DNA from: Octopus vulgaris
Lineage: Eukaryota
DNA: 64,000 nt
Direction: 5' to 3'
Assembly (NCBI GenBank): GCA_951406725.2
Contig: OX597821.1
Coordinates: 5,270,001 to 5,334,000 of the forward strand
Under the pieces are notes generated by a model. It did not search any database and was not told the origin of the DNA. It was given only the letters and a program-made list of their open reading frames with translations. Made by a program: the position numbers and the translations under genes. Below, piece by piece: positions 1 through 64,000 of this stretch (position 1 is the first letter of the stretch; every line of letters starts with the position of its first letter).

Positions 1-311
1 AGGAATTAAATGCTACAGTGCGATTGATTGACTGAATAAAAACAATCTGAAGATCGAAACAAAGAAAGGAAGGATGAAATGAAGAAATGTACGGAATGGA
101 GGGGAAGGTGTGGTGGTCATGGTGGGAATTGAAGAGAGACAACGAGTATTTCTGTTCGACAGTGATAAAGATGAATGAGTGATTGAAGAAGAAAAAGCAG
201 AACAATTAGTCTGAGTAAAAATGTGGCTACGAATAGGGGTAGTGTGAAGAGGTGGGGTTAAATACAAGCGGACATGAGAATTAGGACAATAAGTGTGAAA
301 AGTATTTTATA

Positions 312-1065
312 ATTTAAAGCAATATCTATGAACACCAGATTCGCATCGTATTCTTAGCCACTTTTTTTACCTCTTCGCTGTCGTTGATTAATATCTGTAA
401 TGAACGAAAATAGCGAGTATCTAAGTATGTAAAGATGTTTCATAAAACACATCTGAAGAACCAGAGAAAACTATTGATGAGGAATTAATATTATTTTGCA
501 TACTTCATTGCAGCAATTGGAAAAGGTTTAGGTTTTTCAATACAAGGAAGGAAATACTTTATCTTATTTACCTGAGCCAAAAAGATTCAGAAGGCAAACA
601 CGTACCGTTACGTTTACTTGAAGCTTTCGCAACTTACATATACTATGTAACGTCTGTTAAACTAATATTATCTTTTATATAATGTGTTTATGTGTGTAAC
701 ATTTATCATGCAGTGACAGGATGTGATTGTTATCCATCGATGTATGTGTTACCTGTTGGTTGTATATGAGTAATCTTCCTTTCGCTACTCAAATTTATTT
801 AATGATGCACTTATTTTTATCCGTATATCTTTAGTGTGTGTGTGTATACACACGTATCATACACGCACACGCATCATGCACACACATGTACCCAGATATA
901 TATATGTCTATGCATACACATACAAACTCGAAGTATTTAAAGCAATACCCATGAACATCAAATTCGCACAGTATTCTTTACCTGTTTTCTTCTTTTCGCT
1001 ATCGTTGATTAATATCTGTTTGTAATGAGCAAAAATAACACGGATGTAAAGTTGTTTCATAAAAT
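312..1065 (+). repeat. Pair of diverged ~135-bp direct repeats (about 312-448 and 935-1065)
   Basis: Both read ATTTAAAGCAATA..ATGAACA.CA.ATTCGCA..GTATTCTT...TCGCT.TCGTTGATTAATATCTGT...ATGTAAAG.TGTTTCATAAAA; family not identified. Confidence 0.6.
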
Positions 1066-1189
1066 AAATCATCGTATGTATGTATAATGTGCATATTTAT
1101 CATAATCATCATCAAACAGTAGATATTTATTTCTCTCGAGGCTTAGAACACATACGGCCGGTCACAGAGTTTTCGTGGAGTATAAGTGA

Positions 1190-1365
1190 CGAGACAATCC
1201 CCTGAACAAGATGTGTGTCGCAAGGCTATTCTTTGACACCTGAATAAACTAGAGCAACGTTAAACGAAATGTTTTGCTCAAGAACACAACGCACCACCCG
1301 GTACGGAAATCGAATCCATGATCTTACAGTCTTGAAAGCAACACTTAATCACGACGCCACGCTCC
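1190..1365 (-). mobile_element. Degenerate tRNA-derived SINE (related to family C)
   Basis: AGAGCAACGT..AAATGTTTTGCTCAAGAACACAACGCACC..GGAAATCGAATCCATGATCTT matches the head/core of the copy at 43035-43340. Confidence 0.5.
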
Positions 1366-2404
1366 TTCACTATACTGGTGAGGTGAAACGGCAGAAATCG
1401 AACGAGGGGAATAGGTGACGGACAGTTAAACAACATCAGAGTTTACAACAGCTAGAGAAATTTTTTTAAAGGTGTGGACAAAATGTTAACACCAAAAGAA
1501 AATTTGTGCACATTGAACTCTTCGCCGAAAATTGAAAAGTGAAAAGAAGACTGCCGTTTCGGGTGCACGCCTTATTAATGTAGAGTAAAAAGAAGCAAAG
1601 AAACAAGAAAAGAAACGATATATGCTTAAAGCATATGTGTACCTTTTAACATTAGGTTGTAGAATATTAATTACCTCCTTGAGACAATTACAATGTATCG
1701 TACTCTTAGCACAACTATTTTGAAGCACGTCTGTACAAATATCAGCTACCAGTCTGATAAGCCATCACGGGCTGACATACTACTGCAAGTTTCTCATTCA
1801 TGATTAATACCATCTCCTGGGAAGCAATGGTAGGACATTTAGGTGATCATTTGACTTGCCAGAATTGACAGCGAAAACCTCCTGAAAAGATCGTTGTTTC
1901 CATCCGTATCCGCTATACAATGCTAACGCCTCCCCTTTATAGTCATATATAGAATGCAACGCAGTAACAATGTTTTACACCAAGCCTGACTCATCTATCA
2001 TCCGTGTGGCATCTCTTATATTCCTTCCCATGACATTCATCTCTTATGTTCCTACCGTAAGGCTTCACTTCCATTCACGCCAGCTTGATTTAATTCGTCC
2101 TTAGTCGAAAGACGCCTGTTGTTTGTATTTGTAACTGCGTACCATTTCTCCGTTTTTTCGTCTTGTTTTCGTATACATTCGCGTGCTTTATTCCAAGGAT
2201 TCTACTGATTTTAGCTTAGATTTTGGGGGGTCGGCCAGATTGTAGCAAACTCGAGTGTAACCGGCCGAAACTGCAACGACGATCTGGAACTTGACTGAGG
2301 ATAGGAAGCTCCGAATGACCCATCCTTGTTCTTTCCTTTCCTTTTTTGATCGTCTGTCCGGATGTTTTATAGTCGCCTGTTACGTTCTTGTTACATTTTT
2401 GCTT

Positions 2405-2450
<46 letters not shown>

Positions 2451-2524
2451 TACATATATATGTGTGAGTGTATGTCTGTGTGTACAAAACAAAGTTATTT
2501 TACTCTACACGGGTAGAAATATGT

Positions 2525-3540
2525 AAAGTTGATGCTGGTCCCGCAATTGAGCCGGCCACATTTTTTACTGCTGGTGTAGGAATTGCGGAAGGTAATTTAG
2601 CTCTTGTGAGGAATATTTTTATGGACTTTGATTGTCTTTTACACTTGATTATTTTGTGTATTTCGAATGCTTGTTTCATTCTTTGGTCTTGGTCTCGTAG
2701 TGGGATGTTCTGCTGGATAACATTATAAACCTCTGTGTTTCTTAGATTGTAATAAAGGGTAATTTATTGGGTGTAACCGGAGCGTTTTTCGTTTTTCGTG
2801 TTTCTTCGATATTTATTGCGCTGGCACGATCTATTCCGTTGTCTATTACCATTAATGGATATCGTCATTTAAGTAGCACTTATTTTAGTTCCTGGAATCT
2901 TTTATTGCGAGTTTCCGGGTTTGAGACCATTGTGCAGATATTCTTGCTAGAATAAAGGGAATATTATTCTTCGTGTGGTTGCGATGGCGTGAGGAGAAGA
3001 GTAGGTATTGTTGAGAATCTGTTTGTTTGTAGTGAATATCTATTCCAATGGTTTTATCTCCTTTGATGATTTGTGTTTCCAGGAAGGGTAGTTCAGTTTC
3101 ACTGTATTCCGTGGTAAATTTAATATTATTGTTTTATATTGTTGATTAGATTTTTAAAATCCATCAGTTGTTCTAATGTGCACGTTCATATAATTAAGCA
3201 GTCATCTAAGTAACGTTTCCATTTTTCTAGTAGATTTTTGTGCAAGTTCAAGACATATATTAATTTAGATTGGTCATATATCTGAACCTCCACGCTATGA
3301 CTAGATTGGCGTAAGTCGGCGCAACTTTTGTTACCATCACACTCCCAGATATTTGTTTGTAAATATTGCAATCGAAGTCAAAAAGTTTTTTTCGAAGATA
3401 AACTTTAATCCTTCAGTGACGAAACTCTTTTCAATTTTGTATGGAATTTCATGAGCAATGTCTCAAACGAGAAATTTATTGCCTGTTATCCATATTGGTG
3501 TGGGATTGTGGTATATGGTTTTGCCACATCAGAAATTTCT
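2525..3540 (-). pseudogene. Penelope-like element reverse transcriptase remnant (5'-truncated, frameshifted)
   Basis: Manual translation across frameshifts gives FDFD..IYKQISG.VM.TKVAPTYANLV, WKRYLDDCLII, IKFTTEYSETELPFLE, YKQTDSQQYLLFSS.H..HTKNNIPF.LA and a C-terminal KCGRLNC, matching PLE RT, thumb and linker motifs. Confidence 0.85.
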
Positions 3541-3544
3541 CAGA

Positions 3545-3790
3545 CCAGTCATGTAGCTATCCCCTACCAATCAAATCCTATTCAAATCATATACTAATTT
3601 GAGCCATGAACTCCCTATAAAAACAGGGGAAAATTCAAACAATAGTCAGAAGCAAGACAGCTGCGATATAAGCCACGTATTTCTATTTGAACATTTTGAA
3701 AATCAGTGTAAACTGTGAAACCGGTTAAAGCTTCCAATATATTGATAAAAAATATTTTAACTATTCTCAGTGCATTTTCAACTTCCATTT
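3545..3790 (+). mobile_element. Probable inverted pseudo-LTR of the adjacent PLE, with degenerate HHR (3692-3730)
   Basis: CCAAT and TATAAAA motifs precede TTGAAAA-TCAGT-GTAA-ACTGT-GAAA-CCGG-TT-AAAG; opposite orientation to the RT; followed by TA-rich repeats. Confidence 0.55.
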
Positions 3791-4379
3791 TTCCTATATA
3801 TACTTGTATGCATGTATATATTATGTATATATGTATGCATGTAGGTATGTATGTATTTATTTGTAGATATATATATATATATACATATATATACATATTT
3901 GTATGCATGTGTATATATGTAAGTACGTATGTATTTAGTAGATCTATTCACTTCCTGTTGTTGCACACTAATGCCGTTGGTTGGTCAAATACATCTTCCC
4001 TTAGATGAATTTCGGTAGCAATGGCTCTACCTGCATTGGCTGACCCATCAGCAGCATACGACTACATAAACTGTTTTGCTATATGCAGTCCTGCTCGTTG
4101 TATCTACTACTCTCTCTTCCTTTTCTTCTTCTTCTGTCCCTTCCTTTCATTCTTCTTCTTCTTTTCCTATTTCATCTTCTACTTCTACTTCTTTTCTTTT
4201 CCTTCTCCCTCTTCTGATTCTTCCCCTTCTCCTTCCTCTTCTCCTGTTTCTATTTCCCTTTCGTCTTCTGCTGGTCGCTCTCCCCGTCCTTTCTTTTCTC
4301 CATCCTATCATTGATCCACACTTATAATATCTACCTTCTATACACATACCGCATCCACACATCTAATTGTTTTACTTTA

Positions 4380-4610
4380 CTATTTCCTTCCGGTATTTTC
4401 CTAACAACAAGGTCCGAAGAACGTACCATGTGTTAGCACACCTTTGATGCACGCTGATGAAATTCCTCTCCAAAAATCTAAAACCGCAAATATTACGTGA
4501 TTTTTCATTTTGAATTTTCGCGTAAATTGGCGATGCAAATGGAGATAATATGGAAATGGTTTGTAACATATAATTAAAGACGTGTTAAAGAATTTTGTTT
4601 TTTTCATTGG
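4380..4610 (+). mobile_element. Possible PLE pLTR remnant with degenerate long-stem-II HHR
   Basis: CTGATGA at 4454-4460, TCTCCA...TGGAGA pairing, then GGAAATGGTT; abuts a (TA)n array. Confidence 0.3.
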
Positions 4611-4749
4611 ATATATATATATATACTATATATATATATATATATACATATATACATATACTATATATATACATATATACATATACTATATATATACATA
4701 TATACATATTTACATATACTATATATATATATATATACATATATACATA

Positions 4750-4831
<82 letters not shown>

Positions 4832-5311
4832 TATACGTATGAAATGCTAGAGTATGTAAAGGAAATGCTAATTACATATACTGCTAATAGTTGATAAATA
4901 TGCATTGCCAGGCTACACAAGCAGATAACAATCGTGAAGAGAATGTCTTCGTTAATAATATATGAATTCAAATTGACTTACCCTTGACTGTTGTTTACAT
5001 TTTTTTTCTCTGTTTTTCTTAATTTCTTTCTTATCAGCATATGCCAAAACAAATGTTTTTAAAATCCTACTAAATTGTCTACTAATTAATTATTCAAAAT
5101 AAGAACAGAAGCTTCGAAAATTTTTCAAATTAGTCTAAAGTTTGAGTAAGTCATGGAGTGAGAAGATTCTTATGCGGAAACTCGGAGGTGATGAACATAT
5201 GAGAAAATTGATCAAAGTGAAAGTAGAAAGAGTGAAAATAGGATATGAAGAGAGTTTTAGTAGCAGGGAACTAAACACAGAATGATAAAAGTTAACGATA
5301 GCATCAGACAA

Positions 5312-5645
5312 ACACCCATGGTTGCGGATTCAGTTCCACTGCATGGCACCTTGCACTAGTGTCTTCTACTAAAGCCTCGGTCCAACCCGAGCTTTATGAG
5401 TGGATTTGGTAGACAGAAACTGAAAGTGTGTCTGTGAGTCTGTGTTTGACGCTCCACCACAACCATCGGTTGACAACCGATGTTGGAGTGTATATGTGTC
5501 CGTACCTTAGTGCTTTGGCAAAAGAGACCGATAGAATGAGTACTAGGTTTACAAAAAATAAGTCCCGGGATTTCTTCGATTAAGGGCTGTCCTCCAACAT
5601 GGCTGCAGTCAGATGGCTAGGACAAGTAAACGAACAAAAGAATAT
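5312..5645 (+). mobile_element. tRNA-derived SINE family B (5'-clipped)
   Basis: Collinear with the copy at 56361-56775 (TTCAGTTCCACTGC.TGGCACCTTG, GGATTTGGTAGACAGAAACTGAAAG, GACAACCGATG, AAAGAGACCGATAGAAT). Confidence 0.8.
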
Positions 5646-5922
5646 GAGAAGAAAAGTAGCAATCAGTCATATTGCATTGTGTCACCCAGCCATGATCACA
5701 ACGAACAATGATTGGGCTTTCATACTGTAAAAACTATAAGAGCATTATGAAATAAGCCAAGAAAGTGGGAGAGATATTATAAATACACATCTCAAAATAT
5801 TCTAGACGATTTCTACTAAGTGAACAAGTCGTGCAATTTGATTAATAAAGAGAAAGGAATTGAAGGACTCAAATGTTATTGTGAAAAATCCCGATTTTTT
5901 CTAATATATATATCAGCTCTAA

Positions 5923-6140
5923 GGCGGCGATCTGGCAGGATCGTTAGCGTGTCAGGCAAAATGCTTAGAAGCATTTCGTCCGACTCTACGATCACACGTT
6001 CTGAGTTCAAATTCCAAGGAGGTCGACTTTGTTTTTTATCATTCTGGAGTTGGTAAATTATGTACCAGTTGAGCCCTGGGATCAATGTTTTCTATTTAAC
6101 TTCTCGCCTGAAATTGCTGGTCTGGTCCCAAAATTTGAAG
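5923..6140 (+). mobile_element. tRNA-derived SINE family A (Nin/Deu-type core)
   Basis: GGCGGCGA.CTGGCAG head, B-box GAGTTCAAATTCC, core GGTCGACTTT...TCAT...GTACCAGTTGAG. Confidence 0.8.
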
Positions 6141-6162
6141 ACTATTTATGTAGCAATTCATA

Positions 6163-6375
6163 GGCGGCAACATGGCAGAGTCATTAGCGCGCCAGGCAAA
6201 ATGCTTAACGTCATTTCGTCCATCTTCACATTCTGAGTTCAAATTCCGCCGTGGTCGACATTCTCTTTCAGCCATTCAGGATCGATAAAATAAGTATCAG
6301 TTGAGGACTGTGTGTCGCTGTAATCGACTAACCTCTTCCCCTGATATTACTGGACTTGTGCCGAAATTTGAAATT
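6163..6375 (+). mobile_element. tRNA-derived SINE family A
   Basis: Second adjacent copy with the same head, B-box and core, and a CTTGTGCCGAAATTTGAAA tail. Confidence 0.8.
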
Positions 6376-6445
6376 AGTATATGTATCAGTTCCAATTAAA
6401 GAAAATACATTTCCGTAACTACTGGAAAATCTATATTATTTAAAT

Positions 6446-6575
6446 CAGTGGTACTCAACCAGCGTCCATATGACCCCCGGAGGTCCATATACAATTTAAA
6501 GGGATCCACTCAAGCGAAATAGCAAACAGGATATCCATTGTAAATATGCATGATAATTTTATCCTTTTGATGTAT
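6446..6575 (+). mobile_element. Left end of hAT-type MITE
   Basis: CAGTGGTACTCAACC terminus similar to the complete MITE at 26886-27222; right end not found. Confidence 0.45.
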
Positions 6576-6702
6576 TTATTTATTTATTTATTGCCCACAA
6601 GGGGCTAAACATAGAAGGGACAAACAAACGGAGAGGGAGGGAGATGGAGATAGAGAGAGGGGGGACTACAATATCCAGGCGGTTACCATTGAAGAACTTA
6701 AT

Positions 6703-6942
<240 letters not shown>

Positions 6943-7179
6943 TTGCACCTCCCTGCACACAGATGCACCACGTGAAAACAGGTCTTGTTTTGTTTACATT
7001 ATCTTAATCATATTTACTTAGCAGTTTGGTTAAACAAGTTATAGAACATATATCAAACTTATGACTAAGTTTGCAACTAGACAATTACCATCACGATCGA
7101 GCTCCAGTATGAGCGCAGTCGAACGCGTGAAACAAGTGAAAGAATACAGAATAATAGAAACAAAGAGAAATAAATATCC

Positions 7180-7751
7180 TTTTCTACTCTAGGCACAAGG
7201 CCCGAAATTTGGGGGGAGGGGGCCGTCGATTACATCGACCTCAGTACGCAACAGGTACTTTTCGACTCCGAAAGGAGGAAAGGCAAAGTCGACCTCGGTG
7301 GAATTTGAACTCAGAACGTAAAGACAGGCGAAATACCTATTTTTTTACTACCCACAGGGGGCTAACACACAGAGGACAAACAAGGACAGACAAACCGATT
7401 AAGTCGATTATATCGATCCCAGTGCGTAACTGATATTTATTTAATCGACCCCGAAAGGATGAAAGGCAAAGTCGACCTCGGCGGAACTTGAACTCAGAAC
7501 GTAGCGGTAGCAGAAATACCTTTTTCTTTACTACCCACAAGGGGCTAAACATAGAGGGGACAAACAAGATAGAGAAACGCATTGAGTCGATTACAACGAC
7601 CCCAATGCGTAACTGGTACTTAATTTATCGACCCTGAAAGGATGAAAGGAAAAAATCAACTTCGGCGGAATTTGAACTCAGAACGTAGCGGCAGACGACA
7701 TACCGCTAAGCATTTCGCCCGGCGTGCTAACGTTTCTGCCAGCTCACCGCC
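7180..7751 (-). mobile_element. Trimeric SINE family A (one head, three ~180-bp bodies)
   Basis: Head at 7751; bodies restart at AGGTATTTC after each ...TGTGGGTAGTAAA tail (junctions near 7520 and 7339). Confidence 0.85.
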
Positions 7752-8498
7752 TTAAAAGAGAAAAGAATATTAATAACGACCAAACAAATGTTAAATAGAT
7801 TAGTTTCATTACTAAAGAAATATTATGTCAATAGCAAAACTGAACCGGAAAATAACTAAGTCTAGAAAGCTGTATCTGTGAACAAAGGTGAAATGATATA
7901 ACAAGTAAATATAATTATAAGAGTCCCAGATGACACCAGAATGTTAGTTAAAGCTATAAACCGTTGATCGAACAAACACGAATTCCTTGAGAAAATTAAA
8001 TTTTGAATATCGTTTTTGGTTGGTAAAGATCACAGTTGAAATGATATTACTGACAAACAAAGCTGCAAATTAAAGTATTGAGAACATAAAAATTATATAT
8101 ATATATAGATATATATATATATATATATATATAAATGCACACGTACTCGCGCGCGCATATATATTTGTGTGTGTGTGTGTGTGTGCTTGTGCGTGTGCAA
8201 CCGTCAATCCATCGGAAGCTGTTAATCCAGAAATGTTTTGTTTCCCTTTCTACATTTTTGCCCTCCATTTTTTCTTTCCTATTTCCTTTCTGTAGAAAAG
8301 CGAGAGCTCTTCCATTTTACTCGCGCATCACACTAATAGATCTAGGTTATGGTTCTCTCACTTATCTTCTGTTTTTGGGGGTTGTTGGTAAATTTTGAAC
8401 TATATATATATGCACACTTAGACACACACGCATAGATAGATACATGTGCGTATGTCTGTGTTTTTATATCTATCTATCTAATCTATCAATTTATCTAC

Positions 8499-8534
<36 letters not shown>

Positions 8535-8549
8535 TTATCTATCTATCAA

Positions 8550-8597
<48 letters not shown>

Positions 8598-11500
8598 GAA
8601 ACAACGATCAGTGAGAAGATTTATATATGATTCAATAAAAATATTTGAAAGGTTAAAAACCGCATACGAGATCGAAATCTTAAGAGAAGAATGTTCTTAT
8701 AAAGGAAGGCGGTAATATTCAATGCTCTGTGCCAAAGAAGTAAAATTTTATGGGGGGGGGGACAGGGATAGTTGACGAGATGATGAATGCCTATGTGTAA
8801 GGAAATACGGTAAATCTTTTTTAAAAAAATACATTTAAAAGACCTCTGAGGAAATAACGATTAAGAAGAATGAAGATAAATATTTTACAGGGTGAGGTGT
8901 TTGACAGGTTAGATTTTTAAAAATATCTGTGGATGGTTTAGTTTTAAGATGCCCAGAAAGGATGTTTCGTCGTTAACATGTAGCATGGAATGTTAGAAAC
9001 CAAAACGTGGTAAAAATTTAGAGTGATGTGAATAGTATGATTATTGTGCAGAAGATGTAAAGGAAAAAAAGCGGAAAGTTGTCTGTATGTGAAATACTGT
9101 TGGAGAATCATTATATTGAAAGGCATAACATTGCATTGGCGATTCCATAGAAAATTTGGCAAAGCAAGAAAGATTAATTGGAATATCTCTGGTGTCATAT
9201 AAAACTTGATATAATATACTCACAATATTGAATACTAAGAAGACGAGAAAAAATATATCGTGTTGTGATTCTGAGTACTTCATGCATAAATTTACCACTA
9301 TGAGAATGATATATTTAATTTTAGAAAATTCTACCACGGAGAAAAGTTATGTTTTCATAAATATATATCTGTCACAATGAAAAAGAATCGGAGGGGAAAC
9401 AGTAAAAGATATTGAAAAAATACTAATAGCAAGTCCTGGAAATACGTGTGCGAAAAGAGTAAAATGAAAAAAATTTCATCCAATTTTGTTTCTTATCTTG
9501 TTGCTACTTCATATCTGTAACAGATTCTCAATAATGCGCCTTCATATTGGGGCTCTCTGTGAGTAAATATATCCAGAACGGAGAATATGTTGGATAAATG
9601 TTTTGTGTTTAATAGCAAATAAGATTTTTCTATAGGCGTTTGTCATGGCTGTGTGTTTAAGAAACTCACTTTGCAGCCATGTCGTTCTGGATTCAGTCCT
9701 ACAGTGCAGGAATACAGGCTGGTGTCTTCAACTATAGTTCGGTTCCAAACTATATATTGTGAAAGAATTTGGTGGGCGAAAATTGTGTAAAGGCCTGTTG
9801 GGTGTGGCCAAGTGGTTAAGGTGTTCTACTCACCGCCTCGAGAATGTGGTTTCTATTTCCAGACTGGCTCTCGGCGTTGAGCTCTGGAGCAAAAAGAAAA
9901 AGTTCATTTTATGTTACTCTAGTTCACTCTGTGATAAATGGGTAACACTGTGACACATCAGCGTTCCATTTAGTGTGAATATTGGCATGGATGCATAACC
10001 AGCGGGGTCACCACATTCGAAAGTTAAAACAATGCGAAGCCCATTGTGACTAGCGTTGTAGAACAACATCCAATAATCTGGTTCATAACGGGATACTGTG
10101 ATATGCGATTGTGTGTAGATGTGTACGCATGCATGTGTATGCCTGAGATCGAATTCAGATGAAACAATTGTAAACTGATCTAATAAAGAAAAAAAACTGT
10201 ATTTTTGTTTATAATTGTAAGATGAAACTATTTCCGAATTATTGTCTGTCTGATAGCCTGCATCCGTGGGTGAGCTTAATATGGTAAACCCCTGACTTAA
10301 AACCAGGCTAAATTATAATATATAGACACACACATACATTAGGAAAAAGAGAGATTTTAAAATACAGACAACTATCAATAAAGCAGTTTCAAACGAATTT
10401 GGTTGAGTATATCAAACAATCAGATACCAATAAATGCAAGTTGAGAAAGAATAGTAACTAGTTGGTATTAATGAAGTACTATTTTTGTCGAACAGTACCA
10501 AATGACACATAAAAAAATAGAAAAAAACATAGAAAATTTCATTTGCTCCGAATATCTGAGCAGCATCCACGAAATGGGATGAATATGGAATACTGGGAAC
10601 CGAACGCTTTATACATTCAGCCAAACAGCAACTACCACAATGGAAGTATAACATATTAAATACATACAGACACACTCGCGTACACGCACATATCCAATCA
10701 CACGCATACATAAACATATATATATATATATAGTGTGTGTGAGAGAGAGAGGGAGACACTGAGAGAGGGAAGAAGAAAGAAGGAGAAATGGATGTATGTG
10801 TATGTGTGTACTAATTAATAACCATAATTTTAACCAATTATAATTAACATCGTTAGTGAATGATTAATTTTTACGAAGGGGTATAATTTACACAGATTCA
10901 TTAATTCACAAATTAAATTTGAATTTCAGTAAATTCATTGCCACAGCCCTCTAACTTAAGCATTTGAAAACAATATATACATAAATATATACATACATAT
11001 ACATATATATGTGTGTATGTGTGTGTGCGCGCGTGCGTATGTATGTATATATATATATATATCGACCGTACATATACATACACAAACACGTATATACATA
11101 CACACACACACACATACACACATATATATATATACATATATATACATATATAAACATCTATATATATGTATGCATATTCATGCCTATATTTATATGCATG
11201 TGTGGGTTTCTGCGACTGCGCAGTTTACGTTCACAGAAGGACATGCAATATTTAATAATGTACATAATAATCAGATAGCCCCTTAGTGCATAATTAATTT
11301 ATATTCTCCTAGGAATTTCTCGGTGTTATTTCGAATCAAGATGGAATATCGTCATTGTATATGTTACACATTAATAGACGGGGGAAAAAAAGCAGATATT
11401 ATTATGCCCGTAGCTACGTTAGTGATAAATTATACTGCAACCGTTGTGCCTGCTGTGAATGTAAAACATTCAAGAAATCCATTTCCTTCCAATCATGTAT

Positions 11501-12165
11501 CGATGATTTAAAAGAGAGAGAAACTGAAAGTATGTTCTACGGTGTGGAATGCCTATATAGTAATAACAGGATATGAGGCTCGAGTCTTCAAAGTGGCTGT
11601 TTGTTTCTATTCTTTTATTCATTTCAGCCATGCAGCTACGATCATTTCAGAGCACCACTGTGGATTTTGTAAATACGGATCCAGCAATGTCACTGCTTAT
11701 TCTGGTCGATCTTTGCCTGCTGGTGCCATATTTCTATATGCTTATAAGTTACATATAGACATTAAATATATACCTTTTAATATTATCTCTACATATTTAT
11801 AACGTTTGTATCCGAATACGTCTAAGGTACCGTAGCAATCAAAGGTGGAAATATAGGTATTGGGTGTATATACATATTTCAGGAATTTTTGTTCCTTCTT
11901 CAGTACCTAAAGTATATGTGGGTGTTGGTGTGTGTGTGTGTGTGTATGTTTTTCTTTTTCTTTTATTTTTATTCCATTTAAAATTGCTTCATACATGACG
12001 CATAGAGACAGAAGCAGTATTAATAACTAAAGGTAATCTTTCTCTCCAACCTAACTTTGAAGTTGTGTTAGAACACCAGAGTACTGCGTTATTTCTCTGT
12101 AGAGGTGCTCTCATATGAACTCGTGGTACATAAAAGCACTCGCTTTTATACCGTTGACACACAAA

Positions 12166-12268
12166 AATCATCTGCTATGGACGCTGAAACTGCTAGATCC
12201 CGTGCTTTCACTGTTCTGCGCTCCTCACCGTCACACGTCTAGAAGCAATATATCAGGCGAATTTCCCG

Positions 12269-12316
<48 letters not shown>

Positions 12317-12534
12317 GCATGCATACATGTATGCATGTATGTATGTATGTATAAATAATTGAGAATCAGTTGATTCAGATACTTAAATTGAAGCATCAAG
12401 TGAGTCCGGTATTATCTGCACAGCTCGAAGTAATCATCCGCTATGGACGCTGAAACTGCTAGATCACGTGCTTTCATTGTTCTGCGCTCCTCACCGTCAG
12501 ACGTCTAGAAGCGATATGTCAGGCGAATTTCCCG

Positions 12535-12570
<36 letters not shown>

Positions 12571-12685
12571 GCATGCATACATGTATGCATGTATGTATGT
12601 ATGTATAAATAATTGAGAATCAGTTGATTCAGATACTTAAATTGAAGCATCAAGTGAGTCCGGTATTATCTGCACAGCTCGAAGT
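12166..12685 (+). repeat. Tandem duplication of a ~260-bp unit containing a (TA)n tract
   Basis: Units 12166-12431 and 12432-12685 both start AATCATC.GCTATGGACGCTGAAACTGCTAG and end CACAGCTCGAAGT; they differ mainly in TA length. Confidence 0.9.
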
Positions 12686-12692
12686 AAGGTGA

Positions 12693-13213
12693 ATAAAATC
12701 AAATTAAGGAACAGATATCAACACGTGATAAAATACAACCGTTTCAAGCGGCTCCATTGAATTGAACAATGCAATCTTTACGTGAATTTAAATATAGACC
12801 TATCATCAACTGCACAAATAAATAGAATTTTTATCAGTTGGATACATTAATATAATTTTTCTCAAATACTTTAACACAGCAAGAAGGTGGAAGAGATCCA
12901 TTTTGTCACTATTGTAACTAAGAATAGACTACACTGAGGTCATAGCTTGTAAATCCTTTACACGTGGGTGTGTAGTCTATTCTTAGCTACAATGGCGACA
13001 ACATGGATTTCTCCCATCTTATTGTTCTGTAAAATATTTGTAAAAACTTATGTTAATTTGTCCAACTAATTAAAATTCTATTTATATGTGCATCTGATGA
13101 TAGCTCTGCATTTAAATTGATGTAATGATTGCATTGTTCAATTAAATGGAGCCGCGCTTGAAACGGTCGTACTGGATCACTTCTTGATATCTCGTTGCTT
13201 ATTTTGATTTTAT
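12693..13213. mobile_element. Diverged ~240-bp inverted repeat (PLE-type inverted pLTRs) with HHR motif
   Basis: Arms 12693-12934 and 12970-13213 are reverse complements; right arm has GTGCAT-CTGATGA-TAGCTC...GAGCC..GAAA-CGG-TC-GTAC (13088-13172). Confidence 0.75.
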
Positions 13214-13220
13214 ATATATA

Positions 13221-14083
13221 CTAGCATTAAAGACCCGTCGTTGCCGGGTCATAGTGCTAGTGCATGTGTATATGTGTATATATATGTGTACATATTACAT
13301 GTACATCTATATATATACATCTACACATAAAATGCAAAATACAAAGTTATATCTTGATATTGCTAGCGATAACAATACTCAAAATATATTACAGACTGGA
13401 ACTGTTAGCTCTTCTTTTTTCACTACATTGTATACTTTATAGACAATAGTCTTTTCTTTAATTTAATTTTTTATTATCCATCTGGACTATTCCTTTTCTG
13501 CACGCTAATTTTATTTTTAATTTAATTCCCATTCACGTGAAACCATTTATTCAAGTTAAAATCATTGATGCAATTTTATACCAATTGCTATTTTTACTTT
13601 TGTTATGTTACGATTATATTATACTTTAGTTTAATTTTAATTATTACTTACTACATATAATTCAATTGTTATTATTATTTTTATTGTTAAAGTGAAAGCA
13701 TCTGATATAAAATAGAGAAATATTTTTGTTTCACTTTTAACATGTAATAGTGGAGAAGATATAATATTGCTATGGACTTGCTCTTGGCAAGAAGTTGAAC
13801 ATTTTTTTGCCCATGAAACTACATGGACCCTAAGTAAGGCATGTGTAAAATTTGAATGAAATTGGTTGTATAGTTCTCAAGTTTTAGGGAATCGTAGTGG
13901 AGAAGATATGTCATTGCTGTGGGCTCGCCCTAGGCAAAAAGTTAAAAGTTTTTGCCGATGACACTCCCTGGACCCTAGGTAAGGCATATGTAAAATTTGA
14001 ATGAAATTGGTTGTGTAGTTGTCAAGTTTTAGGGAAACACACAGACAGACATACACACATTCTCAGTTTTATATATATAAAGA
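13221..14083 (-). mobile_element. Non-autonomous Helitron
   Basis: On the minus strand: A|TC 5' end at 14083, 3' hairpin GACCCG-GCAACGA-CGGGTC shortly before CTAG|T at 13221, no TSD; internal ~147-bp tandem duplication (13748-14037). Confidence 0.8.
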
Positions 14084-14342
14084 TATATTACCAGGGCCTG
14101 TTCAAGATTTGGTGTTGCAAATATCCAGTGAGCTTATTAAAAAAAATTAATCGCGATAGAAACAGAATTAATACCAGTAGGCAATATTGACCTCAACGTA
14201 ACATGAATCTTGTATTAGAATACAGAATACTGCGTTGTATTCTAACACGAATAACGAACAGCAAATAAACCAGTAGCAGGCCGCGGGAATCTACTTCTCT
14301 ATTTTCCCGACAAAAGTAATGAATCTTTAGACTTGAGTATGG

Positions 14343-14493
14343 AGGTCTGTAATAACAGATACCTGCAGACAGTGTGCACGACTACAGCAGCAATGAATGA
14401 TATATATTCATTTATTTAGAACGGTGAATCTTGAAGCAGGTAGAGCAATAAATGGATGGAAAATTCTAATATTTACTCACGGGACAATTTTCG
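14343..14493 (+). repeat. Unclassified interspersed repeat, second copy at 24860-25006
   Basis: GGTCTGTAATAACAGATACCTGCA...GGTGAATCTTGAAGCAGGTAGAGCAATAAATGGATGG...GGGACAATTTTCG is near identical at both sites. Confidence 0.8.
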
Positions 14494-14686
14494 ACGATTT
14501 CTATGTATCGCTTGTGTTTCTTTGTGTTTTTTTTTATTTTTAAGCCAATATTTTTATGGCATTATTTATTGCAATATCTACTTCGTGGTACTCTTTACTA
14601 AAAAAGAAATATTTCACTTTCTCAAAGTTCCTAACTTTTTATGCTCAAATATTTATGATATTCACACACACACATTCACACACACG

Positions 14687-14834
<148 letters not shown>

Positions 14835-14868
14835 TGTGTGTATTTATGTGAATCTATATATAAATGTA

Positions 14869-14906
<38 letters not shown>

Positions 14907-15727
14907 TGGATAGATATAGATATATACACACGCACATATATATAGATATATATATACACACATAAATATCTGTAAATATGGGCACATCTTTATAGATTTA
15001 GATATACATATGCATCCAAATGTACAATGCATGTATACGTATATACGTAAATATTATTATATACATGCGTAAGAATATGTATGCATGTATGTATATATCT
15101 ATATACCTATATATATATATATACACATATACATACTTGCATATACGTATATATATATATATATATATATATGCATACATACGGTTATATAAAAAGGTAA
15201 AATATTTACCACTTATCTTAAGTTTTAATATTAATACTGTTTCTGTCGCTATATGTATGTGTGTGTGTTTGTGTGTATGTACATTTGGATACATTTTTAT
15301 ACTTATGCTTTTCGATAAATTCACGCTTGTATATAGAAATATGTTAATGCGTGTTTGTCAGTGTGTGTGTGTGTGTACATTTGGATATATTTGTATATTA
15401 TTCCTATCGATAAATTCCCTCTTATATATAGATATATGTCAATGTGAATTTGTGCGTGTGTATGAGTGTGTGTGCGTGCTTGTGTATGGATACGTATATG
15501 CGTGTGCACGTGCGTCCAAATACACATGTGCGAACATAGAAGACCAACACACGCGCACATATACGGATACATGCATCTACGAACTTGGCACTTAATATAT
15601 TTGTGCCAATCCAATTAAACATCCACAGTCAGTACTCTCCGTTTATTTCTTCGCTTCTCTCCCTCTTTTTTATATATACATATTTATGTACATGTATATA
15701 TAAACAAAAAGCTATACACGCATACAT

Positions 15728-15769
<42 letters not shown>

Positions 15770-15781
15770 TTGTGTGTGTGT

Positions 15782-15831
<50 letters not shown>

Positions 15832-16289
15832 ATGTATATGTATATATATATATCTAATATGACGTGCAACTTTTCATTTTTCAGTAGAATCAAACATGTC
15901 ACACACATACGGTTCATATACATTCTGTATATCAGGGTTCATCATTCCGTAAAACTACTCATGAATAAACTAATAGAAAATACTTTTTCCCCCCACACGC
16001 CAATGAACCGTTACCGTTATTCATCAGTCCACCAACTTATTTATACAGCAATATGGATCTGCAACCTCTATATTAACTTCAACTTGCTGTTTCTCTCTTT
16101 TCTAATGTAGCCTCGTTATTCTCCAATATAATTTATAAATATTATTTTATTGTATATGGTGTTTCATTGGTGTTTGTAATATTTTGCCTGCTGAGCAATC
16201 CAATGTCTTCTATGCGTTATCATATTGCCAATTTTCTTTCTCCCTTCTGACTATCTTTCACACACGCACACGAGCATATATATATATAT

Positions 16290-16460
16290 ATGGGAGGGGG
16301 GAGAATTCACGAAAAAAGAAACAAAATACGTAGATAGATGGTGTAGAAAACAAACAGATGTACTAGCATAACGCTCAAGAATTGAAGAAGTCTTTAACGT
16401 TTCGAGCCTACGCTCTTCCACAGAAAGGAACACAGAAAGAAACAAGGAGGAAAAAAATAT
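16290..16460 (-). mobile_element. PLE-type pLTR fragment with variant HHR (16392-16427); sisters at 23080-23206 and about 8200-8305
   Basis: CTTT-CTGTGGA-AGAGC-GTAG-GCTC-GAAA-CG-TT-AAAG (stems I and II pair; core A6 altered); lies between TA tracts. Confidence 0.6.
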
Positions 16461-16493
16461 GTGTAGTGGCTACCGATCTATCATGGCGACTGA

Positions 16494-16538
<45 letters not shown>

Positions 16539-16575
16539 CGGGAAGCTTTATGAAAATAAACAAAAGACGAAGGCA

Positions 16576-16653
<78 letters not shown>

Positions 16654-17045
16654 GCGTTTTTATATACGAAAGTAAAGACTCATACTACTTATATATAGAT
16701 ACATACACATACATATATGTATATACACTGGTACATACCTACTTCCATACATAAATCTAGTAGCGAATTATTGTTGTTATTTGTAATATTTGTAATATGT
16801 GTGTTGCATTATTATTTCTAGTATTTTTACTTGGTTCAAATACAAACTAAGTGAGGATTATGTGAGTCCGAATGTGTAAATCGTATTTTGACAGACAAAC
16901 CTATGTTATCGCGCCACGTCTTCCTCTAACTGGAATCAGGGGGTTTTTTTAAACTTAACAAGCAAGAATGGACTTCGGGGTTGTTTATCTCAGTATTGAT
17001 CAGTTGCAACTCAATCTGTATCATATAACTTTAAAAAATAAGCAC

Positions 17046-17317
17046 TCCGTCGGTTACGACGATGAGGGTTCCAACTGCTACGATCAATGGAACAGCTTGC
17101 TCGTGAAATTAACGTGCAAGTCGGTGAGCAATCCACAGACACGTGTAACCCTAACGTAGTTCTCAGGGCGGTGTCAGCTGGACATATTCTTTGTAAGCCT
17201 AGTACTTATTCTATCAGTACCTTTTTTCCGAACCGCTAAGTTACGTAAACACACCGACATCGGTTGTCAAGCGATGGTGGAGGGACAACCACAAACACAG
17301 ACCCACAAACACACACA

Positions 17318-17360
<43 letters not shown>

Positions 17361-17362
17361 GC

Positions 17363-17397
<35 letters not shown>

Positions 17398-17545
17398 ACG
17401 GATGTGTGTGTGTGTGTGTCCGTCTACCAAATCCACTCACAAAGCTTTGGTCGACCCGAGTCTATAGCAGAAGACACTTGCCCAAGATGCCAGAACCTTG
17501 TGGCTGGTAAGCAAGCTACTCACCACACAGTTACTCCTGCGCCTA
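17046..17545 (-). mobile_element. SINE family C 3' fragment (17046-17168) joined to SINE family B (about 17185-17545)
   Basis: Direct similarity to 43035-43160 and to the reverse complement of 56361-56660. Confidence 0.75.
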
Positions 17546-17582
17546 TAAATGTATATCTATCATTAATCAGTTTTATTCCAAG

Positions 17583-17820
17583 ATTTCTTGTCAATACAGT
17601 AAGAGCCGGTTTCTAACCTAGATCCAAGGCTCCTTCTTTGGAATTTCCGCATCAACAACATGGTAAGTATATAAGTGTGTGTGTGTATATGTATGTATGT
17701 CGTTTTGTATACGTACATATCAGGTATGTTATGTTTTTTGCATATCTTGTCATGCATATACTTGCAAATCTAGACATGCTCATATATATTTAAATGGTAA
17801 AGTTCTGGAAAGTTTTACAG
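17583..17820 (-). mobile_element. 3' end of RLE-type LINE (sister of 22085-22740)
   Basis: Shares GCCGGTTTCTAACCTAGAT.CAAGG.TCCTTC..TGGAATTTC and TCTAGACATG..C.TATATATTTAAATG with the 22-kb copy. Confidence 0.7.
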
Positions 17821-17897
17821 AAGTATAGATAGACACATAAATCTAAGTAGATAAATAGATAGAGAGACGAGTGAGATAGATAGATAGATAGATAGAG

Positions 17898-17970
<73 letters not shown>

Positions 17971-17982
17971 TATAGATAGATA

Positions 17983-18702
17983 TGTTTCTTTATTAACCAC
18001 ACAAGGCTGCACACAGACGGGACAGATTACAAAGTACATCTTTTCTTTTTGGGGGAAAGAAAAAAAAGAAAAGAAAAAGGTGGGGTAGGTTTTCGATCAA
18101 AAGGGATCGTAAAAGGGAAAGAAGAAAAAAGAAAAAAAGAAAAAAGAAAAAAGGAAAAAGGAAAAAAGGAGACAAAAGAAAAAACCATCAATAGGAATCG
18201 TGTATCACAGTGTCGTGATGTAAGGTGTAAAGAGGGAAGCACATAAGGTTTATCCGTGAGAAGAAAAGCTTACGGAAAAGACCACGATAACCTCGGTCAA
18301 TATTGTTACATGTTACCACATTTGTTTGCAAGTAGGTAAACCTCTGTTTTAAATTTCCGGGTTCATAGGATTATACTCAAGGTGGCTTCGTCATTCATAC
18401 GTGCCATCCTTGCTACATTCACCCATCTTTTTTTAAAACATTCGCTAGACAAAACTGTGCCTCTCTACTCTCACTTTCCTTTTCAAGTGATACTTGAAAA
18501 AGTTGATGAGAGATTGACCAGAGAGGAAAGTGTTTGTCTCCAATCCTTTCAGATGCATCCACCAGATACATTCTTTCGCCATAGCTACACGGATGATGAA
18601 AATAGCTCTTTCTTCCCGTTTGAAGGAAGGAGACGTGACAATATTGACGATAGACTCGACTGATAAACCGACTCGTCGCATACGTGACAGCAGTTGTTCG
18701 AC
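17983..18702 (-). mobile_element. 5'-truncated Tx1/L1-type LINE in (GATA)n
   Basis: Collinear with 31935-32600; encodes the ORF2 C-terminus (AKECIWW...FFKYHLKRKVRVER); GATA arrays on both sides. Confidence 0.9.
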
Positions 18703-18796
<94 letters not shown>

Positions 18797-19489
18797 CGTG
18801 ATTAAAGCGGTAGGTACATATCTAAATAATAAAACATGAATAGACATGAAACAGACAGATAGATGAGTAGACAAAACTTTTAGTTGTACGTCCAGGTACA
18901 AATATTAACATATATTCAGTTAGTGTTATGACTAGTAGTTTAAAATGACTATCGGACTTAAGACCACTCCCTGGTCATTAGAACCCTAAACAATTAACCT
19001 TGTCCTTCGCTCTCAGAGTTCCAATCTAGCAGCTATATCTATCCACTGTATTGCTATGATATTAAAAGTCAAAATATTCATTGGCTAACGTAACCCTGGA
19101 TGTATCTTTCCTCAATACAGACATGTTGCAATTATAGAAACATCTATTCAATCAATGCTTGTCATGAGATACACAACACGGAACGCGAAAAACAACCCCT
19201 AATTATTCAGTTCCCTTAACATATTTCATTCTATTTCATTTATACGAGATTCACGCCCCCCCCCACTTCTTTTTTTTTCCTGCATATATTAACAATATTC
19301 TAATTAGAGACTGAAGTTTATTAATCTTCATAGACATAGGTGACACTCAAAGGTCTTAGATTTTGCTCAAATCTCTTCTTTGATTAACATAATAAAATCT
19401 ATTCAACTGTAATCCTAGATATAGAATTATGAATTAGATATGCTGCGATCGTATATTCTACGATGGAGAGATCTACTCTAAATATTAGT

Positions 19490-19695
19490 TTCTAATTTTG
19501 GAACAAAGCAAGTAATTTCAGAGAAGGGGTAGTTCGATTACATCGACTCCCATCGCTCATCCAGGACTTAGTTTATCAACCCCGAAACAATTTTAAGCAA
19601 AGTCGACCTCGGTGATATTTGAACTCAGAACGTTAAAACGGACGAAATGCCGCTAAGCATTTTACCCGGCGTGCTTGTGATTTCTGTCAGCTCTA
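19490..19695 (-). mobile_element. SINE family A
   Basis: GCAAAGTCGACCTCGG..ATTTGAACTCAGAACG...GCTAAGCATTT.CCCGGCG. Confidence 0.75.
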
Positions 19696-19883
19696 ATTTA
19701 ATAATTAGAGCCTTACAAGCACTAATGATTAAACTCTAATTATTGTTCCTTAAATGAATCCAGGACTCAGTCTTATACCATTCAATCTCATGTAACGGCT
19801 CATTAAAATCTATACATTGCACCAAACACAATCTCCCCCTCTCGCCTGTTTTCTCTTTCCTCCAATCTCTCTCTGTCTATCTA

Positions 19884-19931
<48 letters not shown>

Positions 19932-20229
19932 CCTGTGTCTCTTTCTGCTTCTCCCTTTTCCACACTCTCGCAACAGAAAATATTGCTAAGTGGGTTCAAA
20001 TTTAAACCATCTCATGAAAGTTGAATAATATCTATGGTTGCAGGAATGAATAGCGTCAGAAAACTTCCTTAAAACAGTGGAATTAAATATGCGAAGAATA
20101 ATGTATGGTCCTTTTATACATGGAATTCAATCGGGCATGTAATAACATGGTTCCATTGCCTCCCGAGTAAGCAAAATATTCGTTTTATTCAATTTGACAT
20201 TTCGAACTATTATGCCACTATCTCCCCAA

Positions 20230-20490
20230 AGCTATATTAGAAAACACTTGCCCAAGGTGCCACCCAGTGGGACTGAGCCCGGAATCATGTGGTTGAGAAG
20301 CAAGCTTTTTACCACACAGCCGCAACGGACTTCTTTTAGTTTCCGTCTAGTAAATCCACTCAAAAGACTTTGGGCGGCTGTCTAAGTCTATAGTAGAAAA
20401 AACATACCCAATATGCCATGCAGTTGGACTGAACCCAATACCTTATGCCCGGAAAGCAAACTTCCTACCACACAGCTTTTCCTGCGCCTA
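20230..20490 (-). mobile_element. SINE family B head fragments (two partial)
   Basis: CACTTGCCCAAGGTGCCAC.CAGTGGGACTGA and ACCACACAGC motifs, present twice. Confidence 0.65.
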
Positions 20491-20618
20491 TTGTCAGTCG
20501 AAACAATTTTATTTGTCTTTGAGAGATACAAACGCAATCGCTATTCTCAATTTTTTATACAAAAGACATTAGACTCACCAATAAGGAGTGATTACAAAAT
20601 ACATAGTTATTAATCCAA

Positions 20619-20665
<47 letters not shown>

Positions 20666-20779
20666 CCTTGTCTGATTTTCACGTTTTATTTACAATCTTA
20701 TAATGATATATTATAAGATAATATATTATAATTGAATAAAATAAAATGAAATAGTAGAATGTTAAATATTCATTCTGAT

Positions 20780-20824
20780 TGAACTAGTACTTTCATGCAT
20801 TGAATTCTGCAATCTTCGGGTTCA
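20780..20824 (-). ncRNA. Minimal type I hammerhead ribozyme motif (left-arm copy)
   Basis: Exact reverse complement of 21354-21398. Confidence 0.7.
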
Positions 20825-21353
20825 TGTAGTAGTGTTGACAGTCATGTTCACAATTTTTGACTGTAGCAAGATGAGTGATTCTGTGCTATAAATACAGCTG
20901 GGTAGGCTCCAGAGTGCTAGGTTTTGCAAACTGTATTCTGACCAATCAGTGTGTAGTATCACTCAATTACTTAAGCTGATTGGTTGGTTGAGCTGATTGG
21001 TTTAGGCATCACGCTTTGTTGGACAGGTCAAGAGTCCCAGAGGTCCGTCAGATACCTTTGAGTAACCACCTAGCAACATGTGGTCGGAAAATATTAAAAA
21101 TAACCCAACAATTGCTGCTTCGGCCAGGGTCAAGATACAGGACTCTTGACCTGTCCAACAAAGCGTGATGCCTAAACCAATCAGCTCAACCAACCAATCA
21201 GCTTAAGTAATTGAGTGATACTACACACTGATTGGTCAGAATACAGTTTGCAAAACCTAGCACTCTGGAGCCTACCCAGCTGTATTTATAGCACAGAATC
21301 ACTCATCTTGCTACAGTCAAAAATTGTGAAGCATGACTGTCAACACTACTACA

Positions 21354-21398
21354 TGAACCCGAAGATTGCAGAATTCAATGCATGAAAGTACTAGTTCA
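21354..21398 (+). ncRNA. Minimal type I hammerhead ribozyme motif (U4C variant)
   Basis: TGAAC-CCGAAGA-TTGCA-GAATTCAA-TGCAT-GAAA-GTAC-TA-GTTCA: 5-bp stem I, stem II, palindromic AGTACT in place of stem III. Confidence 0.7.
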
Positions 21399-21560
21399 AT
21401 CAGAATGAATATTTAACATTCTACTATTTCATTTTATTTTATTCAATTATAATATATTATCTTATAATATATCATTATAAGATTGTAAATAAAACGTGAA
21501 AATCAGACAAGGTTGGAATTCTTTTTATTAATATATTCTTCTATACACAATCACACACAC

Positions 21561-21601
<41 letters not shown>

Positions 21602-22024
21602 TATATACCAGGAGGCTAAGAAACGTAAGTTTTCAGTTCTCGTTCCCAATTGACGTCGACAAAGATGGTCACCACCACCAATACCAGCAACCTTATGACC
21701 ACCACCACCGATAACAAAAGTACTATCCCCACCACTTCCAGCTTCCGCATGATTTCCATTGGCCATGCTCATAAATCAAACAGTCTACCGCACTAAATTA
21801 TTCAACCAGTTCTATGTGTGTTTAGAAGTTTCTCTTTTCTGCTTACCAGCTACTTACTTCCCTCCGTAGACTTGGCCTCATTAATTAGTGATCAACTGAA
21901 ATACAGAACTGCTGAAGACGCGTCGTGGCTTTTAAGTTTGTTTACGTTGACGAAGTTGTGTTAGGATTCTGTGTTCCGCTGTGTTTGGGTCTATGTGCTT
22001 GTATCTACATACACGTGTGTTGGG

Positions 22025-22060
<36 letters not shown>

Positions 22061-22084
22061 TATATATACATGTATGTTTGTCTG

Positions 22085-22740
22085 ATTTCTTGTTAATACC
22101 AAAATAGCCGGTTTCTAACCTAGATTCAAGGTTCCTTCGTTGGAATTTCAACAACAACAGGGTATATTTCTATGTATGTATGCATGTATGTATGTATCTA
22201 TGTATACGTACAGATCAGATATGTTTTGTATTATGTATGTCTTCTCATGCATATACTTCCATATCTAGACATGTTCGTATATATTTAAATGATAAACTTC
22301 TGAGATTTTACAAATTTTTACAGCTCCGGGGATGGCTTGGATCTGTAGTCTTCGTTTCAGTTTTCTTTCTGGTTTTGAGTAGCTTAATTTCTCAAGATTG
22401 CTATTTAGGCAATGTGCTACATATCCGAGTGCCCCAAAGATTGCAGGTATAAAGCAAAAGTGTAATCTGGACGGAGTAGCTGAAGCGTAGGTATTCTCTT
22501 TATGGCTAACGTTCGCAGGGCAGATGGTTTCCACAACTATACACAGTTTCTGTTCTCTATTCCAAATCATCATTTCAGGTCTGAGGTATTTACATTTTAT
22601 TGAGGTTTTCCCTGGGACATTCCAGCAGTACTCCTTTTTATTTTGAGTGACTATGGATCCCACTGTATGTATGTATCTTTGGTAAACGGAAAACGGAGCT
22701 CAAACATGAGTATGCATATATATATTGTATTGAATCAGCA
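22085..22740 (-). pseudogene. 3' part of RLE-type (R4/Dong/NeSL-like) non-LTR retrotransposon
   Basis: ORF 22265-22663 reads EYCWNVP.KT..KC.YLRPEMMIW...CIVVETICP...PAIFGALG...LQIQAI.GAVKICK, a degenerate restriction-like endonuclease (RPD...E..CP, GALG), followed by a 3' UTR. Confidence 0.75.
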
Positions 22741-22794
22741 GAAGTTACTACAAAGTGACACAAGTATCAGGAGTCTCCCCCACTGGCATGTGTG

Positions 22795-22957
22795 TAGGCG
22801 TGGCTGTGTGGTAAGACGCTTGCTTTCTAACGACATGGTTCGGGGTCCAGTCCCGCTGTGTGGCACCTTGTCCAATTGACTTCTACTATACCCTCGGGCC
22901 GACAAAGCCTTATGTATGAATTTGGTAGCCAGAAACTTAAAGAAGACTGTCGTATAC

Positions 22958-23022
<65 letters not shown>

Positions 23023-23209
23023 TATATACATATATATACATATATACATATATATGTATATATACACATATATAGAGAGAGAGTGGGGATTCACAAAAAG
23101 ACAAAAGATGAAGACAGGTGGTGTAGACAACAAACAGAGGTATTAATATAACGCTAGGGAGGTAAAGAAGTCTTTAAGGTTTCGAGCCTACGCTCTTCCA
23201 CAGAAACTA

Positions 23210-23255
<46 letters not shown>

Positions 23256-23262
23256 ATATATA

Positions 23263-23316
<54 letters not shown>

Positions 23317-23530
23317 TGTGCATGTGTGTGTGTGTGTTTGTCCCCCACCATCGCTTGACAACCGATTCTGGTGTCCTTATATGCCTGTAACTTAGCAGTT
23401 CGTCAAAATAGACCGGTAGAATAAGTACTAGGCTTACAAAGAATGCATCTTGAAGTCAATTTCTTTGACTAAAACGCTTTAAGGCAGTGCTCCAACAAGG
23501 CCGCAGTCAAAAAAGAATAAAAGGTTAAAA
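22795..23530 (+). mobile_element. SINE family B with a pLTR/HHR fragment nested in its internal (TA)n
   Basis: Head 22795-22952, TA tract, insert 23080-23206, TA tract, SINE 3' half 23335-23530. Confidence 0.8.
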
Positions 23531-23909
23531 GATTAAAAGAACACAAATATGTATATGATTTTCTGTGTAGATGGAGGCAGACAGACAGAGATAGGGAGAG
23601 GGAGAAATCACTCGTTGACGAATTCTTAAACTGCAAAAACTGCCGGTACCATTGACCCTGCTCTCACGCGTGTGTATGTGTCTGCTAGTGTCATATTATG
23701 ATGTGAAACTATATATATGAATAAATTGAAATAAATTGAAGAAGGAATAGATAATTAAATAACAATATAATTTGAAAATTACGTAATTAAATATGTAATT
23801 CAGTAGATAGCCAGTTGCCTAATTAAGTGTATATTTAATTAATTATTGGAATATATAATATCGGTTATTAATTGGCACACAACTGACACACAGGAATATT
23901 TTGGCGAGG

Positions 23910-24059
23910 GGCCGTGATAAGTGGTATGCTTCCCGCCATATTTCCCAGTTCAACTCTACTGTGTGGCACATTGTGCCAGTGCCGTCTTCTATAGCCTCAA
24001 ACCAACCAAAGCCTTATGAGTAGATTTTGTATACGGAAACTAAAAGAAACCCATATGTA

Positions 24060-24094
<35 letters not shown>

Positions 24095-24275
24095 CGTCTA
24101 TACTTGTGTCTTTCTGACATGTGTTGGTTTGTTTATATCCCCGTTACTTAGTGCTTCGGCAAAAGTGGTCCATGGAATAAGTACAAGACTAATAAAACTG
24201 TGATTGGTGTTCGACAAAAATTCCTCAGGATGGTGCCCCAGGATGTCTGCATCTAATAGCTGAAACAAGTGAAAG
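23910..24275 (+). mobile_element. Degenerate SINE family B
   Basis: Collinear with 56361-56775; further degenerate copies near 9640-9790, 29900-30295, 46815-46995, 47835-47990, 58880-59480 and 59860-60180. Confidence 0.65.
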
Positions 24276-24330
24276 ATACACATATATGTGTGTGTGTGTG
24301 TGTAGGTGTGTGTGTTTGCATGTGTGTGTG

Positions 24331-24376
<46 letters not shown>

Positions 24377-25266
24377 CGCGCGCGTGTTGGTGTGTCACTA
24401 CTAGACAATAGCAACAAAAAAATATGCCAAATAGTGAAAAGTGAATAGAAAAGCATGCAGCAATTTGGCATAGACCTCTGTAAGAAACACACTTCCTGAT
24501 GACCACTAGCCCCACCCCACCCCCTTGCGAAGCCAGAAGTGCAGGACTCGTATATATCGAGAAAACCTGACCCCTATGTTTTCGATATCCATGTAGGAGC
24601 AAGATAGAAAATATTTCATGAACAAATGAATGTGTGAACCGTTAGAATCACCAGATGCAAGTATCGCTCATGCCACCATTACGTACTGGACATACGTGGT
24701 GCTTTTAGAGAAACACAAGCAACGTGGGCAAAAATCATTTCGGTAGGTGGCGACGCCAACATGCCTGCGCATGCGTACTCTTGGCTGCTACAGCTAGAGT
24801 ACAGATGTGTAGTGCCCGCTTGTCGGATTTTCGTTTTCACCGAACGCATCGAGCGTGGTGGTCTGTAATAACAGATACCTGCAAAGAGTGTGCACGACTA
24901 CAGCGGCAATGAATGATATATATTATTTTAAGAACGGTGAATCTTGAAGCAGGTAGAGCAATAAATGGATGGAAAAATCTAATATTTACTCATGGGACAA
25001 TTTTCGGAGTTGATAAAATAAGTACTAGATGAGCGATGGAAGTCGATGTAATCGAATTACCCCTTCCCTGAATTTGTTTGCTTAGTGCCAAAATTAGAGA
25101 CTAATATCTAGAGTAGATCACTGTGTCTCAGAGCTAATATTGCATCACGTTTTGTCAAAAGCTTACTGACACTCAAGATCAAATCATCGAGATGGTTCAG
25201 CAGGCTTTTGGCGACAGGCTTTCAGCTTCAGTTGTGCGTGAAACCCTGGATTACACGCACAAACAC

Positions 25267-25319
<53 letters not shown>

Positions 25320-25328
25320 TATATATAT

Positions 25329-25443
<115 letters not shown>

Positions 25444-25520
25444 CATGTACACATACACACGCACACGCAGATATGAGCAAAGGGAATATTGGTGAAACAT
25501 TGCCACCAAAACTTCTACTA

Positions 25521-25672
25521 TAGGCGCAGGAGTGGCTGTGTGGTAAGTAGCTTTCTTACCAACCACATGGTCCTGGGTTCAGTCCCACTGCATGACACCT
25601 TGGGCAAGTGTCTTGTAAGTGAATTTGGTAGTCAGAAACTGAAAGAAGCCCGTTGTATATATGAATAAATAA

Positions 25673-25732
<60 letters not shown>

Positions 25733-25945
25733 GTTTGTGCGTCTGTGTTTGTCGCCCCCAACATCGCTTGACAACCGATGCTGGTGTGTTTATATCCCCG
25801 TAACTTAGCGGTTCGGCATAAGAGACCGATAGAATATGTACAAGGCTTACAAAGAATAAGCTCTGGGGTCAATTTGCTCGACTCTAAAGGCGGTGCTCCA
25901 GCATGGCCGCAGTCAAATGACTGAAACAAGTAAAAGAGTAAGAAA
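25521..25945 (+). mobile_element. SINE family B
   Basis: TAGGCGCAGGAGTGGCTGTGTGGTAAG head, GGGTTCAGTCCC B-box, internal microsatellite, GGCGGTGCTCCAGCATGGCCGCAGTC tail. Confidence 0.9.
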
Positions 25946-26885
25946 GTAAGTGCAAATGTATGAGATCAATCATAGTTATTTGAGACAAATGAGAAAAGTC
26001 GCCTAGGGTCAAGGGGATGAGTTGCCCAGTTATGTGAACATCTCTTCAAAAATCAACAAAAGTAGACATTTTGGATATCTGCTTCAAAGCCTGCAGATCA
26101 TGCTGCATATAGTTTAGTTTGTAGAAGTCTAAATCACAATTTGTAGAAGTTAAGCTTTTTTAAGGAAGCGACTCGCTAACCCGAAATTTTCGCGTGTAAT
26201 CTGCAACTGGAGCAGTAAAAATTATGCAAGACTTTCTTAACAATGGATATATAACACTCATGTCGTTATTCAAACTCCAATGACAAAGCATGTGTTTCTT
26301 AGTTTGAAAGCAGTTGCCTCATTCTTGAAAGAATACAAATAAATATAAAGAAAAAGACGCAAGATATTTCGAAGTTTTTCCAAATTATTTCATCTCGTTA
26401 CTGCTGTTGTTTAATTCAGGTCAACGATACGGAAGTAGACCTTGATCAAGTGTTATGTAGATGTTGTTAAGTTTTATATAGAAATTGCTAAGTTAGCGGT
26501 AAAGATACAGATCGTCTGTGTTTCAGCCCTCTTCTTCCCTGGCTTAAAGTGACCAAACCCAAATGAATATACTGCAGTAGAAAATAATCTTAATCAAACA
26601 GACATACTAGTGCTTGGGTAACAAGAAAACCTAAGACTCATTGAGAGAGCTTGTTGAAAACAATATAGATGAGCGAAATGATATTTGATGAAGGACATGT
26701 CAGATTTTATTCTTTCACACATAATTTCATTCGAACTACATCATCCAAGGTGAAATTCATTAAAAAGTAGGTACAATGTGACTTCATAATGACTAGGTTA
26801 GTAGTTGATATTTTTAGCAGAAATTCCAACCACGAAGAGGTTTTCTAAAAATAGTTCTTGTTTCTATGTTTAAAATCCTTTAAAG

Positions 26886-27222
26886 CAGTTGCTCTCAACC
26901 AGGTTCAATGTACTCCCTAAAGCTCCATACAAGATTTTCGGAGACCCATGCAACAAAATAGTAAACTGGGAATCCACAATAGTATTTGAAGAGCCCCTGA
27001 TACAATTTTTTATGATTGATTGTATTGCAAAAAACCTCTAGGTTTCTTTCCCTAAATTTCACATAATTCAGCCTAAACAAGTGAATATGGGGAAAAGAAC
27101 ATAGGAATTTGAAAGAAGGATCTGTAAATCTAGATTTGAAACATCGAATGGTTATCGGGTTCCACCGTAAATATATAGTAACCAAAGAGATCCATTGATA
27201 AAAAAATGGTTGAGGACCTCTA
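26886..27222. mobile_element. hAT-type MITE with 8-bp TSD
   Basis: Imperfect TIRs CAGTTGCTCTCAACC / GGTTGAGGACCTCTA; flanking direct repeat CTTTAAAG at 26878-26885 and 27223-27230. Confidence 0.8.
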
Positions 27223-27668
27223 CTTTAAAGCTACGGTTTTTGTTTCTTGTATATCTAGTCTGTTCTTCTTCTCGTTTGTATGTGAATAAAACTATGCCCA
27301 CCTTATAATAAACACGAAAAATAAAATAAAATAAAGCTTTTAATTTATCAGGGAAAGATAATTGATTTAATGGAAGGATTCAACAACCTACTTATTTTGC
27401 TAGAAAATGAGAACATTCCTTACAAACATTTTCAACGCAACGCGGAATGTCACTTGGTAAGGTATCTTAGAAACAACCTGCAAAGACAATAAAAGAAAAA
27501 AAAAAAGAATCGCTTGTCTACGCAAGAAGCCGAAATTTGAAACAATTCTACAAGCATATAAAATAACAATATTGCACGCATTCCTCCCATACATACATAA
27601 TGACATACTCACATGCATACATACATACCTACATAAATACATACATATATATATATACAGATATGTGA

Positions 27669-27768
<100 letters not shown>

Positions 27769-27949
27769 GTACATGTTCATATTATTATTAATTTTACCTT
27801 ATAGAAAGGAATATTTCGAGTTTATAAAGAAATACAATACAATTGGAAAGCGAATTAGGAATATCCGAACGGACGTTTGCACTATGACATATACGTGCGC
27901 ATGCGCCTATGTTATATATATATATATATATATATATATAGATAGATAA

Positions 27950-27998
<49 letters not shown>

Positions 27999-28458
27999 GA
28001 GCGAGAGAGAGAGATGCATACATGCATACATATATATCCGCATGCATACATGCATATGTGATGTGCATTTACATGCATAAATGAATTTATATAGATACGC
28101 ATATACGTATATCATTATATACCCACATACAAACATATACGTATACATATATCTGTAGATAATCACATAATTATATATATATATTTATATATATATTTAT
28201 AAATATACATTTAAATTTACATTATATACGCATGTGCCAACCCGATATTGTGAGCATGCGGTCGTGTATTTGTGTGTGTGATCGTGCGTGTGTTTGTGTG
28301 TATGTGTATTACCGTATGTAATTCAACTGTTTCTGGTGTGTATGCTCCTGTATATATGTCTGTATTAAATATATGCACAATAGCGCACACGCACATACAT
28401 ACATACATACATACATACACTCATACATAATACATACATACATACATACATACATGCA

Positions 28459-28514
<56 letters not shown>

Positions 28515-28765
28515 TGTGCGTGTGTGTGTATTCTATACGTATTCTTGATGGAGTAAGGAAAGATTTAGTTCAATCTTTGATCTTTAAAAGCAAAGCGAGG
28601 TTAAATGTGTCGACAGAATCAAGTTGAAATTAAATTTACAAATAGTTGCAAAACACACCCTCCAAAAATATTTCATTCTTTCCATTTTTGCTGCCTGAAG
28701 CATTTTAATCGAATTTACCAATTTTAATAGGATTAAGAAGAAATTTAAAAACAACAACAACAACA

Positions 28766-28892
<127 letters not shown>

Positions 28893-29354
28893 TCAACAGC
28901 AACAACGAGAACAACAACGATGTAAAACGGAAAGAAGTAATGTCTGTCTTTATATAACAACGTCGTGGAAAGGTGAATGTGAAAGAAAGAAATAATTGTT
29001 TGAAGCACACCAGACGTTCTTACAAGTTTACTTGTATCACGTTAATGTTTTCTTTGAATAAGTTCTTTGTGTTGCTTATGTTTCTGTTTGTAGATTCGCT
29101 TCTTATTGATTTTTTTTTATATATTCAGTTTTAAATATTCCTGTCTTAATGCTTAACATGTATTGTATGTGTTAAACTGTTCTTTATAGGGGGAAAAATG
29201 CTGTAGGTCTTTATGACCGAATATACGTAGAAAACTAGTCACCAAGTTATTTGCATCCAGTCACCAGTTTGCCAATGTTCCCGAATACTCTATAGAATTG
29301 TTTTGGTTGTTATATTTGTTGTTGTTCGTGGTGGTGACTGTTGTTCTGGTTATT

Positions 29355-29545
29355 TCACTTTTTAGCATTCAGATAATGCTATCAGATGTAATGTTTCTTT
29401 ATGCACATTGATTTCAATTAATCATGCATTATAGCGTATCTTCCAGGTTTCTATGATGTTAGTATTTATCTTTAGAATGACATTGTAGGGTGACAGCGGT
29501 AGAATAGTTGGGCCTGATATGGCCGCTTAATTCCAAAGGGAATTA
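29355..29545. mobile_element. Degenerate piggyBac-like MITE
   Basis: Ends CTTTTTAGCATT... and ...AATTCCAAAGGG resemble CCCTTTAGCATT-type TIRs; TTAA TSD not intact. Confidence 0.35.
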
Positions 29546-31741
29546 GCCACACTAAACATATTTATGTGCAGGATTATGGCATCGTGCCTTCAGAGACTAG
29601 GTTTTAATTTCGGGGTGATTTAGCTCTCATTTCTAAGAGGTAGGGCAACCACGGAATAAGTATCTCCATCTATCATTCTAATTTCTATTGCGACTTTAAA
29701 GATGGACAATTTCGAAGCAGACACTTTCAGCATTTTCCAGCAATGTCCCCAATTCAGTGTTTTTTATAAAGTGAAAGGGTTGTAAAAATTGGAAAAGGTG
29801 CAAAAAGCTTGCCATGTTTTATAATGTTGAGCCAGGTTCTAAAATCTTGATAGGTGCAAGAGAATTGTCTAAAACGAATAATTATATATGGAAGGACAGG
29901 ACTGTGTGATCAAGAAGAAGCGCATTCTGCAAACACTCATTTTTGGGTGCAGTTTCAATGTATAGCATCTTGAGGAAGTGTCTTCTCATTTAGTCTTGTA
30001 AGGGAATTTGATAGATGGAAACTGTGTGAAATCTCGGTATATACATACATACATACATACATACATAGGCACACACAAATACATATTATATATATGCGTC
30101 TTTGTATAGATGTGTTCATCTCCTCCACAGTTTGACAACCGATATTGGTTTATTTACGACGCGTAAAATTGCCGTTCGCCAATAGACCTTATAGTTTATG
30201 TAACAGACTTCAAAAACTGTTTGATTTGTTCGACTAAGCACCCAAAGCCGTGCTCCAGCGTGGGCGTCATCCAATGACCGAAACACATAAAAATCAAGGA
30301 TCCAAACGCCATTTTATTTTATCATTTGTTTCAAATTTTAACAAAGGGACAGGTTTAGCTAGAGTGGTGGATTTTGTCATTCGCAACGACCCCAGTGCCT
30401 GACTGTTACTTAATTTTACGTATTCCAGAGAAATGAAAGGCGAATTTCAGATTGTTGAGAATCGAACTTAGAGTGTAAAGAGCCGGAAAAAATACTGCAG
30501 ACCATTGTTTCTTTATTAATAGAATTAAGACAAAAATGTTGGTTGGTATTCGTATATATGATCTTGAGCATCGCTGCCCTAAACTACGTGGACGAAATCC
30601 AAACTTAGCATCATGCGCTCTATGTAATATCTTTTAATCCTTGTGACACACTTTTCGTTAAAAATAGGTGTCACCTCTCAAAAAAGGACAAAAATATCTT
30701 AATATTTGATGATGCCAGTATTTTTCAATTTCAGGAGCGCTACCCGAACTCACTGTCATCCGATTTGCGTAAAACTTTCGAATCCAAGAGACACTCTCTC
30801 CCTGATAATTTGATCTACTAGAAATTGCAACCACAACTTGCTCAAAGCTTCATATCTAAAAAAACAGATGGCAAAAATGGAGGAACTAAGAAAAGTAAGA
30901 GACAGTCGCGGGCATGGATTTGTATTTGTGAGGTTTGCTTTGCAACAACGAGCTTTCTAGTTCAGTTCCACTGCGTGGCATCTTGAGCAAATGTTTTCTA
31001 ATACATGTACACATGTGGGTGTGTGTGGTGTGTGTGTGTATATGTGTGTGTGTTTGTGTGTATGTGTGGGTGTGTATTACGAACATAATTTAATCAGCAT
31101 GTCTTGCTAAGGAAGCCAAATAATACTGAAACATATGAGCTAATTATTGAGTTAGCTTTAAAGACCATATTCTTTCCAATCAGATTTATTTACATCTAGT
31201 CCAACAATCTTATTTGAATTATGTCCCATGCTTTTGTATTTCAAAACTGGAAAAAAGCTTTAGTGTAGCGAGTGTTTCGATAATCTAAGTTGATGTTGTT
31301 TTTCAAATTACTGTATTACATATTGATTTTATGTATATTTTAGTTTCTCTTTTTCGTACGTGAGTAACACAGCAGAAAACGAATGGTTTATCCTATATAA
31401 AATTGCATTGTTGCTGAGGAAAGTTAGCCCAGCATTGTAATATAAAGTCTGCCATCATGTAAGTTACAATCTTGAAGGAGAAGCCAACTACATCGAATTC
31501 TTTATCTAAATGATTTCTTATGTTGCTGTTGTTGTTCCTGTTGTTCTTATTGTTTTGCTTCAGATTTAAACTCATTTTAAAGGGGTAAAATCAATAACAC
31601 TATGGTATAAAGTAGCCTGCAGAGAAGGACGAATACATGAGATTGTAAAAATGGATGCTTATTTGACTGTAAATATACGTGCGGTAAAAGCTACCTGAAA
31701 GTTATCAGTTCGGAAATGCGATAGGCCATTTTGCCAAACTG

Positions 31742-31812
<71 letters not shown>

Positions 31813-31824
31813 CAGACAGGTGGG

Positions 31825-31922
<98 letters not shown>

Positions 31923-31934
31923 GAGAAATAGATA
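31742..31934. repeat. (GATA)n array at the LINE 3' end; matching arrays at 37724-37973, 38262-38306, 17875-17982 and 18703-18796
   Basis: Direct reading. Confidence 0.95.
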
Positions 31935-32301
31935 TGTTTCTTTATTAGCCACACAGGGCTGCACATAGACGGGACAGGTTACAAAGTAGAGCTTTTCTTT
32001 TTTTGGAGAAAAAAAAAAAGTCGGGTAGGTTTTCGATCAAAAGGGATCGTAAAAGGGAAAGAAGAAAAAAAGGAAAAAAGGAATAGAAACAAAAGAAAAG
32101 AAAAAAAGAAGGGAAAAGGGGAAAAAAGAAAAAAACGATGAATAGGGATTCTGTATCACAGTGTCATGATGTACGGTGTAAAGGGGGATGCAGATGAGGT
32201 TTATCCGTGGGAAGAAAAGCCTACGGTAACCTCGGTCAATATCGTTACATGTTACCACATTTGTTTGCAAGTAGGTAACCCTCTGTTTTCAATTTCTGGG
32301 T

Positions 32302-35262
32302 TCATAGGATTATACTCAAGGTGGCTTCGTCATTTATGCGTGCCATTCTTGCTACATTCACCCATCTTTTTTAAAAACATTCGCTAGACAAAACTTGCCT
32401 CTCTACTCTCACTTTCCTTTTCAAGTGATACTTGAAGAAGTTGATGATAGATTGACCAGAGAGGAAAGTGTTTGTCTCCAATCTTTTCAGACGCGTCCAC
32501 CAGATACATTCTTTCGCCATAGGGAAGGAGGCGTGACAATATTGACGATAGATTCAGCTGATAAACCGACTCGTTCTACACGTAACAGCAGTTGTTCGAC
32601 ATAAGCCCACAGGTCGGAAATTGTTGGACACTGCACGAGTGCGTGCAGAACAAAAGGCGACCACACCTGTTCACGGTTGTCTATGAAGCGCCGGAGATGT
32701 CGCAGTCTCAGCGCATCATCAGCCACGGCATGCCCAGCCCTCCATTTAGCGGGTGTCGACAGCAAATGGATCACCTAACCATCAGAACGTTTCCCTTCCA
32801 CAAGAAGCGGAAGAGTATACGTTCCAGTTTGGTGATGGTAGGGTCGGGACAAGGCACGACGGTCAGACGATACTCGATGACGGATGCGATGTACGCGTTC
32901 GCCACCTCCGCCCGACCTTTGAGGGATAGCTTTCTCTCAGCCCATTTCTGGGTGAGAGTAGCCACCCTAGTCGTTATCTCGCCCCAGTTCTTCTCCATTT
33001 GGAGGTCCGGACCGAACCAGACCCCGAGCAATTTAACCGGTCCGTCCGTCCAGCGTCCCACGATGGAGACGCTGTTGGACGGCATGGGCCTGCTTCTGCA
33101 GGTGTCGAGCCGCAAGCCCACTGACTTTTCCCGGTTAATTTTTGCTCCCGTTACCGCTTCGTATTCTTTTAGTGTCTCACCGACCAGCTCGATGTGCTCG
33201 TAGCTCGACACTATGACGGTGACGTCATCCGCGTATGCAGACACGCTCCTCCCGCATCCCAGCTCTCGTGGGATGCCCCTCAGCGTCGCCAGTTTCCGCA
33301 GTAGTGGCTCAAGAGTCAATACATACAGCAGCGATGAGAGGGGGCATCCCTGACGAACCGAACGCATGATGTTAAAAGGTCTGGATAGATGACCATTTAC
33401 GCGAACTACTGAGCGGATGCCGCTGTATAAGGCAGCGATCCAACCGCGGAAAACTGGACCGAAACCAGCCGCTTTAAGGACAGCCTCCAAGTAGTGATGG
33501 TCTACCCTATCGAAAGCTTTTGATTGATCCAAATTGATCAGCGCCCCACCCATGCCAGGACTCTTAACTACCCTGTCTATGATGTAGCGCATCAGATGGA
33601 GGTTGTCATGAATACTTCTACCCGGCACGGCGCATGCTTGCGCCTTGTCGATTAGTTTCTTGATGACAAGCGCCAACCTCTCGGCTAACACCTTGGCCAA
33701 AATTTTCAAATCTGCGTTGAGCAGAGTGATGGGCCTGAAATTATCTATGACGTCCCCCTTGTTTGGGTCTTTCTTAATCAGTGCCACTGCTCCTCGCTTT
33801 ACAAAAGCCGGAATACTCCCGTTTTGCTGCCAGTTGCAGTAGACAGCTGACAAGACGCCTCCAAACAAGTCTGGCATATGAAAATAAAGTTCGTAGGGCA
33901 GACCATCCAAGCCTGGTGACTTGTCTCTCGCGCATCCTGTACGCCCGCAGCTGTGATAGGCCTTTAACAAGACTCCACCTCTCTTGCTGAGAGTCGTGGC
34001 AAGGCATGCAGGTAGGCACTAAAGTCCACTCTGCGTTCTGACCCAAACAGTTGGGTGAAGTGTTGTTGAAAAGCCCCACACATCCTTTTAGGCTCGAGCA
34101 ATTCGCGCCCCTGTTCATCTATAAGAGACTTGATGGTGGCTCTGTTGCCTCGTTGCGTCTCCACCACTCGGGCCTCTTGGGCGGCTCCAACTCCTTCGTT
34201 CCTCAGAGCACGCATCCTAGCTCTGACAACGCATCCCTCGTGTTTGGCGTTGAGGTGTTGGTCGAGGGCCAATCTCGCCGCCAGCACGTTGGACGCGATG
34301 CCAGTTCTAAGTGCCTCTTCTAAAACCTTAAATAATTCTCCCTCTATTCTATTTCGGTCTAATGCTAGGGCTTTACTGTATCTGACTGATTCTGCTTTAA
34401 TTGCTTTTTTTAGGGCATACCACCATCTGTTGTTGATGATGGTACCCGTCAAAGCTCTCTTAACTAATGTGCTGATCCGGTCCCTGTAAACCTGTCGTGC
34501 TGTAAAAGACGCGTTCAGTTTCCAGTAACCAGGACCCTGCCTATGTGTCTTATCTAAGTCAAGTGTACAAGTCACAAACTTGTGGTCTGTGTAACTGACT
34601 ATATGAAATTGTGGACAACCTACACTATTTTTATCTATTGTCCTACAGAATACTCTATCTAAGTATAATCTGGACGACCCGATGCGGTTACTCCATGTCC
34701 ACATTGGCACATTCGGGTGGTCCAGTCGGTACCTGTCAGACAGTTGGAAACGTCTGAGCAGGTCTTTGAGGCATTTGCATCCCCTTCTATTGCTATCTCT
34801 GCCCACGTAGTCAAGATGCGTGTCCAGGGTGGCATTCCAATCCCCCACTAAAAGTAAAGGACGAGACGTTCCCATGAAAGACTCTAGACGTCGAAAGAAA
34901 TCTGGTCGGCCTGTTAAGGACGGAGCATAAACTGCTATCAGTCGAAAAGCACACTCATTGTTGCCATCGACATCCAAAACGACCAGCCTACCATCCGGGT
35001 CTAGGAAAATTGCTCTTACTTTGAGATCCAGACCCTTCCGGAGAAGCACCGCGGTGCCACCTCCGCCCATTCTCGGTAGACACGGAGAAAAATAAATGTT
35101 GAAATGTGTACCGAAACTGTGCTGGAGTGCCCGCAAGCTGTGGAGTCTGGTTTCACTGATGGCTATGATATTCAGATTTAGTGACTTGATGTCATTTAAC
35201 AGGTAGCCTTGGTTCCAAGGCGACCCCAAGCCACGTACATTTATACTGCCTATTCTGAGCAT
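32302..35262 (-). pseudogene. LINE ORF2: apurinic-like endonuclease + reverse transcriptase (disrupted)
   Basis: APE motifs SINVRGL, ISET, GDWN, LDRVF, TDH; RT motifs KSPGLDG, RPITLLN.D.K, DQSKAFDRV, RQGCPLS, YADD; frameshift near 33965, stop at 32771, C-terminal deletions. Confidence 0.92.
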
Positions 35263-35328
35263 GTTCCGATAAAAAATTGTGTTTTACACACGAAAAGAAA
35301 GTGCAAAAAAGGAAAGAGAGAGAAAAGG

Positions 35329-37403
35329 TTACTTGTTCGAAAGTCCTTTGTTTTTCACCTCACAGTCTTCTTCCATGAGGTTTTTGTATAGTTTCTTTGA
35401 TGAAAACTTTTGAAATCTCCCTACTGCATCAGGGTAAAGAGATTTCAGGGTGCTGTATGTGTTCTGTGTTACGTGTATTATTTTAATGTGTTGTGGTGGT
35501 GTTGTGCGTGGGTGGTTACTTGTTTTTATGTCGTTTTCAGTTATGTTGGTGTTTGACCTAATGTGTTCCATTAGGTCGTGGTTGTTTGTGTTTATGGCTG
35601 TCAACATTGTTGGGGGGTTTGATGATGGTGTGTTTGTGTTGATGTGTTTGTTTTCTGTGGATGTTTTTGTTTCGGGAGTGGTGAATCTTCCTGCTTTGTT
35701 TGTTATCTTTTCTTTTCTTTTTTTCCCCCTTTTTCTTCTTCCCCCTGTGGCTATTTGCCAATGTTCTGTGTCTTCTTCGTCTAATGACAAATCAGAAGAA
35801 GCAGAGCTTGGAAGAGGGAAAATATTGGGGTCTATTGTAGACTGTGTTGATTTTGTTGTTGGTGTTGGTTGGTAAGCGTTAGGTTGTGGTGTATGTGGTT
35901 TTGGCGGTGGGGTGTGGGTATTTTGTGTTTGAGTGATTGTAGGTATTGTTGTGTTGTTTGGGGTGTCAATTTTGTGGGGATTTGGAGTAGTAAGTGTTTC
36001 TTCATTTTCGATGAGTTGTCTTTTTGGCAGATGTCATTGGTTTGTGAGTTTGTTTATTCTGGGTTGTTGTTGGTGGAGTTGCTTCTGTTCTTGGTGTAGT
36101 TGGTGTGGTTGTTTGGTTGGTGAGGTTTGTTTTTTGTTGATTTTCTGTGATTAGTCCTGTTCGTGCAAAACGTGGTGTGGGTAGTAAAGCTGGTTTATTT
36201 GTTTTTTCCGGCTGCTGTTGTTGTTCCTGTTGTTTGCTTGCGGCAGATTTGCAATCTTTTTTTAGGTGTTGCTCACTTCCGCATATGTAGCAACATGGTC
36301 TTCTGCCATCGACGACCACATACAACTTGCGGTCTTCTGATACACATATCTGGGTGGGTATTTTCTTTATGTCCTCTTGGTTTATATGTAGTAGAAATTC
36401 TACTTTTTTCCCACCCAGTTTTTGTGCTCCGTGACCGTGGTTTCTAAAATTGTGAAATCTTCCATTTTCCCACATAAGGCCTTTACTAGCCATAGATTGT
36501 TAGCTATTTTGGGGACATTGTTTAAAGTGATCTTAGTCACTTTCTGTCCACGATAGCTTGGTGTTAGTTGAAGTTCATCTGAATGAAGAGTTAGCGTTGA
36601 GAAACGTCTTGCTAACCCTTCAGTGTGGAAGACCACTTGTATGTGTGCGAACTTGTTCCACCAGGTCACACACTCTTTGTAGTTCCAGATGGGTTTCAAG
36701 CATTTTTCTATTTTGCTTGTGTTAGCCTTCTCTGGACTTTTTGTTTTCTTATTAATTATTTTATATATAATTGTTCTTTTTTTTCATCTTCTAATATTTC
36801 TTGTGGTATGTTTATTTTTACTATACCATCTACTTCCGTTATTGAAATGTTCATGTCTTTTATTTGTTGTGCAGTAAAATATACTGTTGTCTTTTTTCTT
36901 TTATCGCCTCGGCGAAATTTGTTGTTGTTTTGTTATTGTTGTTGCTGGTGGTGATGTTGTTGTTGGCTGCAGTTGGTAAAATCGGTGTATTTGGTTTGAT
37001 TGTGCAAGTAGGAAGGGGTGGAAAATTACTTGCATAGTTTATCCCTGTATTCAAGCAGCTTTTGTCAATTTGTTTGGTGGTCACAGTCTTTTGTTTATTC
37101 CCTTCAGTTCTTGTTGTTGGAGTAAAACAGGTCTGAACAGAATTGTTGTTGTTGTTATTGTTGTTTTTGTTGTTGGTGGTGGTGTCAGTGGCAGAAGAGA
37201 CAGCCGTGGCAGCAGATGGCGCAAATGTTATTATTCTTGTTGTCATTGTTATTGTTGTTGTTGGTGGTAGTTGAGGTAGTGGATGAGGTGGCGGTGGTGG
37301 TGGTGGTGGAGGCGGTGGTGGTAGCAGTAGTAGTCTTGTTGTTGTTGTTAGTGGTGGTGGTGACAGTGCTGTTATCGCAAGTGGTTGCAGCGTTCACTGC
37401 CAT
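35329..37403 (-). pseudogene. LINE ORF1 (gag-like, zinc knuckle), frameshifted
   Basis: Successive ORF pieces 37403-37185, 37246-36860, 36699-36400, 36493-36002 (CYICGSEQHLKKDC) and 35790-35329; T/N-rich low-complexity N-terminus and linker. Confidence 0.8.
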
Positions 37404-37723
37404 GTCATTTAGGTTTGCACTTTGCGTGCATGAGTTCTTTTTTCTTCTCCTAGCGTTTCCAGACTAGGAGAATGTTGGTCGATAAAGGAACGCGACCATC
37501 GTTCTACAATACATTTTCTCGACATTTTCGAAATGTCGAGAAAAAAATTACACCAATTAAATAGGGTTGAAACTGCCCCTAGGGGCGAATTCCTCCCTTG
37601 GAAAAGCACTCAAAAGAAAGTTGGGTGCCTTACACACCTTATTTACAAAAATGTACACAAAAATTTGGCTATAAATAGTCAAAATAAACGATTACCTTCG
37701 GAGCCGAAGTGACAGCACGTCCG

Positions 37724-37773
<50 letters not shown>

Positions 37774-37774
37774 T

Positions 37775-37814
<40 letters not shown>

Positions 37815-37819
37815 GTAGG

Positions 37820-37857
<38 letters not shown>

Positions 37858-37899
37858 TATAGATAGATATATAGATAGATAGATAGATAAGTAGGTAGG

Positions 37900-37973
<74 letters not shown>

Positions 37974-38261
37974 TGTTTCTTTATTAGCCACACAGGGCTG
38001 CACACAGATATAACAAATTACAAGGTAGAGCTTTTCTTTTGAAGGTTTAAGAAAGAAAAAAAAAAAAAAAGGAAGGGGGAGTTTCGATCAAAAGGGATCG
38101 TAAAAGGAGAGAAAGAGGACAAAAAAAAGGGGGAGGAAAAAAAGGGGGGAGGAAAAAAGGGGGGAGGAAAAAAATTGATCAATAGGGATCGTTATCACAG
38201 AAATGTCAATATGAAGTGTAAGGGGGAGGACAGGTGAGGTTTACCCGTGCAAAGAAAAGCC

Positions 38262-38263
<2 letters not shown>
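37974..38263 (-). mobile_element. 5'-truncated Tx1/L1-type LINE (3' UTR only) in (GATA)n
   Basis: Same TGTTTCTTTATTAGCCACACAGGGCTGCAC terminus and TTTCGATCAAAAGGGATCGTAAAAGG block; GATA on both sides. Confidence 0.9.
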
Positions 38264-38308
<45 letters not shown>

Positions 38309-39370
38309 GTAGGTAGGTAGGTAGGTAGGTAGGTAGGTAGGTAGGTAGGTATGTATGTAGGTAGGTAGGTAGGTAGGTAGGTAGGTAGGTAGATAGGTAG
38401 ATAGATAGATAGATACACAGAAAGATAGGCAGTCAGACAGAGCAAACAGACAGACAGGCAGACAGATAGATAGAAAATATATTGCACCTAGAGGAATGCA
38501 GTGATTCATATCAACAATATAACTGGCACTGTATTTAGTGTTTCTATTTTGTTCTGGTTGTCGATGGTGTCAATGGTAGTACTTAACCCTAAGTCAGGAC
38601 ATATGGAGCAGACGAACAAATACATTGCAATCTTGACTATCTTGTATCGTTTGGAATTTTCTGAGGCTGCATTATCTTCATGGATTTTTCAGTTTTTCAT
38701 TTAAGAAATTGGGTTATAAATTTTCTAAAAGTATTCACACTATTCATAACAGGTCAAGCGACCAGGAGAGGCACTTTTCCCTGTCAGACGAAAGAAAGAG
38801 CATTTGAAAGACTAAGAATTTAGCTAGCAGCAAATTAGTACATAAAATGAGCCAAATAGTCAAGTTTCAGAGTACTTCTTCGATTCAGAAAGACCATAGT
38901 TCAAATTTCGCCTCTTATTTTCTTCTCTATATTTTGCCAGGGTAATATTATTTACATACCATGGATTTGACGCATCTTCGATTAAAAATACTGCAAATGT
39001 TTAGCATTTAAAACACAACGACTTATAGATACAGGAATTTACCTAATATTGAAGCGTTTGTATGAGATAGTATAAGAAGTAATCCCTCGCCATATCGCGG
39101 TTCACCAATTGCGGTTTATTATTTAAGCTTAGGTCTATTCGTCAGTGGTGCTGTTTTGTGTTTATAATAAAATAGATATATGCAAATTATAAAGATAATT
39201 AACAAAAATATAAAGAATACAGTACTCTTTCAACCTCACGAACTTTCCTCTATGACGGAGGCGTTTGGAACGTAACACCCGCGTAATTTGAGGGATTACT
39301 GTAAATATAAACACGCCTCAAACACACATACAGAAATAGTCATACACACACAAACACACATACACACACA

Positions 39371-39435
<65 letters not shown>

Positions 39436-39616
39436 GTCATACAAGAAGACACAGACAAACACACAATACAAATATATGTATATCTTTGTTCCGATGGAAA
39501 CGTATACTTATGTATGTTTGTATATATGTACGCATGTATGTATATTGGTGTGTATGTTATATATATGCAAATTTATAGATCTATACACAGATACACATAT
39601 ATATTTATATACACAC

Positions 39617-39671
<55 letters not shown>

Positions 39672-39702
39672 AATACATCTATATATAATATATATATACA
39701 TG

Positions 39703-39782
<80 letters not shown>

Positions 39783-40470
39783 TATACTGGAGTGCGTAAG
39801 AGATAGTGATATATATGAACTTCTACAAAACTCTGTGCCTATGAAGATGAGTGTAAATATTACACACAGCAGTGTGTGTGTATCTGTATGTGAGTGTGCG
39901 CGCGTGTGTATGCGTGCGTGCGCGTGTGCGTGTACGTGTTTGTCATATGAAAAGAAATATTTATGATGGGAGAAAATTTTTTCAAGGAATCACCAATGTT
40001 GAAAAATGGAAAGGGAAAAATAAAATCTATAAAGAATGAACTACTTACACAATAGATTGTGTTTTATCTGCAGATAGGAAACAAAAAAAATATTCGTGAA
40101 AACAGGCGAAAAATAAAAAAAAACATTTGAACACGAAGTTTTCAGATCAGAAAAAAAAAATCTTTTACTATCATGAGGTGTGAAAATGTTTTTGAAAAAG
40201 GGAACAGAGAAATTTTACGTTTATATTTGGGTGGATTTTTTCCACATTTCTATGTGGACTTCAGAGTTTTATTTTCCTGTCTAATTCTTGCTATTTACTT
40301 CTATTTTTTTTTGTGTATTTAATTTTATTTGTTTTTTTTTTTTTATCTATCTATTTTCATTATTTTCATTTTATATCTTTCTCTCCCTAGAAATCCAGTT
40401 TTCAGCGCGATTATTTTTTAGGCTCTGACGTAGAAAGTTCTTACTCACATACAAACGCACGCATGCAAAC

Positions 40471-40579
<109 letters not shown>

Positions 40580-40687
40580 TGTATGTATGTATGTATGTGT
40601 ATCTCTTTACATATATGTATGTGTTGGTACATACACATGCACGCATGCATATATACACATATACAAATACTTACACATGCATGTGTG

Positions 40688-40744
<57 letters not shown>

Positions 40745-41606
40745 TTGTGTACAAATTTCATTTTAGTTAGGTAAATTTTTGTGGCGAGTTGAATTACTAC
40801 AGTAACATGTCGAAAATTAGCAGCTGCGTTTCTGAAGCACACACACAAGCTCACAGACCCACACACATACACAAATACCCCAAACACACAAGCAGATACA
40901 GATATATATATATGTACATGCAAACAAACATTCTTATCTCACATACATATATACATACGTATTTGCCTGTACGAATATAACCACGTGGATTGATGGATGG
41001 ATGGATGGATGGATGGATGGATGGATGCATTCAAGTATAAATGTTCTACAAAATATATTTACCAATTCAAAATTTCCCATTGTTATATGGAGATGCATCG
41101 TGCTCAAACGCCCATACAGAAATATTTAGATATACGTGTACACATTGCATACGTAAAAGTATGTGTGTACGTATGAGTTTGCACAATGTTGTTATGTTTG
41201 TGTAAGTGTGCATGCGTATGTGTTCAACTGACTCTGCCCTCTATTATAGATTTTTTTATTTCGTGTGAATCAGGATTGAATAAATATATATTAGAAGATA
41301 TGTAAGCCACCATTGTATCGGTATTAGGTTTCACAACCTAATAACCTTATACTGCAATTCGATGAATACTTTTATAATAGTTAGGAAACTTACATTTGTT
41401 TTGCTTCATTCAAACAAAATGTCACCCCAATCTAAGAAATCGATCGCCACTTTTGACCTAAATGATGTGTGCTGACTCAATGCAATGCTGAAATAGAGTA
41501 TTTGAAATTTCAGCTTTCTAGTTGAAGTAGTTTCAGAGTTACGGCTTTTAAAACTATAACCATTAGATGGCACTAGATTCACGCTTCAGTATTTCCGCTG
41601 CCTATA

Positions 41607-42846
41607 TCCTTGTAAACGCAAGAGAGATGTGGAATAAAAATATATTAATACATTTCTAAGATTATTGAATTGACATTGCTCTCGGTTATTTTAAGAAAAC
41701 TAGTCATTGCATTTTGATGGTGAACGTATTGATGACCAAGAATACCATGTGCTGGTTTTAGAGAATGAGCAGTGGGAAGTTAAGTTAGAACCACTCCAAT
41801 TACCAAACGGAAAATCCGATACTGTTGTGAAAGAAATAACAGCTGTTTTAGATGAATACAATTTATGGAACTGTGTAAAGATGATTGTCGCTGATCCAAC
41901 GAGTGTTAACACAGGGAAAAGAAATGGCATTGTCATTCAGTTGCAAAGACTGTTTGCTCAAAAGATTTGAAAGAACCACAATTTATTGGTTGTCAGCATC
42001 AGATCCTTGATAGAGTTCTTCGTGTTGTAATGGATAACGAACTTGGAGAAAATAAAGTCATTTCCCAATCTTTGCCAGAGCTTCTAAGTAACTACGAGAA
42101 ACTCCAGGCTAATTTCAACAATGGTGAAGAAAAGATTACCTAATCAGAAGGATGGCGAGATAACATGAAATTTCTATTTCCTTTAACCAGAAATTTCCGT
42201 TTCTTTGAAGAAACCTGCAAATTTCCTACTGTAAAGTTTCAAAAATACCCAACTTAAGTAATGCAAGATGGAATTCTCGAGCAATATTAGCTCTTTTGGC
42301 AATTATTCTTCTACCAAAGAAAAGAGTTTTGCTTCTCAAATCTTTGCCGATTCATCTCTTACAGCTGAGCAGATTTTTGGTTTACAGACCAAATGTTCAA
42401 TGCACGTGATTATCAGAAGTTGTGTGGTGGTAGCTTGTAAGTTCATAAAAAAGCATTCAACTCTGTAAAAATCTTTTGGAGTCAAGAATTATCAAAACTG
42501 GAAATTCCAAGAACTAATCAGAGTAAAGAACGAGAAATCAAGTGCCTTCAAGAACTTTATGATGTTTTGTAAGAAGGAGAGAAACTTCAGCTTCGATTTA
42601 TTTTATCTAACAAAACATTAATTCTGTTTATGTTTTAAAATTTGCTAACATTCAACACCGTTTTTCTTATACTGTTATTTAAAATAGGAATTAAACGTAT
42701 AAAGTTGAAAATATGTATAGTTTTTTAATTTTGTATGTTATAGAATGCTTATAGTGGCCTTAAAATAACCGAGAGCAATATCAATTCAGTAATCTTAAAA
42801 ATGTACAAATACATTTTTATTCCACATCTCCCTTGCGTTTACAAGG

Positions 42847-42848
<2 letters not shown>
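41607..42848 (+). pseudogene. hATm-like DDE transposase remnant bracketed by ~90-bp inverted repeats
   Basis: Translation across stops gives LHFDG, VAD.TSVNTGKRNG, GCQH.ILD, NARWNSRA, PRTNQ..ER.IK; IR arms 41607-41695 and 42759-42848; N-terminus missing. Confidence 0.7.
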
Positions 42849-42878
<30 letters not shown>

Positions 42879-43034
42879 GCATGCATACGTACATTCTTAA
42901 GAATGTATGTATGTTAAGAATGTATGTATGTACGCATGCATGCATGCATACATACATACATACATACATACATACATACATACATACATACATACATACA
43001 TACATACATACATACATACATACATGCATTCCTA

Positions 43035-43340
43035 ACTCCGTCGGTTACGACGACGAGGGTCCCAGCTGATACGATCAACGGAACAGTTTGCTTGTGAAAT
43101 TAACGTACAAGTGGCTGAGCAATCCACAGACACGTGTAACCTTAACGTAGTTCTCGGGGAGATACAGCGTGACACAAAATGTAACATGACCGGCCCTTTG
43201 AAATACAGGTACTACTCATTTCTACCAGCTGAGTGGACTGGAGCAACGTGAAATAAAGTGTCTTGCTCAAGGGCGCGCCGGAATTGAACTCACGACCTCA
43301 CGATCGTGAGCTGAAATCCCTAATCACTAAGGCACGGGCC
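43035..43340 (-). mobile_element. tRNA-derived SINE family C
   Basis: Minus strand: GGCCCGTGCCTTAGTGATTAGG head, GTGAGTTCAATTCC B-box, CTTGAGCAAGACACTTTATTTCAC core, CGTAACCGACGG tail; lies within (TACA)n. Confidence 0.8.
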
Positions 43341-43448
43341 ATCGCCATACATACATACATACATACATACATACATACATACATACATACATACATACAT
43401 ACATACATACATACATACATACATAAAATACATACATACATACATACA

Positions 43449-43479
<31 letters not shown>

Positions 43480-44581
43480 GCATGCATGTACATATGATGG
43501 ATTTCGTCACCGGTGTTTTACTAAACTCCCACGAGTATCGGGGCTATAATTTCAGACCTTGGTCCAAGATTCAGTGCAGTGGTAGTGTAATGATCTCGAA
43601 ACCACATGGTGTCCAAGGGAACCGCTTAACCACACAGCCATGTCTGCACTAAATAGTTATATATGAAACATTCCTTTAGTTATATTCTAATCATCGAACT
43701 CAATAATGAAAAAGTCGGTTATTTAACTAAACACCTTGAAATTCTTGATTAATTTCAATATTAATTAAATCCCAATGTATTTCATTAAAAATCTGGTCAC
43801 GAAAGGGTTAACTAACAAAAAGAAAATTCGACAAATATCTCTAAAATTAGTTAATTTATTCTTTATAAATGCCACACACAGCAGGTGACAGTTGAGGTTA
43901 ATTAATTTCGTGGCCATTGGTAACTGTCACCGTATGATCAAATGCAGTTGTCATTAGGCGGGTAAATGAATTAGCTCCTACTTTTTATCGAACCTTTGCG
44001 AGAGACTTGTATGAATGAGCCTGAATATTTACGCACTACGCGATACCTAAAATATTCAATTCCTGTCTACTATACACATTACAGTAGAGTAAGCAAGGCG
44101 ACTGTTAGTGTCGCTAGATTATCGAATAGACTAACAGACGGAATAATGTTTCGGCATTCGTTCCGGCGCTGTGAGTGCAAATACTGAAATACTCAACGTT
44201 GATTCTCCTCTTTTCCGCCAGGTGACATGAAGTAGCAGTCAAAAGCGAAGTTCGTTTCTTGCTTTTCTCACGCTTGCGGTTTTTTTCGAGAAGGAAATCG
44301 GTGTTGGGTTTGATCCCGACATTGGTAAAGGTTGTCTTCATATTAGAATATCGAAGACAGTGCTCCAGGAACACCTTCAGAAGTTGAGAAACCTTAATAT
44401 CACCACACAGAACAGCAGAGCTAAAAACTCGACGAGTAGAGTTAGCACCGTGGTTTTCCCTTTAAATTACTGTCATTTAACGTGGCAAATTTAATTAATT
44501 CTTTCGAGAAAGCCAAAGCGGCGTTTATTTATATGCGTACGTATAGATGTATGTATGCATGAATGTGTGCATCAATGTAAG

Positions 44582-44648
<67 letters not shown>

Positions 44649-44699
44649 AATACTAAATTTCTAAATCTCTCATAGAGACATGTACGGTGGCGGGGCGAT

Positions 44700-44870
44700 A
44701 GAATGGTTGTATACTGTCAATCTAACACGAATTTGACAGTAGGGGGGTACACTACCGCTGTTTAGCCCTAGGAAGCATCGACGTCGAGGTGTCGATTCTT
44801 CCTAGGGTTAAACAGCGGTGGTGTAACCCCCTACTCTCACGTTCACGTTAGATTGACAGTATACAACCAT

Positions 44871-44873
<3 letters not shown>
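44700..44873. repeat. 174-bp palindromic (MITE-like) element
   Basis: AGAATGGTTGTATACTGTCAATCTAAC...CCTAGGAAG.ATCGAC pairs with GTCGAT.CTTCCTAGG...GTTAGATTGACAGTATACAACCATTCT; short loop. Confidence 0.85.
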
Positions 44874-44930
<57 letters not shown>

Positions 44931-45036
44931 TATATAAAAGTATATATATATATATGCATATACATATATATAAAAGTATATATATATGTATGCATATACA
45001 TACATATATACATGCATATATGTGAGCATGTGAATG

Positions 45037-45095
<59 letters not shown>

Positions 45096-45140
45096 CTATA
45101 TATATACTTTATTTAAAATCAGCAGAAAATTCAACAAAAC

Positions 45141-45178
45141 CTGTTACTCTGAGTTTCACGTTCCCGTTCGTCGGACAG
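45141..45178 (-). ncRNA. Minimal type I hammerhead ribozyme motif (U4C variant)
   Basis: CTGT-CCGACGA-ACG-GGAA-CGT-GAAA-CTC-A-GAG-TA-ACAG: stem I, GNRA-capped stem II, near-palindromic stem III. Confidence 0.7.
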
Positions 45179-45218
45179 TTTTTGCTAGAATTACTCCGGT
45201 ATATACATAATTTACTCC

Positions 45219-45261
<43 letters not shown>

Positions 45262-45279
45262 TACTGCGGTATATATATA

Positions 45280-45505
45280 TACAAAATGTGACCGCGTGTG
45301 TACCGTTCGCGATTTTTTTCCTCCGCCTCCCCTTCTTTGGATCTTTCCTTCTCCTATGTTTCCAACGAAGATCTCCACTCGAAACGTTAAACCCTCCTTC
45401 TTTCCTTCTTTCCTTCTTTCCTGAGCGTCCAATAATACTATATTTGTTCCACGTCCTCGCGTTGTTGCTTTTCTCTTTGTGTTTTCATGTTTGGATTAAC
45501 TTTAT
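45280..45505 (+). mobile_element. PLE-type pLTR fragment with decayed HHR (45358-45392)
   Basis: GTTT-CCAACGA-AGATCTCCACTC-GAAA-CG-TT-AAAC; sits between TA tracts. Confidence 0.5.
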
Positions 45506-45530
45506 ATATAAATACATATATATACACACT

Positions 45531-45622
<92 letters not shown>

Positions 45623-45652
45623 CATGTATATTTATATATATATACATTTATA

Positions 45653-45698
<46 letters not shown>

Positions 45699-46413
45699 CA
45701 CACATATATATGCATACGAACGTGCATATGTGTGTATATACATATGACCAGGCGGGCATTGCATATTTTTCCCATATCCTTCATAACTTGTATCTATAAT
45801 ATTCCTGATTATCAGTTCCGTTACTAAGGCAGTTAGTTACGTTGCCAAGTGTCCCCTTCCACATAGTACATATTTCTCATCAGTTCGCCATAGCGAGAAT
45901 GATTTTCCCTTTTACTAATCTTTAACATTATATCGCATCTACTACCCTACCGTTATTAACTGATGAACATAATTTCTATCCTATTGTATCTGGTCTGTCA
46001 TGCTTTCATTTTATTGATATATTGACAAAAACTTTACCCCGATTTCATTCAAATTACGTTTGGTTATGTCCTGCACATTGCTTTGACATCTTGTATATTT
46101 CCTTAGGTTTATTTATCGTTTCAACGGATGTTATTATGTCATAGCCGTGTCATTGTATCCCATAGTTAGAATAATAACGTTATGTAACATTATTAGGGTT
46201 TATATTTGTAGAAAATCTAGTAGTTGTTTCAAATAAGTCAAACATGCACAGAGAAGCCTCCTGACTGTTTGAATATTTGCAACAAATTTAATTACTGAAG
46301 TAGTCTTCAAGAAAGGATTGATTCCAGGAGGGGATAATAACTCTACATGTTATACGTACATGCATACATATGTATATGCATATTATATGTATGTATATGT
46401 ACGTATATATATA

Positions 46414-46685
<272 letters not shown>

Positions 46686-46727
46686 ATACATATTTTTCCA
46701 CTCGTGCGGTACCTTACAACTTTACTT

Positions 46728-46766
<39 letters not shown>

Positions 46767-48444
46767 CATACATACATTCATACATACAAATATATATGTA
46801 TATATATATATATATATGCACGACAGACTTCTTTCAGTTCCCGTGTACTAAATCTATACACAAGTCTCTAGACGGCCCGGGGCTGTTGTAGACTATTGCA
46901 GAAGTCCTTTGCCCAACTTGCTCTCTAGTGGGACTGAATCTAAGACTACGGTGTTGAGAATCAAGCTTCTCAACCACACAGCAACGTCTGCGCACCTATT
47001 TCTGTTATTTTTATGTAATTTAATTTCTTAGCTTTCTTAATCAGTCGCAGAATCCATTGGCTGAACATCCAATAAGGCGCAGACCTACAGTGATGTCAGT
47101 GAACCAACATAGATCTAAACAGTTGCTGTCTCGATGCCTGTTCTGTACCAACTCATCAAACTTTCCTCAAGTCATGAACCTGACACGTGTCTGTCAAGAT
47201 ACTATCTCGTCACTTTCAATATATATGCATGTGAACGCAGCACGACAGTGAGATAGAGTCCTCAGCAGCGGACAATCAATCAAGCTAGCCGGAATATTCC
47301 ACGTAAAATTAGATGCTACTCTTTCTTCCATTATGTTCAACAGAATAGACTATTTTTGCATATACTTTTATTTCATACATTTTATATCCCTACCTATTTT
47401 CCCTTTCATTTATTTTTTTTTTCCTTTTTATTTTTTGCTGTTGACTGTTTCCTTGCGTCCATTTGTTTTTGCTATTTTTCTTATCATTATAACTGTTGTT
47501 GGTGTTGTTGTTTATACAATTATTGTCATTGGCAAGATTTGAAAATTGCTTTTTTTAGAAACTTATGAATAATTATGAGAAATTATATTTGCTATACAGA
47601 GATTTCTTTGGATCAAAAATAATACTCAATTACCGGGAAGATATTTTTGGCAGCAGCTAATGTTTCATAACTAATTAGTTCTAAGGTGTAATAATAAAAA
47701 TATGGCCGTATGAATTTTAGTGATACGAACAAATATTAAAGGATGAGAGCGAAGAAGGGAAGGAAGTACATCAGTCTGGTGAAATGGTAAAGAACTGTTC
47801 TAAAAGTTCTCTGGCATTTTAGTTATCAAAATATACAAGCATGGCTGTGTGGTATAGAAACTCGCTTAGCAACCTCATTGTTTTGGGTTCAATCACACCC
47901 AGGACAAAGGCCTAATACTTTAGCTCCGGGTTTACTAATGTCATGTCAGAGAATTTGGTAGACAGGATCTATATGAAATTCCGTAGTGTGTTTGCGCGTG
48001 CGTGACATGCATGGCCTTCCGGAAGCTAAAAATATTCGCTCAGCGTGTAATCAATAGCAGCTAAATCCCTCTTAAATCATACTGTCCTGCTATTGTAATA
48101 TAAGTGGGGACGGATGGAAGTCGCATTCGATAATGAAGTCCGTCATAAATTACACAGACAAATAAGCGAGGGGTAATTACGACTGGTATATATTCTATCA
48201 TAGGTGTGCTCGTTCAGGGCGAACAAGGGTTAAACATTAACAGCTCGCCCTCATTCACAATTATTGGGTTTTGGTGGATGAAACTCAGTCATACGTTTAA
48301 CATTGCAGTACTTAACACAATCTTACAACAACAGAATCCAAGCCAATTATAGAACTTCTCTCGTGTGCTCGCTTGATCTGACTGAAACAGCAGTAGACTA
48401 CATTCAATCATACATATAAAATACACCCTAGATTATCGTACAGA

Positions 48445-48580
48445 AATAGCCACAGGACTGGTTGTGTGGTAAGAAGCTTACTTCCCAACCACATGGTTCC
48501 GAGTTCAGTCCCACTGCGTGGCACCGGGCCGACCAAAGCCTTATAAGTGGATTTGGTAGACAGAAACTGAAAGAAGCTCG

Positions 48581-48626
<46 letters not shown>

Positions 48627-48888
48627 TTCATTGCATGCTTAAGACCGTTAATTGAAAGGACCAATGAAACAAATCTATTTTGAAAGGTGTATCCTTTAAC
48701 TACTTTTGTTTATATCGTTATTTCTCTTCTATTTTGATATAACCTGTCCGACGATGGGAACGTGGAACTCTGAGTAACAGCTTCTGTTATATTTCTCCTG
48801 CTATTAAATAAAGCACATTACTCTACCTCTGGTATTTGAGTACTCTTTTTTGCACCTTGTTTCACATTTATGTGCTTACTCCGGTATG

Positions 48889-48921
<33 letters not shown>

Positions 48922-49190
48922 ATGTGTGTGTGTACGTGTGTGTGTGTATGCATGCACGTATGTATGTACTTGTGTGTCAGTTTTTGCACACCATCACCAC
49001 CACCACCGTTTGACAACCGATATTGGTGCGTTTACATCCCCGTAACCTAGCGGTTCGTCAAAAGAGACAGGTAGAATAAGTACTAGGCTTACAAAGAATA
49101 AGTCCTGGGGTCGATTTCTTCGACTAAAGGTGGTGCTCTAGCATGGCCGCAGTAAAATGAGTGAAACAAATGAAAGAATAAAAGAATACA
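48445..49190 (+). mobile_element. SINE family B with nested pLTR/HHR insert (about 48623-48885; HHR 48744-48780)
   Basis: SINE halves flank a TA-bounded insert containing CTGT-CCGACGA-TGGGAACGT-GGAA-CTCTGAG-TA-ACAG, a sister of 45141-45178. Confidence 0.8.
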
Positions 49191-49399
49191 TATAACCACA
49201 TTAGGCTATGGATCTTCCCTTTTCTTTTGGGCGGTGGTCATCTGAGTTACTTGCCCCTTAAATTAACGTGTAAAGGGCTGAGTATTCTATAGATATATGA
49301 GTTCTCAAAGTAATTTCCGAACAGGATCCATGCGGTAGACTGTGACAAAGTTGGCCTTTTGAATTAAGGGTACAATCCATCCAACAGTCATTCATTTAA

Positions 49400-49900
49400 C
49401 ATCGCAGTGCTTAACATAATAACTCCCGTTTTAACAAGTCCCATAACCATCATCCGTCGTGCTGCTTACAAGGACTCCCGTAATGCTCTTTCACCCCATA
49501 GTTCTCTTATATTTGAATTTCGTGCTTGAGCCATTATCAATTATTTTATTAGCTGATGATACAAACATAAACGCCCAACCTATAGAAGCGTTCCAGTTCC
49601 TCTCTTCATAGAGTTTGCTGTTCGTGTGCAACAATCTTCTAGGAAACCTCCACTTAGTATCAATGCAAGAAATACCGTTGGTTTTGCTGACCTTTTCCGC
49701 TGCTTCTCTACAACCTGACATGCTGCAATCCCATGGAGTATGCGTGTGTTTCAGCTATGCAGGTACTTAGAGGTATCTGCGGATTTGGGGTGTGCAGGTA
49801 TTTGAAAAATACCTCGTGAAGTGGCAACCGTTTCCTAAGGAATTCCCGGGCTGCCATTTGACAAGGCAGAGTACCGTTCAGTCAGCCTGCCACGATACAG
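49400..49900 (-). mobile_element. Possible old RTE-type LINE 3' remnant
   Basis: Weak translated similarity (HP...; RELW.ER) to the RTE C-terminus at 55521-55799; heavily decayed. Confidence 0.3.
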
Positions 49901-50058
49901 CGATATCATAACACATCCCACTCACTAGTTATTATTCTACCGGATATTATTGTAGAAAACACCCACTTAAGAACCAGACAGATTAAATCTGGAACTGAAG
50001 TGTGTGATTGCAACGCAAACTCCCTAACAACACAGCTATATCTACTCACTTAGACTTA

Positions 50059-50579
50059 CCGTAAATCCGCGAGTATAATCCGCATTTTTTCCCCACAATT
50101 TAAAGGTCAAAATCCCTAGTGCGTACTATATACGAGGTTAAAAATGAAAAATATTTTCTAAGCAATGTCCGAGTCTATATTTGCTGTTCGGCAATGTTTA
50201 TTCAGACGCATTTTGTGATATTGGGCGCCAAAGTACATTAAGGTAAGCCTGAAAGCAATGAAGTCATAAAAGAATCATCCATAATTGCAATAAGCAATAT
50301 TTATTAAAATAAAAGTATTCAGAACACAGAATAACATGTAACAAAAACAATTTGCATACACATTTACATTCCCATATAACAGTTAAGAACATCACCATTA
50401 TTGTATTACGCATGCATAGAAGTGTTTGTTCGACTAGGTGCTGCTGGCTTAATTACGCACGACTCAATTTAGAGAAGGAGTATGTATTATACACAAGGTT
50501 TAGGTTTTTCAGAGGTACAGCTCCCTAAAAATCCCCTGCATATTATACTCAAGGGCGGACTATACTCGAAGATTTACGG
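50059..50579. mobile_element. Tc2/pogo-like MITE
   Basis: TIRs CCGTAAATCCGCGAGTATAATCCGC / GCGGACTATACTCGAAGATTTACGG; TA on the left (TG on the right); subterminal TATACGAG/TATACTC repeats. Confidence 0.75.
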
Positions 50580-51378
50580 TGTCTTTCATAAGCCTCGGGA
50601 TTCATGAAGCAGAAGCTTAAACTGATTTCCGTGGCACGTAAGTGACACTATTCTCCCACATGAACACGACACCGGTCTTTGAACCATATGAGCGTGTGTA
50701 CAACACACTAACCACTAGTCCACGCAGCTTCTAATACAAGAAACACTTTAAAAGTTATTAACTGAGTGGTTAGTAGTGAAACACTCATGATTATATGTAT
50801 CAGCTGGATTTGAGCTTTCCTGAATGCAAATCAACAATAAAGAGTGTTTGTCACGAAATTTATTTCAATACACCACTGCTTGCCTCCATTTTATGTTTCC
50901 TATTCAAATGCTTTCATGTTGCAAATGCTTTTGAGATTCTTTCAAAAACGTTTCGCATGTTGTTTTAAAATTGTATTTATTTATTTGTTGTTTTGCTTTG
51001 ATTTTTTTTTTCATAGACCTGATAGATGTCAGGTGACGAAGAAAGGACGGAATCGCTTTTTATGGCAATCAATAATTTTTTTGCAGATAAATATATGAAA
51101 TACAAATATCTGGTTTAAAATGTTTATATTTACACACACACACACACACATACACACAGACGCAGACACACATACAGACACACACACGCACACACAAACA
51201 CACACATATATATAATATGTATATATGGGAGTGCATACAGATAAAGCGAAAGTGTGAGAGTATGTGAGGCAGAGTTAGATAAAGGAGTATGTAGATAAAT
51301 ACGTAGAGATATGTGGGTAGACAGACATATTGTTTGATAAACAAACATACACACACACACAAACACACACACACACAC

Positions 51379-51411
<33 letters not shown>

Positions 51412-51454
51412 CATTATTTACATTTGACGGATATTTGTCATCTTGTTTGTTGTT

Positions 51455-51500
51455 AACGCAACGTTTCGGCTAATATACACTCCAGCCTTCATCAGGTGTC
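51455..51500 (-). ncRNA. Minimal type I hammerhead ribozyme motif (canonical core)
   Basis: GACAC-CTGATGA-AGGCTG-GAGTGTATA-TTAGCC-GAAA-CG-TT-GCGTT; the plus-strand sister 51651-51697 has GAAA changed to GTAA. Confidence 0.75.
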
Positions 51501-51512
51501 TTGGACATATAA

Positions 51513-51575
51513 GCGTAGTGGTTCAGAGCGCGGGCTACTAACTCCAAGATTCCGAGTTCGATTCCTGGCAGTGAC
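51513..51575 (+). promoter_or_regulatory. tRNA-derived Pol III A/B-box head (not a functional tRNA)
   Basis: GCGTAGTGGTTCAGAGCG (A-box/D-arm), GGG-CTACTAA-CTC anticodon-like arm, GAGTTCGATTCC (B-box); 5' acceptor strand missing. Confidence 0.7.
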
Positions 51576-52355
51576 GTGAATAATAATAATAATAATAATA
51601 ACATCGAAAAATAACTTAGGAATAAGAACGCAGCTTCGAAATTTCCCCAAGACACCCTGATGAAGGCTGGAGGGTATATCCGCCGTAATGTTGTGTAAAC
51701 AACAAACAAAATGAGGACAACTATCCGTCAAATGTAAATAATGTAAATAATGTACATAATTCCTCATCTCTTAAATATAGGACTGCATCACTCTTGTCGA
51801 TTTGCCGGAAAGAATATATCTGGTTTGCATAAGGGTTTTGCAATCACGTTGGCAGAATCAGTTGTAATTCTTCTTTTCTATTAATTTATCTTGAAGAGTT
51901 TCTGTTATTTCTGCCATGTATACGACAGAGCTTATCAGGGCGTCGACAGTTACAACTAGTAGTGGGATTTTGATGATGTTTACGAGTAATAATATTTATA
52001 TTTATATAGTATGATAATTTAATTGGTATGTGTTAGAAATCTTCCTGTACTTGTGATTTATTGGGAAATGCTTATCTAAAACTGAGAGGAATTTCGTAAC
52101 TACAGGTGTATTCATAGGCTTATTTTTATGATACATATTTTTAGTTGAAAAATTGTAATATATCTTATCTTTGAAGCCGCTCTTTGCTACAGTATTGCAG
52201 TATTGCTTTAATGGCGGGGTGTCTTAAAGAATATTTCATTAGAAGAGAGATTTTATATCATATTATCAATGTATGTACACAGATATACACATATACACAC
52301 GTAGACACCTACACACACATATGTAGACACACACGCATACACGCACACACATATG

Positions 52356-52409
<54 letters not shown>

Positions 52410-52410
<1 letters not shown>

Positions 52411-53100
52411 TTTAAGAGGAGGTCGGAAGATGAATGATACGAAAAATTTTATTAATCATTAGAGTTATTTCAATCCACCCAGCACCGATCCTTCACGGGT
52501 GTATTTCTGCAAAAGTACATTAATATGCATGTATGCATCTTGTGAGTCTTTCAGAAATTTTGTTAGTTATGTTTTCATTCGTGCACACAATAGACAGGGA
52601 TTCCTAAGACCAGAGCCAGCATCTCCTGGAAACGACATTATATATTTTTTGTGCCTTAATATGGACCGTTGTATAATACTTAATTTCATCTTCCTTGAGA
52701 CGCCACACAAAATCGACCAAAGATGTTAAATTTACATTTTCGATTTTCTTGAAACTTTCAACTTGGTTGAGATAACGATTCTTGAATGAATTAGCCGTTG
52801 CCCCCACTGTAAAGTTCTTTCCTTGTGTGTATGGTACGTTTATACAAATGATGTATACTTAAGTAGAAGTTCATCAATAGGCGTTTTGATTTTTGTCTAC
52901 AAAACCATATATCTTTTCCAGGGCATGCTGACTCTGCTTCGAGGAATCCCTGTCTATTCTGTGGGCCAAAGAGAAAGCCACTTACAAAATTTCTGAAAGA
53001 CTCTCAAGATGCTTGCATGCATATAAATGCACTTTCTCACAATACAGCGGAAATGAAATTGAGTAACCATTAACCTAATTAATAATCATAATATCCTTTA
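52410..53100 (-). pseudogene. PLE 3' end: GIY-YIG endonuclease remnant with inverted partial copy
   Basis: Minus 52860-52520 translates VYII...VGATANSFKNRY.N..SF...TSL..FVW.LK...Y....CWL...ESLSI...NKISE...C.H; arms about 52500-52632 and 52913-53046 are inverted; (TA)n on the left. Confidence 0.75.
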
Positions 53101-53759
53101 AGGTATGGATGAATTAAATTTAACCCTAACGTCCCTATTCTTATAAAACCTAGGCACATATTTAGTTCGCTTTATGAACGTAAATGTGCAAAGCCTCTCT
53201 TGTGCGTATGCTTATGTCTTAGTGGATGTTTGTAACCACGAGAGTATATATGCGCCTAACAACCTATGCGTGGGCGTTTATACATACATATCTGTTAAAG
53301 ATTATATCTTAGACATTTTTCGCTGTATTGTGTATTCCTTTCGCTTTTGTTTGTTTTTTTTATTATTGATCTTCTACATAAATGAATCCATATCCTTTAA
53401 CTCGCTTATTTTTTTTACACGAACCGCGAATATACCTTGCGGAAGAGTCTTTATTTTAACGAGTTGTGTCTAATTACTGCCCGAAGAGACACATCAACAC
53501 CGACAGATGCTCCTATACCAGTTGTTTAGTATCTCACCTGTGAGTGATCGATGCTAGACGAGTCGTAACAATTGTAGTGGTGAATAAAAATTCACGTATC
53601 TTTCATCTTCCGTCACTCCCATTAATCAAATACTTAACGAACACTGTGAAAATGATCGAGCTTTACCGGCAAGCTACCAGGCATACAACATACCTTCTAT
53701 TATCTAATAATAATAATAATTATTATAATTATAATTATAATTATAATTATAATAATAAT

Positions 53760-53812
<53 letters not shown>

Positions 53813-53817
<5 letters not shown>

Positions 53818-54180
53818 CCAAGAAAAAAGCAATAAGAATGGATTAGTAGTCTAGTACAATTGTTTCATACCAAGAACAATTTTATTTGAAGCTGCAAATA
53901 TTGCAGCAGATACAAATGTCCAGTATTCATCAGCTAAATCAGCTGATGAATACTGGACATTTGTATTTGCTACAATACTTGCAGCTTTAAATAAAATTGT
54001 TCTTAGTATGAAACAATTGTACTAGACTACTAATCCATTCTTGTTGCTTTTTTCTTGGTTATAATCACCCCACATTATTTTATGGTTAATACCATAAACA
54101 ATTCTGGTGCATCTAAGTTAAGAACCATATTCATTTGAATTCATTGGAATTCACTTGAATCTTAATTATTTTTGCTTTAT
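53813..54180. mobile_element. Hairpin of two back-to-back HHR-bearing arms (53813-53935 and 53941-54063) with right-arm extension
   Basis: Minus arm: TTTAG-CTGATGA-ATACT...GGTAT-GAAA-CAATTG-TA-CTAGA; plus arm: CTGATGA-ATACT...AGTAT-GAAA-CAATTG-TA; TA repeats at both ends. Confidence 0.85.

Positions 54181-64000: not shown

Follow-up and report, generated by a model that had tools for sequence, protein, structure and literature searches.

Insertions of Penelope-like elements (PLEs) are described as having, at the 5' end, a copy that is inverted and 5'-truncated and forms inverted repeats, a tail of 30-40 bp that is often found at one end only, and a bias towards (TA)n targets (PMC8557442). The inverted pseudo-LTR (pLTR) is also described in PMC3846280, with an optional tail on one copy and with head-to-head as the commonest arrangement; TATA and Inr motifs within the pLTR and possible bidirectional promoters are also reported there. 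A pseudo-LTR promoter normally serves the tandem copy that follows it, according to PMC6765202, and Penelope of D. virilis is described as having a TATA-less internal promoter. Minimal hammerheads of metazoan PLEs are reported as opposite-strand pairs 100-700 bp apart that retain the G10.1-C11.1 pair and are predicted to work as dimers (PMC4209133). Purified PLE protein is reported to cleave and extend both strands of AT-rich DNA, with RT starting at two tail-delimiting sites (PMC11167929). Structure, motifs and the bidirectional-promoter idea are already in print for PLEs.

The element considered here lies in a window (the whole stretch of DNA that was analysed, 64 kb) that is microsatellite-rich, about 35% GC and apparently animal sequence. 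It is most likely a young, non-coding head-to-head PLE insertion, in which two 5'-truncated copies of a 3' end would have been copied from nicks on both strands of (TA)n by the element's RT-endonuclease and joined at their truncated 5' ends. Like the inverted pseudo-LTR insertions described for EN+ PLEs (PMC8557442, PMC3846280), it has an inverted 5'-truncated copy beside a longer copy, 3' ends facing outward, a candidate tail at one end, a microsatellite target, and both a hammerhead and a TATA-like word in the repeat. Unlike them, both copies are too short for any ORF; three NF-Y-type boxes per repeat were not found described for a pLTR in literature listings. Non-LTR retrozymes, as presented in the preprint of Li et al. 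(2026), are likewise non-coding, have a type I hammerhead and are proposed to derive from PLE pseudo-LTRs, but they are head-to-tail tandems, whereas the present copies form a head-to-head pair. The inverted-repeat type of DIRS element was considered and rejected, no spacer region being complementary to the outer ends (best local score 6-8).

Palindrome, flanks and Penelope-like architecture

The two arms (374 and 375 nt, with a 102-nt spacer; Table 1) are identical at 374 of 374 aligned bases, with no mismatches and one gap, which bears out the preliminary description of a near-perfect palindrome of about 850 bp with 375-bp arms and one indel. That indel is an extra C at 21331, missing at left position 20847 and located outside any homopolymer. 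One difference in 375 (95% interval for divergence 0.007-1.5%) indicates that the arms are young or have been homogenised. The outer 110 nt of the arm is 84% AT, and a small AT-rich hairpin (21446-21483, and its mirror) is found inside each arm between the hammerhead-like motif and AATAAA.

Table 1. Features of the head-to-head element and its immediate flanks (positions within the window).
Feature	Position	Strand	Remarks
(TA)n microsatellite	20622..20664		putative target, left half; final A common to left arm end
Left arm	20664..21037	-	putative inverted, shorter 5'-truncated copy of element 3' end (pseudo-LTR), without tail; role assigned after the Fig. 2 text of PMC8557442
AATAAA, left arm	20685..20690	-	outward; weak in AT-rich DNA
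Type I minimal hammerhead-like motif, left copy	20780..20824	-	core at 20819
TATA-like word, left arm	20887..20894		TATAAATA on +, TATTTATA read outward
Three RRCCAATSRG boxes, left arm	20940..21002	20940 +, 20985 -, 21002 -	consensus match
Spacer	21038..21139	+	putative extra 5' part of longer copy
Hairpin	21127..21152	+	loop holds truncation point 21140 of inverted copy; z -2.09, 8/200 shuffles as good
Right arm	21140..21514	+	putative 3' end (pseudo-LTR) of longer direct copy
Three RRCCAATSRG boxes, right arm	21175..21237	21175 +, 21192 +, 21237 -	consensus match
TATA-like word TATTTATA, right arm	21283..21290	+
Type I minimal hammerhead-like motif, right copy	21354..21398	+	starts 63 nt after TATA word
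AATAAA, right arm	21488..21493	+	21 nt before arm end
One-sided extension	21515..21562	+	at most 48 nt; candidate for a PLE tail
(AT)n microsatellite	21563..21598		putative target, right half

Extra bases are present only at the right end, where up to 48 nt precede (AT)n, and the left arm adjoins (TA)n directly. This asymmetry suggests a parse into a longer direct copy (21038-21514 plus the extension) joined 5'-to-5' with a shorter inverted copy, i.e. two unequal copies of 477 nt plus tail and 374 nt with a common outer end. Within the last 24 nt of the extension, 19 are A or C, and this part may belong in part to the host microsatellite. The extension is absent from the preliminary description. 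Once the tail is counted in, (TA)n is present on both sides of the element. No target duplication of 2-20 nt was found at the arm ends under three choices of boundary; in EN+ PLEs, which insert into microsatellite or AT-rich DNA, such duplications often cannot be discerned.

An inverted 5'-truncated copy, a one-sided candidate tail, a (TA)n target and a PLE-type minimal hammerhead together match the architecture of published PLE insertions (PMC8557442, PMC3846280, PMC4209133), and the PLE origin and recent insertion proposed earlier are therefore supported. Also in favour of PLE identity is a second head-to-head hammerhead pair facing outward in the window, at 51396-51758. Against it, the candidate tail of up to 48 nt exceeds the 30-40 nt described, no parent element and no protein relative of the spacer frame were found, and the hammerhead escapes Rfam. 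The pair at 51396-51758 is older (96 matches, 12 mismatches), with outward canonical CUGAUGA hammerheads, the core being intact on the minus strand at 51495 and degenerate on the plus strand, and another repeat occupies its 142-nt spacer.

The spacer contains a plus-strand frame (21037-21165) that is open for 43 codons (43 aa). By eye, its first half resembles the second-His region of the CCHH motif in PLE GIY-YIG endonucleases (Fig. S2 of PMC8557442), and both its orientation and its position are as expected for such a region ahead of a pseudo-LTR; it has neither a Glu after that His nor an LN motif. Protein searches with this frame gave no match at E<=10 among longer proteins, no candidates among proteins of similar length and no match in the Atlas. 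Two matches in a representative library, with scores due to internal repeats, and PDB matches to leucine-rich repeats, likewise inflated by repeats, were rejected. Hydra endonucleases lack CCHH, and the spacer frames show none of the Hydra C-terminal CxxC/CxH motifs. The CCHH-like spacer thus disagrees, as a clue to clade, with the U-U of the hammerhead discussed below. Given these results, the donor may itself be a non-autonomous derivative with internal damage.

An ORF with telomerase-like RT and GIY-YIG endonuclease would not fit into so short a copy. Arm and spacer had been proposed as a probe for the parent element; within the 64-kb window that probe has yielded neither a second copy of arm or spacer nor a parent ORF. 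The possibly active family put forward in the preliminary description gains no support from this. Among 402 complexity-filtered stop-to-stop frames of at least 50 aa, a Pfam scan of the longest 300 detected no PLE ORF and only an L1-like element. This nearly intact non-LTR retrotransposon (32771-36800, minus strand) has its endonuclease (PF03372, E 3e-13) and RT (PF00078, E 5e-32) in two overlapping frames, with ORF1-like frames upstream. Five short words from the window had no match to the element's family in the supplement of Craig et al. (2021).

Hammerhead-like and promoter-type motifs

The right hammerhead-like motif is comprised of a 5-bp stem I, the core CCGAAGA, a U-U, a 4-bp helix II, GAA and a palindromic AGUACU helix III, with a predicted cleavage site after 21393. 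In models, the minimum-energy fold of the motif is the hammerhead scaffold; the stability of the 45-mer is no better than that of shuffles (z -0.52). Among 5000 dinucleotide shuffles of the arm none gave an equally good motif and five gave any such motif, and a relaxed scan of the window found five motifs (two of them in these arms) against a mean of 0.1 per shuffled window over 30 block shuffles. The motif is thus beyond chance. No Rfam family was matched at gathering level in the whole window, and the 20 matches at E<=10 within 20500-21700 include no hammerhead (19 are on AT microsatellites). Set against the active core (C3 U4 G5 A6 N7 G8 A9 ... G12 A13 A14, A15.1-U16.1, H17), only position 4 fails, being C rather than U. 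The type I minimal hammerhead of a PLE pseudo-LTR is accordingly present as motif and fold, with a variant core and a negative Rfam result.

A C4 core is found in none of the 31 families in File S2 of PMC8557442, so that the hammerhead cannot be taken as proven intact. U4C is reported to lower activity in vitro yet to sustain a viroid in vivo (PMC3088659). The intact minimal ribozyme claimed initially is possible and is not borne out, given the C4 core, the absence of any Rfam match and a fold no better than shuffles. No C4 core in PLE hammerheads was found in print, and it may already be described among PLE hammerhead variants. C4 is also present in two other, unrelated motifs of the window (45174 minus, 45362 plus), and U4 in two (16423 minus, 51495 minus). 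The two C4 motifs (45139-45178, minus, and 45358-45392, plus) are about 190 bp apart on opposite strands, and stems I and III of the former are closely like those of Hydra-clade motifs. The minimal hammerhead-like motif at 16385-16435 (minus, core CTGTGGA) is located between (TA)n runs.

Decay was initially considered for the U-U at the base of helix II and was dropped. The same U-U is found in 14 of 25 Hydra-clade families, and is thus a known family trait, and in 0 of 6 Chlamys or PLE-X families (File S2, PMC8557442), although a table that takes in only Hydra and Chlamys does not establish it as Hydra-specific. The element has no RT, and its U-U agrees with the Hydra clade. Further likenesses to Hydra-clade PLEs (Craig et al. 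2021, File S2) are the position of the two U residues, one after the first core box and one before GAA, a short stem I, a hammerhead near the 3' end and the (TA)n target, and one family is listed with an inverted 5'-truncated copy; differences are the C4, the loop-less palindromic helix III and the lack of CxxC/CxH in the spacer frame. Compared with the minimal type I metazoan PLE hammerheads of Cervera and de la Pena (2014; PMC4209133), the short helix I, palindromic helix III and opposite-strand pairing at 100-700 bp are shared, whereas the G10.1-C11.1 pair is absent, helix II has 4 bp rather than the 7-8 bp described, and position 4 is C. The hammerhead pattern had no matches in bacterial and archaeal genomes, and a plasmid search gave no match. 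One match of a 21-mer to a Treponema MAG, confined to 27/29 bases and near the chance expectation of 0.27 for a 21-mer, was rejected.

In the outward direction, the motifs of each arm are two CCAATCAG boxes, a third box reversed, TATTTATA, the hammerhead-like motif and AATAAA. The CCAATCAG words of the right arm are at 21177 and 21194, with the third, in opposite orientation, at 21228; this reversed CCAAT box, found once per arm, is unmentioned in the preliminary description. RRCCAATSRG, which we take to be the NF-Y consensus, matches six times in the 64-kb window, each time inside this element (three perfect CCAAT boxes per arm), and none of 5000 dinucleotide shuffles of the arm held three CCAATCAG words. 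On these two results, the promoter signature can be taken as genuine. The literature listings contained no description of a cluster of NF-Y boxes in a pseudo-LTR.

The remaining words are less telling. The perfect match to TATAWAWR points inward (20887 +, 21290 -), the outward word being its reverse complement, and AATAAA occurs 152 times in the window, with two further copies in each arm reading inward; both words thus weigh little alone. The outward order described earlier therefore stands in its tandem boxes, TATA-like word, hammerhead-like motif and AATAAA, and is weakened by a poor AATAAA and a perfect TATA that faces inward. From spacing alone, an outward transcription start is predicted near 21315. 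The TATA-like word also differs from the TATA-less promoter described for Penelope of D. virilis, which counts against PLE identity. The "two divergent mini transcription units" are present as outward motif sets in both arms; they are best read as a pseudo-LTR promoter doubled by inversion, a by-product of that event and not a designed bidirectional locus.

Origin of the inversion

The head-to-head insertion could have arisen if nicks were made by the enzyme in each strand of the (TA)n target, which is symmetric, and one cDNA was begun at a tail-including site and the other at a tail-less site. Both cDNAs would have stopped early, the short copy presumably stalling in the loop of the hairpin at the truncation point (Table 1), and the two 5' ends may then have been joined through the imperfect 8-nt repeat that crosses the junction (21031-21046). 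The inversion could alternatively be due to self-priming of the same PLE, whereby one cDNA (or an antisense template) would have formed a fold-back at the junction and served as its own template, the hairpin afterwards being resolved into the target. This course of events is a realistic possibility, if a clearly lesser one, and its weight overlaps that of priming on both strands because PLE identity is common to the two. Self-priming from palindromes at inverted junctions is favoured by Arkhipova (2013; PMC3846280) and leads one to expect near-identical arms; in addition, the hairpin straddles the truncation point and the 8-nt repeat spans the junction. However, at the exact junction the ends have no complementarity beyond the arm itself, and a full fold-back copy should double the tail, yet the tail is at one end only. 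The one-sided tail is explained less well by fold-back than by dual priming, and from one copy alone the two cannot be told apart.

Origins outside PLEs carry far less weight. The long near-identical inverted arms, short spacer and left end on TA would suit a non-autonomous DNA transposon (MITE or Foldback) in which terminal inverted repeats of 375 bp carry promoter motifs, and the terminal 4 nt of the element (AACC/GGTT) are found again in the palindrome at 53816-54060. Such an origin is nevertheless improbable, as no duplication of 2-20 nt flanks the arms, and TIR elements are not known to have a one-sided tail or to carry a PLE-type hammerhead in both arms. Identity of 374/375 is also what a chimeric fold-back formed in amplification, library preparation or assembly would give, but the mirror ends at the element boundary, the host flanks differ, the tail is at one end and other palindromes of the window have clearly diverged arms (matches/mismatches 204/37, 117/6, 174/34 and 124/22). 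The latter show that not all are artefacts and that such structures are common there, making an artefact at this locus very improbable. Also very improbable is a host-domesticated bidirectional NF-Y/TATA promoter with identity kept by selection or gene conversion: six perfect CCAAT boxes do lie between two divergent TATA-like words, but Pfam detected no host gene nearby (a scan that could overlook short exons), both arms stop abruptly at microsatellites, and the identity of the arms is not confined to the motifs but extends through the AT-rich outer part.

Other repeats surround the element. The palindrome at 53816-54060 (5-nt spacer, 117 matches and 6 mismatches, left end on (TA)n, AC-rich right extension) is a much better candidate for a cruciform than the element studied. 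At least five more long palindromes, whose arms have diverged and whose spacers measure 8-251 nt, are located at 12693-13213, 44527-45035, 52500-53046, 58397-58832 and 62430-62897; the one near 44700-44870 has a GC-rich hairpin core. A decayed RT fragment at 19962-20237 on the plus strand, 430 bp upstream of the palindrome, matches by eye the Hydra-clade RT in the supplement of PMC8557442 (FIQFDI, W-x3-V-x2-WF spacing); database searches with it were negative or weak. It is interrupted by a SINE-like short repeat (copies at 20225-20321 and 20388-20476, 11 BLAST matches across the window). An older PLE may end in the (TA)n that received the young insertion.

Transcription and significance

Pseudo-LTR promoters in this head-to-head arrangement would point outward into host DNA. 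An outward RNA would hold neither promoter nor ORF, and in terms of transposition the insertion would therefore be a dead end, with weak outward transcription as its only likely activity. Long dsRNA from two promoters, as suggested in the preliminary description, is not to be expected, since the two outward RNAs would be same-sense and identical, not complementary, and would not form long duplexes with each other. Read-through of the whole element would be required, for which a fold of about -682 kcal/mol is predicted. The cruciform suggested alongside is unlikely with a 102-bp spacer: for inverted Alu repeats in yeast, PMC8053094 reports breakage down by about 80% with a 9-bp spacer and fragility raised by divergent transcription. 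Single-strand hairpins of the palindrome are possible.

More speculatively, the inversion might create a working divergent NF-Y/TATA promoter in one step, with two identical 200-nt RNAs pairing through the palindromic helix III into a double hammerhead; this would supply the partner ribozyme that PLE hammerheads need, with the C4 core (in three unrelated motifs of the window) adopted across the host's PLEs. The scheme as a whole is improbable. In modelled folds the double hammerhead in trans has the lowest energy of the dimers only when the 45-mer stands alone, and other pairings win with 81 or 200 nt of context; this fold, weak and lost in longer context, was set aside. If the scheme were true, bidirectional promoters would be supplied ready-made by head-to-head insertions, as from a factory.

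The element illustrates, in clean and young form, a type of insertion product already known for PLEs, and its arm and spacer could serve as a probe for a recently mobile family. If the arms of many copies were compared, dual-strand priming could be told apart from fold-back at this step of PLE integration, and a recurrent C4 hammerhead core would widen the known natural variants. Should the CCAAT/TATA cluster prove active, outward or bidirectional promoters would be seeded by PLE ends in the manner of LTRs.
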